Positions 1 through 64,000 of a stretch of DNA of 64,000 bases are shown in pieces. The stretch's first letter is position 1. The number at the start of each line of letters is the position of its first letter. A program made the translations under genes and the position numbers. The notes beneath the pieces are model-generated. The model worked only from the letters and a program-made list of their open reading frames with translations, was not told the DNA's origin and ran no database searches. Source of the stretch: an uncultured Verrucomicrobiae bacterium (GTDB lineage: Bacteria; Verrucomicrobiota; Verrucomicrobiia; Chthoniobacterales; JAFAMB01); NCBI GenBank assembly GCA_963762565.1, contig CAVXLD010000012.1, forward strand, positions 96,001 to 160,000. Reading direction: 5' to 3'.

Positions 1-1
1 T

Positions 2-583
2 GACCGGTGTGGAATTCCGTTCTCTTACCCAACCCGGATCGTCGAAATCCGTTCGAAGCCAGAGACCGAACCTACGAACCAAGTTTCTGCTTTGCTGCAA
101 GCCCAACCGCTGTTTGCCGACATGGAAACCGAGCAGATCCAAGCGCTCGCTAAATCCGCCCGGCATTTAAGGTATGGGAAAGGCGAAAAGATTATCGCCC
201 AGGGCGATCCCGGCGAATCTATGTACGTCCTTTCATCCGGCGTCGCTCAGGTTGCAGTCGAACGTGATAGCAAGTTATCAGATCTCGGCGAGCTGGCTAC
301 CGGCGAATGCTTTGGCGAGATGTCGTTACTAACTGGAGAACCTCGCACTGCTACCGTCACGGCCAAAACAGACTGCGACGTGGTGGAGATCGACCACATT
401 GCGATGCGCGACTTGTTGAAACGCGATCCTAAATTAGCGGACCACCTCAGCGAAACTCTTTCGGCTCGTCGGTCGCTTCTAGAAAATGAGTTGGCCAACC
501 CGAGAGATAACCAATCTATCACGCCCATCAGCCGGACCAAAGAGACCTTTTTGCTTAAGATCAAACAGCTGTTCGGCTTATAG
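2..583 (+). CDS. C-terminal part of a mechanosensitive channel (MscS family) with a cyclic-nucleotide-binding domain; 5' end lies outside the window
   Basis: Frame is open from base 2 and reads DRCGIPFSYPTRIVEI (resembles the MscS C-terminal strand), then a cNMP domain (IIAQGDPGESMYVLSSG, GECFGEMSLLTGEPRTATV). Confidence 0.75.
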   Translation, partial: DRCGIPFSYPTRIVEIRSKPETEPTNQVSALLQAQPLFADMETEQIQALAKSARHLRYGKGEKIIAQGDPGESMYVLSSGVAQVAVERDSKLSDLGELATGECFGEMSLLTGEPRTATVTAKTDCDVVEIDHIAMRDLLKRDPKLADHLSETLSARRSLLENELANPRDNQSITPISRTKETFLLKIKQLFGL

Positions 584-945
584 GTTACGAGTTGCGAGAG
601 TTGCGGGTTGCGGGTTACGAGTTGCGGTCGGGGTGGACCTAGGTTCTTTTCCGCCTGGCCTCTTTCCTCTTCCGGATTGGTCGGTCACGAGATTCCTATT
701 GCGCCTGAGAGGTGTCGATCGGATCAGAAAACCAGTTTCACGAACAAAGCTCTGCATGCCTTAAATGCATCGAAGTCCCGAAAGTCGTCTATGTTAGCCA
801 TCGGACGCCATTAGCCAAACCGTGTGCGACGAGCGACAACTGAGTGATTCATTTTTCCCCTCTTGCATGCTTCCCCGCAACCCGTAACTCGAACCCGCAA
901 CTGCTAACCCGTAACCCGCAACTCCTAACTCGCAACCCGCAACCC
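583..945. repeat. Inverted pair of heptamer tandem arrays flanking about 245 bp of unique sequence
   Basis: Left arm 583-628 has GTTACGA/GTTGCGG units; right arm 875-945 has the complementary AACCCGC/AACTCGC units and ends at the ribD ATG. Confidence 0.85.
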
Positions 946-1965
946 ATGGACCCTGACGCCAACTGGATGAGGATTGCGCTTCGAGAAGCGGAGAAAGGGC
1001 TTGGGCGTTGCAGCCCCAACCCTGCGGTGGGAGCTGTCGTAGTGAAAAGCGGACGATTGGTGGCGACCGGCTATCATCGCAAGGCTGGCAGACCGCACGC
1101 GGAAATCGAGGCGCTAAGCAGAGCTCCGGCTTCCGCGCTCTGCGGCTCTACGCTCTATGTCACCCTGGAACCCTGCTCTACTTTCGGACGGACGCCGCCC
1201 TGCACCGACGCGATTATTGCAGTGGGGATCAGACGAGTAGTGATTGGGGCGATCGATTGCAACCCGGTCCATGCGGGGAAAGGAATTGAGTGTCTGCGCT
1301 CGGCCGGCATTCGAGTCACAACGGGTGTCCTTGAGAGTCAGTGCCGGCATCTGAACGTTGGTTTTGATCGATGGATCAGTTCGGGGCGCCCCTGGGTAAT
1401 CGCAAAAATTGCTCAATCACTAGATGGTCGGATTACCCGGCCGCCAGGTGAATCATCCAAATTAACTGGGGCAATCGCACATCGGCGAGTACAAGCCCTG
1501 CGGGCAACCGTGGATGCCATTATGATCGGAGCAGAGACTTTGCGCCAAGATAACCCCCGGTTGACGGTCCGCGGCATTCGAGCAGCCAGACAGCCATGGC
1601 GCGTGCTCGTAACCCGTAAAGGCGCATTGCCGGCAGATTCGAGGCTTCTGACAGACGGCTACCGCAGACGCACATTGATTTATCAAGCCAGATCATGGGA
1701 CGAAGTGTTAGTGGACCTGGGCAAACGGGGTGTAACCCGGCTCCTGGTTGAAGGCGGTGGCGAAGTCCTTGGAGGATTGCTGGACGCAGATCTAATCGAT
1801 GAGGTTTGGAGTTTCTTTGCTCCTCTACTAACCGGGGGCGATAAACCATCGTTCGGCGGCACCGGTGTAGCTGGAAACGCTGAAGCCAAGCAACTGAACG
1901 ACTGCCGATTCGAGCGCTTTGAGGACGATATACTGGTCCGCGGTTTCGTTCATCTGCCGGATTGA
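946..1965 (+). CDS. ribD: Bifunctional riboflavin biosynthesis deaminase/reductase
   Basis: PNPAVGAVVV, HAE, TLEPC..PPC zinc motif, AQSLDG, VEGGG. Start moved to ATG 946 because the 844-945 extension is translated repeat. Confidence 0.95.
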   Translation: MDPDANWMRIALREAEKGLGRCSPNPAVGAVVVKSGRLVATGYHRKAGRPHAEIEALSRAPASALCGSTLYVTLEPCSTFGRTPPCTDAIIAVGIRRVVIGAIDCNPVHAGKGIECLRSAGIRVTTGVLESQCRHLNVGFDRWISSGRPWVIAKIAQSLDGRITRPPGESSKLTGAIAHRRVQALRATVDAIMIGAETLRQDNPRLTVRGIRAARQPWRVLVTRKGALPADSRLLTDGYRRRTLIYQARSWDEVLVDLGKRGVTRLLVEGGGEVLGGLLDADLIDEVWSFFAPLLTGGDKPSFGGTGVAGNAEAKQLNDCRFERFEDDILVRGFVHLPD

Positions 1966-2018
1966 TGAAGTCGGCGTTCTCGTTGCGAAACCGGACCAAA
2001 AACATTAGGCTTCGGTTT

Positions 2019-2732
2019 ATGTCGGCAGGTGGCATCAAGCATCATCTGCCTGGTTTTGACCAGGCGCTGGATACGTTGAAAGAAGATGTGACGCTGATGG
2101 CGAATCTCGTGAGTCGCAATTTGGCCAATGCCCGCTCCGGGTTCGCTGAACATGACGAAGATTTCTCCGCTGCCGTGATCGCGGATGACGATGAGGTCGA
2201 TCTCTTAGAAAAACAGGTGGATCGGCTCGGAACTGAGATCTTAACACGGTACCAGCCGATGATTACGGATCTGCGCATCGTTCTGGCGACGATTAAGCTA
2301 AGTAATATCTTGGAACGAGCCTCTAACCACGCGGTGTCAATCGCCCGGCGGTCCAGGAAACTAGCCGAGTATTCGAATCCGGCGGATGAAGAAGACTCAC
2401 TTTTAAATCATTTCGATGCAGTGATTCGTCTTTTCAGCGAGGCTATCCTCGCGTTTCGCGATGTAGACGCGATCGGAGCGGGCCGGGTACTGGGAAGAAC
2501 GGAATCGTTAGCGGAAGCGGGACGAGACTTTGTTGAGAGATTCACTGAACGGCTAGAGGAGCGGCCTTTTGGTTCACGCACCTACGTCAACCTAATGGCG
2601 GTCGCTCAGAGCCTGGAGGAAATCACTTATCTGGCCGAGCAAATTGCCAACGAAATTGTCTACATTGCGGAGGCGCGTGATATTCGTCATCCGCGTAATA
2701 CATTGGCTGAAACCGAGGAAACGCCCCGATGA
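2019..2732 (+). CDS. phoU: PhoU family phosphate signalling protein
   Basis: DDEVDLLE..RYQPMITDLR..LERASNHA and a second repeat LEEITYLAEQIANEIVY; DIRH near the C-terminus. Confidence 0.85.
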   Translation: MSAGGIKHHLPGFDQALDTLKEDVTLMANLVSRNLANARSGFAEHDEDFSAAVIADDDEVDLLEKQVDRLGTEILTRYQPMITDLRIVLATIKLSNILERASNHAVSIARRSRKLAEYSNPADEEDSLLNHFDAVIRLFSEAILAFRDVDAIGAGRVLGRTESLAEAGRDFVERFTERLEERPFGSRTYVNLMAVAQSLEEITYLAEQIANEIVYIAEARDIRHPRNTLAETEETPR

Positions 2733-3235
2733 ATCGTGTCACTGGATTGGTTCTCGTTTTAGTCGGTTTTGTGCTGGTTCAAGGATGCGCAAATAACGTT
2801 GCTTCTCAGCAAATGTCAGCATACTCGATCGCGACCGGTTTTTTAACCCTGTGCGATGATTCAGATTTCGATCACGCGCTTGAGCATTTCGCGAAACCGC
2901 TAAAGGCGAGTCCCGCCGGCGCTCAGTGGGTTGAAAGTATGCAAAAAAACCGGGCTAATTATGGGATACCGGTGCTGAGAGCATTAGTCTCAAGGGATGG
3001 CCGGAAACTAGACGGTACCAAAGAGGATCTCGCTAGAATTAACTTCGTTTTTCGTACCTCATTTGTCGGGACGACGCCCAGCGACGAATCTGTCTCAGTG
3101 GAGAAATTCAACGGTAGGTGGCAGGTGTACGACTACAAATTTAAACCCTCGGGAAAACCCCCCGCGGACAGACCGAAGATTAACATCAAGAAGACTTGGG
3201 AAGAGCAAAATGACGACGACGATTCAGGAGATTAG
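2729..3235 (+). CDS. Putative lipoprotein, DUF4019-like
   Basis: Signal peptide with lipobox VQGC; FRTSF..E..GRWQV pattern; ATGA overlap with phoU. Confidence 0.6.
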   Translation: MNRVTGLVLVLVGFVLVQGCANNVASQQMSAYSIATGFLTLCDDSDFDHALEHFAKPLKASPAGAQWVESMQKNRANYGIPVLRALVSRDGRKLDGTKEDLARINFVFRTSFVGTTPSDESVSVEKFNGRWQVYDYKFKPSGKPPADRPKINIKKTWEEQNDDDDSGD

Positions 3236-3243
3236 CGGGGACA

Positions 3244-4131
3244 CTAGTCGTGTCCAACTAAGCGCAGCAGATTTTTACCCAATACTTTCTCCTGTTCTTC
3301 AACGCTAAGACCGGCGGTCACCACGTCGTTCAGGAATCGCTTAAAGTCCGGTTCCCGCTGCTCACGCGGATACAAAAGCAGAGGGTAGTCAGATCCGTAT
3401 AAGACCCGGTCTACGCCGACCAAATCGATTACTTGGCGAAATACTCGTTTGTCATAAAGAAGCGGAGAAGCGGCACAATCGTAGGTGACGTTCCGCAGAA
3501 TCTGGTGAAGCTGAGGGTTCAGCTCATAAAAAGGAAGGCCACCGCCCCAGTGTGCCAGAATCAGCTTTGCCGTAGGGAATTCTCTCGCCAAGCGTATGAA
3601 ATTCTCCAGTGGCGTGGATCGGTTAACCGCAGTTGTGGGAACCAAGGGATCAGTGACGTGTAGGTTAACCGGTGCCTGGCGCTCGGCTGCTATTTGAAGG
3701 ACGCGCACAAAATAAGTGTCGTCGTATGCAAACCCTTGGACTTGAGGAAATAGCTCTCCGATACCACAAAACCCGGCATCAAGAGCCCGTTCTAACGAAT
3801 CCAACGCCGCCTGTTTCGCCCTAGGTTGGACCGCAACGAAAGCCAGCAGACGATCCGGATGCTCGGTAAGCAAATCTCTGAACCAGCGGTTTTGCAGATC
3901 ACAGGTTTCCTGGTTTTCCCAATACCAGCCTAGGAGGACGCATTTTTCGATGCCAGCCCGGTCCATATCTCGCAACAGAACCGCCGAAGTTGCCCAGCCC
4001 TGGATCGATCGTCGCCCGACTGGCGCAACACAGCTAGTCCACCAAGGTTCCCCGCGTTCGGTCCCCCACTTGACCGGATCAGCCGATACTTCTTCAGAAT
4101 AAAAATGAACGTGAGAATCGACGATCCGCAT
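3244..4131 (-). CDS. Amidohydrolase family protein (amidohydrolase_2-like)
   Basis: IVDSHVH, GIGEL, LAHWG, YGSDYP; start moved to MRIVD. Confidence 0.88.
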   Translation of the reverse strand: MRIVDSHVHFYSEEVSADPVKWGTERGEPWWTSCVAPVGRRSIQGWATSAVLLRDMDRAGIEKCVLLGWYWENQETCDLQNRWFRDLLTEHPDRLLAFVAVQPRAKQAALDSLERALDAGFCGIGELFPQVQGFAYDDTYFVRVLQIAAERQAPVNLHVTDPLVPTTAVNRSTPLENFIRLAREFPTAKLILAHWGGGLPFYELNPQLHQILRNVTYDCAASPLLYDKRVFRQVIDLVGVDRVLYGSDYPLLLYPREQREPDFKRFLNDVVTAGLSVEEQEKVLGKNLLRLVGHD

Positions 4132-4137
4132 CGGGTT

Positions 4138-4348
4138 GGTAGGGCGAGGTTCCGGCATGATGCTGACGGTCTCGCAGCGCAAACCGTGTCAGAATAGGCA
4201 AACTCTGCAACACCAAAGAGCCGCCGAGCCGCAATTCGCGCCCCACTCCCTCGGCTTCGCCGCCTCGCAAACCATTGCAACCAAAAATGGCGATAGCCGT
4301 CCTGTCCCTCTGCGATCGGTCTTCGAAAGCAGGGAGCCTCGCCCTAAC
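4138..4348. repeat. REPIN/MITE-like element, family A (terminal IR GGTRGGGCGAGGYTCC)
   Basis: ggtagggcgaggttcc...ggagcctcgccctaac, 211 bp, with internal gccgagccg. Confidence 0.75.
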
Positions 4349-4508
4349 AAACTGTTTTCTTCTGGCCTCGAGTCGCTAAAAAAGGTTACTAGGGAAGGGT
4401 TCTGGGGGGACTAAACCATCGACGTTATCGACTGCTATAGTGAGCAACTCTTAGTTGGCTCTACTATGGCCCGAGTGATACTTTCATTTCGGGCCAGGAC
4501 GGGCGATT

Positions 4509-5300
4509 ATGTCATGCGGTGTCGCCCGACAGCCTATGACACCGGGTATACTGCTCTTTTATTTGCTACTTAGTTCCAGTTGTGACGAAGCGGCCAAAGC
4601 AGCTGCTGAGGTTCGTCAGCATCAACTAGAGGAAGCCGTTTTTGCCAATAGCGCCCAGGAATGCCTCAACGCGCTCGTAGACAACGCGAATCCAGACGGG
4701 ATAGTCGATCTAACACCGGCACGCCTCGCTGAACTAAACCTTCATTCACATCGATTATTCCATTATTTTGCTGAGGAGACCAAAGCAACACCGCTGATTC
4801 TCGCTGCCAGTCTAGGGGAAGACGACGTTTGTTCCACTCTGCTTGCACACGGAGCGAAACTCTTTGAGAAGTCGCAGTGGGGATGGGTCGCAGCTCAGTA
4901 TGCCGCGAGAACGGAACATCCCGAGCTTGCTAGCCGGCTTATGGAGTCCGATCCGCTCTCAGTCCGTTTTTCGATTTTGGTCGACCTCAGCCACCAAAAA
5001 GTCGTTCTTTACAAGGACGGCGCCGCCGTAGTCACGGGGAAGATCTCGACTGGGCGTCCGGGCTACGACACTCCTCCGGGGCATTACCTGGTCACCGACA
5101 AGATACGGATGCAGAAATCGACCATCTACAAAGTACGAATGCCGTACTTTCTCCGGCTGTCATTCAGCGAATACGGCATCCATCAAGGAGTTAATCCAGG
5201 TCGACCCGCCAGCCACGGATGTATCCGCATAGGGGAGGAAACTGTCGCAAAAAGCGTCTTCGACCAGACACCGATTGGGACGCTAGTCACAATAGAGTGA
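4509..5300 (+). CDS. L,D-transpeptidase (YkuD) family protein with an ankyrin-like segment
   Basis: TPLILAA..LLAHGA ankyrin motif; VDLSHQ, ISTG, TPPG, YGIH..ASHGCIR catalytic motif. Confidence 0.88.
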   Translation: MSCGVARQPMTPGILLFYLLLSSSCDEAAKAAAEVRQHQLEEAVFANSAQECLNALVDNANPDGIVDLTPARLAELNLHSHRLFHYFAEETKATPLILAASLGEDDVCSTLLAHGAKLFEKSQWGWVAAQYAARTEHPELASRLMESDPLSVRFSILVDLSHQKVVLYKDGAAVVTGKISTGRPGYDTPPGHYLVTDKIRMQKSTIYKVRMPYFLRLSFSEYGIHQGVNPGRPASHGCIRIGEETVAKSVFDQTPIGTLVTIE

Positions 5301-5320
5301 TTCGGGAAGACGCTCTCTTT

Positions 5321-5531
5321 GGTGGGGCGAGGCTCCCGAAAGGCCGGGGGTTTGACCAAGGTTGAGCATTACAGACCCTATTGAATCAAGGTGCAGGGCC
5401 GGAAAACGCGCCGAGCCGTGGTTTATCGTGGGTCACGGCTCGGCGCTTTTAGACCTAGCGACATCATTTAATTGGTGAATGCCAGAAAGCTTCGCTCTTT
5501 GTCTGAGGCCTTTCGGGAGCCTCGCCCAACC
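5321..5531. repeat. REPIN/MITE-like element, family A
   Basis: ggtggggcgaggctcccgaaaggcc...ggcctttcgggagcctcgcccaacc, 211 bp, with internal hairpin gcgccgagccgtg..cacggctcggcgc. Confidence 0.85.
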
Positions 5532-5533
5532 AA

Positions 5534-7108
5534 TCACATCTCATCAATCACTTCCCGCCCCGCACTGGCCAACGCCCCAAAAGCGATAACGGTCACTAGT
5601 AACGGCAGCGCGTACCGGGGCATGGCGTAAATGAAAACGCAGTTAGTTGCGTAAATCAGCACTCCGACGCTTAAGATGCTCAGTCCGATGAAGAGATGCT
5701 TGGGTGGTAAAAGACCGCGTCTCGCTCGCCAAATACCAAGCGCGATAAACAAAATTGTCCAAGCCAGAATCGGCAGCCAGCGCCAGTGCCGGATCATAAA
5801 ATCCTTCGCCGCCCGCTCAAGGGTCGCGTTGGCCTTGCTCGGAACGAAGATCGGTAATTCGCTGATCCCGATCCAGTCGGAGGGAGTTTCCGCGATGCGC
5901 TCAAGAGAAAAGTAGGTCGCTTTCGGGGCTGAAATTGCGATCCCCTGGTCGTTTGTGGGCACGAACCCATGCCAAAAGTCGCTCGCAATTTCCTTAATCA
6001 AGCCGCCATTGAAAGTCCGATAGAAGCACAATGACGATTGCAAGATGAGTTCGTCTTTTTCGGCCAATAACTTTTCGCCTTGGAATCCACGTTCCTGTAA
6101 GACGGCCGCTAACGCCTCTCCTGTGCCGTTGTCATAGGAGCCGATGTCGATTTGAAATTGGATAGCGAGCTTGACAAGGGGATCGCTTGTAAGCCCTTGA
6201 ACAGCACTTAACAAAGTTTGTTTTTGTTCTGTAGAAAGTCGATCCACCCAGGTCGCAATGCGTCCGCTCATTGTCCTACCCACGCCCGAGCGTTCGACTA
6301 TTCCGAATTGGTGACACAACACTTTAGACACCACTTTTTCGGCCCCTAATCCAAACGAGCTGCAGATCAACGCTGTGATCGCTGTCAGCGAGAGTGAACG
6401 CCAGGGACGGTCCGTCAATTTTTCACCGCGCGACAGGAACGACCAGAGCACCAATAAGATCGCGGTTCCAGGCAACCAGATCAGGACGATCGCATTGATG
6501 TGCCGCGAACCCACCGTCAGGAAAACGGCGGCCGTATAAATCACCCAGGAACGCCACGTAGCCCTGTGAAGTAAGGCTCGAAGCCCCACCCCGAAAACCA
6601 GAAAATAAGTGATCGATGTCATCGCCTCAGAACCGCCGGTATGAGCGAAAGCGTAGAAGCTGGCGATCGACGCTAATAAAATGGTGATTGCGCCGCGCGC
6701 CGTGTCTCGGGCGGGAAAAGAAAAAAGGAAGTACCGCAATGCCAGCCAGAGGCCAGCGTGTTGAACCACAACCAACCCGTAGACCGCAATCAACGAGGGA
6801 TGCTGGCGCTCAAAAATGCCCGGTGCGCGCCCATTAAGCACACTATCGATAAGAAGAAATGGAACTCGGGCCAGGAACGAATAGACCGCTGGGAAATGCA
6901 GAATGTTATCGTCATACGCCGGCGCAATCAGTTGGACCGTCGCATCGATATCCTTCCAAAAGGGCAAATACCTAAAAAGGAACCAGAGAGACGGCAACAC
7001 CAGAATCGGCGTTGGATGCCGGCCAAGAAGAGCAAGCGCTTTAGCGGCATAGGAGCCCGCAGAACGCAATACTTTAGGCATGCGAATACCTAGACGGCGC
7101 GGAGCCAC
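5534..7108 (-). CDS. Polytopic membrane protein, possible GT-C-type glycosyltransferase
   Basis: Many hydrophobic segments and a large soluble loop; D..HFPAVY..Q..SE..R..PRY motif order. Confidence 0.6.
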   Translation of the reverse strand: MAPRRLGIRMPKVLRSAGSYAAKALALLGRHPTPILVLPSLWFLFRYLPFWKDIDATVQLIAPAYDDNILHFPAVYSFLARVPFLLIDSVLNGRAPGIFERQHPSLIAVYGLVVVQHAGLWLALRYFLFSFPARDTARGAITILLASIASFYAFAHTGGSEAMTSITYFLVFGVGLRALLHRATWRSWVIYTAAVFLTVGSRHINAIVLIWLPGTAILLVLWSFLSRGEKLTDRPWRSLSLTAITALICSSFGLGAEKVVSKVLCHQFGIVERSGVGRTMSGRIATWVDRLSTEQKQTLLSAVQGLTSDPLVKLAIQFQIDIGSYDNGTGEALAAVLQERGFQGEKLLAEKDELILQSSLCFYRTFNGGLIKEIASDFWHGFVPTNDQGIAISAPKATYFSLERIAETPSDWIGISELPIFVPSKANATLERAAKDFMIRHWRWLPILAWTILFIALGIWRARRGLLPPKHLFIGLSILSVGVLIYATNCVFIYAMPRYALPLLVTVIAFGALASAGREVIDEM

Positions 7109-7183
7109 GGATTCAGGCTTTTGACCCCGGTTGGTTTGAAATCGCTTTCGTTTCGAGAAACCAAGGTCAGATCGTGAAATTCC

Positions 7184-8311
7184 CTATCGCTGGTCGATGG
7201 GCACGAATTTTCGGCCGACCGGCTCGCCCACGTATTGGCTTAACGGCCGGTATAAACGATTATCCGAGAGTTGTTCCAGAATATGCGCCGTCCAACCTGC
7301 AGTCCGCGAGATGGCAAAGATCGGCGTGAAAAGATCGGTCGGAATTCCCAGAGAATAGTAAACCGTGGCCGAATAGAAATCGACGTTCGCGTAAAGTCCC
7401 TTCTTCTCTTTCATTAACTCGGCGATCCGCTCTGACATTGCGATCCATTTGGGTTCGCCAAGCTCGCTGCTTAGCTCGACCGCCATACGCCGAAGATGGG
7501 GGGCGCGCGGATCAAGCACTTTATAAACGCGGTGCCCAATCCCCATGATCCGTTTCTTTTCGGCCAAGGCTTTCTCTACGTAGGCATCGACATTTTTCGG
7601 GTCACCGATCTCTTGCAGCATGTGGATCACCCCTTCATTGGCGCCGCCATGTAGAGGGCCTTTCAGGGTCGCGATCGCCGCTGTGATTGCCGAATAGATG
7701 TCCGTGAGCGTCGATATCGTCACCCGCGCACTGAAAGTCGAGGCGTTCATCCCGTGTTCGGCGTGTAGAACATAGGCAACATCCAGAGTCTCGACTTTCT
7801 TCGCGGAAGGCTCGGCGCCGTCGAGCAGATAAAGGAAATGAGCGGCCTCACCCAGATCTTTTCTAATTTTCGGTAAGTCCAGACCGTTTCTGTCTCGATG
7901 GAAATAAGCGATGATCACGCTAACTTTAGCTAGAACCGAGACGGCTCTGCGTTGGTTAGCAGCAAAGGTGTCGTCCACTACGAGGCTGGGATCGTGTAAC
8001 CCCAGCATCGATACAGCAGTCCGCAGAACATCAATCGGGATAGCCGTTCGAGGGGTTGATTTTATGAATTCAATGACCTGCGCCGGTAGTTCGCGCTCGT
8101 CGGCTAGCTGTCCCTTGAGTTCTGTTAGCTCGGCTTGCGTGGGGAGCCGATCGTTCCACAACAGATAAATGACTTCTTCGAAGGAAGCTTTTCCGGCTAA
8201 CTCATTGATCTCGTAGCCACAATAGATGAGCTGACCCTCTTGGCCGCGGACGTCACCCAATCGGGTCTCGTTAGCGATTACTCCTTCTAGTCCTCTCGCA
8301 AACTGGCTCAT
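7184..8311 (-). CDS. gltA: Citrate synthase
   Basis: GLEGV, HAEHGMNASTF, GPLHGGANE, GIGHRVYK, ANVDFYS. Confidence 0.93.
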   Translation of the reverse strand: MSQFARGLEGVIANETRLGDVRGQEGQLIYCGYEINELAGKASFEEVIYLLWNDRLPTQAELTELKGQLADERELPAQVIEFIKSTPRTAIPIDVLRTAVSMLGLHDPSLVVDDTFAANQRRAVSVLAKVSVIIAYFHRDRNGLDLPKIRKDLGEAAHFLYLLDGAEPSAKKVETLDVAYVLHAEHGMNASTFSARVTISTLTDIYSAITAAIATLKGPLHGGANEGVIHMLQEIGDPKNVDAYVEKALAEKKRIMGIGHRVYKVLDPRAPHLRRMAVELSSELGEPKWIAMSERIAELMKEKKGLYANVDFYSATVYYSLGIPTDLFTPIFAISRTAGWTAHILEQLSDNRLYRPLSQYVGEPVGRKFVPIDQR

Positions 8312-8348
8312 AAGCGACAAATATTCCGCTCCTACCGGAGCTATGATT

Positions 8349-9224
8349 CTAATTCTTAAATACCTTAATTAATGTATCGGCGATTGCCGCAGGCGTTTCC
8401 GCCACCGCGACCCCTGCTGCCTTAAATGCTTCAATTTTGGCAGCCGCCGTGCCGCTACTTCCGGCAACGATCGCGCCGGCGTGCCCCATCCTCCGGCCGG
8501 GCGGAGCAGTTGCTCCCGCAACGAAAGCACAAACCGGTTTCTTTAAGCTTGTTTTGATCCAACCGGCGGCCTCTTCCTCATCGCTTCCGCCGATCTCTCC
8601 GATTAGAATCACAGCCTTTGTGTCAGGATCTTCGGCAAACATTTTTAGCGCCTCCAACTGCGATATTCCGTGAATTGGATCCCCGCCAACACCAATGCAG
8701 GTCGATTGCCCGTATCCTCGCTGGGTAAGCTGCCACACCGCTTCATAAGTGAGAGTGCCTGATCGCGAGATCACCCCGACGTTACCCCGCTTGTGAATAT
8801 ACCCGGGCATGATACCGATCTTGCATTCTCCGGGTGTGATGATCCCGGGGCAGTTCGGCCCGAGCAAACGGCTCTTAGAATTTTTGATGGCCTCTTTGAC
8901 CCGCATCATGTCCATAACCGGGATTCCTTCCGTAATGCAAACAATCAGCTCAACGCCAGCGTCAGCAGCTTCAAGAATCGCGTCCGCAGCAAAAGGCGCT
9001 GGGACAAAGATCATGGTGGCGTTGCAGCCTGTCTGTTTACGCGCCTCACTGACCGTGTCGTAAATCGGTACTTTCCCATCGAAGCTCTGTTTTCCTTTTC
9101 CGGGTGTCACACCCGCAACGACGTTTGTGCCATACTCCATGCACCCGCGGGCATGAAAAGCGCCGGATTGGCCGGTGATTCCCTGGACCAGGAGCTTCGT
9201 ACTTCGATTAACTAAGATAGACAT
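8349..9224 (-). CDS. sucD: Succinyl-CoA synthetase alpha subunit
   Basis: [27 protein letters not shown]. Confidence 0.97.
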
Positions 9225-9237
9225 TTTTGGAGCGGTT

Positions 9238-9606
9238 CTAAGCGTGTCTTTTGTGGACTGTTAATTTGTTCCCGTCGGGATCAGCAACCACCGCCATCCA
9301 ACAGACCGGCGTTTCCATGGGTTCAAGATCAAAAGGTATCTGCTTTGCCTTGAGCTCAGCGATCGCGGCCTCAAAATCAACCACTTCGAAAGCTACATTC
9401 GGGCCATCAGGTGAAGGCTTCCAATTTTCTTTTGCCATATTACTGATGGCAAAGGTGGTCGACCCGAGGTCGTACTCTATCCAAACGCTGTCGCCGCCGC
9501 CAAACGTTCGGGACGGCGATAGACCAAGAACCCCTTCGTAGAACGTACGGGCGCGCTCGGCATCGGTTACCGGGTAACCTATGAATGCGACTTCTGCGAT
9601 TTGCAT
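9238..9606 (-). CDS. VOC/glyoxalase family protein
   Basis: [22 protein letters not shown]. Confidence 0.88.
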
Positions 9607-9639
9607 GGCTTGATCTCTCAAAAAGTCGGATTTGCTAGG

Positions 9640-10824
9640 CTATCCCCGTGCTGCGGCAACGACCAGTTTCGCGGCTTCGGCCAAATCTGCGGCTGCTCGA
9701 ATCGGGAGTTTCGATTCAGTCAAAAGTTTCTTGCCTTGATCGACGTTCGTACCCTCCAGCCGGACCACCAGCGGTACCGGAAGGGTCACCGCTCTCACGG
9801 CGTTAATGATCCCCTGGGCAATCACATCGCAGCGCATGATCCCTCCGAAGATATTCACTAAGATCGCCTTTACGTTCTTATCCGAGATCAAGATTTTGAA
9901 CGCCTCAGTGACCTGTTCTTCACTGGCGCCGCCTCCAACGTCCAGAAAGTTGGCCGGCCGGCCACCAGCGTATTTAACAATATCCATTGTCGCCATCGCC
10001 AGGCCGGCGCCATTAACCAAGCAAGCGATATCCCCATCGAGGCCGATATAGTTCAGGCTGAACTTCGACGCTTCGACTTCACGCGGGTCCTCTTCATTTT
10101 CGTCCCGCATCGCCACTACGTCGGGGTGCCGATACAACGCGTTATCGTCAAAATTGAATTTAGCATCCAGCGCGAGCACCTCACCGCTCTTGGTCACCGC
10201 CAGCGGATTGATCTCAACCATTGAACAATCCAGCGTGCTGAACAGCTTGTACACATTCAGGATGAGTTTTGCGGCCGCTTTCAATTGATCGCCGGAAAAC
10301 TCCAGATGCCGGGCAAGTTTGTATGCCATGAACGGCGGCATCCCTAAAAGCGGATGTATTTTCTCCCGATAAATCTTATCGGGCGATTTTTCGGCGACGG
10401 TTTCGATATCGACCCCGCCCTCGGTACTAACTACCACCACTGGCACGCCGCTTTCCCGGTCCAGCAATATCGCGAAGTACACTTCACGCTGAATCTCAAC
10501 GGATTCTGCCACCATGATTTTTCGAACCAGGCGACCATCAGGACCGGTCTGATTCGTCACGAGGTAGTGACCCAACATGTTCTGAGCAAGTTCACGCGCT
10601 TCGGCCGGAGTCGAACAAAGCCGTACACCGCCCTTAAGCCCATTCTTGAAAACGCCCTTGCCTCTACCTCCCGCATGAATTTGTGCTTTCACTACGAGAT
10701 GGGATGTCTTGAGATCAGTGGCTGCTTTTTCTGCCTCTTCCGGCGTATCAGCCGGCAAACCCTTCGGAGAGGCAACTCCGAAACGTTGGAAGAGTTCTTT
10801 TGCCTGGTATTCGTGGATATTCAT
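9640..10824 (-). CDS. sucC: Succinyl-CoA synthetase beta subunit
   Basis: [38 protein letters not shown]. Confidence 0.97.
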
Positions 10825-10988
10825 GAGGAGAACGAAAGACGACCTGATCCGGCCGACCTGACGCCTACATAGGTCTGGCCGGGAATGGCGTCAAGTCACG
10901 TCCGTCAACGAGCGGGCGTGCCATGAATCCCGAGAAGCAATACGCCGACTAGAGCCGCGAACAGGTGTGAGCAAAAGAGAATCAATCC

Positions 10989-11200
10989 AACCGCAGATTA
11001 ACGCAGATATACGCAGATAAGATGGTTCGCTCCGTTCGCGTCGGGGAACTTTGGCTAGTTTGGGACGCGAAACAGGGAGATCGCTCCTCGTTTTCGCTAG
11101 GAAAGGAACGTTAGTCATCCAGAAATCGAAGACCGGTACTTCCGAATGAACCTCAATCGGAGCTGATATTATCTGCGTCTATCTGCGTTCATCTGCGGTT
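10989..11200. repeat. Inverted-repeat element with decamer-periodic arms (family D)
   Basis: aaccgcagattaacgcagatatacgcagata...tatctgcgtctatctgcgttcatctgcggtt, 212 bp. Confidence 0.8.
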
Positions 11201-11248
11201 AGGGTTTTTCTTCGTGTTCTCTGTGACTCCGTGGTGAATATTTAAGAA

Positions 11249-11650
11249 ATGCCCCTTTTCGTTGAACAACGCGTCCTGGAACGGCTACATCGACTCGGGT
11301 TCAACGAGTCACAGTTTGCTGAGTTTTTCGCCCGATCAGGGGGACCTGGCGGTCAAAACGTCAATAAAGTATCGACGGCTGTGACCTTGCGGCACGTTCC
11401 CACCGGGCTATCCGTGACTGTCAGTGATTCTCGCTCACAGCACCAAAACCGGGCCATCGCTGCCCTTCGTTTGGTCGAATTGCTGGAACGTCGTGAAGCT
11501 GACGCCAGAAGCCGGCGAATCGCAGAGAAAGAAAAAGCACGCCGCCGACGCTCCCCGCGTCCACCAGCATTGAAGCGAAAGATACGGGAGATGAAAGAAA
11601 AGCGGTCGAGCACCAAAGAGCATCGGCGCGCGCCACGAAACTCGGAGTGA
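11249..11650 (+). CDS. ArfB-like ribosome-rescue peptidyl-tRNA hydrolase (RF-1 domain)
   Basis: [24 protein letters not shown] and a basic C-terminal tail. Confidence 0.85.
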
Positions 11651-11656
11651 CCGAGG

Positions 11657-11935
11657 ACTGGAGGGGAGCCGCTTTCACGCGTTGCAGACCTAACGGTAGG
11701 AGCGGAGGAACCAAACCCGGACACACCGGCAAGTCTGTTTAACGGGCGGCTCCCGGAAACGGCTCCTGGCAAGAATTCACCCGCGGCGTTGCTCGATTTA
11801 AGACGACGTTCGCTGTTGCCATATCAGGAGCCATTCCCGGGAGCCGCCTGTTGAACACCCTTGCCGCTCTGGTGCTCGTGGCCTGCTAAATCTGCACGCT
11901 CGATTCGGCACAGGCGAAAGCGGCTCCCCTCCAGT
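11657..11935. repeat. REPIN/MITE-like element, family C (terminal IR ACTGGAGGGGAGCCGCTTTC)
   Basis: 20-bp terminal IRs and an internal IR gcggctcccgg..cccgggagccgc; related copy at 42209-42415. Confidence 0.8.
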
Positions 11936-12095
11936 CTGCTAAATCTGCACGCTCGATTCGGCACAGGCGAAAGCGGCTCCCCTCCAGTCTGCTAAATCTG
12001 CGCGTTCGATTCGGCACAGGCGAAAGCGGCTCCCCTCCAGCCTGCAAAATTTATGGCGCTCGATTCGGAACGGGCGAAAGCGGCTCCCCTCCAGG
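11883..12095. repeat. 53-bp tandem repeat x4, overlapping the ribE 3' end
   Basis: Unit ctgctaaatctgcacgctcgattcggcacaggcgaaagcggctcccctccagt starts at 11883, 11936, 11989 and 12042 (last copy most diverged). Confidence 0.92.
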
Positions 12096-12680
12096 CACCG
12101 TCAACATTCGTTCTACGTATTTGGCGATCAGATCGAATTCCAGGTTCACATGGTCGCCCGGTTTTCGTTGATGCAGGTTCGTGACCTGCCATGTGTGGGG
12201 AATAATCCACAAGACAAAGCGATTAGGGTGTAGTTCGGCGATCGTGAGGCTGATACCGTCAACGGCAACCGACCCTTTGAACACCACGTACCGCGAAAAT
12301 TCTTCAGGAAGAGCGATTTCCACTCGGTGATCGCCTCCGACGGGTTGAATGGATTCGACCGGAGAGGTGGTGTCGATATGCCCCTGCACCACGTGTCCGT
12401 CGAACCGGCCATTCGCCTGCATTGGCCGCTCTAGATTGATTACATCCCCTCGCTTTAGATCTCCGAGATTGGTTCGCCGCAATGTTTCGCCCAGCAAATC
12501 GAATCGAATCTCGGATCCGTTCACGCTGGTGACCGTTAGGCAGCATCCGTTTAAGGCTAGGCTAGCTCCGACCTCTAAGTCGGCGGCCAGCTCAGTGCCT
12601 ATCACCAGCTGGGTACCCCCATTTGAAGTCGGTTCCGCGCGTTCGATGTGACCGGTGGTTTCTACAATTCCAGTGAACAC
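12051..12680 (-). CDS. ribE: Riboflavin synthase (alpha chain)
   Basis: MFTGIVE, NGCCLTV, INLER, GHVVQGHID, KGSVAVDGISLTI, VNLE. Confidence 0.95.
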   Translation of the reverse strand: MFTGIVETTGHIERAEPTSNGGTQLVIGTELAADLEVGASLALNGCCLTVTSVNGSEIRFDLLGETLRRTNLGDLKRGDVINLERPMQANGRFDGHVVQGHIDTTSPVESIQPVGGDHRVEIALPEEFSRYVVFKGSVAVDGISLTIAELHPNRFVLWIIPHTWQVTNLHQRKPGDHVNLEFDLIAKYVERMLTVPGGEPLSPVPNRAP

Positions 12681-12683
12681 GAG

Positions 12684-12870
12684 AGGTTCTAAGTTATCGG
12701 TTTTAAGTTTGAGGTTATAAGTTGAAGGTTGTGGCCTCCCTGGCGGTTCAAGGCTGGAAATTAGACGTTAAGGGCCGAACGTGCAAAATTGGCTATTTTC
12801 TGGATCAAGCATTGTCGATGAAGGCGCGAACTTCTAACGTTCAACTTATAACCTCTAACTTCTAACCCTT
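12684..12870. repeat. Inverted pair of heptamer arrays between divergent ribE and trxB
   Basis: aggttct/aagttat units at 12684-12730 and aacttct/aacctct units at 12829-12870. Confidence 0.8.
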
Positions 12871-12871
12871 A

Positions 12872-13810
12872 ATGGAACGTAACGGCTCCATCGAAAACGT
12901 CATCATCGTCGGCACGGGCTGCGCCGGATTGACCGCCGCAATCTACGCGGCCCGAGCAAACCTTTCTCCTCTTGTGCTGGAAGGTCGCGAGCCGGGCGGG
13001 CAACTCACCACGACCACTTTAGTCGAGAATTTTCCCGGATTTCCCGACGGAGTCGATGGCCCGCAATTGATTATGAACATGCACCGGCAAGCGGAAAAAT
13101 TCGGCGCCCGTTTCCTGTACGCTGAAGTCGACGAATTCGCACCCGGTACGGATCGTCACCGTCTCAAGATCGACGGTGAATGGTTGGAATCGAAGAGCGT
13201 GATTGTGGCCAGCGGCGCGTCCGCCAAGTGGCTTGGGTTGCCGAATGAGAAAGCGATGAAAGGTCACGGTCTGACTTCCTGCGCGACTTGCGACGGCGCA
13301 TTTTACCGGAACGTCCCGGTGTGTGTGGTCGGCGGGGGCGATACCGCCTGCGAGGAGGCTGTGTTTCTAACAAAATTCGCTTCTCAGGTTTATCTGATCC
13401 ATCGCCGGGATTCATTTCGTGCTTCGGCGATTCTGGCGGAGCGAACCCTGAATCATCCGAAGATAACACCGGTTTGGAATACGGTAATTACGGAGTACCT
13501 GGCAGACGAACGGGGCGAAATGCACGAGGTCAAACTCAAGAACCTCGAGACGAACCAGGAGTCAACGTTGGAGGTAAAGTGTGTCTTCATTGCGATCGGC
13601 CATACTCCAAATACCAGTGCATTTCGTGATTGGCTGCCAACGGACAAGAACGGCTATTTGATCAAGAAACTCGGGTCTAAGACCGAAATACCCGGGGTTT
13701 TCGCGGCCGGAGATGTGGTTGACCCCTACTATCGCCAGGCTGTCACCGCCGCCGGGCAAGGTTGTATGGCAGCGATGGACGCCGAGAAGTACCTGAGCGA
13801 GGATCATTAG
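12872..13810 (+). CDS. trxB: Thioredoxin reductase
   Basis: AGLTAAIYAARA, GGQL, CATCDG, GGGD, GVFAAGD. Confidence 0.96.
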   Translation: MERNGSIENVIIVGTGCAGLTAAIYAARANLSPLVLEGREPGGQLTTTTLVENFPGFPDGVDGPQLIMNMHRQAEKFGARFLYAEVDEFAPGTDRHRLKIDGEWLESKSVIVASGASAKWLGLPNEKAMKGHGLTSCATCDGAFYRNVPVCVVGGGDTACEEAVFLTKFASQVYLIHRRDSFRASAILAERTLNHPKITPVWNTVITEYLADERGEMHEVKLKNLETNQESTLEVKCVFIAIGHTPNTSAFRDWLPTDKNGYLIKKLGSKTEIPGVFAAGDVVDPYYRQAVTAAGQGCMAAMDAEKYLSEDH

Positions 13811-13970
13811 CCCGTAGCGAAAGCAGTCCATCACGGCGGCGATTCTCAATCGCCTTCGCCATTTCGAACGGGGCAAACTGGACCTTCGAAAATTTCTTCG
13901 CGGAAATTCTAGTTTTTCAATTATACCTCACAAGCTCCGAGATCCGAGGTTATCGGCCGTTTAGCGCCCC

Positions 13971-15125
13971 ATGAAGGTTTGCGATTTGACTCAATTTTAC
14001 TCCCCGTTCAGCGGCGGAGTGAAGCGCTACCTAGAAGAGAAGCGAAAATACGCGGTCGCCAACGGTCATCAGCACCTGCTCATTATCCCAGGCGACCAAA
14101 CCTCATGCTCGGAGGCGGAGAATAGTCGCACCTATTCCATTAAATCACCTCTCGTCTCTCGGACCTCCCGTTATCGAGCTCTATTGCACCTGGGCGCAGT
14201 GCAACAACTCCTACAGCAGGAACGACCGGATGTGATCGAGTCAAGCGACCCCTATCAGCTAGCCTGGAAAGCGATCGCTTCTGGACAAGCTCTGCGCATC
14301 CCCGTAGTCGGTTTCTATCACTCAAATTTCCCCGAAGCCTACTTCAGAACTACCTCAAAATTCTTAGGGGAAACAGCAACCGAGATTGTGATGGAGATGG
14401 CCAGAACTTACGTGCGCGCCCTGTACAACCATTTTCAGGCCACGTTCGTTCCCTCAGCCGCACTAGGTCAGGTATTAGGTCAATGGGGAGTCGAGAATGT
14501 GATCTTGGCCGAACTCGGCATCGACACTGATATTTTTCGACCAGGAAACGATCGAGACGCGACGCGAGCTCGGCTGGAGATCCCGGGCGACCGATTTCTG
14601 CTCCTTTACGTCGGGCGGCTCGCTTATGAAAAGAACGTTCGGACTCTGTTTGATGCTTTTGAGATCCTGAACACGGCGAACATGGGACGTTTTCATTTGC
14701 TGGTGGTTGGAGATGGCCATTTGCGAGATCAGCTTCGGGAACTTTCTAGAGGCACAAAAGCCGTGTCCTGGGTGCGGTACATCTCTGCCCAAAACGAGTT
14801 GGCGTCGGTCTACCGTGCTGCTGATCTGTTCGTACATCCTAGCGTACAAGAAACGTTCGGACTGGTAGCGCTCGAAGCGCAGGCGTGTGGCACTCCCGTA
14901 GTCGGCATCCGGGGAAGTTATATGGACCGAATTATTCTGAGCGATCAGACCCACTGGGCAGAAGAAAATTCTCCGGAGTCGCTGGCAGCCGCAATCCTCG
15001 AGTCAAAAAAGTTAGATCTGATGCAGATCGGCGAGGCCGCCAGTCAGCAAGTTGCCAAACGCTATTCTTGGCGTCGTGTTTTCCGCCAGATGTTTGATAT
15101 TTACGGGCGGCTGCGTGCCGGGTAG
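13971..15125 (+). CDS. Glycosyltransferase family 4
   Basis: SGGV, YVGRLAYEKN, ETFGLVALEAQACG. Confidence 0.9.
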   Translation: MKVCDLTQFYSPFSGGVKRYLEEKRKYAVANGHQHLLIIPGDQTSCSEAENSRTYSIKSPLVSRTSRYRALLHLGAVQQLLQQERPDVIESSDPYQLAWKAIASGQALRIPVVGFYHSNFPEAYFRTTSKFLGETATEIVMEMARTYVRALYNHFQATFVPSAALGQVLGQWGVENVILAELGIDTDIFRPGNDRDATRARLEIPGDRFLLLYVGRLAYEKNVRTLFDAFEILNTANMGRFHLLVVGDGHLRDQLRELSRGTKAVSWVRYISAQNELASVYRAADLFVHPSVQETFGLVALEAQACGTPVVGIRGSYMDRIILSDQTHWAEENSPESLAAAILESKKLDLMQIGEAASQQVAKRYSWRRVFRQMFDIYGRLRAG

Positions 15126-15348
15126 CGTTTGGCGTTTGGCGTTTGGCGTTCGGCGTTCGGCGTTCGGGCGTTTGGCGGCAGTCGCTCCGTGCCAACGTAA
15201 AAAAGCCGGTAGGCTGTAGCCCCAAGGGAGCAAAACTTTCCTTGCAGGCCATCTGCTTTAGAGAAGTATCAATGTGATGTCGCTCGCATCTTCGAACGCC
15301 GAACGCCAAACGCCGAATGCCGAACGCCAAACGTTGGACGCCGAACGT
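15125..15348. repeat. Inverted pair of GGCGTT(T/C) heptamer arrays
   Basis: gcgtttggcgtttggcgttcg at 15125-15177 and gaacgccgaacgccaaacgcc at 15294-15348. Confidence 0.85.
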
Positions 15349-16059
15349 TTCGCTGTGCGCTCGTATCAGCCGGGCGATCGCCAAGCGGTCCGCGATCTTT
15401 GCTGTCAAACGGGCTTCCTCGGCAAACCAATCGATCCGGTCTTCGAGGACCACGAGTTGTTTGCTGACTTCTTAACTGATTATTATCTTACCTGCGAGCC
15501 CGACTCGGCATTTATCGTTACCATCGATGATGTGGTCAAAGGGTACTTGCTGGGATGCCGATACCCACGCCGGCATCAGATCTTTACCATTCGCCAATCT
15601 GTCGCTCTCGGTGCTAAAGCGCTGTTCCGTCTGCCGCGCTACAAAGCACCATCGCGCCGCTACATTCAGTGGATTGCAATGAACGCGTGGCGCGAGGTGC
15701 CCAGGGCACCTCGAGATGTGGGGCATTTTCACATCAATTTTTTGTCGGAAATCAAGCGGATCGCCGTGTTTCGCGCGGTCCTAGAGCACTATCTCCGTTT
15801 TCTAGCCGATCACGACGTCAAACAGATAAGTGCGCAAATGGTCACCTTTGACGATCGCCGAACTCTTCACTTGTTCGAACGTTACGGGTTCCGGGTCCTG
15901 AATCGCTCAGGAATCTCTAAGTTTCGGCGGTTCACCTCCGAGCCCGTCTATTTGTCTACTATCATCAAAGATATCGTTGAAAAAGACGGCAGGGTTCTCT
16001 ACCAAGTGGCCCCGGGGAGCCACCGCCACAATTCTGGATCGCGAACGAGCGGAGATTGA
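15334..16059 (+). CDS. GNAT family N-acetyltransferase
   Basis: VRSYQPGD, GYLLG, HFHIN, FERYGF. Start uncertain (TTG 15334 or GTG/ATG 15274/15277) because the N-terminus overlaps the repeat. Confidence 0.75.
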   Translation: MDAERFAVRSYQPGDRQAVRDLCCQTGFLGKPIDPVFEDHELFADFLTDYYLTCEPDSAFIVTIDDVVKGYLLGCRYPRRHQIFTIRQSVALGAKALFRLPRYKAPSRRYIQWIAMNAWREVPRAPRDVGHFHINFLSEIKRIAVFRAVLEHYLRFLADHDVKQISAQMVTFDDRRTLHLFERYGFRVLNRSGISKFRRFTSEPVYLSTIIKDIVEKDGRVLYQVAPGSHRHNSGSRTSGD

Positions 16060-16103
16060 GTCGGGCCGCAGGTGCTACTCAGACTTGACTCACTCAAATC
16101 TGG

Positions 16104-16727
16104 TCACCGGGACATTGGCGCGGTCGCGACCACTTTATCGACCAGGCCGTACGCCTTCGCCTCTTCGGCTGAAAGCCAGAAGTCGCGATCCATATCCACT
16201 AAAACCTCTGCCTCGTTCCTGCCGGTATGAAACGCGTAAATCCGGCTAAGGCGCCGCTTTTCTTTCAGAAGTTGTTCTACGGACCTTTCCATGTCGCTGG
16301 CTGAGCCTTGGGCGCCGCCAGACGGCTGATGAATCATGATATCGCAATTCGGTAACGCGTATCTCTTGCCCTTGGTCCCGGCGGCTAACAAGAACGATCC
16401 CATGCTAGCCGCCATACCCAGACAATAGGTGGCTACGTCGCAACTCAGGAACTGCATCGTGTCATAAATGGCTAGGCCAGCCGTAACCGATCCTCCGGGT
16501 GAATTGATGTAGAGACTGACGTCCTGATCCGCACCTTGAGTCTGTAAGAAGAGCAACTGCGCGACTACTAGGTTCGCCACAATGTCATCTATTTCCGTGC
16601 CGAGGAAGATGATCCGATCTTTTAGAAGACGGCTGTAGATATCGTACCCTCGCTCTCCCGAGCCGGTATCTTCGACGACCATCGGAACAAGCACCGGGCT
16701 AGCGGGTTCTTCACCTTCGTCTCTCAT
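16104..16727 (-). CDS. clpP: ATP-dependent Clp protease proteolytic subunit
   Basis: [27 protein letters not shown] (Ser), MIHQP (His), DRD (Asp). Start moved to ATG 16727. Confidence 0.93.
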
Positions 16728-16893
16728 GGCAGCAACTCTCCGACACAACACTTGGTTTTCAAGCAGGTGATTTTGGGGAGTGACGTGTAGCAACAACTTG
16801 AAACCCGACCCATCTGGGCAAAAATGCTCTTCACGTGGCGACCGAAACTCAATCGATCGCCAAGCTAAACTGCGCAACCCCACCCCATCACCG

Positions 16894-18528
16894 ATGCCAT
16901 CGACGGTAAAGAAGGTTGATGTTGTCTCCATCGTGATAGTCTTGGTTGGCGTCATCTTGGGTATCGCCCAGCGTAAGAACCTGCCAGCTGTGCCGCTTTG
17001 GACTCCTGACACCTGGGGTCACTTGAACCCGGCATTGTCCTGGCTCGGAGGTGACGGATTTCAGCAAACCCAAGGCCGTGACTGGCTCTATCCGGCGATT
17101 CTTGCCACAACCATCAGGTTCGGAGAAGGATTCAGCTCGATCGTCCGGCTCCAGCAATGCCTCAGTTTGCTCGCGGCACCATTGTTGTGGTTCGGTGTAA
17201 GGCTCTGGCTGTCGATCTTTCCGCGGCGATCCGTTCTCTACCATAGTGTTGCCGTTCTGCTCGGGGCCGTGGCTGCATTCGTGTACGTCTTAGGGACAGA
17301 TCAGATTCAGCTCGAGTTGACGATCGGCCCCGAAGGGCTCCTCGCCTTTTTCATCATAGTCCATTTCATCTGCTTTTTGGCTTATTTCAGAGGGCGATGG
17401 ATTACTCGCCAGCCCTCGTCGGCGATCGTTTTCGGCGGGGGAATGCTGCTCTCTTGCTACACGCTCATTCTGTTGAAGCCCAGTTGGAGCTTAGCGGTTG
17501 TCCCTGTTTTCTGCGTACTAGTTGCCGGCATGTTCGGATCTGGCTCTGGCACGATGCGGTTCGCGCCTGCTGCGGTCGGTCTACTTCTACTTGGAGCGGA
17601 ATACGCCTCGCCACATCTTCTTCAATTCAAACCAGATTTGGGTTCAAGGACGCTCTTGCCCTTCAATTTGATAGAAATACATGCCGGCCAGATTGTGGAG
17701 AACGCCAAGCGACATCACCTCTTGGAGGGCAACGAAAAGAGATCGGATAATACCGAAACTCGTTTTTACCCGGCATTGGAGCAAGCCTGGGAGGAGGCAC
17801 GAATTCAGCCTTTTCGCGTCCACACGTTGGGTTTCGACCCCGATTACATCCAGTATCATTGGAAGCTGTTTTCTGCATTTCAATCAGAACAGAAATTGAC
17901 TGACGACGAATTAATCAAGCTCTGTTACCATGCCTACTTCCGTGTCTGGCGAGAGTCCCCGGGCATCATGGTCGCTAAAATTGCAGGGCAGTTTTATCTT
18001 TTTCTGACTGCCCCCAGTAAGGATTTCTCGGCTCACGCATTAAGCAGGAGCCGCTTTCGGCAGAACGCAGCCGCATTGGGTCCTTCTATCAAGGAGTCAC
18101 TGGCAGAGGTTACATCCCGCGGATATACCGACGAGCCCGCTTACGCTCGTTATCTAGATGCCCTGCAGACAGTCTACGCGGAAGGGTTGCAGATAAATCG
18201 GGTAGCCTTCCAGCGCCACTTAGCTATCGCGTTCGCCAAACTCTCACTTTGGATTCAGGCAGCATTTTTCGCAGCACTCTTCTGCGTTATATGCGATAGA
18301 CGGTTCTGCGATCTGAGGCTCTCGGGATACGCCGCCGCTCTGGTAACTGCAGGGCTGTACGGAAACGTGCTCACGATTAGCATTGTGCACACTTTGGAGG
18401 TGGAGCGGTATCGAACTAGTTACGCTCCCGCCTTGCTGCTAACGCTGGTCATCATGACTGGGTTTCTAATCGGCTTTTGTGAACAGCTTTTCCAGCACTT
18501 AAAATTGAAAGTAAATAAACGGCCGTAA
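16894..18528 (+). CDS. Polytopic membrane protein, possible GT-C-type glycosyltransferase
   Basis: TPD..RDWLYP..Q..PEG..KP..ERY motif order, multiple TM helices and a large loop. Confidence 0.6.
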
Positions 18529-19947
18529 CCCAGTCTTTGCCAGCAACGCGACGGACAGTGTCGCCAGCACGAGAATAGAAAACGCCAATACGGGACTGAG
18601 GGCCGGCTTTTCGCGCCAGACGCGAAGTGAGCGAACCATGAACGTATCGCACACGATCGGCAATATCAGCAGCAGCCATGGGATCGCACCAGCTTGCTGC
18701 TGAAGAGGAGCGCTGGTGCTTCTGATAGAGAAAATACCGGCCACAAAATTCAGCGTGTCCTGAAAGTTGGATGCACGAAACGGGATCCAAAGCAGAAAAA
18801 CGATTATTTGGGTAACTACCCAACCAAACACCAGACCCGTGCTTAGCGAGAATTCACCATGCTGTTTTCGGTCCGAGGATCGTCCTCCGCGGACCAGTTT
18901 CTCCGCACACAGAACCGCGCCGTGCATACTGCCCCACATAACGAAGTTCCAGCTGGCTCCGTGCCAGAGCCCGCCCAACAACATGGTGCACATTAAATTG
19001 CGCAATTGCTTTAACAGGGACCCGCGGTTGCCACCGAGAGGAATATAAAGGTAGTCGCGCAACCAAGTGGACAGAGAGATATGCCATCGGTGCCAGAAGT
19101 TGGTTAGGCTGGTCGCACAGTACGGGAAATTAAAATTGTCAGGTAAGCGATAGCCGAAGAGCCGGGATACCCCGATGGCGATCAAAGAATAACCGTTAAA
19201 GTCGAAATAGATTTGGCAGTAGAACCCTAAGGCGCCCGCCAACAAGTAAATCCAGGAGAATTGCGCTGGCGCTTGAAACACCGCATCAACGAATGGGGCG
19301 ATCGCGTCAGCAAACACGACCTTATACAAGAAGCCCATTCCCACGGACTGCAGCGCCACGAAGAGATCCTCTCCGTCGAACGTTCTCTTCTTCTCTAACT
19401 GCGGTAGAAAGACGGTGGCCCGGACGATCGGCCCGGCAACGAGCTGGGGAAAGAACGCGATGTACAAAGCCACATCAAACAACGAAACCCTTCGATCCAC
19501 AGTTCCGCGGAAAGTATCTACCGCCAGCGTGATGGCGTGGAACGTATAGAAGCTGATCCCAATCGGGAGGATTACTCGGAAGAGAAGGTTCGATGAGACA
19601 ACGTGTACTCCTATGCCTTGGAGAGCCAGTATCAGGTTATCTTCAAAGAAATTGAAGTACTTGAAAAAGCCTAGGACCGCGAGTTCAACTCCGAGGCAGC
19701 ACCACAGATAGATTAAGGCGCGGCGCCGGTTTCCTTTTCTTCGCTCGAACAAAACTAAGCGGGCGCCGAAGAAGACGGATAGAATGACAAAGCTCAGTAG
19801 CCCCAGGAAACGCCAATCCCACCATGCATAAAAAACAAAGCTAGCTCCGACTAACAACAGCTTCCGCAGAAAGTTCGATGGCAGAAGCCAATAGGTAGGC
19901 AACACCAACAGCAGAAAACAGAGGAAGGATCCAGAGTTGAACAGCAT
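18499..19947 (-). CDS. MBOAT family O-acyltransferase (AlgI/DltB/PatA-like)
   Basis: MLFNS, LPIGISFYTF, FFPQLVAGPI, FWHRWHISLSTWLRDYLYIPLGG, GLWHGA, FIYFQF. Confidence 0.95.
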   Translation of the reverse strand: MLFNSGSFLCFLLLVLPTYWLLPSNFLRKLLLVGASFVFYAWWDWRFLGLLSFVILSVFFGARLVLFERRKGNRRRALIYLWCCLGVELAVLGFFKYFNFFEDNLILALQGIGVHVVSSNLLFRVILPIGISFYTFHAITLAVDTFRGTVDRRVSLFDVALYIAFFPQLVAGPIVRATVFLPQLEKKRTFDGEDLFVALQSVGMGFLYKVVFADAIAPFVDAVFQAPAQFSWIYLLAGALGFYCQIYFDFNGYSLIAIGVSRLFGYRLPDNFNFPYCATSLTNFWHRWHISLSTWLRDYLYIPLGGNRGSLLKQLRNLMCTMLLGGLWHGASWNFVMWGSMHGAVLCAEKLVRGGRSSDRKQHGEFSLSTGLVFGWVVTQIIVFLLWIPFRASNFQDTLNFVAGIFSIRSTSAPLQQQAGAIPWLLLILPIVCDTFMVRSLRVWREKPALSPVLAFSILVLATLSVALLAKTGLRPFIYFQF

Positions 19948-21080
19948 TAGAAACTCTTCGATTGAATCTGTTCAACCAGGTATTCGGCAAATGCATCGGA
20001 GTAAATTTCTGCACCCGGTTGCTGCAGGTGAAGCTGATCGTACCAGAGGGCCGGCGAATTAAGTTCCTCCATCAGCGGCGTTCCTTGGCCGTCAAAAAAC
20101 AGGGCGTGGCTTACTTGGAGCCGCTTCCAAACATTGTAATCCGCGTTCGCTTTCGACCAGCTGGGAAAACCGAAATAGCACTCAGACGTCTGCAAGCCCC
20201 CAAGCAATTTGCGGAAGTCACTGTCCCTTTTCCTCTGCCAGGCCAGGTTCTTTTTGAACGACGATATGAGCCGCTGATCTAACACTGAGTCCTGGACAGA
20301 CGAGAGAGAGCCCTGCGGCGCGAAATCAGGGCTCTGGACCACATTCGGGACGTACGGATTCGTTGCTGCCGGCGGGGGTAGTTCCTGCATCCTAGGTACA
20401 TAACCAACGTGGAAAAGATTAAATAGCCCGCACCCAACAAGCTCCGTGAGAACCGTATGTTCCCGGACCCATTCTATCGGGTGATATTTGAGGGCCAGCC
20501 AAGAGAAAACCATGGGAAGGTTGGCCGGAGTAAGATACCGGAGGGATCGACCGGTGGTCCCGTTTCTCAGGAAATTGTTCACAGGGTTTCGATCGTACCC
20601 AAGCTCAACTTCGTGACAGAGGACTAGCTTTGCCCGGCGAAGAGCATCAAGCTGGTCCGGTCGCAAAGCGTCGACGAACTCCTTTAGAAACTCGTATCTT
20701 TCAGCGTGGTTCGCGCCGGCGGCAGAGAGTTGAATCACCACTGCGGGAATACCGTGTTGAACGAGCACAGTCTGCACGCGTTCGCCGTCAAACCCGTTCC
20801 AGGTCAGACTGCTTCCTTCAACGACGAAAACGTACTTGATTCCCGTCAATGCTTGCTTGTCCAGCTTCCGCGTCGCCTGTAAGACCAAACCGGGAGCGGG
20901 CGAATCCGGGTAGGATTTCGGCAGCGGCATCGACAGATTGACGACGACGAGCCAAAGCCCGAGCGGTATCAGCAGGCTATACCAACGCGGCATTCGCCCG
21001 GGCGACACCCGGATTGCGGCTAACGCAATCAACAAGACGCATCCGACCAGCGGCGACATCATTGGTACAATCCTGGACAA
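19947..21080 (-). CDS. SGNH-like periplasmic protein (AlgJ/DltD-like partner of the MBOAT)
   Basis: N-terminal TM, EGSS and C-terminal DQLH (DxxH); stop overlaps the MBOAT start. Confidence 0.6.
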   Translation of the reverse strand: MSRIVPMMSPLVGCVLLIALAAIRVSPGRMPRWYSLLIPLGLWLVVVNLSMPLPKSYPDSPAPGLVLQATRKLDKQALTGIKYVFVVEGSSLTWNGFDGERVQTVLVQHGIPAVVIQLSAAGANHAERYEFLKEFVDALRPDQLDALRRAKLVLCHEVELGYDRNPVNNFLRNGTTGRSLRYLTPANLPMVFSWLALKYHPIEWVREHTVLTELVGCGLFNLFHVGYVPRMQELPPPAATNPYVPNVVQSPDFAPQGSLSSVQDSVLDQRLISSFKKNLAWQRKRDSDFRKLLGGLQTSECYFGFPSWSKANADYNVWKRLQVSHALFFDGQGTPLMEELNSPALWYDQLHLQQPGAEIYSDAFAEYLVEQIQSKSF

Positions 21081-21458
21081 TGGCGAGCCGGGTCAAACTG
21101 CATGCGATATGGATTAGCAGGAAGCAAAGCGCGAGCAAGTAAGAGCTAGCCCCTCGGCCAGCATTTGCTCAAACGGGGAACGTGCACTCACAAGGCGCTT
21201 CGTTCTCGTCCTCGTCGTCCTTCCGACTTCGCCAACGCCTGGTTGTGGAGCGCGCCTCGCTTGCGAGGCCGACTTCGAGCGGTTGGCAACATAGAGCATA
21301 GGCTTCGTCGGACAGGCTGTCCTCGAATCCGGCCACGCGGAGTAATGGAGTGCGGGAGTGTTGGAGTACTGCGCAAAGTCCGAAAAGCACCCGCGTAGCG
21401 GGTTGGAGATACCGAAGGAGCATCATCTTTATAGAACGCCACCTCGCGCTGCCGCCAA

Positions 21459-21608
21459 TGCGTCAACATGACGCAGGCCTCACCCGCCGTGTTTCGCTGT
21501 TGTGACAGCTTGACGCATCGCCAAAGGAGCTACGCAACATCAAATCGGCGCACGTCATTGACTATCAATCACTTATAACTATCGAATGCCATTGGCACGC
21601 CTCAAGCT
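21459..21608 (+). promoter_or_regulatory. Sigma-54 promoter with two upstream activator sites and an IHF site
   Basis: TGCGTCA-aca-TGACGCA 21459-21475; TGTGACA-gct-TGACGCA 21501-21517; TATCAA-tcac-TTA 21563-21575; TGGCACG-cctc-AAGCT 21593-21608 (GG-N10-GC). Confidence 0.75.
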
Positions 21609-21658
21609 CCTCCTCTACAGCGTAAGAAATGAAGGTTTTCCAAAGGAGGTTTAAACCC

Positions 21659-22120
21659 ATGAATATAATCCGTTATCACAACAATGGTCGGTCCCTTGCG
21701 CAGGCTTTCGACCGTTTCGCCGCCCTTCGCGATGAAATGGATCGCTTGTTCGATAGCTCGTTTGGCCCAGCCTTTCGCGCGCCCGGCTCTTTTAGCCGCT
21801 GGACTCCGGCTCTGGATGTCTATCAAGACAAAGACCAGTTCAGTGTGGTCGCCGAGTTGCCCGGCCTGAAGAAGGAGGACATCGAGCTTTCGCTGCATAA
21901 CGACGTTCTCACCATCTCGGGAGAGCGGAAGCAAGAGAAGCAGGGTGAAGAAGGCTACAGAAACGAGCGGTTCTTCGGCCGCTTCCAGCGCAGCGTTACG
22001 CTGCCGACCAGAGTCGCCAGCGATAAGGTGAAGGCAACTTATCAGGACGGGATCCTGAAGGTTGTGCTACCGAAAGCAGAAGAGGCTAAGCCGAAGCAAA
22101 TCGAAGTTTCCGTTGGCTAA
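21659..22120 (+). CDS. Hsp20/alpha-crystallin small heat shock protein
   Basis: PALDVYQ, AELPG, ERFFGRFQRS, YQDGILKVVLPK; AAGGAGG upstream. Confidence 0.95.
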   Translation: MNIIRYHNNGRSLAQAFDRFAALRDEMDRLFDSSFGPAFRAPGSFSRWTPALDVYQDKDQFSVVAELPGLKKEDIELSLHNDVLTISGERKQEKQGEEGYRNERFFGRFQRSVTLPTRVASDKVKATYQDGILKVVLPKAEEAKPKQIEVSVG

Positions 22121-22176
22121 TGGGACGGAATGGGAGCCGAGCAGACTCTCGGCTCCAAACCAAAAGGACAACAAAC

Positions 22177-22554
22177 ATGAATATTGTCTCTCAAGAGAAC
22201 CACAAATCAGCTCAGCAGTCGACCGGGGAGAATGCCTACGTCACTCCGTTTGTTGATATCGAGTCGACCGACTCGGGCTACGTCCTTTACGCGGAGATCC
22301 CAGGGGTCAATCGCGAGGGTATCAAAATTACCGTTGAGGATGGTGATCTTGTGCTGATCGGGCAGCGGCAGCCGTTGAACGCGAGTGGCGAACCACTACA
22401 CCGCGAGATGCGCCAGCTGTCTTATCGCCGAGTTTACGAACTTGATCCGTCAATCGACGCGAACAGGATTTCGGCCAGTATTGAGCAGGGGATCTTGAAG
22501 GTGAATCTGCCGAAAGCCGAGAACCTGAAACCTCGACATATTACGCTCGAGTAA
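22177..22554 (+). CDS. Hsp20/alpha-crystallin small heat shock protein
   Basis: PFVDIE, AEIPGV, QGILKVNLPK. Confidence 0.92.
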   Translation: MNIVSQENHKSAQQSTGENAYVTPFVDIESTDSGYVLYAEIPGVNREGIKITVEDGDLVLIGQRQPLNASGEPLHREMRQLSYRRVYELDPSIDANRISASIEQGILKVNLPKAENLKPRHITLE

Positions 22555-22577
22555 AGGCGGCTTTTCTTCGCAAAGTG

Positions 22578-22610
22578 GCCCGTCCGGGAAATATCCCGGG
22601 CGGGTTTTTT
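22578..22610 (+). terminator. Intrinsic terminator of the hsp20 pair
   Basis: gcccgtccggga-aata-tcccgggcgggt followed by a T run. Confidence 0.85.
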
Positions 22611-22630
22611 GCGTTCCTCAACGGCCCTCG

Positions 22631-22758
22631 CCGGGAGGGATCGCGTCCCGCGCGATCCGATTGTTACCGAACCTGAGGACGTGATGTTGATCGCGGACGA
22701 AAATACTCCCTGGATTGTGGCACGCCCTCGCGGCGCGCGGGGACGCGCGCCCTCCCGG
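22631..22758. repeat. REP doublet, family B (GGGAGGGATCGCGTCC / GGACGCGCGCCCTCCC)
   Basis: Same ends as the units at 47778-48258 and 50198-50303. Confidence 0.8.
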
Positions 22759-22862
22759 ATTTGCGCGCTGCGACCACCCTGATTCGCGGCTGCCGAAATA
22801 AATCCGCCACAATCTGCACGCTTGACCTATTACAACCCCCGTGCGAGTTGACTGATCAGTCA

Positions 22863-23834
22863 ATGAGAGCAGTTCGTATCCACAATTTTGGTGGTCCAGA
22901 AGTCTTTCAGCTCGACGAGGTTCCCCAGCCCGAACCAAGCGAGAACCAAGCTCTGGTCCGTGTCGTGGCAGCCGGAATCAATTTCGTCGACGTCTATCAA
23001 CGGACCGGCCTTTACAAGGTCCCGCTGCCTTACACTGGTGGGGTTGAAGCCTCTGGTACCGTAGAAAAAACCGGACCTGGATGCGATCTGGTTCCCGGAA
23101 GTCGAGTCGCCTGGGCGATGGCGCCGGGCGCTTATGCAGAGTACGCCTGCGTTCCGGCAGCGCGACTGGTGCCGATTCCCGACGGTGTCGCATTTGACGC
23201 CGCGGCGGCTGTGATGCTGCAAGGCATGACGGCGCATTATCTATCCGAAAGCACCTTCCCGGCCAAATCGGGTGACATCGCCTTAGTTCACGCTGGAGCA
23301 GGAGGAACAGGGCTGCTGTTAATTCAATTACTGAAGTTAAAAGGGGCTACGGTCTACACGACGGTCTCAACCGCGGACAAAGCCAAACTGGCTAAACAAG
23401 CCGGCGCTGACGAAACTATTCTTTACACATACGAAGATTTTGTGGCTCGGGTCAAAGAGCTGACGGGCGGCAAAGGGATCAACGTGGTTTACGATTCGGT
23501 TGGACTTCCGACCTATCAAGGCGGCCTCGAGGTGTTGCGGCCGCGCGGGATGTTAGTTCTATTCGGTCAGTCAGGCGGCAAGGTTCCACCGATCGATCCA
23601 ACCACTCTATTCGAGAAAGGCTCTCTCTTTTTGACCCGACCCAGCCTGGCTCACCACACTGCCGAGCGCCAAGAATTGCTTCATCGCGCGAGCACAGTTT
23701 TAGGGCTAGTACGCGACGGAAAGCTCCGTGTCCGAATCGACAGGCGCTACCCATTGCCCGAGGTCGCTCAAGCTCATCGCGATCTCGAATCCAGGGCCAC
23801 CACCGGCAAACTGATTGTCGACGTCGCCACCTAA
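22863..23834 (+). CDS. qor: NADPH:quinone oxidoreductase (zeta-crystallin family)
   Basis: [37 protein letters not shown]. Confidence 0.9.
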
Positions 23835-23880
23835 CCGCATCCAGGCGAATATTCTGGCGTCAGCCAGAATATTCGGCCAT

Positions 23881-23933
23881 AGCCTGCAACGCGGAGAAAG
23901 CCTTCAACGGATTTCTCCGCGTTGCAGGCTTTT
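23881..23933 (+). terminator. 19-bp-stem hairpin, probable qor terminator
   Basis: agcctgcaacgcggagaaa..tttctccgcgttgcaggct followed by ttt; a second hairpin lies at 23846-23875. Confidence 0.65.
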
Positions 23934-23965
23934 GGTTTTCCAAGTCTTGCTTTATAATCTGCGGA

Positions 23966-25009
23966 ATGGCTGCGAAAAACTCCGAGGTCGAGGCGGTCGA
24001 TCCCGTTCACACTGCGCGGAAGAAAAATTTGGAATTGGCGTTACAACAAATCGCCAAGGACTATGGCGAGGGCGCGATTATGCGGCTCGGCGATGACCGA
24101 ATTACCGCGATTGAAGTTATTCCGACTGGGAACATTCTGATAGATCGGGCGTTGGGCGTAGGCGGATTTCCGCGGGGCAGAGTCGTCGAGATTTTTGGGC
24201 CGGAATCGTCAGGTAAAACGACATTAACGTTGACCGTTATCGCGCAAGCACAACGGCAAGGCGGTCTTGCCGGGTTTATCGACGTCGAACATGCGCTGGA
24301 TCCGCAATATGCCCGGCGACTAGGCGTGAACCTGGATGACTTGTTGGTGTCTCAGCCGAGCTCAGGAGAGGAGGCGCTGCGGATCTGTGAAACGCTGATC
24401 CGTTCAAATGCGTTGGACGTGATCGTGATCGACTCGGTGGCGGCACTAGTGACCAAAGCTGAACTGGAAGGCGAAATCGGTGACGCCACGGTCGGAGCGC
24501 AGGCCCGCTTGATGAGCGCAGCTCTGCGAAAACTCACTGCTCTGATCGCAAAAGCCCGTACGTGTTGCATTTTTACGAATCAGATTCGGGAAAAGATCGG
24601 AGTCATGTTTGGTAATCCTGAGACAACACCAGGTGGAAAGGCTTTAAAATTCTATTCGAGCGTCCGCGTTGACATCCGGCGGATTAGCGCGATCAAGCAG
24701 ACCGATGGGACCGTCGTCGGCAACCGCACGAAAGTGAAGATCGTAAAGAACAAGGTAGCCCCTCCCTTCACTGAAGCCGAATTCGATATCATGTACAACG
24801 AGGGCATCTCGAATGTGGGGGCATTGCTCGATCTAGCCCTGGAAAAGAATATTTTGGAGAAGCGCGGTTCATGGATTTCGTACAAAGGGCAGCAACTCGC
24901 CCAAGGAAGAGATGCAGCTAAGGAGACATTGAAGGCAGATCGGAAACTTTACGCTGAGCTCGAAGAGACCGTTAAGGCCGCCTTGGACGGTGACGCTCAC
25001 AAGCATTAG
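23966..25009 (+). CDS. recA: Recombinase A
   Basis: [51 protein letters not shown]. Confidence 0.99.
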
Positions 25010-25127
25010 TCCTGCCCCGCTAATAAAGGCGCATTCATTTTTGAACGACCTAGCCGGCGGCAGCAGACACCATTCCGGCTACAGTAAGGCGTTCGCCGGC
25101 GATTCGTAAGACCACAGGCCACGAACC

Positions 25128-27791
25128 ATGACCAAGATTTTGATTCCAAAGACCGCTTTTGAAGTAAGACAGTCTTTTCTGGATTTCTTCCGGGAAAAGC
25201 AGCACACCATCGTCCCTTCCGCCAGCCTATTGCCGACTTCGCCGAACCTTCTGTTCACGAATGCCGGTATGAATCAGTTCGTACCTTATTTCTTAGGACA
25301 GGAAAAAGCGCCTTTTCGCCCGCCGCGAGCGGCTGATACGCAGAAGTGCATCCGGGCAGGCGGTAAGCACAACGATTTAGATGATGTTGGATTCGACACC
25401 TACCATCACACCTTCTTCGAGATGCTGGGGAATTGGAGTTTCGGCGACTATTTCAAGAAGGAAGCGATTGAATGGGCGTGGGAGCTTCTCGTGGAACGCT
25501 GGCAATTTCCGCCCAACCGGCTGTACGCGACCGTATACAGTCCTGATGCTGGAGACCCGGCTTCATTCGATGCAGAAGCGCACGAGAATTGGAGCGCGCT
25601 CTTTGCCCGAGCGGGCCTAGATCCGAATGTGCATGTCGTCTCCGGCAACAAAAAAGATAATTTCTGGATGATGGGAGAAACCGGTCCCTGTGGTCCGTGT
25701 TCGGAGATCCACTTCGACCTCACGCCGGATGGCGACAGCACGGGCCTGCTGGTGAATCAAGGGAGCGAACTCTGCAAGGAGATCTGGAACCTGGTTTTCA
25801 TTCAATTCAACGCCAACCCCGATGGCAGCTACTCCCCACTCCCAAAGCAACATGTCGATACCGGCATGGGTTTCGAGCGGGCGGCCGGCATCATCGAGTG
25901 CAGCAAAGGACTGCGAGACTTTTCCCGCCTTTGTTCCAATTACGAGAGTCAAGTCTTTAGGCCGATTTTCGAGACCATCAGCCAACTGAGCGGCACACGA
26001 TATCAAGCGACCTTGACGGCCAGCAGAAACAATCTCAGCCAGCAAGAAAAGATCGATGTCGCGTTTCGGGTCGTCTCCGATCACATTCGCACCCTTTGTT
26101 TTGCGATCGCGGACGGCATTATCCCGAGCAACACCGATCGAAACTATGTTATCCGAAGAATTTTGCGCCGGGCGGTCCTGTTTGGTCGCGACCTCGGGCT
26201 CGTTTCATCGGGTTTCCTGGCTAAGCTAGCACCGACAGTGGTAGCGGAATTTGGAGACGTCTTTCCGGAACTGACGGCGAACCGGGAAAAGATCATCCAA
26301 ATACTTGAAGACGAAGAAGCGCTCTTCAACCGGACGTTGGATCGCGGCCTTCGCATTTTCGAAGAGCACCTTGAAAAGGATCCTACCGGAGAATTCTCAC
26401 CAGAAACCGCGTTCACGTTGTATGACACATACGGCTTCCCGGTCGACCTGACTGAGGTTCTGGTGCGCGAACGTGGTCTAAAACTGGATTTGAAAGCAGT
26501 AGATCGGTTCCTGGACGCTCAGCGAGAGCGGTCCCGGGCGGCGCAAGAGAAGTCGATCGTGTCTGCGGCAGAGGAGTCGGTTCCCACCGAGTTCGTCGGT
26601 TTTTCTTCCACGGAATCGGAGGCTACAGCTGTGTCTGCAGTCTCGCAGAAAGGCGAGGTCTTAGTCGCGGTTGATCGATCTCCATTTTATGCGGAGATGG
26701 GCGGCCAAGTCAGTGACACCGGCGAGCTAATCACTTCGACCGGACGCAAACTGACGGTGAATGGCGTGGTGAAGCAAGGGAGAACATTTTACTTGAGTTT
26801 GCCCGGAGATTCGGACTTCCAGACTCCCGATCAGGTGAAACTCAAGATCGACCTGAAACGCCGCCGACTAATCGAGGCGAATCACACCGCGACTCATTTG
26901 CTGCACTGGGCTCTTCATCAAGTCATCGGCAAGGACGCCACCCAGAAAGGATCCTACGTTGGGCCGGAGCATTTGCGCTTCGATTTCAACAGTAACGCAC
27001 TTTCACCGGATCAAATCCGATCGGTTGAGCAGCTGGTGAACAAACAGGTGACGTTGGATGACGCGGTTACCTGGCGGGAGGTGCCCTACGATGAGGTTAA
27101 GCAGCGTCCCGATATCATGCAGTTCTTCGGCGAGAAATATGGAGAATCGGTTCGAGTGGTTCAGATCGGCGGCGGCGCTGGTCAATTGGATGGTTATTCG
27201 ATGGAGCTCTGTGGCGGAACTCACGTGCGCCGAACCGGAGAGATTGGTTTGTTTGTCATCGCCTCCGAAGGCGCTATCTCTGCGGGTGTCCGTCGGGTGG
27301 ACGCTTTGACTGGATTAACCGCCTTACAGCACTTGCGAGCCGAACTCGAGAAAGAGAGCAAACGAGCGGACGAGCTGCAGCAACAGCTACTCGACTTGCG
27401 GAAGAGCGTTGAGAAGGAGCGTTCCCAGGCGATGCAACGGGAGGCGGAACAATACCTGAGTAACTTCGATCTCCGATCAAGAAAGTTGGTCCAATCGATC
27501 GAAAACGTCACCGGCGATTTCCTCCAAGCGATTGCGGGCGCCCTTAAGACGAAGAAGTTTGACGGTCTGGCAGTGCTTTTCGGCAAACAACCCGACCAGA
27601 TTCACGTGCTCGCTTTTTGTGGTCCGTCCGTAATGAAGGATCAGCCTGCCGGCAAATTGGTGCAGGAGCTGACTGCGATTCTGAACGGTAAAGGAGGCGG
27701 AAAACCGGATTTGGCAAGAGGGGTAGGTAAGGACGTCTCCAAGCTGCCCGAAGCTCTGGCCAGAGCTCGTGAAATCGCTGCCAAGATTTGA
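25128..27791 (+). CDS. alaS: Alanine--tRNA ligase
   Basis: LLFTNAGMNQF, HHTFFEMLGNWSFGDYFK, DTGMG, NHTATH, ELCGGTH, GKGGG. Confidence 0.98.
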   Translation: MTKILIPKTAFEVRQSFLDFFREKQHTIVPSASLLPTSPNLLFTNAGMNQFVPYFLGQEKAPFRPPRAADTQKCIRAGGKHNDLDDVGFDTYHHTFFEMLGNWSFGDYFKKEAIEWAWELLVERWQFPPNRLYATVYSPDAGDPASFDAEAHENWSALFARAGLDPNVHVVSGNKKDNFWMMGETGPCGPCSEIHFDLTPDGDSTGLLVNQGSELCKEIWNLVFIQFNANPDGSYSPLPKQHVDTGMGFERAAGIIECSKGLRDFSRLCSNYESQVFRPIFETISQLSGTRYQATLTASRNNLSQQEKIDVAFRVVSDHIRTLCFAIADGIIPSNTDRNYVIRRILRRAVLFGRDLGLVSSGFLAKLAPTVVAEFGDVFPELTANREKIIQILEDEEALFNRTLDRGLRIFEEHLEKDPTGEFSPETAFTLYDTYGFPVDLTEVLVRERGLKLDLKAVDRFLDAQRERSRAAQEKSIVSAAEESVPTEFVGFSSTESEATAVSAVSQKGEVLVAVDRSPFYAEMGGQVSDTGELITSTGRKLTVNGVVKQGRTFYLSLPGDSDFQTPDQVKLKIDLKRRRLIEANHTATHLLHWALHQVIGKDATQKGSYVGPEHLRFDFNSNALSPDQIRSVEQLVNKQVTLDDAVTWREVPYDEVKQRPDIMQFFGEKYGESVRVVQIGGGAGQLDGYSMELCGGTHVRRTGEIGLFVIASEGAISAGVRRVDALTGLTALQHLRAELEKESKRADELQQQLLDLRKSVEKERSQAMQREAEQYLSNFDLRSRKLVQSIENVTGDFLQAIAGALKTKKFDGLAVLFGKQPDQIHVLAFCGPSVMKDQPAGKLVQELTAILNGKGGGKPDLARGVGKDVSKLPEALARAREIAAKI

Positions 27792-27905
27792 TCGCGGTCT
27801 AGCGCATCTCTACCGTATTGATCAACATTTCGCCCGGCTGATCGACGTGAATCCAAAAGAAAAGCGGTGAGCTTTGCTGCCTCTTTATGATACTCTCGGA
27901 CCAGC

Positions 27906-28295
27906 ATGAGGCAGGACGTAGAGAAGTTCATCCTTGATGGTGCTCGTCGGATAACGCCGGCGCACCTGAAGCGCCTCATTCGGCAGCTGCCCGAAATTCG
28001 GTTGGCCGCGACCCAGGTGACCGAATTTCCCCAGTTACCAGACCAAGTCGAATTCCTAGCTCAATTAATTGAAGATTTTTACTCGGGATTGAGCCCTGAC
28101 ATCCCGTACACTGCGATCGCCGAGGGAGCGTTCGCCCTCTCCTACCTGCGGAAAGGCATCGACATCATCCCTGACTCAATCTCCGGGGTCGGATATGCGG
28201 ACGACGCCGCGATCATCAACGTGGTGTTCGAGACTTATAAGCAGCCTTTTCTTGAACACGTTATTGGCCGCAAGTCCCGGGAGGAGACGTCCTGA
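27906..28295 (+). CDS. YkvA/DUF1232 family protein
   Basis: YL..DIIPD....GYADDA motif. Confidence 0.8.
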   Translation: MRQDVEKFILDGARRITPAHLKRLIRQLPEIRLAATQVTEFPQLPDQVEFLAQLIEDFYSGLSPDIPYTAIAEGAFALSYLRKGIDIIPDSISGVGYADDAAIINVVFETYKQPFLEHVIGRKSREETS

Positions 28296-28378
28296 AACAA
28301 AAAACAGTTGAAAAGGCAACGAAACATTTTCATCGGTACGGACTTATCATCCGATCGCAAAATGTCGTTAGTACCTGC

Positions 28379-29701
28379 GTGGCGCTTGCGGTCTTCGGCT
28401 GGCTGAATCCTGCTACTTCAAACAGCGCCGAAGTCACGTTCGACGAAAGTGGCATCATCACTACCCCGATTGGTCCCGGAAACGCTCAAGCGGAGAGCGT
28501 GGCATTGCAGAAAGATGGAAAGATGGTCGTCGCCGGCTCGTTCTTTACACCCAAGATATCCGAGTTTGCGTTGGCACGCTTCAACACTGACGGCAGTCTT
28601 GACAGGACACTCGGCGGCTCGGGCAAGCTGACGACCGCGGTGGGCCAGCAATGCGCCGCAAAAGCAGTTGCGATCCAGAGTGACAACAAGATTGTGCTGG
28701 CGGGAACTGTATACGACGAAGCAAACAACTCGAACTTCGCATTGATGCGCTACAACCCAGACGGAACCCTCGACAAGAGCTTGAATGGCACAGGAAAGCT
28801 GAGCACCTCTGTCAGAACGGGCCGTAACGAAGCCAATGCCGTCGTGATCCAGAGCGACGGAAAAATCGTGGCCGCAGGGAAAGCAGCGGACGCCGGCAGC
28901 CAGTCAGGGTTTGCAGTCGTGCGCTATAATTCAGATGGCAGCCCGGACACCACGTTTGCAGGTACTGGCAAAGTGATCACTGAGATCGGTATTGGAGATT
29001 ACGCCAACAGCGTGGCACTGCAAAGTGATGGCAAAATCGTAGTTGCTGGCGATTCGTATAATTCCGAGCACCATTATGAGATTGCACTCGTCCGTTACAA
29101 TGCGGACGGGACGTTGGACACTACGTTCAACACCACCGGCAAGGTGACCATTTCGGTCCCTAGTGTCTCTGGCGTCGCCCTCTCATCGAAACGGGTGTTG
29201 ATAGAAAACGGCGCGAACGGTGTCGCCATCCAAAACGATGGAAAAATAGTCGTGGCAGGTTTCTGCTCCTCGAATGGCATAGAACAAATTGCGGTGGTGC
29301 GCTTTAATCCGGATGGGTCGCTCGACAGGACCTTCAACGGCACAGGCAAAGTGACTACCGCGATCGGCAAGGAAAGCAGAGCCAGCAGCGTTGCACTGCA
29401 GACTGATGACAAAATCATGGTTGCGGGGCTAAGCGCGACGGGCGGGAAGACGAGCTTCGCCCTGGCGCGCTACAATGCGGACGGAACGCTGGATAAGATG
29501 TTTAATGGCACTGGCAAAGTAGTTACTGCTATTGCAAACCAGCCAAGTTCAGGCTACGGCGGTTCTGGCCTGGCAGTGCAAGCAGACGGCAAGATCGTAG
29601 TGGTGGGCTACTGTTTCACCGGCAGCAAGAACTTTGCCGTAGCGCGCTATGACCAGAACGGAATACTCTCTACGAATCGTGCACGTCGGGCAGGCGAGTA
29701 G
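28379..29701 (+). CDS. Delta-60 repeat (beta-propeller) exported protein
   Basis: Seven QxDGKIVVAG..ARYNxDGxLDxxF repeats; start uncertain. Confidence 0.85.
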   Translation: MALAVFGWLNPATSNSAEVTFDESGIITTPIGPGNAQAESVALQKDGKMVVAGSFFTPKISEFALARFNTDGSLDRTLGGSGKLTTAVGQQCAAKAVAIQSDNKIVLAGTVYDEANNSNFALMRYNPDGTLDKSLNGTGKLSTSVRTGRNEANAVVIQSDGKIVAAGKAADAGSQSGFAVVRYNSDGSPDTTFAGTGKVITEIGIGDYANSVALQSDGKIVVAGDSYNSEHHYEIALVRYNADGTLDTTFNTTGKVTISVPSVSGVALSSKRVLIENGANGVAIQNDGKIVVAGFCSSNGIEQIAVVRFNPDGSLDRTFNGTGKVTTAIGKESRASSVALQTDDKIMVAGLSATGGKTSFALARYNADGTLDKMFNGTGKVVTAIANQPSSGYGGSGLAVQADGKIVVVGYCFTGSKNFAVARYDQNGILSTNRARRAGE

Positions 29702-29747
29702 CCACGACAACGCTGCTGTGCCGGAGATAACGCACAGCTCTCGGAGA

Positions 29748-29822
<75 letters not shown>

Positions 29823-30458
29823 TTCATCGAGGAAGGTGTTCCGTTAACGCCAAACGCGGCCTTTTTCAACCATCTTTTCAGGCGCCGGGAGGTAGAATCG
29901 CGAGATCGAGCCGTCAGCGACTCCTTGATATTGAAGATAGTCAGGCCCCTACAAGCCAAGACGTCTCTCTTAAGGTATGCTCGACCGAAACCAGTCTTAA
30001 GCTGTCGTTCGCGCGCAACAGCTGAGGAAAGATATCCAGGCACGCCTCGTGACAACGCGACAGATGCCGCCAGAGTCGGTCCATTCCGCCGCGGCCATGA
30101 CAGACTATTGCGGTTCCTTAGCTAGCTGGGAGAACCAATCGTGAGCGCCAGGTTCCGGTCTTGGGACAATTCCATCCCGATTTCGGAATCCTGATTGCCT
30201 CCTCCCTGCAAAACTTACTGCTTTACCTATCATCTCTAGACGAAATCCAGATGCTCATTTCTAGGGGGAGAACAGTTCACCTCAACAAATAACCTGTTTA
30301 CTAACTGGATTCAGGCATTCGACTTGCTTAACAAGATAATTCCTCGGGTCGTTAATCCCGCGTATAGCGCTAAGTTAAGGCCTATGCTCTTGACCCAGCG
30401 CCGCGTTTTGCTCAGGATAACTTAAAGGTCGCATGGAGGGGACAATTCGGAGAACCTC

Positions 30459-32237
30459 TTGCAATCACTTCGCTATCTTGTTAAGCGTGCCAACCTCGCT
30501 GCCCAGAGCTTTTTTTTGGCCGCCACGCTTGCTTGTTTAGTTTTCACTGCCGCCAATTTACCAGCACAAGACGCGCAAATCGTCGCTGACAATCTGGCTT
30601 ACAGCCGTGAGTTCTACTCCGGAGTACACTTCAGCGCGATAGCAACTCTGCCGAGTTCATTCGCCTACGACCGTTATCCAGACAAGGGAGCGGAGCGCAT
30701 CCGATGCGACGATGGAACATTTGCCCGCGAACAGTTGGGGCAACCTTGGTTGAAATCGACCGATTGGGGCCGGACAGGCTCGCCCGTGGATCGGGACACT
30801 ACCCAAAAGCTGGAAGGGTGGATCAAGTTAGTAAATGCGGCTTTCGAGCTAACTCCGGCTAACGTCAAGCTTTCGAAAAAATACGAAACGGATAATCGCG
30901 TACACTGGATCTTTGCTGCGCTGCCGCAAGATCCCAAGGGTTCTCTGACTCAATTCGACTTTGATAAGCGCATCTATGATCCAAACCAGAGCGTTTTGTT
31001 ACACGAATTCTCCGCATCACTCCGCCTGCAGGGAGGCAAAGTCGTGCCAAGCAGCGCGTCTGATTCAGTAAAACTAAGTTTCGGGTACCTGGTCCCGATT
31101 GGAGACGGTAACGAGCTTTCAGAGGCTGCCTGGGAGGATATGCAGCGACCGCAGGCGGGGGCGGCACCGTCGCTACCTAGTGAAGTCGAGATCGGGTCAA
31201 GCCCGAAGGATGCCCAGGGCTACGTGAAACGAGGCGACGTTAGAGGACAGTACGGCGACCTGGCCGGCGCCGTTGCAGATTACCTTCGCGCCATCAAGCT
31301 TGATGCTGATTCGGTGCCGGCGGCGAAGCTAGAGTCGGCCTATCATAATAGCGGTATTGTGAGATTCGAACTAGGTGCTTACGACGCGGCTATCGCGGAT
31401 CTCAGTCACGCGATCGAGATTAAACCGAACGACCAGGACCTTTTTAACGATCGCGGAGTATCGAAATGGAACAAGGGTGACCTCGAAGGTGCGATTGCTG
31501 ACTACAGTCAAGCGATCGCCATCAGTCCAAAGACCGCCGCTCGAGCCTACCGCAACCGCGCCCTTTTAAAGAGCGGCAAAGGCGATAAAGACGGCGCGAT
31601 TGCTGACTACAATCAGGCAATCGAGTTAGAGCCAAAAAATGCGAGTGCCTACAATAAGCGCGGCGAGCTTAAACGCGCTAAGGGTGATCTAGATGGGGCA
31701 ATCGCGGACTTTACTACAGCAATCGGCTTAGATCCGAAACTGGCGGTTGCTTACAAAAATCGTGGCGACGCAAAGCAGGGCAAAGGCGATACCGCTGGCG
31801 CGAAGGAAGACCTCCAGCGCGCCGAGGACGTGGATTCCGGAGTGGCAGAAGCGCCGCAAGCAACTCCGACACCGGCTGTGCAACTACCGGCCCCAGAAAA
31901 GGGAAAAGTGTACGGTTTCCAGGATTTAATGCTCCATGGCAGAGACCTCGCCGGCAAGGTGGTTCAAGTAGAAGTCCTGCCCAAGGTCGAACATAAAACG
32001 GATCTACATGATGGCCGGTATTGCATCACCCTGTATGACCCGAAACGGGTGTTCGGGTTCGTTTATTGCACGAAAGAAGGCCTGCAAAAGATGGGCTTCG
32101 AGGATGGTACTGCGACGAAAAACCAATTGATCTACCTGTTCATGAAGAAGGACAAACTAACCGGCACCGTCTTCTACACCGCGGTTGGTACCCGGTTTGA
32201 AGTGGGAAGTGACGGAAGCGGCACCTACTCATGGTGA
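30459..32237 (+). CDS. Exported protein: unnamed N-terminal domain, TPR repeats and a small C-terminal domain
   Basis: Signal-like N-terminus; about six TPRs (AYxNRG..GDxxGAIADYxxAI). Confidence 0.85.
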   Translation: MQSLRYLVKRANLAAQSFFLAATLACLVFTAANLPAQDAQIVADNLAYSREFYSGVHFSAIATLPSSFAYDRYPDKGAERIRCDDGTFAREQLGQPWLKSTDWGRTGSPVDRDTTQKLEGWIKLVNAAFELTPANVKLSKKYETDNRVHWIFAALPQDPKGSLTQFDFDKRIYDPNQSVLLHEFSASLRLQGGKVVPSSASDSVKLSFGYLVPIGDGNELSEAAWEDMQRPQAGAAPSLPSEVEIGSSPKDAQGYVKRGDVRGQYGDLAGAVADYLRAIKLDADSVPAAKLESAYHNSGIVRFELGAYDAAIADLSHAIEIKPNDQDLFNDRGVSKWNKGDLEGAIADYSQAIAISPKTAARAYRNRALLKSGKGDKDGAIADYNQAIELEPKNASAYNKRGELKRAKGDLDGAIADFTTAIGLDPKLAVAYKNRGDAKQGKGDTAGAKEDLQRAEDVDSGVAEAPQATPTPAVQLPAPEKGKVYGFQDLMLHGRDLAGKVVQVEVLPKVEHKTDLHDGRYCITLYDPKRVFGFVYCTKEGLQKMGFEDGTATKNQLIYLFMKKDKLTGTVFYTAVGTRFEVGSDGSGTYSW

Positions 32238-32285
32238 AGTCGCGTCACTTTAACAGGAGGAAACCGAGGGAACAGAGATAGCACG

Positions 32286-33053
32286 ATGAAATACTCGTCG
32301 AACTACGTTTCGCCTCTCATCTTTCCCTCATTAAGGGCACCAAAGCTTTGCCTTTTAGCTGGCTTACTGCTGTTAGCTGGAGACCTTTATAACGCTCGCG
32401 GGTTTGACGACACGACGGCAAGAGTCCCTTTTCATGGACCAGACGTACACCCGGGTTACCCTGACGCTTTCCAGCTCCATTATGTCCTGCCTAAAGACAC
32501 GATCTCGCCCAACGGTAAATTCGGTCTGATCTTCCCGGGGCGAGCGTTAGGCGAGACTGAGAATGACTCGGTAAACGATTTTGTGGTTTCATTAGAACCA
32601 TCCGAAATCCTAACTCGTCTCGACACCGCCTATCCGGAATTCGAAGGTAAGAGTAATGGTGGATATGAAATCGAGTGGTCACCAGATAGTTCCGTCGCAC
32701 TCCTAACTTTGGAAGCCAGATGGGGACCAGGAGAATTCTTCCTCATCGAATTTCAGGAGGAAAAGGTAGGTCGAATCACGAATCTCGATAAGAAGATTCA
32801 GCAGCTACTGGAACCTGACTTCCGGAAGGCGAAGGTGGATCCCTTTAATGATTCTACAAAGTTCATTTATGAGTATCCAGAGTCCCAGGCGCCATTTTGT
32901 AAGCTGGAGAAGTCAAACCTAGTCCGCATCGACGCATTCGTAACCAACGATCCTCAGGGATACAATCCCTGGAGAGCCCGTCTTCGCGCGGTGTGGGATA
33001 TCCGAAACGCAAAATTCACTGAACAACACGTGAGCCGCTTAACTAACCGATAA
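32286..33053 (+). CDS. Exported hypothetical protein (SPNGK..WSPDS domain)
   Basis: Signal-like N-terminus; similar to the 35580-36496 product. Confidence 0.7.
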   Translation: MKYSSNYVSPLIFPSLRAPKLCLLAGLLLLAGDLYNARGFDDTTARVPFHGPDVHPGYPDAFQLHYVLPKDTISPNGKFGLIFPGRALGETENDSVNDFVVSLEPSEILTRLDTAYPEFEGKSNGGYEIEWSPDSSVALLTLEARWGPGEFFLIEFQEEKVGRITNLDKKIQQLLEPDFRKAKVDPFNDSTKFIYEYPESQAPFCKLEKSNLVRIDAFVTNDPQGYNPWRARLRAVWDIRNAKFTEQHVSRLTNR

Positions 33054-33067
33054 GAAAGAAGCCCACG

Positions 33068-34138
33068 ATGAAGAGCTGTTTTGTTGCTGCCGCTTTGATC
33101 TCAATCCTCGCGCATGAGTCCGCCGCCGTTGCCAAGGAAGCGGGACATGATTTCCTATTGGTTACTGCGCCGAGCGGTGATTTTCAGCTAATTCGCAAGA
33201 GCAACGGCGCTATTTGGCTGGTAGCGACTAAACAGCCGACCAACCACGTCGTTTTGCCCTCGGTGCAGGTCGAAAGGAGTAAATCAGCTTCTAAAGGTGC
33301 CGAGCAGGTGTCCTCAGACGAAATAGAACCACAACCGAAATGCTTTTTCTCGCCGGATGAGCGGTGGATCTTCGTGGAAATAGATATCGACGAGAATAAT
33401 ACCACCGGCGTTCTTTACCGACGAACTGACAACTCATCTGAAGACGGGGGAATCCCTCATTACCAACCGGCGATGCCCAAAGGGTTCGATCCCGCTGCCT
33501 GGGCTTTCGTTTGTCAGAATAAGAAATTACAAGAGAGCGATATCGGTATTCCGGACAAAAATGGGATTTGGACGAAGTCCCTCTACTTTGGCGCGTGGAG
33601 CGCCGATTCAGCCCGCTTGCTGATAGGATTAGGCGGAACCGTCGGGCAACCGAAAGAACCCGAAGGTGGCGGTGGACCTAGTCAATGGGCGTCCAATGCC
33701 GCAATGTTGTGCTATTTCAATACTGGGACTGGCGGGTTTGAGTTAACAGATCGGTTACGTAAAGCAAACTCGGTGAAGAATAATGATAGTTCCGAGCAGA
33801 CCGATACCCATGCGGCCGAGCCAGACGCGGTGCTTTCCGCGGAATCCGTCGGTCAGGAATCACCGGAACCATCAGTGGCCGATCGGTTCAACAAAGCAGA
33901 CGCCCAATTAAACGACATCTACAAGAAGTTGTTAAACTCACTTTCCCCTACTGATAAAACTCAGCTGCAAAACGAGGAAAGAGCCTGGTTAACAGAACGC
34001 GACATTTTCGCCACCATCCACAGTTCTCAAAGCTGGAGCCCATTCCCGAACGCCAGCCGGATTGAAGGGATGGCGATCGCGACTGAGAAGCGAGTGGCCG
34101 AATTGCAGAAACGTTTATCCCCCAAGGCGAACTCCTGA
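33068..34138 (+). CDS. Exported protein with a C-terminal LprI (lysozyme inhibitor-like, DUF1311) domain
   Basis: Signal peptide; ADAQLNDIYKKL..LQNEERAWLTERD..RVAEL. Confidence 0.8.
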   Translation: MKSCFVAAALISILAHESAAVAKEAGHDFLLVTAPSGDFQLIRKSNGAIWLVATKQPTNHVVLPSVQVERSKSASKGAEQVSSDEIEPQPKCFFSPDERWIFVEIDIDENNTTGVLYRRTDNSSEDGGIPHYQPAMPKGFDPAAWAFVCQNKKLQESDIGIPDKNGIWTKSLYFGAWSADSARLLIGLGGTVGQPKEPEGGGGPSQWASNAAMLCYFNTGTGGFELTDRLRKANSVKNNDSSEQTDTHAAEPDAVLSAESVGQESPEPSVADRFNKADAQLNDIYKKLLNSLSPTDKTQLQNEERAWLTERDIFATIHSSQSWSPFPNASRIEGMAIATEKRVAELQKRLSPKANS

Positions 34139-34162
34139 GATGCACACCCAGGTTCAATCATC

Positions 34163-35560
34163 ATGATCTTCCCCATAAAACAATTAATCGCCCTCGTCGC
34201 TGCCGCCCTCTTAGTTGGCCAGGCTGCCGACGCTGAAAATTGGGAACCTGCGGGTATCGTATTTGATCGACAAGGAAATTTGTTCGTCGCGGATCATGCT
34301 TCCGGGCAGATCCTTAAATTCGCACCCGACGGAACCAGGACCGTTTTTGCTGCCGAAATCAATAGCCCTTACGGTGTCGCCTTTGATAGCAATGGAAATC
34401 TTTTGGTCTCCCACCCCGGGGAAATTTTGAAGATTGCTCTGGATGGCACGAAGAGCATTTTCACCAACGTCGTTTCTCCGGCGAATCTGACTGTCGATGG
34501 AGCTGGGAATGTGTTCGTACCGGATCTACGGACCAACTGTATCTTCAAGGTCGCTCCAGATGGCAAGAGAAGCTTCGCCGCGGTCGCCCTGACGAACCCA
34601 GCCGGCCCCATCTTTGATCGATCGGGGAACCTCTACGCTGCGGACGACAGTGGCATTTATAAGGTTGATGCTTTTACCAGAAAGACCTCCTTCGCGACTG
34701 GTGTGAGCGCCCTCGCCATCGTCTTTGACCGCGCCGGCAATCTTTTGGTCTCAGACAAAGACAGTGGCAATATTCTCAAATTCACTCCCAGCGGAGTCAG
34801 AAGCACCTTCGCCAACGGGGTGGTTCCTATCTGCTTCGCATTTGACACAGCGGGCAATCTTTCAGTGTCGGACCGGAACAGCGCCTCCATTCTCAAATTC
34901 GCGGCGGATGGGACCAAAACCGTTTTCGTTTCAGGCGGTAACCGCAACGAAAATGCTGGCGCAGAGCCTGTGAGCAACGAAGAAGCGTTCAGAAAAAGCC
35001 TCGAGTACACGCGTGCGGTCGTAGAGAACCAGCACATGATCTGTTTGGTCGACATCGACCCCTTAAACGGGGGCCAGAAGACGAGCTTCCGTTATGATCA
35101 TATCCGGAAGTCGAGCGGGTTCAGATGAAAAACGGCGAGACTTTCGCTCGAAAAAAGGACAAGCCATGGTTGAAATCTGATAACTGGGCCGAGACCGGGT
35201 CCAAAGTGAGTTCGCATAAATCCGATGAACTTGATTCACTGATTGAATACCCATGGGTAGCGCTCAACGATGACCGGATCAGTACCAATAAAACCAAGGT
35301 GCAGTCGTCGTTCGCTTGATTAAACGAGAGCCCATGGAAGACACAGAACGCCTTTATTATGAAGAGGGGCGGGAGAAACAGACTGGGTTTCGATTATCCG
35401 GAATTCTGTTTTCCGGAGGTCCGGAAAGGACCCGGATGAAAAAGGGCTTTTCGAGGGCTAGGCCGGGGTGATGCGCAGGGGTTACGACCGTTTCCATGTG
35501 AATATCAATTATAGCTATCTGTTCCGGATTAAATCCAGGAAGCGAAACCTACGCCCGGAA
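34163..35560 (+). pseudogene. NHL-like repeat protein whose C-terminal domain is broken by frameshifts and a stop
   Basis: 34163-35128 holds about six FDxxGNLxV repeats. Similarity to the 30459 N-domain continues across frame changes near 35100, 35297, 35391 and 35407 and a TAG at 35459. End is approximate; the propeller part may still be expressed. Confidence 0.7.
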
Positions 35561-35579
35561 AATAGTGGCTTGCGTTCAG

Positions 35580-36496
35580 ATGATATCTCGAGAGTCTATT
35601 CTCTTATTCCTGTTAGTCGCACCGCTAGCGGAGGTCTGCACGGTAAATCCGGCCCAAGCGGCGGATGAAAAGGTCTTTATCTTTTGGGATACGGTTTCGC
35701 CAAATGGGAAATATGCCCTGGCTTGGACAAAGGCAGGATCCGTAAACCCGGACGACATGCCTTACCCGGATGACCCCAAGGGAGGCGTGAAAGACTGGTT
35801 GTTGGAAGTGGCCTCGCGCAAGCCGACGGTTCTATTGCCAGATGCCGCCTATTGAGGCTGCCGGACTATAGCCCAAATCATTACAGCTTGGAGACGGTAT
35901 GGTCGGATGATAGTTCTCGTTTGCTGGTGCTACTTGACTCCCGTTATAGCACCGAGCAGGCGTTGCTGGTCGACCCAAGAGAAGGTCGCGTGCACGATTT
36001 TGTGAAATCGATGCAGCGTGGATTCTACCAGGTCCTGCGGCATAACGGCGGGGCCGCTCACGGGGAAAACGTCGACAGCTACTACATGACGTTCTCTTAT
36101 CCTTGGTTTACTGGACGAGACACGATCGAAGTGATTGGCGATGCGACCATTCACCTTAAAAGCGCTGACTTCGATGATTTCGAATACCATCTGACCTTCG
36201 GTATCGGGTCAGGCTCGTTCTCCTTACAAAAGGCGGCTGCACTCACCGATGTCGCGGGAGATTCGAGCGATCGTCAACTGAATCGAGTTTATCGAACTCT
36301 GATCGGACTACTCTCGCCATCGGAACGGGAAGCACTAATCCAGGAGGAACGGACCTGGATTGCTAAACGAGATGCTACGAATGGATCAGAGGCTAAAGAA
36401 GACCTGGTAAAAGCGAGGATCGAAGAGCTGACGAAACGGCAGGACGATCGGGTCAGTACCTTGGACGGCGAGGACCAAAAATCTAAGAATGAGTAA
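35580..36496 (+). pseudogene. Exported SPNGK..WSDDS-domain plus LprI protein split by a 1-nt frameshift
   Basis: ORFs 35565-35855 and 35852-36496 join as AAY(W)RLPDY if one G is restored at about 35855; DRQLNRVYRTL..EERTWIAKRD LprI motif. Confidence 0.72.
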
Positions 36497-37148
36497 GAAC
36501 TCAGCTGTGGCTAACCTTGCAATCAACCGCCGTTCGATTCGGAATCTGATACCTTCTACCCTTGGCGTCGTGTGCTGTCTGGCTATGGCTTTTGCCGCGG
36601 GCGAACCGAAGAAACAATTAACCATCGACCAAGACGGTTCTGCCTCAAATGCAGAGGCCGGCAACAAGGCCGTACCAGTCAGCCTGTTGGACGGAAAACT
36701 CAAGATCGATGTTCCCTCCGATTTCTCGCGTGAGCCGAATAACCCGGCAGACCCGAAAACAGTGGCCAAGTTTAGCCGCAAAGACGGCGCCTGGGGCGAA
36801 GTTTTGCGCGGCACCCACGGTCTGACTCCGGAAGGACTTAACCAGTATCTAGCTAAGCGCGTTTCGGAATACTCCAAAGGCTTCGATTGGTTGCCCAAGG
36901 GATATCACCTGCAATGGTTACGCAGGGAAATCGTTACCATGGATGGCCGTAAATGGGCCGATTGGCGCTACGTCCCGATCGCCAACGGATCCACCGATTA
37001 TCAAAACAATCCCGTTTACACCCGGTTTCTTACTACGTCCTATCAAGGCCAGCTTCTGGAGATCACTTTCACCACCAACCTGACAACTGATCCCGGCTTA
37101 AAGGAAGAGATCGATCGTATCATGGAATCGGTGCACCTCGAGGAATGA
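36489..37148 (+). CDS. Exported hypothetical protein
   Basis: Signal-like segment ending AMAFA; co-oriented in the array. Confidence 0.65.
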   Translation: MSKNSAVANLAINRRSIRNLIPSTLGVVCCLAMAFAAGEPKKQLTIDQDGSASNAEAGNKAVPVSLLDGKLKIDVPSDFSREPNNPADPKTVAKFSRKDGAWGEVLRGTHGLTPEGLNQYLAKRVSEYSKGFDWLPKGYHLQWLRREIVTMDGRKWADWRYVPIANGSTDYQNNPVYTRFLTTSYQGQLLEITFTTNLTTDPGLKEEIDRIMESVHLEE

Positions 37149-37198
37149 TTTAACGTTCAAAATCGCTCGCCCATTAAGGGAACAATCCAGAGAACTTC

Positions 37199-37648
37199 AT
37201 GTTATCACTTCGCCGTTCGCTACTGGCTATATCGGTCCAGTTAATCGTGGTTACCTTAGTTGCTTCAGGACCTACTAAAGCAGATCCAGCAAAAGCACCT
37301 GAACAAGCATTTGCTGCCGTCTACGCTACGTTTGTCGATGCAGCGCGGACTAACGATAAGAATAAAATCGCAGACCTAGTTGAGTTTCCGGTTAGTGCCT
37401 GGGCTGTAATTACTAAGGGCAACGTGCAAGAGATTAGTATCACGAATAAGGCGGATTTCTTGGCCAAATACGACTCAATTTTTACTCCCTCGATGCGGTC
37501 GCACGCGGTTAAGACGAAGCCGCAGAAAATCGACAACGGACACTACGCTCTCATCTGGCACGACACAGACCTGGAATACAGTTTTGAATTCGAAAGCAAA
37601 CCGACGAGCGGGTTCCGATTGACGATGTGTCTTATCGGACCGCGGTGA
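37199..37648 (+). CDS. Exported hypothetical protein
   Basis: Signal peptide; F..A....DK..IADLVEFPV..FLAKYDSIFT. Confidence 0.7.
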   Translation: MLSLRRSLLAISVQLIVVTLVASGPTKADPAKAPEQAFAAVYATFVDAARTNDKNKIADLVEFPVSAWAVITKGNVQEISITNKADFLAKYDSIFTPSMRSHAVKTKPQKIDNGHYALIWHDTDLEYSFEFESKPTSGFRLTMCLIGPR

Positions 37649-37671
37649 TGACAGTAATTGAGTTGAACCCC

Positions 37672-38019
37672 ATGAGATCCCTGATTCTTACTATCATAAT
37701 AACCTTCGGCTTCACTGGCTTGGGCGCAGTGATCCCAAAGGGAGCTACCGTACAGGTGAAAGCAGATTCGATTTGGTTCCAAGACGCTGCTGCGTTGGCC
37801 CGTTGGCAGGCACTGAAGAAGAGCGGCAACCAAAAGGCTTTAGCCGGCTATGAGGATAAGATGCTATCTGACCGGGATGCCTGGCAGTTTACCAACCAGC
37901 TTGCGGTCAAGGTCCTCAGTTATGAGGAAGGGAAACATCAGGTTAATGTCGAGATGACGACGCCAGGCCGGATGCTGGGTACGAAATGGTGGTTAGATAC
38001 AAGCACTCTGGTCCAATAG
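37672..38019 (+). CDS. Small exported hypothetical protein
   Basis: MRSLILTIIITFGFTGLGA signal peptide. Confidence 0.65.
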   Translation: MRSLILTIIITFGFTGLGAVIPKGATVQVKADSIWFQDAAALARWQALKKSGNQKALAGYEDKMLSDRDAWQFTNQLAVKVLSYEEGKHQVNVEMTTPGRMLGTKWWLDTSTLVQ

Positions 38020-38252
38020 TCGTCAGCCGACTAACATCGACTGCGATCTGCTAACTGGTTGCTTCAGACCTTGGCGTAACGCGGAGCCGGTTTTATATTC
38101 GACAAGTGAGCAGGCGGTTAGAGAGCATGATATCTTGAAGCTTTGAGGGTTCCTTTTCACAGGATCCTCTCTTTGACATTTTTATTGACCTTGAGCAACT
38201 CGTTCGCTCAAAATGCCCTTGAGGCATAAAGGACAGCCGGTCGAAGAACCTC

Positions 38253-39632
38253 ATGCGATCTTGCCGACATCGCTATACCGGGGAGCACCCGCCACGGTGG
38301 TTTCGTTGTTCGCTGCTCTTGGCAAGTTGCACAGGATTTTTCGCTTGTACTGAACTCCAGGCAGACCTCGCTTTTAGTCCAAAGGGAGATCTCTTTGTGC
38401 TCGGCGACCAGGAAATCTTCAAGTACACAGCTGACGGGACGAAGAACACATTCGCTACTCTGTCTAAAAAGCCTATTTCTTTGGCGTTTGATAGCGCGGG
38501 TAACCTCTTCGTCGGAGATTTCGGCGGTTCCATTTTCAGATTCAGTCCTGATCGAAGGAAGACCACATTCGTTACCGGACTCAAGGACGCAGGTAAACTG
38601 GCTTGTGACGCCGCGGGTAATCTTTTTGTGGGGGACGAAGTTGAGTCGTCAATTCTGAAATTTGCGCCCGACGCAAGGAAAAGTACGGTCGTAAGCAACG
38701 TCCACGCGGAGAAAATGGTCCTCGATCCATCGGGTAATTCATTTGTGCCAACTCGCGTCGGCAACGCGATCCTGAAAATTACCTCCAACGGGGTCAAAAC
38801 CACGTTCGCTACGGGGATTGAGTACGCGGACGCTCTGACCGTTGACCCTGCAGGCAATCTCTTTGTGTATGCCTGGCCAGGAACGATTTTAAAAATTACA
38901 GCCGACGGAAGCAAGCACGCTTTTGTTACTGATCTTGAAATCTCGATACCTTTTTCGACCTGTAACAGCCGGGGAGACCTCTTCGTCGGATTGCCTGACA
39001 ACGACACAATACTAGAATTCACGCCGGATGGGAAAAAGCGCGAACTCGACGCAGGACCACACCCAACGGATATGGTTTTCGACAAGAAAGGGAACCTTTT
39101 TGTAAAAGTGTCCTCTGCGATTTATAAATTCGACTCAGCCGGTAATAAAAGCACTTTTGCCTCTGATTGGCTGTCACCTGACAAGCGCTGGGAATACCAG
39201 CGTTCTGATAATGGAGAGAGAGGAACCATTGTGAAGGCCGGCACCAACCAAGTTGTACAGGATCTATCCGACGTTCCTGCTCCGGCAGTAAGCGACGCTG
39301 AGATGGTTTGGGCGCCGGACTCGAAACGTTTTGCGGTCAACTATCGAGACGGCCGTAGTTTTGTGACTGAGCTTTATCAACTTAATGGCAGCGGATGGGT
39401 GGCGCTCCGTTCACCTGTGGAAGCGACCTTGCCGATTGTTGAGAAAGGCTCGTCTAAAGACACACAGGAGCCAGGTCTCGATTCCTGGTCGGTGGAGAAG
39501 TGGATCGATTCTGAGACTGCCCTCATGAGTGCGCAGCTGCGCACTAGCAATTCCCGCTTTATCTTTACCTTGAAATTCGATGCAGCCGGAAATTGGAAAA
39601 TTGTTCATCAGACCAAAGAAAAGGCGGAATAG
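38253..39632 (+). CDS. NHL-like repeat exported protein with a C-terminal SPDK..WAPDS domain
   Basis: About seven xDxxGNLFV..ILKxxxDG repeats, then WLSPDKRWEY..WAPDSKRFAV. Confidence 0.8.
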   Translation: MRSCRHRYTGEHPPRWFRCSLLLASCTGFFACTELQADLAFSPKGDLFVLGDQEIFKYTADGTKNTFATLSKKPISLAFDSAGNLFVGDFGGSIFRFSPDRRKTTFVTGLKDAGKLACDAAGNLFVGDEVESSILKFAPDARKSTVVSNVHAEKMVLDPSGNSFVPTRVGNAILKITSNGVKTTFATGIEYADALTVDPAGNLFVYAWPGTILKITADGSKHAFVTDLEISIPFSTCNSRGDLFVGLPDNDTILEFTPDGKKRELDAGPHPTDMVFDKKGNLFVKVSSAIYKFDSAGNKSTFASDWLSPDKRWEYQRSDNGERGTIVKAGTNQVVQDLSDVPAPAVSDAEMVWAPDSKRFAVNYRDGRSFVTELYQLNGSGWVALRSPVEATLPIVEKGSSKDTQEPGLDSWSVEKWIDSETALMSAQLRTSNSRFIFTLKFDAAGNWKIVHQTKEKAE

Positions 39633-39765
39633 AACCCATTTTTACTGACCAAATCCGGCTGTTGAACGACCAGACGAGTTATGCGCACAGTCCAGTCTCC
39701 ACGCGCTTTCTGACTCCTTCCTGTAAGGGTCAATGCAGAAGCTGGACTATCCGGCGCACGAAGGC

Positions 39766-40848
39766 CTACGATAAAACTACCTCGTGCCCCTTGAGGCTTG
39801 ATTCGTAAATCGCGTCGAGAATTTCCATCAGTTTCACTGCCTGAACGGCACTATTGATCGGCGGTTCGATGCCTTCTATGGCCCTCAGGAAATTCTGCAT
39901 TTGCGGCACAAACTCGTGCGGTACCGGGTCAAACGGTAGTTCAACGGTCTCTAGTTTGCCGTCGCGGTCCTCAAAAAGAGTGAGAGCAGGGATCTTCTCG
40001 GTCGGATGCAGCTGTAGAACGTCCACAATGCGGATAGTGCCTTTTGGTCCGTAGAGCACAGTCGAGAAAAGTTCTCGGGTGCCCCACTTTCCCAGCGGAA
40101 TATCATCTGGAAGATTCGCCGCCCAGGAGACCTCGAAGAGCAAAGTACTGCCGTTCTCGAAACGAATCATACCGTCGGCGCTGTCCTCCACATCGAAGAC
40201 CGGAGCTTTCACTAGTTGAGGAAACTTTTGATAGGTCTGGGCAGAAACCGTTCGCGGTTTTGGTGTGCCCATCAGGTACCAGGCCGCATCGATGGCGTGT
40301 ACTCCCAGGTCAATGACCACGCCGCCCCCGGCACGGGAACGGTCGGTAAACCAGCCATCGATTCCGCCGGGAGTGCCTCGCGACCGAACCCACATGGTCT
40401 TGGCAAAATAAATCTCGCCCAAGCGCCGTTCAGCGACCGCTTTGCGTGCGGCCTGTACAGATCCAGAAAAGCGCATCTGGCGTCCAAAGAAATAAATTAA
40501 TCCCCGGCTGTCCGCTTCGTGCCGCAGTTGGCGCATCTGCTCGGCGTTCAATGTGGGAGGCTTTTCGCATAGAACATGTTTGCCTGCCTGCAGCCCTTTG
40601 AGCGCAGCGGGAAAATGAAGCGAGTTCGGAAGACTAATTACCACCGCCTGGAGCTCCGGATCCGCCAGCATCTGATCGTAATCAGCAAAAACGCGTGTGG
40701 GAGCATATTTGGCTGCGAAAGCTTCCCGTCGGGCCGCGTTCAAGTCACAAGCGGCATAAAGTTGTCCGAGATCACTTCCTCGAACTCCTTCGGCATGTCG
40801 CTGCCCGGGCCAACCCAACCCTACGAGACCGACATTGATTTTTTCCAT
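39766..40848 (-). CDS. Gfo/Idh/MocA family oxidoreductase
   Basis: GLVGLG, HVLCEKP, GGGVVIDLGVHAID. Confidence 0.92.
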   Translation of the reverse strand: MEKINVGLVGLGWPGQRHAEGVRGSDLGQLYAACDLNAARREAFAAKYAPTRVFADYDQMLADPELQAVVISLPNSLHFPAALKGLQAGKHVLCEKPPTLNAEQMRQLRHEADSRGLIYFFGRQMRFSGSVQAARKAVAERRLGEIYFAKTMWVRSRGTPGGIDGWFTDRSRAGGGVVIDLGVHAIDAAWYLMGTPKPRTVSAQTYQKFPQLVKAPVFDVEDSADGMIRFENGSTLLFEVSWAANLPDDIPLGKWGTRELFSTVLYGPKGTIRIVDVLQLHPTEKIPALTLFEDRDGKLETVELPFDPVPHEFVPQMQNFLRAIEGIEPPINSAVQAVKLMEILDAIYESSLKGHEVVLS

Positions 40849-41068
40849 GGAGCAGTTTCCCGGCACAGGGAACGTCGTCAATATACGCAAAGCCGTGGAG
40901 CGCTATCTGGGCGCCTTGTGCTTTTCTGCCCGCGGCTTTATTTTCGTGGTTCGATCAATCCGCACAAAATGTATACCAGCGTTCCCGGAAAGCTCCTGAA
41001 CTCCTGCAACTCCCCGACTTCGCAAGGCCTACGTCGCGGCCAGCTTTGAACTCCTGAACTCCTTTCCC

Positions 41069-42133
41069 ATGACTTCTCCTATCTCAATCCAAGAACTCAA
41101 AACGCGTGTATTGACCGGCTCAGTGGTGGCCACGGTTTTTGGACAGGTGGAGAGCATCACAGAAAAACAGACCCGGGATCAAAAACCGTATTTCGAGCTC
41201 GTGGTGCGGGACCTGGTGGGTTCACTCACGATTCGGGTATGGAACGACCACCCGGCCTTCAGTTTCTGTGGGGAAACCGTTGCCGGCGCTGCGGTTTGTG
41301 TCGAAGGCGAGTTCTGGAGTGGGAACTCGTACGGGATCGAGGTGCGAAATTGGCAGATACGAGATCTCACTGCGGAAGAAAAATCGGTGCTGTTTGAAGG
41401 ACCAGAAGAATTGCGGCAGCAGCAGGAGAGAGATTACGCAGAGATACTCAGTACGGTCGAATCGATCAACGATCCGCGGCTCCGCCGCCTGGGAGAATTG
41501 TTTTTGACCGAGTTCGGCGAGCGATTTCGCAGAGCGGCCGGCGCCCGAACCGTACATCACGCTCGGCGAGGCGGCCTGGTTCAACATGTGGCTCAAATGT
41601 TGCGCACGGCAGACGCTATCACGGCCACTTACCCTGCGCTCAATCGTGATCTCCTCATCGCGGGAACTCTTTTCCATGACGCGGGCAAAATGTGGGAGAA
41701 CAATTTTCCTAAAGAAAGTCTGCAGATGCCGCACGATTTGTACGGCGAACTTCTCGGTCACATCAGCATCGGCGCCGAGTTCGTGAACCGCTTGTGGCAG
41801 AAGTTGCGGCAGGAGAAAGAATTTGAATCTTGGAAGGATCTGACGCCCGAAAGCGATCTGGTGCGGGTACATCTGCTGCACCTGGTCATCGCGCACCACG
41901 GCGAACTAGAGTTCGGATCACCGGTCGAGCCAAAGACGCCCGAAGCTTGGGCCTTGCATATGATCGACAATCTGGATGCGAAACTCGAAATAATCTTTTC
42001 CGCCTACCGGACAGCACCGCGTTTGACTCCCCAGATCCTGGACAGGGTCAGGCCGCTACACTCGAACCCGGTGGTCCCTCTGCCGAAATTTGGCGGGCCG
42101 AAGCCGTCAGGGGGAGAAGACGAGAGGAGCTAG
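41069..42133 (+). CDS. OB-fold plus HD-domain protein, YhaM/Cbf1-like 3'-5' exoribonuclease
   Basis: HHARRGGLVQH, FHDAGK, LLGHI, AHHG, IDNLDAK. Confidence 0.85.
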   Translation: MTSPISIQELKTRVLTGSVVATVFGQVESITEKQTRDQKPYFELVVRDLVGSLTIRVWNDHPAFSFCGETVAGAAVCVEGEFWSGNSYGIEVRNWQIRDLTAEEKSVLFEGPEELRQQQERDYAEILSTVESINDPRLRRLGELFLTEFGERFRRAAGARTVHHARRGGLVQHVAQMLRTADAITATYPALNRDLLIAGTLFHDAGKMWENNFPKESLQMPHDLYGELLGHISIGAEFVNRLWQKLRQEKEFESWKDLTPESDLVRVHLLHLVIAHHGELEFGSPVEPKTPEAWALHMIDNLDAKLEIIFSAYRTAPRLTPQILDRVRPLHSNPVVPLPKFGGPKPSGGEDERS

Positions 42134-42208
42134 CAGGGCTAGCTCGTAATCGTTCTCGTCGTCGTCCTCGAAAAGGTCTTGCCCAGCGCTTCGAATTGGC
42201 CCGCAGCG

Positions 42209-42415
42209 TGGAGGGGAGCCGCTTTGTAGCTTGGCCAAGCTCTATCGGTTGCTAGCAGGCGGCTCCCGGAAACGGTCCCTGATGCGTTTGTTCTATCAAC
42301 TCTGCAAGCCCATTTCCGAAAGGCCGAGCGGTAATGGAATACACTGGGTTCTTCCCGGGAGCCGCTTGCTGCCACCTCATAGAGCTTGGCCATCCTATAA
42401 AGCGGCTCCCCTCCA
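42209..42415. repeat. Family C element nested in a second inverted-repeat pair (about 42144-42173 and 42456-42480)
   Basis: tggaggggagccgcttt..aaagcggctcccctcca, flanked by taatcgttctcgtcgtcg and cgacgacgggaacgatta. Confidence 0.8.
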
Positions 42416-42482
42416 GCGCCCCAGAGCAATTCCAGACGCTAGAACAAAAAACCGATTTCGACGACGGGAACGATTATGACAC

Positions 42483-42520
42483 AAGAAAAGAACGGCCAAA
42501 CGTGTCTCATTTGGCCGTTC
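42483..42520 (-). terminator. Intrinsic terminator
   Basis: gaacggccaaatg-agaca-cgtttggccgttc-ttttctt on the minus strand. Confidence 0.85.
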
Positions 42521-42650
42521 GCACATTTTGCGAGCACTTGGTCAGGATGAACGGCCGGCCCGGTTTCCCGGCGCTCCATCTTGCGACGGGTCACTAGAAA
42601 TCCGACCTTGACGTTGCCCTTCGTGAAACGCCCATCCCTCTTTCAAGAGC
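42483..42650 (-). ncRNA. Candidate structured non-coding RNA followed by an intrinsic terminator
   Basis: Closing helix ggatgggcg/cgttcatcc; hairpins cgtc-GCAA-gatg, ccgg-GAAA-ccgg and ggtc..gacc; 13-bp terminator stem plus ttttctt. Family not recognised. Confidence 0.5.
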
Positions 42651-42703
42651 GGTAGCAAAACGAGTCTCTCGACTAGGACAGCAGTAAAACGGTCAGAGCC
42701 GCT

Positions 42704-45700
42704 TTAAGCAAGCGCGGGTTCCAGTTTTCTTTCCGTCTCGGGCTCAATCTCGCCACGCCGTTGGCGGTCTTTGGTATGGTCTTTAGCCAGTACCAGGTAG
42801 AACGACGGCACTACGAATAGTGTGAAGCAAGTTCCGATGATCATGCCAGTGACAAGCACCCAACCGATACTATTTCGAGCCGCCGCACCGGGTCCGGTGA
42901 CCAGAATCAGCGGAAAGTGACCTGCCACTGTCGCTACCGAGGTCATAAGGACCGGCCGCAAGCGGGTGCCTGCGGCTTCCAGAATCGCGCTAAACTTATC
43001 TAATCCTTGTTCCTGTAACCGGTTTGCCCACTCTACGATCAAGATTCCGTTCTTAGAAACTAGCCCAGTCAGCGTGATCAGGCCGACTTGGCTATAAATG
43101 TTGATCGACGTGTTACCAAGAAAACAGAAAGTAAGCGCTCCAACCAAAGCTAGAGGTACTGATCCGATTAGAATAATAAACGGGTCCCGGAAGCTTTCGA
43201 ACTGCGCTGCTAACACGAGATAAATGACGACCAGGGACAAGATCATCGTTGGAACAAACGCATTTCCTTCCACTCGAAGTTGGCGCGACGACCCTTTGTA
43301 ATCGATCGAATAGCCGCGAGGTAGAATCTTGGCGGCTTCGTCTTCCAAGAACTTGAGACCTTCATCCGCCGTAGCCGGCGGCCGGATAACCCCGCTGATG
43401 GTCACGGAGTTCAGCTGCTGCATGTGGTTCAAGGTCTCGGGTTGGACCTCTCGTTTTAAACTGGCAAACGTTCCAAGTTGGACTGGCGTATTGTTTGGCC
43501 CGCTCACGTAGAGCTTAGTTAGGTCCTCCGGAGTCAGTCGCTGAGTCCGCTGTACCTCCGGAATTACTTGATAGCTTCGCCCCTGAATATCGAAATAGTT
43601 TATGTAGCCTGCGCTTAAAAGCGTAGTCAGATCACCGCCAACCTGTTGCAGGTTTAGGCCCATCGCAGCAACCTTGTCGCGATCAAATACGATCCGGGTC
43701 TGGGGCTGATCGTATTTCATGTCGGAATCAGCAAAATAGAATTTCCCGCTTTTGTTGGCTGCAACCAATAGCTGGTTCGACAGCTCAAACATCTCCAACG
43801 GTTCCGCTACAGAATTGATAACAAACTCGACGTCATAGTTATCGCCTCCGGGCAGAGGTGATGGGGTGAGCGCAATAACTCGCACCCCAGCGACGGTGGC
43901 TAGCTTTTTACTCACATCTCCCAGGACTTGTTGCATGGTGCGTTTACGCTCGCTCCATGGTTTGGCCACCATTCCGGAGAAACCGGGACCGGGGACCGGA
44001 GTGACCTGAAAAGTCTGCGCCGTCTCAGGCTCACTCTTATAGATGTCGTTCATCTCCTTTGCGAAAAGCATCGTCTGCTCGAGCGTTGCTTCCGGCGCCG
44101 ACTGTACGATACCGAAGATAACACCCTGATCTTCATTGGGTGCTAGTTCATGCTTCGACATGTTCCAGAAAAAGTATAGAAGCACCCACAGAACCATCGA
44201 AGAACACAGGACAACCCATCTCACGCGCAAAGTAGTAAAAAGAAGTCTCTGATAGCCTTTGCGGAGCGAATCAAACCGTTTACTAATCCATCCTGCCAAG
44301 CCCCTCTCACTCGCACCTGGCTTCAGCAGCTTCGATGACATCATTGGTGAGAGGGTTAACGCGACCACACCGGACACCACGACTGCTCCTGCGAGAGTGA
44401 ATGCGAACTCGCGGAAGAGTGCACCGGTTAGTCCACCCTGAATCCCGATAGGCGCGTACACTGCAGCCAAGGTGAGGGTCATCGCGATAATCGGCCCGAA
44501 GAGCTCGCGTGCCCCTTTTATAGCAGCTTCGTATGGCGAGAGCCCTTCGTGGATATGCCGTTCCACGTTCTCGACAACGACAATCGCGTCGTCGACCACC
44601 AAACCCACTGCCAGGACAATCGCCAGCAAGGTCAGCAGGTTCAGCGTGAAACCGAAAATCAGCATCAGGAACATGGCCCCGATCAACGAAAGAGGAATGG
44701 CGACGATAGGGATCAGTACCGCTCGGAGCGAGCCCATGAACAGACAGATCACAACCATCACTATCAGGATCGTCTCAACCAGGGTCTCCGTTACATCGTG
44801 GATGGCGCTGGCGATGTAGTCGGTCGAATCGTACGGGATATCCAGCTTCATGCCGACCGGGAGCTCTTTTTGGATCTCCGGAAGCGCTGCGCGTACGGTC
44901 TTGATAACGTCAAGGGCGTTCGCGGTCGGGAGCACGTAGATGCCCATGAAGGTGGCGGTATTTCCCGAGAAGCGAACGTCCGTGTCGTAGTTCGAGGCGC
45001 CCAGTTCCACCTTCGCGATGTCTTTTAGACGCACGATGGCGCCGTTGTTCTGCTTAACGGCAAGCTCTTGGAATTCCTGCGGACTTTGCAGGTTTGTGTT
45101 CGATACCAGGTTGACTGCGGTCATGGCGCCCTTGGTTTGACCTGGGGCCGCCAGATAGTTATTCGACTGGAGAACGTTCTGCACGTCAGTGGGCGACACG
45201 TTCAAGGCGGCCATTTTTTCAGTGTCGAGCCAAACCCGCATTGCAAAGACACGCCCACCCAGAATTTCGGCCTGCTGAACCCCTGAAATTGCGGCCAGCT
45301 TTGGTTGAACAACCCGAGTCAGGTAATCGGTGATCTGATTGCGGTCGAGATCCGTTGAGTAAAAGCTGAGATACATCGAGGCAAATCGAGTATCGACCGA
45401 GGTGATCGCGATAACCGGTATCTGCGACGCGGGCGGCAGCTGATTCCGAACCTGGTTAACCTTGGTTTGCACCTGGGTCATGGCCGCATTCGGGTCGTAG
45501 TTCAGCTTTAAATGAACGGAAATCGTGCTCGTGCCTTGGACACTCTGCGACTCCATATAATCGATCCCATCAGCACTGGCGATCGACTGTTCGAGAGGCG
45601 TGGTAATAAAGCCGCGGACCAATTCAGCGTCCGCACCGTAGTACGTAGTCGTGACCGTTATGACCGATATATCCGTCTTCGGATACTGGCGCACGTTGAT

Positions 45701-45793
45701 ACTGCGCATCGCCTGATAACCGGCGAGCAGGATCAGCAGGTTGATGACGGTCGCTACAACCGGTCGTTTGATGAAGAGGTCCGTAAATTTCAT
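42704..45793 (-). CDS. RND efflux permease (AcrB/MexW-like)
   Basis: FIKRPV, GLVVDDAIVVVENVER, KNGILIVE, RLRPVLMT. Confidence 0.96.
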   Translation of the reverse strand: MKFTDLFIKRPVVATVINLLILLAGYQAMRSINVRQYPKTDISVITVTTTYYGADAELVRGFITTPLEQSIASADGIDYMESQSVQGTSTISVHLKLNYDPNAAMTQVQTKVNQVRNQLPPASQIPVIAITSVDTRFASMYLSFYSTDLDRNQITDYLTRVVQPKLAAISGVQQAEILGGRVFAMRVWLDTEKMAALNVSPTDVQNVLQSNNYLAAPGQTKGAMTAVNLVSNTNLQSPQEFQELAVKQNNGAIVRLKDIAKVELGASNYDTDVRFSGNTATFMGIYVLPTANALDVIKTVRAALPEIQKELPVGMKLDIPYDSTDYIASAIHDVTETLVETILIVMVVICLFMGSLRAVLIPIVAIPLSLIGAMFLMLIFGFTLNLLTLLAIVLAVGLVVDDAIVVVENVERHIHEGLSPYEAAIKGARELFGPIIAMTLTLAAVYAPIGIQGGLTGALFREFAFTLAGAVVVSGVVALTLSPMMSSKLLKPGASERGLAGWISKRFDSLRKGYQRLLFTTLRVRWVVLCSSMVLWVLLYFFWNMSKHELAPNEDQGVIFGIVQSAPEATLEQTMLFAKEMNDIYKSEPETAQTFQVTPVPGPGFSGMVAKPWSERKRTMQQVLGDVSKKLATVAGVRVIALTPSPLPGGDNYDVEFVINSVAEPLEMFELSNQLLVAANKSGKFYFADSDMKYDQPQTRIVFDRDKVAAMGLNLQQVGGDLTTLLSAGYINYFDIQGRSYQVIPEVQRTQRLTPEDLTKLYVSGPNNTPVQLGTFASLKREVQPETLNHMQQLNSVTISGVIRPPATADEGLKFLEDEAAKILPRGYSIDYKGSSRQLRVEGNAFVPTMILSLVVIYLVLAAQFESFRDPFIILIGSVPLALVGALTFCFLGNTSINIYSQVGLITLTGLVSKNGILIVEWANRLQEQGLDKFSAILEAAGTRLRPVLMTSVATVAGHFPLILVTGPGAAARNSIGWVLVTGMIIGTCFTLFVVPSFYLVLAKDHTKDRQRRGEIEPETERKLEPALA

Positions 45794-45810
45794 CCTACCG
45801 CTCCTGGTTA

Positions 45811-47028
45811 TCAGCTATTCGCCGGTGTTGGTGATGCCTCACTATCGGGCTGTACCTTATTATTGATCAGGACAGGTGCCCCGCTTCTTAGACGGAATAC
45901 TCCTGAGGTCACAACCTCGTCACCCGGCTTCACCCCTGAGGTAACCGAAACCAGGTCGCCGCGTGCTGACCCGAGTTTGACGAATTGCTCCTTTACACTC
46001 TTGATCGGTTTGCCATTTTCGTCTTTATCGTCGGTCACAAGAAAGACCGAATCACCGTACGGCGCGTAATGCACCGAGGAAACCGGCAACGCGATAACCT
46101 TTTCGCGTTCGGGCATGATCACGCTAACTTTTCCAAACATGCCGGGTCGCAATTTCTGCTCACCGTTTGGTAGGGTGGCCTGCACCTGTACGTTTCGGGT
46201 CGCTTGATCTACCAGCGCGTTAATGGCTGTGATCTTACCCGTAAAAGCGCTGTCGCCGTACGCATCCAACCGTAAGTTGACATCCTGACCGCAGGCTAAC
46301 TTGCTGACGTCTTGCTGGGGCAACGTGAAGTTCACATAAATCGGGTCAAAGGATTGCAATGTGACGACGGCATCACCCGTGTTCAGATATTGGCCAAGAT
46401 TCACTTGGCGGATACCGACCATACCATCAAAAGGCGCGCGCAACGTCTTTCGCGCGATCAGCGCTTTATATTGGTCAACCGTTGCCTGCATTTGCCCATG
46501 AGTCGCTTCGGCCGTGTCATAGTCTTGCTGTGAGATGGTCCGCTTAGCGAGCAGATCCCGATCGCGGGCCAAAGTCAGCTGCGCAAGGGTCAGTTGGGCC
46601 TGCGCTTGTTCGAGTTGGGCTTGTTCTTGGTCGGTATTGAGATGGACCAATAAGTCGCCGGCTTTCACCAGCGTGCCGGAGGTGAAGGCAATCTTATCCA
46701 CTATCCCGGCTAGGTCCGTGCTGACGGTGACACCGTTTATCGCGGTTACGTTGCCAATCGTATCCAGGGTGGGTTGCCACTCCGACTGTGAGGCAATCGT
46801 TGTAGTTACTGCAGTCGGGGGTTGTTTGAACATGCCTGCTTTGGCCATGGCCATGAAACCCATGATCTGGGTGACCTTGAAATAACCGAGCACTCCAATG
46901 ATCGCGACCAAAAGCACAATCGCAATCAGAATGGCTCGGATGTAGGGTGGTCGCCGTTTCTTTGGCGCCGAAACAGTCTTTGACGGGGCACTCTTCGTTG
47001 AAGGCGCGGACGAAGTCGCGGGGGTCAT
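45811..47028 (-). CDS. RND efflux membrane fusion protein
   Basis: TM anchor, lipoyl-like halves (GTLVKAGDLL, LRAPFDG), LRPGMF. Confidence 0.94.
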   Translation of the reverse strand: MTPATSSAPSTKSAPSKTVSAPKKRRPPYIRAILIAIVLLVAIIGVLGYFKVTQIMGFMAMAKAGMFKQPPTAVTTTIASQSEWQPTLDTIGNVTAINGVTVSTDLAGIVDKIAFTSGTLVKAGDLLVHLNTDQEQAQLEQAQAQLTLAQLTLARDRDLLAKRTISQQDYDTAEATHGQMQATVDQYKALIARKTLRAPFDGMVGIRQVNLGQYLNTGDAVVTLQSFDPIYVNFTLPQQDVSKLACGQDVNLRLDAYGDSAFTGKITAINALVDQATRNVQVQATLPNGEQKLRPGMFGKVSVIMPEREKVIALPVSSVHYAPYGDSVFLVTDDKDENGKPIKSVKEQFVKLGSARGDLVSVTSGVKPGDEVVTSGVFRLRSGAPVLINNKVQPDSEASPTPANS

Positions 47029-47049
47029 CGGGGATCTCCTTATCGTTAT

Positions 47050-47598
47050 TTAAGCGGCAGTATTTGCCAGAGCCGGTAAACGCTCCGCCAACTCGGCGAG
47101 GCGTAGTTGGATTTTTTGTAGGATATTAACGAGCTGCAGACGCTCTTCCTGGCTTAAAGGTGCGATGATGCTGGTGAACCACTCGCAATAGGGCGATCGA
47201 ACCCGATCGAGCAGTTGTTCACCGCCTTTTGTCAAGTAAAGGCGGGTTAACCGTCTATCTTGCGGATCGGGTTTGCGCTCAACCAGGCCATCCTTCTCCA
47301 AACCGTCCAGCAAACCTGAGATGGTCGCCCGCGTCACTCCGGTCTTACCGGCAAGATCAGCCGGCGTAATTTCGCCGGGTCCGTGTTTATCTAAAAGCAT
47401 CAACAGCACGAACCGGCCGTGGCGCGTACCAAGTGCCGCTAGGATGGCTTCATCGAGAGCCAGTAATTCGTCTCCGGTGCGCAAGAGCTGCAGAAAAACG
47501 TAACAGGCGGACGCATCGAGCTCGGGGAACCGTTTGCTGTCCTCGAGGAAAACCTCGTATTTTGGCAGCGATTTCAACAGAGTAGCGGGCTCCCTCAT
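47050..47598 (-). CDS. MarR family transcriptional regulator
   Basis: TPADLA..VTRATISGLLDGLEKDGLVER..DRR..LT. Confidence 0.92.
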   Translation of the reverse strand: MREPATLLKSLPKYEVFLEDSKRFPELDASACYVFLQLLRTGDELLALDEAILAALGTRHGRFVLLMLLDKHGPGEITPADLAGKTGVTRATISGLLDGLEKDGLVERKPDPQDRRLTRLYLTKGGEQLLDRVRSPYCEWFTSIIAPLSQEERLQLVNILQKIQLRLAELAERLPALANTAA

Positions 47599-47600
47599 AA

Positions 47601-47640
47601 AGTTAGCGTACCTAATTATTAGGTTCCTAACTATTGTCAA
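47601..47640 (-). promoter_or_regulatory. Palindromic operator and -35 box upstream of marR
   Basis: agttag-cgt-acctaat-t-attaggt-tc-ctaact, with TTGACA on the minus strand at 47635-47640. Confidence 0.7.
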
Positions 47641-47777
47641 GGGCGGCTTTTTGCAAGCACTTGCTTTCAAATTACAACAGGGCGGTCGGCGCCCTGGAGC
47701 GCTGCCTCGCTTGCGAGGCCGTTGTTGGCCAGGGCAGAGAACGTTCACGGTCCGTAACGGCGCACACCCGCCTCAAT

Positions 47778-48258
47778 GGGGCTTTCGCATGCTCAGGCTC
47801 TCAAACACAAGGGAGGGATCACGTCCTCGCGATCCTCTCGTGAGCCAAACCCAGCGTGTTCGGATGTCGGGGACGGAAATACGCCCGGAGACCTGGTGCG
47901 TTTTCTCACGGCGCGCGAGGACGCGCGCCCTCCCGCGACAGGGGCTTTCGCACGCTCAAGGTCTCAAACACAAGGGAGGGATCGCTTCCTCGCGATCCGT
48001 GCGTCACCGAAGCCCGCCGTGTTCGGATGTCGGGGACGGAAATACGCCCGGAGACCTGGTGCGTTTCTCACGGCGCGCGAGGACGCGCGCCCTCCCGTAA
48101 TGGGCCTTTTCGCATGCCCAAGGTCTCAAACACAAGGGAGGGATCGCGTCCTCGCGATCCGTTCGTCACCGCAGCCCGCCGCGTTGGGATGCCGGGGATG
48201 GAAATACGCCTGCAGACCTGGTGCTTTTCTCACGGCGCGCGAGGACGCGCGCCCTCCC
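47778..48258. repeat. Three tandem units of about 162 bp, each a family B REP doublet (BIME/REPIN-like)
   Basis: aaacacaagggagggatc at 47803, 47966 and 48128; each unit ends cggcgcgcgaggacgcgcgccctccc. Confidence 0.92.
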
Positions 48259-48277
48259 TTGGCTCTCGCCTCGCGTA

Positions 48278-50155
48278 TCACACCACATTCTCGGACCGGT
48301 TGAGGCCGAACTGTTTTTCTAGAAAGATAGTAACGAGAGCGATATCTGCCGGTGTAATCCCACTGATGCGTCCGGCTTGACCCAAGGTAGCAGGGCGGAT
48401 CTTCAAAAGCTTTTGGCGCGCTTCCGCCCTCAGCCCAGCGATCTGGCCATAGTCCAGCTCGGCTGGAAGAAATCGCGACTCTGCCCGATGCGCCTTCGCG
48501 ATGGCGCCTTCTTGTCTTCGGATATAGCCCTCATATTTAGCGTCGGTCTCCACCTGCTCCCAAATCTGGCGGCCGTACCTGGCGATCAAATCGACAGGGA
48601 TATCGTAACAGTCGAATTCAGGACGCCTGAGCAGTTGATCCAGGCGTTGGCCATCCAAGCGAACTGAGGCTGCCTCCCGTTTTGCAGCATCGATCTGCTC
48701 TTGCTTGGCTTCGACTTGTTTCCTTCGCTCGTCCGAGATCAGACCGGCATCATAACCTTTCCGGGTCAGTCTGAGGTCGGCGTTATCCTGGCGAAGCAAC
48801 AAACGGTATTCAGCCCGGCTGGTGAACATCCGGTAAGGTTCCTGAGTTCCTTTTGTCACTAGATCATCGATCAAGACACCGATGTAGGCCTCTTCCCGTC
48901 CAAGGATAAATTCCTTTTTCCCTTGGAGCCGCAACGCCGCGTTGGTACCGGCAATTAGCCCCTGGGCGGCCGCTTCCTCATATCCCGACGTCCCGTTAAT
49001 TTGACCGGCGAAAAAGAGCCCAGGTATCGACTTGGTTTCCAAAGTGACGCGGAGCTGAGTTGGAGGACAAAAATCGTATTCCACCGCGTAACCGGGTCGG
49101 ATGATTTCCGCATTCTCTAATCCAGGAATGGTCCGGATGAAGGCATACTGCACCTCAAACGGAAGGCTGGTGGAGACACCGTTCACATAATATTCATGGG
49201 TTTGCCGGCCTTCGGGTTCGAGAAACAACTGATGGCGTTCCTTCTCGGCAAAACGGACTACTTTGTCTTCGATCGAGGGACAGTAGCGAGGACCGACTCC
49301 CTCGATTTTCCCGGAATACATCGGCGACTTATCAAGATTGCCCCGAATAATGTCATGGGTTTTGTTGGTTGTGGCGGTGATCCAGCACGGAATTTGTTCC
49401 ACGTGGAACATGCCATCTACGCCTCGATTCAACGTAAACGGCGGGCCGCCTCGGACCTCGCCCTCTGTGTAAGAGAATCGAGGCGGCGGTTCATCGCCAT
49501 CTTGGCGCTCGCATTGACTGAAGTCGATCGACCGTCCATTGAGCCGGCACGGCGTCCCGGTTTTGAACCGGCCCACTTCAAACCCGAGCGCCCTTAAATC
49601 ATCACTTAATGTCGAGGGAGCGTCACCCATGCGTCCACCCGCTACATTCTGTAATCCGACGTGTAACAACCCTCGCATAAATGTCCCGGTCGTCACCACC
49701 ACGCTCTTTGCTTTCAAGCGAAGGCCAAGATTGGTCTCTACACCGCACGCTCCGTCTCCATCCACCAAAATCTTCGCCACGTTGCCTTGCAAAAGTGCCA
49801 GCCGGGGAGTCGACTCCAGGACCTCTTTCATCCGGAATTGATAAGCTTTCTTGTCCGATTGCGCCCGGGGCGCCCTTACACTTGGGCCCTTGTTCGCATT
49901 CAACATCCTGAACTGGATACCGGTCGCGTCTGTATTTTCGCCCATCAAACCACCCAGAGCGTCGATCTCTCGAACCATGTGACCTTTGGCTAGTCCGCCC
50001 ACGGCCGGGTTACACGACATCTGCCCGATCGTATCCAGGTTCTGTGTTAATAGGAGGGTGTCGCAACCCAAGCGAGAAGCAGCAGCCGCGGCTTCAATAC
50101 CCGCGTGTCCACCACCGATGACCACGACATCAAATTCCTGAGGATACAACCACAT
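48278..50155 (-). CDS. mnmG: tRNA U34 carboxymethylaminomethyl modification enzyme (GidA)
   Basis: GGGHAG, MSCNPAVGGLAKG, GPRYCPSIEDK, AGQINGTSGYEEAAAQG. Confidence 0.98.
   Translation of the reverse strand: MWLYPQEFDVVVIGGGHAGIEAAAAASRLGCDTLLLTQNLDTIGQMSCNPAVGGLAKGHMVREIDALGGLMGENTDATGIQFRMLNANKGPSVRAPRAQSDKKAYQFRMKEVLESTPRLALLQGNVAKILVDGDGACGVETNLGLRLKAKSVVVTTGTFMRGLLHVGLQNVAGGRMGDAPSTLSDDLRALGFEVGRFKTGTPCRLNGRSIDFSQCERQDGDEPPPRFSYTEGEVRGGPPFTLNRGVDGMFHVEQIPCWITATTNKTHDIIRGNLDKSPMYSGKIEGVGPRYCPSIEDKVVRFAEKERHQLFLEPEGRQTHEYYVNGVSTSLPFEVQYAFIRTIPGLENAEIIRPGYAVEYDFCPPTQLRVTLETKSIPGLFFAGQINGTSGYEEAAAQGLIAGTNAALRLQGKKEFILGREEAYIGVLIDDLVTKGTQEPYRMFTSRAEYRLLLRQDNADLRLTRKGYDAGLISDERRKQVEAKQEQIDAAKREAASVRLDGQRLDQLLRRPEFDCYDIPVDLIARYGRQIWEQVETDAKYEGYIRRQEGAIAKAHRAESRFLPAELDYGQIAGLRAEARQKLLKIRPATLGQAGRISGITPADIALVTIFLEKQFGLNRSENVV
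49395..49410. promoter_or_regulatory. parS site inside mnmG
   Basis: Perfect palindrome TGTTCCACGTGGAACA. Confidence 0.85.
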
Positions 50156-50197
50156 GAGGTCGCTATCTTGCGCCTTTTTTCAGGGAGGCGCAAATGA

Positions 50198-50303
50198 GGG
50201 AGGGATCGGTCCACGCGATCCGGTCCTATTCTCGCCATCGGGGATGGAAACACGCCTAAGGGTCCGGAACGCCTTCGCGGCGCGCGGGGACGCGCGCCCT
50301 CCC
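50198..50303. repeat. Family B REP doublet
   Basis: gggagggatcggtcc..ggacgcgcgccctccc. Confidence 0.75.
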
Positions 50304-50318
50304 GTGGCTCCTCACCTA

Positions 50319-50334
50319 TGTTCCACGTGGAACA
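50319..50334. promoter_or_regulatory. parS site
   Basis: Perfect palindrome TGTTCCACGTGGAACA. Confidence 0.88.
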
Positions 50335-50484
50335 TTCACCCCATCGTATCCCGTCTGCAGACCTAATCGCACCCCCGAAGCAGCCTTCTACACCATTTTT
50401 CGCGCCACTTCTCTCGTTCTTCCTCACCTTTCACGTGACAACCGACCGACTTTCCGGCAAAGTCTCCTCACGTGCTCGCCCACC

Positions 50485-50793
50485 ATGGCTAAGTCCCTCG
50501 ATGTCTCCCCTGCTAAGTCCTTCGCCGAAGAAGTCGAGATTCTCCGGAAGTCCTTCCGTGCTTGCCTCGATGTTTACGCGACTCGGGTGGAAGCTGAACT
50601 CGGGCATATCAAAGAGGCGGCTCTCGCTAAAACCGGGTCCGCGCACCTCTCCCAAAACACCATCCGCGACCTCCGCGACATGATTACCCTTTGTCGCACG
50701 CTCGATATCAAACCCGAAAAAGGCCGCCGCAAAGATCTGAAGAAAATCGACAGCCTTGTCGATGAGCTCAATTTAATGGTCGAGAATTGGTGA
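50485..50793 (+). CDS. Small helical hypothetical protein
   Basis: 102-aa ORF with ATG start and protein-like composition (IKPEKGRRKDLKKID). Confidence 0.7.
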   Translation: MAKSLDVSPAKSFAEEVEILRKSFRACLDVYATRVEAELGHIKEAALAKTGSAHLSQNTIRDLRDMITLCRTLDIKPEKGRRKDLKKIDSLVDELNLMVENW

Positions 50794-50810
50794 GGGCCCG
50801 TTTCCGCCCC

Positions 50811-50909
50811 GGGATGGCGTGCGTCCGCCGACCCCGACGTATTTCCCGCCCGCATTGACACACGCACACGGCCCTGCGAACAACGGATCGCGGGGACGCG
50901 CTCCCTCCC
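50811..50909. repeat. Degenerate family B element in reverse orientation
   Basis: Ends cggatcgcggggacgcgctccctccc. Confidence 0.6.
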
Positions 50910-51417
50910 AACATCAGGGGCATGCGTTCAATTCTCGAAACACATCAACCCGCGCCACGGGCTCAAATCCGGCGCGATTTGATTTCGAGATGTGGCGGAC
51001 GCCCGCCTCGCCGAGATTTTCGCCCTACCGACCCTCGGCTGGCCTCCCACGCCCCTCCTAGCTCCTAGATTCTAGCTCCTAGCTCCTTCCCCTAACACCT
51101 TTCCTAACCGTTACACCTCGCTTTGCGGTTTGATTTTTTGATTCACGTTGATTTCGTTACTTGGTTGTCTATCTATTTCGCCGTTATGCTGCCCGCCCTG
51201 ATCTTAACTTTAGTCGCTCCGCTTTACCGGCTGCTTTTTCTGCGGGCGGGCGCACCCTTTGATTGGGCCAATCTCTCACCCCCAGCCTTTTCCTTCGCAA
51301 TAGCCTTATCAGCGACCTGCTCTTTACTTCTTTCTTTCTGCTTACTCCAGCCTTTCTCCGGCTACACCACGCGTCGTCGGATCTCCCCGGACATCCTACC
51401 CATCCCACTCTTTAAGT

Positions 51418-52491
51418 ATGCACACAGTATTGCAGTCTCCCGGCGAATCCCGATCGACGATCAATGATCGCCTTACCAAGGCGGATAAGATCCGCCTCTT
51501 ACGCGACATGTACCGGATCAGGCGTTTCGAACAGACCTCGCTCAAGTACTACAACCTCGGACGTATGGGCGGTTTCCTGCATCTTTACTCCGGTCAGGAA
51601 GCGGTTGCTGTCGGAACGATCTCACTCCTGGGTGAGAACGATCACGTCATCACGGCATATCGTGACCATGGTCATGCTTTGGCCGTTGGTATGTCCATGA
51701 ACGAATGCATGGCGGAACTCTTCGGCAAAGCAACCGGCTGCTCAAAGGGCAAGGGCGGTTCCATGCATTTCTTCGCCCCCGACAAACGCTACTGGGGCGG
51801 CCACGGCATCGTGGGCGGCCAAACTCCTCTCGGCGCAGGAATCGCCTACGCCCTAAAGTATAAGCACATTCCTGGCTGTTGCCTTTGCTACCTTGGCGAC
51901 GGGGCCATCAACCAAGGCGCCTTTCACGAAGCCCTCAACCTGGCCGCCTTGTTTCAACTGCCCGTCGTTTACATCATCGAGAACAACGGCTACTCGATGG
52001 GGACCAGCCAACAGCGCTCCTCCGCCTACAAGACCTCTTTGGCCGAGCGCGCCGAAGCATACAACATGGCTTGGGAAGTCTTCCTCGGTGAAGATATCTA
52101 TGAGGTCCGTAACCGTACGAATATCGCCGTTGAGCGGGCTCGTAAGACTCAGCAACCGACATTGCTCGAGATCCAGACTTACCGCTATTACGGTCACTCG
52201 GTCGCGGATGCGAACGCGAAGAAATATAGAAGCTCCGAGGAAATCGACGACTATAAAAATAACCACGATCCCCTCCAAATATTTGCCAAGACCTTGCTTC
52301 ACGAAGAAGTCCTGACCGAAAGCGACATCCAGGAGATCGACAAAGCCGCAAAAGAAGAGGCGAATGCAGCCGTCGCTTTTGCCGAGGAAAGCCCTCTGCC
52401 ACAGGAAAGCGACATCCTCACCGATGTGTACTGGGAAGTCGATAACCAGACCGACGCAGCCAAAAACGGCTCCTACTTCTTCAACACCTGA
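51418..52491 (+). CDS. pdhA: Pyruvate dehydrogenase E1 alpha
   Basis: GFLHLYSGQEA, GKGGSMH, GDGAINQG..ENN, YRYYGHS. Confidence 0.96.
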   Translation: MHTVLQSPGESRSTINDRLTKADKIRLLRDMYRIRRFEQTSLKYYNLGRMGGFLHLYSGQEAVAVGTISLLGENDHVITAYRDHGHALAVGMSMNECMAELFGKATGCSKGKGGSMHFFAPDKRYWGGHGIVGGQTPLGAGIAYALKYKHIPGCCLCYLGDGAINQGAFHEALNLAALFQLPVVYIIENNGYSMGTSQQRSSAYKTSLAERAEAYNMAWEVFLGEDIYEVRNRTNIAVERARKTQQPTLLEIQTYRYYGHSVADANAKKYRSSEEIDDYKNNHDPLQIFAKTLLHEEVLTESDIQEIDKAAKEEANAAVAFAEESPLPQESDILTDVYWEVDNQTDAAKNGSYFFNT

Positions 52492-52498
52492 TCACTCC

Positions 52499-53473
52499 AT
52501 GCCACTGATTACTTATAGAGAAGCTCTCCGCGCCGCCCTCGACGAAGAGATTCTTCGCGATGAAAACGTTGTGGTGATCGGCGAAGAAGTCGCCCAATAC
52601 AACGGGGCGTATAAAGTCACCGAAGGCCTCTGGGCTGCGCATGGCGACCGGCGCCTCGTAGATACCCCAATCAGCGAAGCCGGCTTCGTGGGAATGGGTA
52701 TCGGCGCCTCCATGCTCGGGCTTCGGCCAGTCATCGAGCTCATGTTTTGGAGTTTCGCTTATGTCGCCTTTGACCAGATCCTAAACAATGCGGGCTGCGT
52801 GCGCTACATGTCCGGCGGTCTGGTAAACGTTCCCATCGTTATCCGTGGCCCGGCCAATGGTGGCACCAACGTCGGTGCTACCCACTCCCACACGCCTGAA
52901 AACCTTCTTGCGAACACCCCCGGTTTGAAGGTCGTAGCTCCGGCCACAGCGTACGATGCCAAAGGTCTTCTCAAAACTTCGATCAGGGACAATGACCCGG
53001 TGATGTTCATGGAGAACACCCTGCTGTACGGTGAAAAGTGGGAAGTGCCTGATAATGAGTATCTTATACCGCTGGGCCTTGGCGATATCAAACGTCCGGG
53101 CACCGATATTTCCCTGATCGCTCACGGCCGCGCAGTTCTTACCTGTCTCAAGGCGGCAGAACTCTTGGCGGCAGAACACGATATCGAGGCTGAGGTCGTT
53201 GATCTTCGTTCGATCCGGCCGCTCGATGAAGAAACCGTTCTCAATTCTGTTCGGAAGACACATCGCGCTGTGGTTGTTGAAGAGGGTAAACCGTTCTGCG
53301 GCATCGGCGCTCAACTGGCATCCATGATTCAAGAAAAGGCTTTTGATGATCTGGATGCTCCTATTGGCCGCGTGACCGCCATCGATGCACCGGCGATCTA
53401 CAGCCCTCCCCTTGAGAAGCGCCAGCTCCCGGATCCTCAGCGCGTCATCGAAAAAGTACTTAGTCTCTCCTAA
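52499..53473 (+). CDS. pdhB: Pyruvate dehydrogenase E1 beta
   Basis: GEEV..GAYKVT, DTPISE, AYDAKGLL, DLRSIRPLD. Confidence 0.95.
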   Translation: MPLITYREALRAALDEEILRDENVVVIGEEVAQYNGAYKVTEGLWAAHGDRRLVDTPISEAGFVGMGIGASMLGLRPVIELMFWSFAYVAFDQILNNAGCVRYMSGGLVNVPIVIRGPANGGTNVGATHSHTPENLLANTPGLKVVAPATAYDAKGLLKTSIRDNDPVMFMENTLLYGEKWEVPDNEYLIPLGLGDIKRPGTDISLIAHGRAVLTCLKAAELLAAEHDIEAEVVDLRSIRPLDEETVLNSVRKTHRAVVVEEGKPFCGIGAQLASMIQEKAFDDLDAPIGRVTAIDAPAIYSPPLEKRQLPDPQRVIEKVLSLS

Positions 53474-53485
53474 CCATTCCTCGCC

Positions 53486-54772
53486 ATGCCTATTACTATC
53501 GAAATGCCCAAACTCAGTGACACGATGACGGAGGGCACCCTGCTTCGCTGGGTAAAGAAAGTCGGCGATACCGTCGCGGTCGGCGACGTCTTGGCAGAAG
53601 TCGAAACCGACAAGGCAACGATGGAGATGGAAGCGTTTGACGACGGCACGCTATCCGAGGTTTACGTCAATGAGGGCCAGACCGTCCAAGTTGGCCAGAA
53701 GCTAGCCATTTTGCTTGGCGCCGGCGAATCCAAACCGGCCGGATCTAAGTCCAGCGCTCCCGTTGCCCAGCAACCCGACGCTCAGAAGAAAGCCGATTCG
53801 CAAAAGAAACCTTCTCAGGCCAAACAACCCGAACCAGCTCCTTTACCTCAAACCGTACAGCCGGCTGATACCGAATCCGGAGTCCGGGTTAAGGCATCTC
53901 CATTAGCTCGCAAAGTTGCAGCCGAGCTGGGAGTTGAGCTCGAGACGTTACCTGGTTCCGGCCCGGGAGGACGCATTGTTCGTGACGACGTGGTTTCTGC
54001 CCACCAAAAAGGTGCTCAAGTAACCGACCAGCCCCCCAAACCAGTCGCGCCTGCCGTATCGACACCGGCCCTATCGCAGCAGGATGTCCAGATCCCATTA
54101 GGTGGCATGCGCCGAACCATTGCCGCCCGGTTGTTGGAGGCTAAGACGACGATCCCGCATTTCTACCTACAAGCGGAGGTCGATGCCGAACCCCTGGTCC
54201 AACTGCGCCAACAACTAAACGCCGCGAACGAGGCAGCCGGGCTCCCAAAGTTCACGGTCAACGATTTTATCCTCAAAGCAACCGCGGTGGCCGCTACTCA
54301 CGTACCCAAAGCCAATGCTTCGTTTTCCGGTGACTCCATTGTTCAGTACGGCTCGGTTCACCTCGCGTGCGCCGTTGCTATTGATGACGGCCTGGTGACC
54401 CCAGTGATTCGCGATGCTGGCTCGAAGACCCTCAGCCAGATCAGTGCCGAGATTAAAGACCTCGCCGCCAAAGCACGTTCAAAAAAGCTTAAGCCCGAAC
54501 AATACCAGGGAGGAACCTTGACGGTTTCTAACCTCGGCAGCTACGGGGTCGATCTATTCTTTGCTATCATCAACCCGCCGCAATCTCTCATCGTTTCCGT
54601 CGGCGCCATCTTGAAGAAGCCCGTCATAAACGCTGCCGGGGCCATCGTTCCCGGGCAGCGCCTTGTTTTAGCCCTCAGTTGCGACCATCGGGTCGTTGAC
54701 GGCGCCATCGGAGCACACTTCCTGGCTGAGCTAAAGCGGCTGATCGAAACGCCAGCTCTCATGCTGGTTTAG
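53486..54772 (+). CDS. pdhC: Dihydrolipoamide acetyltransferase E2
   Basis: ETDKATME lipoyl motif, ASPLAR, GSGPGGRI, DHRVVDGA. Confidence 0.95.
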   Translation: MPITIEMPKLSDTMTEGTLLRWVKKVGDTVAVGDVLAEVETDKATMEMEAFDDGTLSEVYVNEGQTVQVGQKLAILLGAGESKPAGSKSSAPVAQQPDAQKKADSQKKPSQAKQPEPAPLPQTVQPADTESGVRVKASPLARKVAAELGVELETLPGSGPGGRIVRDDVVSAHQKGAQVTDQPPKPVAPAVSTPALSQQDVQIPLGGMRRTIAARLLEAKTTIPHFYLQAEVDAEPLVQLRQQLNAANEAAGLPKFTVNDFILKATAVAATHVPKANASFSGDSIVQYGSVHLACAVAIDDGLVTPVIRDAGSKTLSQISAEIKDLAAKARSKKLKPEQYQGGTLTVSNLGSYGVDLFFAIINPPQSLIVSVGAILKKPVINAAGAIVPGQRLVLALSCDHRVVDGAIGAHFLAELKRLIETPALMLV

Positions 54773-54789
54773 GATGTCTGTTTTCGTCT

Positions 54790-56166
54790 ATGAAATATGA
54801 TCTAATTGTCGTCGGGGGCGGACCCGCCGGTTATGTCGGTGCTATTCGAGCTGCCCAACTTGGCAAGCGCGTAGCCTGCGTCGAGAAAGAGCGCGCCGGC
54901 GGCACTTGTTTGAACTGGGGTTGTATACCCACCAAATCTCTGCTCCGAAACGCTGAGCTTTATCACCTTTTGCGCCATCGCGCTTCTGACCTTGGCTTTC
55001 GCTTCGATAACTTAGCCTATGATTGGACTAAGATCGTCGCCCGTAGCCGCGCCGTTTCCGACAAGCTAGCCAGCGGAGTCGAATTCCTGTTCCGAAAACA
55101 TAAGATCGACAATATCAAGGCGACAGCATCGATTCCCGAAGCTGGACGGGTCGCTTGCAAAGCCGCCGACGGCAAAGAACAGATCCTGGAAGCCGACTCC
55201 ATCTTAGTCGCTACTGGAGCCACCTCGCGGCCTATGCCGGGTCTGCCAGTCAACGGTAAGACCGTACTCGATAGTCACTACGCCATGATTGTCGATCCAC
55301 AGCCAAAGCGACTCATCATCATCGGCGCCGGCGCAATTGGGGTTGAATTTGCCTATTTCTTCAACGCATTCGGTACAGAGGTAACCCTTGTCGAGATGTT
55401 ACCAAATGTCTTACCGGTCGAAGATACCGAGATCAGCGTTGCCCTTGAAAGAGCGCTGACTAAACAAGAGATTAAAATCCTGACGAACTCAAAGGTAACA
55501 GAAACTGCGACCACAAAAGACGGCGTACGAGTCACGGTCGAATCCAAACAGAAGCAAACTTTTGAAGCGGATTGCGCCCTTGTGGCAATTGGCGTTTCAC
55601 CGCTACTCCCTTCTGGCGTCTCTCTAAAACTCGATCCAAAAGGTTTTATTCAGATAGATAACCGTTACCAAACCAACGTACCAGGGGTATACGCGGCCGG
55701 CGATATCATAGGACCACCGTGGCTGGCCCATGTCGCTATGTGGGAGGCTATTCAAGCTGTAAACGGCATCTTTTCAGCAGCAACCCCAAAACGGCTAAAG
55801 ACTTTCCCAGGTTGTACTTATTGCCAGCCTCAGGTCGCCAGCGTCGGGCTCACCGAGCGCGCAGCCAAAGACAAGGGGATCAAATTCAAGGTCGGTAAGT
55901 TCCCGTTTCTAGCCAACGGCAAGGCTCTGGCTGCTGCCGAGCCCGACGGCTTCGTTAAGCTGTTATTTGGAGAACCGCACGGCGAGATCATTGGCGCGCA
56001 TATCATCGGAGCCGAAGCTACTGAGCTGATTGCTGAGCTCGGCCTCGCGATTAATCTCGAAGCGACGCACGAAGAATTGGAAGAGACCATTCATGCTCAT
56101 CCGACCCTAAGCGAAGCCGTGCATGAGGCCGTCGGAAACGCCTTCGGCCACGCCATCCATATTTGA
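54790..56166 (+). CDS. lpdA: Dihydrolipoyl dehydrogenase
   Basis: GGGPAGY, GGTCLNWGCIPTK, HAHPTLSE. Confidence 0.97.
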   Translation: MKYDLIVVGGGPAGYVGAIRAAQLGKRVACVEKERAGGTCLNWGCIPTKSLLRNAELYHLLRHRASDLGFRFDNLAYDWTKIVARSRAVSDKLASGVEFLFRKHKIDNIKATASIPEAGRVACKAADGKEQILEADSILVATGATSRPMPGLPVNGKTVLDSHYAMIVDPQPKRLIIIGAGAIGVEFAYFFNAFGTEVTLVEMLPNVLPVEDTEISVALERALTKQEIKILTNSKVTETATTKDGVRVTVESKQKQTFEADCALVAIGVSPLLPSGVSLKLDPKGFIQIDNRYQTNVPGVYAAGDIIGPPWLAHVAMWEAIQAVNGIFSAATPKRLKTFPGCTYCQPQVASVGLTERAAKDKGIKFKVGKFPFLANGKALAAAEPDGFVKLLFGEPHGEIIGAHIIGAEATELIAELGLAINLEATHEELEETIHAHPTLSEAVHEAVGNAFGHAIHI

Positions 56167-56177
56167 GGCAGCCAATT

Positions 56178-56457
56178 GGTGGGGCGAGGCTCCAGAGTTA
56201 CTGTGGCGACGTTACAAGGACTGCAACGTCGAAACCACCGCTTTGTGTGCCAGGCCAGGACGCTGCCGAGCCGTGTCCACTGTGTGCCACTACAGACGGT
56301 GAGGAATTCCATTACCACCTCCGGACCGCATTTAGCGTTGGAAATTGGATCACCGTAGACCGGCGGCTCGGCAGCCATTCGACCTTGCGAATCGAAGGCC
56401 TCCACCGCCCGATAACCCTGCGCACCTTTCCAGTACCTACGGGAGCCTCGCCCCATC
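56178..56457. repeat. Family A element, longer variant (280 bp)
   Basis: ggtggggcgaggctcc..ggagcctcgccccatc, with internal gctgccgagccg..cggctcggcagc. Confidence 0.8.
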
Positions 56458-56459
56458 AA

Positions 56460-56731
56460 TAAACGGCCTGCTCTGCTCTACCCGCCCCACTTACTCACAA
56501 CGTTAATCTGAAGTTCTTAATTTCTATCAACCAAACTTAATAATATTCTACTGGTTAATAACTAGCCATACGCGTCCTAATTCACTGTCATCCAAGGTGT
56601 TACCACTCAGATTACTTGCTAATAACTTCAGACGCTGTCGTTCACTGCCTCCAGTAACTTCGTGATGGGGCAAGTTCCCCGACTTATTCACAATGTGTCC
56701 GCCATTCTCCACGGAATCATTAACACTGGTT
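56460..56731. other. AT-rich convergent intergenic region with DnaA-box-like sites; candidate oriC
   Basis: TTATTCACA 56684-56692, TTACTCACA 56491-56499, weaker TTCTCCACG and TCATTAACA; AT-rich core at about 56510-56565. Confidence 0.45.
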
Positions 56732-57343
56732 TTAGTCTATCAGCTGGAAGTCCGGGGGAGCCGTGAAAAGTGAAGAGTCTTGCGGTCCAAGATCGAGATT
56801 CTCCCACTCAGTCGTGGCGTCGGCCGTTTGCGACAGCACCGGCAGATGAGTAAATTGACTGATCCAAATGAAGCCTGTAGAGGTGCTCTCAGCCTCTTGG
56901 CTTCCTTTAGTTTTTGCTGGAGCTGACGAAAAGCGATACTTGTCGCAGACCTGCCCTTTAACTGTTTCGGTACCAACTTTGTCCGGAGAGATTAGCATCC
57001 CCTTCGCCAACTCGTAGGCATCAAGAGATTTCAGCAAGTTAGGATCGAGTGGGCGTACCCGGTAAGCCTTGCGAGAGACGATGATGGTGTACATCAGGTT
57101 TAAATCCCCACGGAGAATGAGCACTAACCGACCATTAGCGGTATCCTGCTCGGTTCGACGTCTATCCCCGTCGACGTACATGCGCATGGTGAACGTCTTT
57201 CCCTCTTTCTGAGTGGTGACCACATCAACGCTGTATCGGGTTGGCGTTCCCGCAAACGGGTTGTCCGTTGCCTGAGCCCTTGCAACAAAGTCAGTTCCAA
57301 AAGACAGGATAGCGAACACACTTACTAACGATAAAAATCTCAT
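56732..57343 (-). CDS. Exported protein, DUF4412/LolA-like beta fold
   Basis: Signal peptide; GTETVKGQVCDKY..WI..PV..SLFTAPPDF. Confidence 0.65.
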   Translation of the reverse strand: MRFLSLVSVFAILSFGTDFVARAQATDNPFAGTPTRYSVDVVTTQKEGKTFTMRMYVDGDRRRTEQDTANGRLVLILRGDLNLMYTIIVSRKAYRVRPLDPNLLKSLDAYELAKGMLISPDKVGTETVKGQVCDKYRFSSAPAKTKGSQEAESTSTGFIWISQFTHLPVLSQTADATTEWENLDLGPQDSSLFTAPPDFQLID

Positions 57344-57412
57344 TGGGAGGGCTTCTCTGAGGCGTATCTAGCTGAACGAGGAATAAATTGCGACCGCTAA
57401 CGTTGGCAAGCT

Positions 57413-58096
57413 TCAAGCAGGCGCACGTGGTCCAGTCAAACTTGCTTTCTCTGCGACCACTCCATACGAAAGATCTGAGAAACGTGCGGTGCAGACCTTA
57501 AAACCGAGACGTTCCAGGTCGTCGACTGCGATATCGAGTGACCAAAAGAACTCTTCCGTGATGCCTTGGGCTGTGGCTGGGTCTCCCTTTGTCAAATACT
57601 CCTGAATCTTATTCTCCTTCTCGGAACTCGTCTGCATCATTAGATCGCCGAAAACAGCTCGTCCACCCGGCAACAGACGATGGAACACCAGCTCAAACAA
57701 CCGCCGCTTCTCCTGATCAGTCAAATGATGAACCACGTAGGTGCTGATTACCGCGTCGAATTGGCCCAGCCCTTGGGTGAATACTTCAAGGATATCTGCC
57801 TTGATAAACTGTCGATGAGTAATATGGCCTAACTTGAGTCTGGCGATCGCCTCCATTTTCTCGGAAACGTCAACCGAAACGAGCTGGCCACAACTTGGTA
57901 TCAACTGAGAGAGATTACCGGTACCGGAACCCAGTTCCAGCACGCGAGAAGTCGGCGTAATCTGTGCCTGCTGAACTACCCAGCTGAGGACTTCTCGATA
58001 CCCCGCCCTGATGGGATCGGATTCATTCAGGACGTCCTGGTCATAGTCCGCAGCCTCGCTGTCATGATTAAAAATATCGGCATTCGCACTTCGCAT
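57413..58096 (-). CDS. Class I SAM-dependent methyltransferase
   Basis: VLELGSGTG, VDVS, FDAVIS..HHL, LLPGG. Confidence 0.9.
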   Translation of the reverse strand: MRSANADIFNHDSEAADYDQDVLNESDPIRAGYREVLSWVVQQAQITPTSRVLELGSGTGNLSQLIPSCGQLVSVDVSEKMEAIARLKLGHITHRQFIKADILEVFTQGLGQFDAVISTYVVHHLTDQEKRRLFELVFHRLLPGGRAVFGDLMMQTSSEKENKIQEYLTKGDPATAQGITEEFFWSLDIAVDDLERLGFKVCTARFSDLSYGVVAEKASLTGPRAPA

Positions 58097-58100
58097 TTTA

Positions 58101-58380
58101 GTTACGAGTTACGGGTGGCTAGTTGCCAGGCCCTGGTGGGGCGAGGCTCCCGAATAATTCCAGCCATTCGCGCGCAGCGATTTGTAATGCTCCGCCATAT
58201 CGTATTGTTGGGTCTTAAGTCGTGCCGAGCCGTCGTCTATCGTGGGCCACGGCTCGGCGCGTCGATCGGCCTTGCTCATTCATCTCTTAGCATGCCACCC
58301 TGTGCCATTGGTTAATCGCTGGGTTTTCAGGAGCCTCGCCCCACCAATATACGGCAACCCGTAACCCGCAACTCATAACC
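58101..58380. repeat. Family A element (58135-58345, 211 bp) nested in inverted heptamer arms
   Basis: gttacgagttacggg on the left and aacccgtaacccgcaactc on the right; core similar to 5321-5531. Confidence 0.85.
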
Positions 58381-58383
58381 CTC

Positions 58384-59643
58384 CTACAGATCGACCGTAG
58401 AGCCAAAACTTGGGTCGAAAAGTCGCTTGTAGGTTCGAGTCGCGAATAGGTCTGTCATCCCGGCAACGTAGTCGCAAAGCACTCTAGCGCGTCCCAGCTT
58501 ATCGGGCGCGTTTCGCACAAGATGATCGTATGACTCGGGTAGCAACCGCAGGCTCGGGCTCTTCGCTTCAAGATAGGCTTCTGCGAACGCTCCGAAAATT
58601 GCATCTAGGATCATGCGAGCCTTGCGTTCGAGCTGGTGAAGCTGTGAATGGCGAAAGACCAGGTCCCGGCAAAGGCGTTTATAGATGCCGACCTCAGCCC
58701 GAACCTCCGGCTCAACTACCAAACTGAAACGGTAGCGTTGGCTAACATCACAAAGGGCACCCGTTCTTGACACCAATGATGTTGCCCGGATAAATGCCCC
58801 TATCTTCCGGCTGAACCGCGCTTCCACCTTACGCTCTTTGATTGCGGAAAGGACGGTTTCGATAGGTTTTTCCTCATCAGGTTTCAAACTCTGGTTTGCC
58901 GCCCAATCCTCGACTCGTTCGAACCTCAGAAACCCGGCGTTGATACTATCGACGATGTCGCTTAACCCGTAAGCCGTATCGTCCGCCCAGTCCATAATCT
59001 GACATTCCAAAGAACGAAGCGTCGTATAGTCCAGCCCGGCGTCTGAGATGGCCGCCCCTACAGTAAATTGACGCAAGGACTCTTGGTCGTCGTAAAGGAA
59101 ATGATTATCGGCGGTCGGATCATCCCGAAAAAGTCGCTTATATTTTTGGACGCCATCGATTAAAGCCCGAGTCGGATTCATGCCGCGTCGATCCCTGGTT
59201 CCCGAATAGATGGTCTTAGCGATTAAGCGCAGACTCTGCGCATTGCCTTCGAAACCGCCAAAATCGCGCATCAAATGATGTAAAGCGCGTTCACCGGCAT
59301 GACCAAAAGGCGAGTGTCCGAGATCGTGGGCCAGACAGACCGCTTCCACCAGGTCGGGATCGATACAAAAATCTGCACTCAGAGATGCGGCGGTTTGATT
59401 CAGGAAGAAACAAATTGATCTGCCTATTTGTGCCACCTCTAGTGAGTGGGTCAGTCTGGTCCGGTAAAAATCGAATTCGCCGCTAACGAAGACTTGGGTC
59501 TTCGATTGGAGCCGGCGAAATGCCGAGCTGTAAATAATCCGATCCCGATCGATCTGGAACGGAGACCGGTACGGATCCTCCTCACGTGGTTCCAGCGATT
59601 CGTAGTCGAATTCGTTGTAGAACTGATTTCGCGGGCTCCGCAT
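58384..59643 (-). CDS. dgt: dNTP triphosphohydrolase (dGTPase)
   Basis: DRDRII.SSAFRRLQSKTQVF, RLTHSLEV, HDLGHSPFGHAGE, DYVAGMTD. Confidence 0.93.
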   Translation of the reverse strand: MRSPRNQFYNEFDYESLEPREEDPYRSPFQIDRDRIIYSSAFRRLQSKTQVFVSGEFDFYRTRLTHSLEVAQIGRSICFFLNQTAASLSADFCIDPDLVEAVCLAHDLGHSPFGHAGERALHHLMRDFGGFEGNAQSLRLIAKTIYSGTRDRRGMNPTRALIDGVQKYKRLFRDDPTADNHFLYDDQESLRQFTVGAAISDAGLDYTTLRSLECQIMDWADDTAYGLSDIVDSINAGFLRFERVEDWAANQSLKPDEEKPIETVLSAIKERKVEARFSRKIGAFIRATSLVSRTGALCDVSQRYRFSLVVEPEVRAEVGIYKRLCRDLVFRHSQLHQLERKARMILDAIFGAFAEAYLEAKSPSLRLLPESYDHLVRNAPDKLGRARVLCDYVAGMTDLFATRTYKRLFDPSFGSTVDL

Positions 59644-59720
59644 GACCAGAGCTAGTGTGCCTGATTGAGCCAGGCGGCGTCAACCGGTAGAGGAGATGGG
59701 GGACCTGATCTTACAAATTC

Positions 59721-59903
59721 GGGGAGGGCGCATGTCGCCGCGCGCTGCGAGGCTGGGGCACGACCAGGGGCGTATTTTCGCGCGCGATTAGAACACGTAC
59801 CCGCCTTCGGTAACCACGGATCGCGGGGATCCGACGTCGCCGAAGCCGGGAGAAAAGGAACCAGGAAGAGAACGCTATGTCGGACAGGCAGCGATCCCTC
59901 CCG
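59721..59903. repeat. Degenerate family B element
   Basis: gggagggcgcatgtc..gcgatccctccc. Confidence 0.55.
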
Positions 59904-59915
59904 GGCCTCCGCTCA

Positions 59916-61322
59916 CTACGTTCCTGGTGTCGCCGAAGGACTGGGTGAAGCCGAGGGAACCGCTTCAGGACTCGCTTTCGTCTCAGGTGTCGCCGAGCTC
60001 TCCGGACTCGTCTTCGTCTCGGGCGTCGCTGAGCTCTCCGGACTCGCTTTCACCTCAGGTGTCGCCGAGCTCTCCGGATTTGGAGACGGAACTACTGAAG
60101 GCGGTGCAGCCGCTGGAGTTGGGGTTGCAGCGAACGGATGCTGAACCACCGGTTTTGGAAAAACACCAGTATTAGCAGCGGGTCTCGCTGCCGGATTGGG
60201 TGAAGCCGTCGTCAACAAATCCTTACGCGGCTTCAAGAACGTCTCCACACTGGAGTTATCCACTTCGAAGATCCAGTTTTGCAGTTTCTGTTCTGCTGCT
60301 AGCCGAGTCTTAAGTGCTTCCTGATTTTTATTAAATTCGTCGTCCTTCTTTTTCTTGTCATCGGGAGACTCGTTGGGCTCAGCAGTGCGCTTCGAAGGCA
60401 GATCCGCCGAAACTTTAAACCGGAAGAAATGGCTTTGGTCCGGACCTGTGCCACCGAGCTCCAGCGCGTACTTGAAGCCATCAAAAGTCGAAAGGTTAAC
60501 AGTGACAGGCTTGTTAAGACCGGTCTCGGAGTCGGGCGTGTTTGCCGGTTTAACATCTTGGAAGTTAGGCGAGAAACTCCCGAGTGCCGCTAACGCCTGA
60601 GGGTTGAGTGTTTCACCAGGCTTTGGATCTACTAGGCCCCAGGGGGCCTTCGCGTCCTTTTTGCCAATCTCCCAGCCATCCCCGTCAGACGACGAACCAC
60701 GGGCGATGTCTTTGACGTCGTCCGCCTTAATGAAATCCTTGTCCAACCAGTTCTGCGGCGAGGCGTCTACGGTATAAAAGTCGTCGTTAGTGAGATAAAC
60801 CTTATCCTTCTGCGAAGGATCATAGACGAAGCGGCCGTTTCCACCGGAGTTCTCTTGGTCGTCATCCCCGCTGCTTTCACCGCCTCCGAAAAGCTTACCA
60901 AAGATCAAGGTTTTAATGGACTTACCACTGCCATCGATCAGGTCGAGCTCAATACCCGAATGGTCGCCTTGCCCTGGAGCTATAATATTCAGCCGGCCGA
61001 ACTGAGACGGGCCAATGTCTGACTGGCGAACCACTTTGAATTGCCAAAGCGCCGTCATTACTTCGCGGATTTTGCCAAAGTCTGCCGGAAACCCGTTCCG
61101 TTCCGCCACCGTCCAGGCATCGTTCGCCTTTTGCACCGTCGTTGTTTGCTTGGAAGATTTTACGACCAGCTTTTCAACCGAATTAACCGGCAAGTTCGCG
61201 AATGGCTCTAAATCAGTGGCCTGGCCCTTCCATCCCGAAGACCGGACAAGTTGAAAGATAGTTCCGGCAATGGCGAGGACCAGTGCCGCGCCCAGCAATA
61301 AGTAGAGTTGTTGTCGTTTCAT
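59916..61322 (-). CDS. DUF4340 domain protein with a repetitive Pro/Ser/Thr C-terminal tail
   Basis: N-terminal TM, GFPAD, WLDK; PESSATPE x3; ATGA overlap with the upstream gene. Confidence 0.8.
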   Translation of the reverse strand: MKRQQLYLLLGAALVLAIAGTIFQLVRSSGWKGQATDLEPFANLPVNSVEKLVVKSSKQTTTVQKANDAWTVAERNGFPADFGKIREVMTALWQFKVVRQSDIGPSQFGRLNIIAPGQGDHSGIELDLIDGSGKSIKTLIFGKLFGGGESSGDDDQENSGGNGRFVYDPSQKDKVYLTNDDFYTVDASPQNWLDKDFIKADDVKDIARGSSSDGDGWEIGKKDAKAPWGLVDPKPGETLNPQALAALGSFSPNFQDVKPANTPDSETGLNKPVTVNLSTFDGFKYALELGGTGPDQSHFFRFKVSADLPSKRTAEPNESPDDKKKKDDEFNKNQEALKTRLAAEQKLQNWIFEVDNSSVETFLKPRKDLLTTASPNPAARPAANTGVFPKPVVQHPFAATPTPAAAPPSVVPSPNPESSATPEVKASPESSATPETKTSPESSATPETKASPEAVPSASPSPSATPGT

Positions 61323-63235
61323 CGAGCGGCTCGACTTCGTTTCTTGAGGAACGCTAGGCCGAGACCGACACAGGTCACGACCACTGGCATCAGTGCGATG
61401 TTTAGCCACTTCAGCCAGTTCTGGAGAGAATCGATTTCTTGCCGGAGTTCTTTTCGAACTTCCTTCAACTGTTTGTCAATCTGAGCCTCGTTTGCTTGAA
61501 ACTTTTTAATCTCACCTTGCTGTTCGGGCGAAAGGACGGTTTTCTCGTCCGTCTGCTTAGCGCTTTGTAGTTCGGAAACCTTTTGCCGGGCTTGCTGAAG
61601 GCTAGTTTCCAGCTCGTCGATCTTGCTTTGATATTTGTCTTGGGCGGCCGCCTCCATCTTATTGACGACATCGAACGGCCGGTTCGCGGATGACCGGCTA
61701 CGAATCGACATCAGATTCGAATCCCCGGCGAGCAGCTCTACACTGCTTTCGATTAGATTGAGATTGCCGTTGCTCGGAGTAAACACGACCTGATTCATCA
61801 TCTGTTGTTCGCGCCCGGCGATCTGGTCATAGGCAAAGTCCGAGTCGCCGATCAATATGGCAACACCTTCGTTGGTCGCGTCTTTGAGATAGGTTGGAGT
61901 CGGTGTGGCTGAGGGCGCAGGCGAAGCCGCGGGTGTCGGAGTAGGGGCAGCGGCCGCAGCCGGCTTTCCATCAGGAAATGCGGTCTTGAATTTGCCGGAT
62001 AACCGGACGGCCAACGGCAAAACCTTATTGCCAGGTTTATAGAACTTCCTGATCCCATCCGCTCCCATCATGATCATAGTGGCGTCGACTAACCCAGCTT
62101 GGGGTGTCGACGAGACCAAAACTTCCTCCTTTAGACCACTTGCCGGGGTACCGGTGAACGCCCCCGCGAACGGCAACAACAGATCGTTGGTGCCCGCTCC
62201 CAAAGGATCAGACTTGTTAATGTTGTCCCCGCTAATCGAAAGGACCGTCAGATCGGTGTCCTGTGCACCGTTCTGCCGCTGTATCCGCGTTGCCAGGTTT
62301 GGGTCAGCTACGATTTTGTTTGCGGTGAACTCCAGACCCCAGGCCTTCAGGAGTTTGTCTAGATTGGCCGAAAAGGTTTCGCCACGCATCATTGCCTGTT
62401 GGCCGCTCAACTGTGAATCAACAAAAGAAAACGGATCCAGTAGCGCCACCAGTTTACCGCCCCGAAGCATAAATTGATCGATCGCGAATTGAGCGGATTC
62501 AGTTATACCCTTTGGGTACGCTAACAACAGGACGGAGATATCGTCATCGATTTTATCCGCCGTTACCGGTACCTCGCCTAACGTGTAATTCTGTTTCAGC
62601 TCCTGAACGAAAACCCAGGGGTCGCTGCCGCGCTGTCGTTGCATCATCATCATCGGCGTCGTTTTGCCGAGCACTGGTAAAGCACTCATAACACCGACGA
62701 CCGCCTTTTTCGGGTTTACGACGCTCGAAATTGCCCGCGAGATATCATATTCGAGCAAAGTTTCCCGCTGCGGGCTTAGGAAAGAAATCGCGGTTTTAGC
62801 ATCAAGGCAGCTAACGGCTAAGCCGAGATAGATGCGGTCGCCGGTCAAATTGGCAGCGGTAGTCTGGCCCTGAACACCGTCTAAGCGAGCGGAGTCTTCC
62901 GCGTCAGAGTCCGGCTTCGGATCAAGCTTTACCACCTCGATTTTGCCGTGACCTGCCTGTTGGTACTCGGAAAGCAAGTCTTCGACTTCTTGCGCGTAAG
63001 TGCGCAAGGGTACCGGCATGGAGGAATTATCTTTGCTGTAGTAGAACCGGATTTCGACCGGCGTATCCAGCTTATCCAGGATCTTTTTCGTGCCCGGCGA
63101 GAGCGTGTAAATCTTATTCTCAGTCAGGTCACTCCTGACCTTGAGGAAATTACCGAGCACGTTCACTGCGATCAAGATCACTAAGACAGCGACCACCGCG
63201 GCGACAGGAAACAGCCAAGTCTCGATTTTCTTCAT
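61319..63235 (-). CDS. GldG-like ABC transporter auxiliary component
   Basis: DLTENKIYTLSPGTK, EYDISRAI, AIDQFMLRGG, coiled coil and C-terminal TM. Confidence 0.88.
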   Translation of the reverse strand: MKKIETWLFPVAAVVAVLVILIAVNVLGNFLKVRSDLTENKIYTLSPGTKKILDKLDTPVEIRFYYSKDNSSMPVPLRTYAQEVEDLLSEYQQAGHGKIEVVKLDPKPDSDAEDSARLDGVQGQTTAANLTGDRIYLGLAVSCLDAKTAISFLSPQRETLLEYDISRAISSVVNPKKAVVGVMSALPVLGKTTPMMMMQRQRGSDPWVFVQELKQNYTLGEVPVTADKIDDDISVLLLAYPKGITESAQFAIDQFMLRGGKLVALLDPFSFVDSQLSGQQAMMRGETFSANLDKLLKAWGLEFTANKIVADPNLATRIQRQNGAQDTDLTVLSISGDNINKSDPLGAGTNDLLLPFAGAFTGTPASGLKEEVLVSSTPQAGLVDATMIMMGADGIRKFYKPGNKVLPLAVRLSGKFKTAFPDGKPAAAAAPTPTPAASPAPSATPTPTYLKDATNEGVAILIGDSDFAYDQIAGREQQMMNQVVFTPSNGNLNLIESSVELLAGDSNLMSIRSRSSANRPFDVVNKMEAAAQDKYQSKIDELETSLQQARQKVSELQSAKQTDEKTVLSPEQQGEIKKFQANEAQIDKQLKEVRKELRQEIDSLQNWLKWLNIALMPVVVTCVGLGLAFLKKRSRAAR

Positions 63236-63240
63236 AGCTA

Positions 63241-63972
63241 TCAAGCGCGATGTGCGCGGAGAACGACACTATTGGCGAACAAGCAGAATACCACCACGCT
63301 CACAAAAAAGAGCAGGTCACGACTATCAACTACACCGCGTTGCAGACTGTCAAAGTGAGTCATCACACCGATTGACGCTAAACCGTCTACCAGCCAAGCC
63401 GGAGCCCAGTTTGAAACTGCGTCCGTCACGGGCGGCCATCCGCAAAGGATTAGAAAGAGACAGATCACAACAGCGAGGATAAAGCTGACAACTTGGTTTC
63501 GGGTAAAAGACGAAGTCAGCTCCGCGATGGAGAGAAATGCGCCAGCCATTAACAGACTTCCCAAGTAACCGCAAAAGATCCGGCCGTAATCCGGATGTCC
63601 CAGATAGCCAACGGTTACGACGATGGGAAAAGTCAAAAGCAAGGCGATCGCCAAGAAGATCCAGCTAGCGAGGAACTTTCCTAAGATAGCCTGCCAGGGT
63701 GTGACCGGCATCGTCAGGAGAAGCTCCATCGTTCCCAATCGCAGTTCCTCCGACCAAAGGCGCATGCCGACAGCCGGCACCAGAAAAAGATAAAGCCAGG
63801 GGTGCCAGAGAAAAAACGGAAGTAGATCAGCAACTCCGCGATCAAAAAACTGTCCTACCATGAAGGTAAAGAACCCAGCGAGTAACAGAAAGATTACGAT
63901 GAATACGTACGCTACTGGAGAGGAGAAATAGGCACCAAGCTCTCGCTTGGCGATAGTCCAAATGGTCTTCAT
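63241..63972 (-). CDS. ABC transporter permease (GldF-like)
   Basis: KRELGAYFSSPVAY, MRLWSEE..GTMELLLT, LGKF. Confidence 0.92.
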   Translation of the reverse strand: MKTIWTIAKRELGAYFSSPVAYVFIVIFLLLAGFFTFMVGQFFDRGVADLLPFFLWHPWLYLFLVPAVGMRLWSEELRLGTMELLLTMPVTPWQAILGKFLASWIFLAIALLLTFPIVVTVGYLGHPDYGRIFCGYLGSLLMAGAFLSIAELTSSFTRNQVVSFILAVVICLFLILCGWPPVTDAVSNWAPAWLVDGLASIGVMTHFDSLQRGVVDSRDLLFFVSVVVFCLFANSVVLRAHRA

Positions 63973-64000
63973 GCCGCAGATTTTGTGTCGGGGAGGGTAA
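63969..64000 (-). CDS. 3' end of the upstream gene, probably the ABC ATPase (partial)
   Basis: ..TLPDTKSAA* with ATGA overlap onto the permease start; product inferred from operon type. Confidence 0.45.
   Translation of the reverse strand, partial: TLPDTKSAA

Follow-up and report, generated by a model that had tools for sequence, protein, structure and literature searches.

CpxQ, SroC and MicL are short, Hfq-dependent small RNAs (sRNAs) of enterobacteria that derive from 3′ UTRs and carry linear seeds. A closer counterpart to the RNA described here is AbnZ of Caulobacter crescentus, an sRNA derived from the 3′ UTR of the acrAB-nodT RND operon, which is an Hfq-independent RNA of 108 nt whose simple hairpins bear C-rich loops for pairing with G-tracts, and which represses tamAB via its apical loops (PMC11724286). 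Within the 64,000-nucleotide stretch of DNA analysed here, which we call the window, a conserved RNA of about 190 nt (42483..42675, minus strand) lies behind an RND operon in the genome of an uncultured Verrucomicrobiae bacterium (G000). Like AbnZ, it sits at the 3′ end of an RND operon that has a small-molecule-responsive repressor at its head or in control of it; both RNAs use the terminator of that operon, and both carry functional (AbnZ) or conserved (here) sequence in apical loops; AbnZ is independent of Hfq, and neither Hfq nor ProQ was found in our genome, which is 93.7% complete. The two have no sequence or structural homology, however, the RNA described here being about 190 nt long with two three-way junctions and purine-rich loops. 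With CpxQ, SroC and MicL it shares its location, an A/U cleavage-like box or a candidate internal promoter in the upstream coding sequence, and the terminator of its parent transcript, but it is far more structured.

The RNA thus described is a new family of an already known kind, the structured regulatory RNA borne in a 3′ UTR, and its fold is unusually complex for a 3′UTR element. To our knowledge, almost no regulatory RNAs have been characterised from the Verrucomicrobiota, and this one is a well-supported new family from uncultured soil members of that phylum, tied to a MarR-controlled operon for multidrug-type efflux. An RNA this elaborate in the 3′ UTR of a MarR-controlled pump would be a second independent case, after AbnZ, of a pump operon with a riboregulator at its 3′ end.

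The operon is read on the minus strand. At its head stands a gene for a MarR-family regulator (47050..47748; PF01047, E 1.1e-15), followed by the genes for an RND periplasmic adaptor of 405 aa (45811..47028; TIGR01730, 261.7 bits, above the cut-off of 94.9) and for an RND permease of the AcrB family, 1029 aa (42704..45793; PF00873, E 1.1e-258), which scored 1112 bits against NF033617, under the cut-off of 1250. The RND stop codon, from the list of open reading frames, lies at 42704-42706, the first hairpin of the RNA (P0) starts at 42674, and the terminator follows at 42520-42490. This is the layout of a 3′UTR-derived sRNA and is found in 55/55 loci, with the RND C-terminus directly 5′ of the RNA in every one; the spacer between stop codon and P0 measures 28-36 nt across homologous loci and about 28 nt in the window. 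Facing the operon on the plus strand (41069..42133) is a gene for an HD-domain protein of 354 aa (PF01966, E 5e-9) that resembles the 3′-5′ exoribonuclease YhaM (NF010007, E 1.3e-37, 129.6 bits, below the cut-off of 460). Such a convergent YhaM-like gene stands 3′ of the RNA in 43 of the 55 loci, the other loci having short flanks, and it is the neighbour of the RNA in every genus; no gene on the same strand was seen 3′ of the RNA among the 55 loci, some of which have short flanks. An earlier note on this DNA had offered a structured 3′ UTR as its fallback reading, and that reading fits the location best. The gap of about 355 nt between terminator and YhaM-like gene holds a minus-strand ORF of 96 aa (42139-42429), which matched nothing in Pfam or NCBIfam; as the DNA past the terminator is also unalignable among congeners, this ORF is probably not a gene.

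The RNA extends from P0 to a U-tract, as delimited by a covariance-model match (42675-42521, equivalent to G000:C12:138521-138675) together with the terminator. P0 (42663..42674) is a 4-bp hairpin with a GAGA tetraloop, AGUC-GAGA-GACU, paired in 98.6% of alignment cells and nearly invariant, three of its four pairs being unchanged in 39 distinct sequences and small changes occurring only in divergent genera. It adjoins P1 without a linker. P1 is a long-range helix of 8 bp that joins 42662-42655 to 42531-42524; its 5′ strand (42655..42662) reads CGUUUUGC and its 3′ strand (42524..42531), which ends 3 nt 5′ of the terminator, reads GCAAAAUG, and the helix emerges from RNAalifold and from covariation, with 5/8 pairs changed on both sides. 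Continuing the closing stem, P2 pairs GC and CUUG (42644..42650) with CAAG, U and GC (42534..42540), all four CUUG/CAAG pairs having changed on both sides in an alignment of 54 sequences, and P2b pairs GGAUG (42633..42637) with CAUCC (42545..42549), with both sides changed in 5/5 pairs. The stem P1/P2/P2b opens into an inner three-way junction from which two arms, P3 and P4-P5, emerge. P3 (42610..42632) has a 6-bp stem, paired in 94.6% of cells, and an 11-nt loop (42626-42616) with a predicted mean unpaired probability of 0.70 that holds an invariant GAAGGRC block, kept in all clades including what we take to be a degenerate copy in one genome (G009); it reads GAAGGGC in genera g1 and g8 and GAAGGAC in g4. 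P4 joins GGUCG (42603..42607) to CGGCC (42553..42557), is paired in 97.5% of cells and has changed on both sides in 4/5 pairs; beyond these 5 bp come an irregular internal region and then P5 (42563..42594), which consists of GU/AC pairs, a conserved GA/AA internal loop, an 8-bp helix, CCCGUCGC/GCGCCGGG, and an apical loop of 8 nt (42582-42575). P5 is paired in 92.2% of cells, 8/10 of its pairs have changed on both sides in the 54-sequence alignment, and its loop (predicted unpaired probability 0.47) holds a conserved AUGGRGC block.

A terminator hairpin (42490..42520) forms the 3′ end; of its 13 bp, 7 are G-C, its stem core reads CGGCCAAA/UUUGGCCG, and the U-rich tract UUUUCUU (42483..42489) follows it. 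The combination of a G+C-rich hairpin and a U-tract (TTTTCTT in the DNA) is that of an intrinsic terminator, as the earlier note had supposed when it called the terminator strong, and the hairpin is the sole terminator-like site that a scan returned on the minus strand. Its stem core is nearly invariant across genera, and the hairpin is conserved also in two homologues (G014 and L095) that lack the U-tract. Since hardly any linker separates P0, P1 and the terminator, these three form a second junction. Counted from P0 to the U-tract the RNA is thus about 190 nt long, and the 165 nt given before was too short. Across the family the frozen parts are P0, the GA/AA loop, the two apical loops and the terminator stem, while the helices and the strands of the inner junction vary; nucleotide conservation peaks in P0 and the apical loops rather than along the strands of the junction.

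Comparative analysis establishes the fold, strand, conservation, location and non-coding nature of this RNA. Among 54 distinct sequences, standard pairs fill 90.8% of cells, compared with 34-40% when the partners are slid by 1-3 columns, and 33/44 pairs show double changes against 9-19 in the slid controls; 0/500 column shuffles of the 54-sequence alignment reach any of five measures. In a set of 39 sequences, 94.8% of cells are paired and 26/44 pairs have changed on both sides. Both alignments were fitted to the covariance model, and their numbers are therefore biased towards the fold. Structure-blind MAFFT alignments submitted to RNAalifold return the same helices, with 12 compensated pairs each, as do separate minimum-free-energy folds of 11 divergent members, so that three independent approaches (RNAalifold on MAFFT alignments, single-sequence folds, covariance-model alignments) agree on the fold. 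The 54-sequence alignment and the covariance model suffice to seed an Rfam entry.

The strand follows from the balance of non-Watson-Crick cells: G-U occurs in 238 and A-C in 40, which places the RNA on the strand of the pump gene. On this minus strand the minimum free energy is -75.1 kcal/mol (z -2.28, with 3/200 shuffles as good), and an RNA on the plus strand was rejected (z -0.55, with 55/200 shuffles as good), the G-U and A-C counts also speaking against it. A small protein was rejected as well: the sole recurrent AUG, in the P5 loop, is absent in 13/54 sequences, and the frames run for 3-60 codons and diverge after about 6 residues.

Homologues in related genomes and covariation, two of the checks named in the earlier note, both came out positive for its central proposal, a structured RNA without coding function that is read from the minus strand, immediately behind the RND ORF; the details of its fold fared less evenly. 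The cttg/caag helix is part of P2 and is paired in 84% of cells across 54 homologues, and of a helix drawn with 9 bp the first 5 bp are borne out (85% of cells) and the last 4 bp are not (67%). The pairing ggtc/gacc has to be given up, since one of its pairs fails in 30/52 sequences despite 80% of cells paired overall, and so do the hairpins cgtc-GCAA-gatg (53% of cells) and ccgg-GAAA-ccgg (59%). Their place is taken by P3, P4 and P5, which are 92-97.5% paired, and the two supposed GNRA tetraloops are accordingly no loops of that kind: GCAA is a helix strand and loop edge, and GAAA belongs to the conserved GA/AA internal loop. The only genuine GNRA loop, GAGA, is that of P0 (42674-42663), outside the core of about 110 nt recognised before. 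A possible extended -10 element had also been placed at 42657-42649; this sequence lies within the covarying strands of P1 and P2, downstream of the invariant P0, and being internal to the structure it cannot be the promoter of the RNA.

Known RNA families do not account for the locus. Rfam 15, searched over the whole window at gathering thresholds, returned only a tRNA at 29751-29822 and nothing at the RNA, which agrees with the earlier view that it stands outside known families; at E<=10 it added two chance matches on the terminator (17 bits where the threshold is 55, and 13.6 bits where it is 48), and on eight homologue loci it gave only chance matches to miRNA models, outside the element. 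The RNA was not found described in the literature, including a term search of a 2026 preprint on noncoding sequence space. The suggestion of an atypical 6S RNA did not hold: 6S RNA (RF00013) is of similar size (about 180-190 nt), highly structured and present in one copy per genome, but it is a rod with a large central bubble resembling an open promoter, whereas this RNA is branched, with two three-way junctions and no central bubble, and no 6S model matches at the locus. The best 6S match of the genome is a full-length candidate outside the window, at G000:C12:361132-361312 (locus L187), which scores 37.7 bits (E 1e-5), below the gathering threshold of 46.4. The sponges of CsrA, CsrB and RsmY, likewise have purine-rich, GG-containing hairpin loops, and the genome has CsrA genes; those sponges display multiple GGA loops, however, whereas here there are two candidate loops that read GGR, with some members lacking GGA in both, and because GGA is not conserved in the loops we reject a CsrA sponge.

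Could the RNA be a sensor? It resembles riboswitch aptamers in that a covarying P1 closes a three-way junction beside an intrinsic terminator, and riboswitches that control antisense RNAs occur in Listeria and Clostridium. Here a ligand might set whether the terminator gates antisense read-through into the convergent exoribonuclease gene, the antisense strand of the HD-domain gene being all that lies downstream. We consider this highly improbable. Riboswitches are found in the 5′ leader of the gene they control and conserve a pocket in junction or bulge, whereas this RNA follows a gene, its junction strands vary, and its conservation resides in the apical loops, P0 and one internal loop; moreover, its terminator is very stable and invariant, and no Rfam aptamer matches it. 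A putative antiterminator, in which the 3′ strand of P4 would pair with the 5′ arm of the terminator, was perfect by eye in G000 only and was dropped for that reason.

How the RNA is made can be approached through the short spacer between the RND stop codon and P0. Across 52 distinct spacer sequences an A/U box, TTTTACT in the window (42683..42689, minus strand) and TTTAACT or CTAAATT elsewhere, lies 5-9 nt 5′ of P0; by its sequence it may be either a -10-like promoter element or a processing site. A candidate -35 element, TTGCTT (42706..42711, minus strand; TTGCYT as consensus among homologues), covers the final RND codon together with the first stop-codon base, 17-18 nt before the A/U box; for TTGCYT across the homologues this distance is 17-19 nt. 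In the codons preceding the stop, synonymous third positions are frozen at Ala(-4) (GCG, 0.98) and Leu(-3) (CTT, 1.00), with Pro(-5) free (0.42), which argues for a signal at the nucleotide level in the 3′ end of the RND gene. Such a signal would fit a weak promoter from which transcription starts at P0, and it would fit a processing signal; a gene for RNase E/G is present in the genome. The promoter-like hexamers are weak, reaching about 8/12 in the best clade by our own reading, a sigma-70 scan found 0 sites, and sigma-54 and ECF-type motifs, sought by eye in the spacers, were not conserved.

Contigs of relatives (85-95% identity) from soil RNA libraries cover the element in 4/4 runs, as sequences that carry neither ends nor strand and may include DNA carry-over. 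Those of X16, X17 and X18 bridge the RND coding sequence and the element, which, with the same reservation about DNA, is compatible with co-transcription of pump and RNA; in X15 only the element is covered, contigs of X15 and X17 extend past the terminator, and gaps and depths are uninterpretable. The promoter-like arrangement could be taken to mean that the RNA is a free-standing sRNA gene, transcribed from its own promoter only, that has no functional tie to the pump and just happens to sit between two convergent genes. TTGCYT, the spacing of 17-19 nt, the A/U box at a fixed distance from P0, the frozen wobble sites and a predicted start that falls at P0 all accord with this idea, but the hexamers are too weak for the scan to register any, the X18 record and the contigs of X16 and X17 run out of the coding sequence across the putative start, and in 55/55 loci the RNA keeps a fixed distance from the RND stop; we therefore regard it as very unlikely.

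The distribution of the RNA follows the pump. The element is single-copy in its genome, in keeping with the earlier remark that it matches none of the window's repeat families, and a repeat was therefore rejected; the terminator core recurs once. A BLAST search of 41 related genomes found it in 5/5 congeners, at 78-89% identity, and recovered parts of it from four genomes that belong to three other genera. An exact two-block pattern was present in 12/43 genomes of the family and, in a species-representative collection, on 11 contigs, all of them MAGs of Chthoniobacterales/Verrucomicrobiota and identical to known family copies. A slightly relaxed pattern yielded 46 metagenome loci, 35 of which are true copies behind the C-terminal codons of a pump; the other 11 (9 distinct) were dismissed as chance matches, 0/9 scoring with the covariance model. 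A second covariance model, built from 40 sequences, detects one copy each in 30/43 family genomes and in 7/11 genera, and under stricter Infernal filters the covariance model found none in 135 genomes of 15 sister families of Chthoniobacterales (0/135), from which we conclude that the RNA is restricted to one family of uncultured soil Verrucomicrobiota. The YhaM-like gene, by comparison, is present in 97/101 genomes of the order, yet an RND gene beside it was found at 0/21 loci from other families, indicating that the RNA travels with the pump operon and not with the nuclease gene. A role as general cofactor of the YhaM-like enzyme is correspondingly unlikely, given an enzyme in 97/101 genomes and the RNA in 0/135 of other families.

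Four genomes of the family (G052, G053, G015 and G024) have lost the RNA or carry something else in its place, with both flanking genes intact. G052 (L154, ~2520-2567) represents a natural deletion, in which about 45 nt containing a small hairpin separate the stop codons of the pump and the YhaM-like gene; in G053 (L157, ~2511-2857) an unrelated insert of about 345 nt occupies the place of the RNA, and in G015 and G024 other sequence fills the gap between pump and nuclease. By eye, the G053 insert resembles the remnant of a PIN/VapC-type gene. When six RNA-less family loci were searched with the covariance model and its filters off, G009 gave a weak syntenic match (E 0.075), which we take to be a degenerate copy that retains the P3 loop block; a non-syntenic match in G015 (E 0.38) was taken as chance.

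These losses bear on another possible role, that of an element acting purely in cis, which would stabilise the pump mRNA against 3′-5′ decay and, as a bidirectional terminator, insulate the operon from the YhaM-like gene. The fixed position at the 3′ end of the operon, the RNA-library contigs that join coding sequence and element, and three genomes (G014, G020 and G023) in which the stop codon of the convergent gene abuts the terminator hairpin are in keeping with it. A simple hairpin would suffice for such a task, however, leaving 150 nt of covarying helices and invariant loops unexplained, and G052 manages without the RNA on only about 45 nt between the genes. We therefore think a purely cis-acting role quite unlikely.

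The RNA is probably a regulatory RNA made together with the pump. Our favoured reading, put forward tentatively and by analogy with AbnZ of Caulobacter, is that of an RNA borne in the 3′ UTR, co-expressed with the pump and acting in trans through its two purine-rich loops; its biogenesis, its action in trans and the loops as its active sites are all things we infer. On this reading the 3′ UTR of the marR-adaptor-RND operon encodes a stable RNA, about 190 nt long, that would be transcribed with the pump mRNA and either cut free at the A/U box 5′ of P0 or made also from a weak promoter over the RND stop codon. Since RNA and pump operon have a common terminator, at which the RNA ends, its level would follow induction of the operon. 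P0, the closing stem and the terminator, joined at one junction, would together with the inner three-way junction form a rigid scaffold that displays the GAAGGRC and AUGGRGC loops, and these may act in trans, the target being either other transcripts or a binding partner, so as to extend the regulon of the pump as AbnZ does in Caulobacter. Frozen loops on variable helices and a variable junction point to recognition through displayed loops and not to a ligand pocket at the junction.

Several observations count against this reading. Neither Hfq nor ProQ turned up in the 93.7% complete genome, and the hexamers of the putative promoter are weak. A scan for complements of the loops near gene starts in the window gave nothing convincing, only 7-mers at chance level, one of them 28 nt upstream of marR with a mismatch in G000. 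Loops rich in purines would find their pairing partners in pyrimidine-rich sites and not in ribosome-binding sites. A covarying scaffold with a GA/AA loop and a GNRA hairpin is more typical of RNAs that bind proteins or ligands than of base-pairing sRNAs, and the loss of the RNA with its neighbours intact (G052, G053, G015, G024) likewise weighs against the idea.

Why, then, keep the loops? The 3′ end of 16S rRNA reads CCUCC. By our own reading, the loop sequences GAAGGR and GGRG could pair with it, and the RNA might serve as a decoy or scaffold for a protein or the 30S subunit, to which it would offer its GAGA hairpin, its GA/AA loop and a pair of Shine-Dalgarno-like loops, so that a partner would be titrated or recruited while the pump operon is on. 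This, too, is unlikely in our estimation, though it deserves serious weight, as it would account for the invariant sequence of P0, the internal loop and both apical loops on helices that covary freely, and for a terminator stem that is frozen in sequence as well; the genome also has two CsrA genes (G000:C6:58907-59056 and G000:C3:26264-26410). Set against it, the GGA that CsrA requires is not conserved, G001 having GGG in both loops, there are two candidate loops only, and one or two sites would make a poor sponge. In a related version, to which we give a rather small chance, the element would be a sensor or ribonucleoprotein module borne in the 3′ UTR, and no base-pairing sRNA, whose rigid two-junction fold would bind a protein, the 30S subunit or a small ligand and so couple efflux induction to translation or RNA decay. 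Binding of a protein, the ribosome or a ligand by the loops, if borne out, would amount to a new mechanism joining efflux to post-transcriptional control.

Two further observations concern the surroundings of the RNA and its operon. The core of the terminator, CGGCCAAAT...ATTTGGCCG, recurs once in the genome, at G000:C7:566215-566241 (locus L129, 1501-1527), within a longer perfect palindrome just after an ABC-permease-like ORF and between flanks unlike the RNA. At the other end of the operon, the DNA that separates mnmG (48278-50155) from the marR-like gene contains a GC-rich unit of about 175 nt repeated three times in tandem (47790-48290, minus strand), at the expected site of the promoter or leader of the pump operon.
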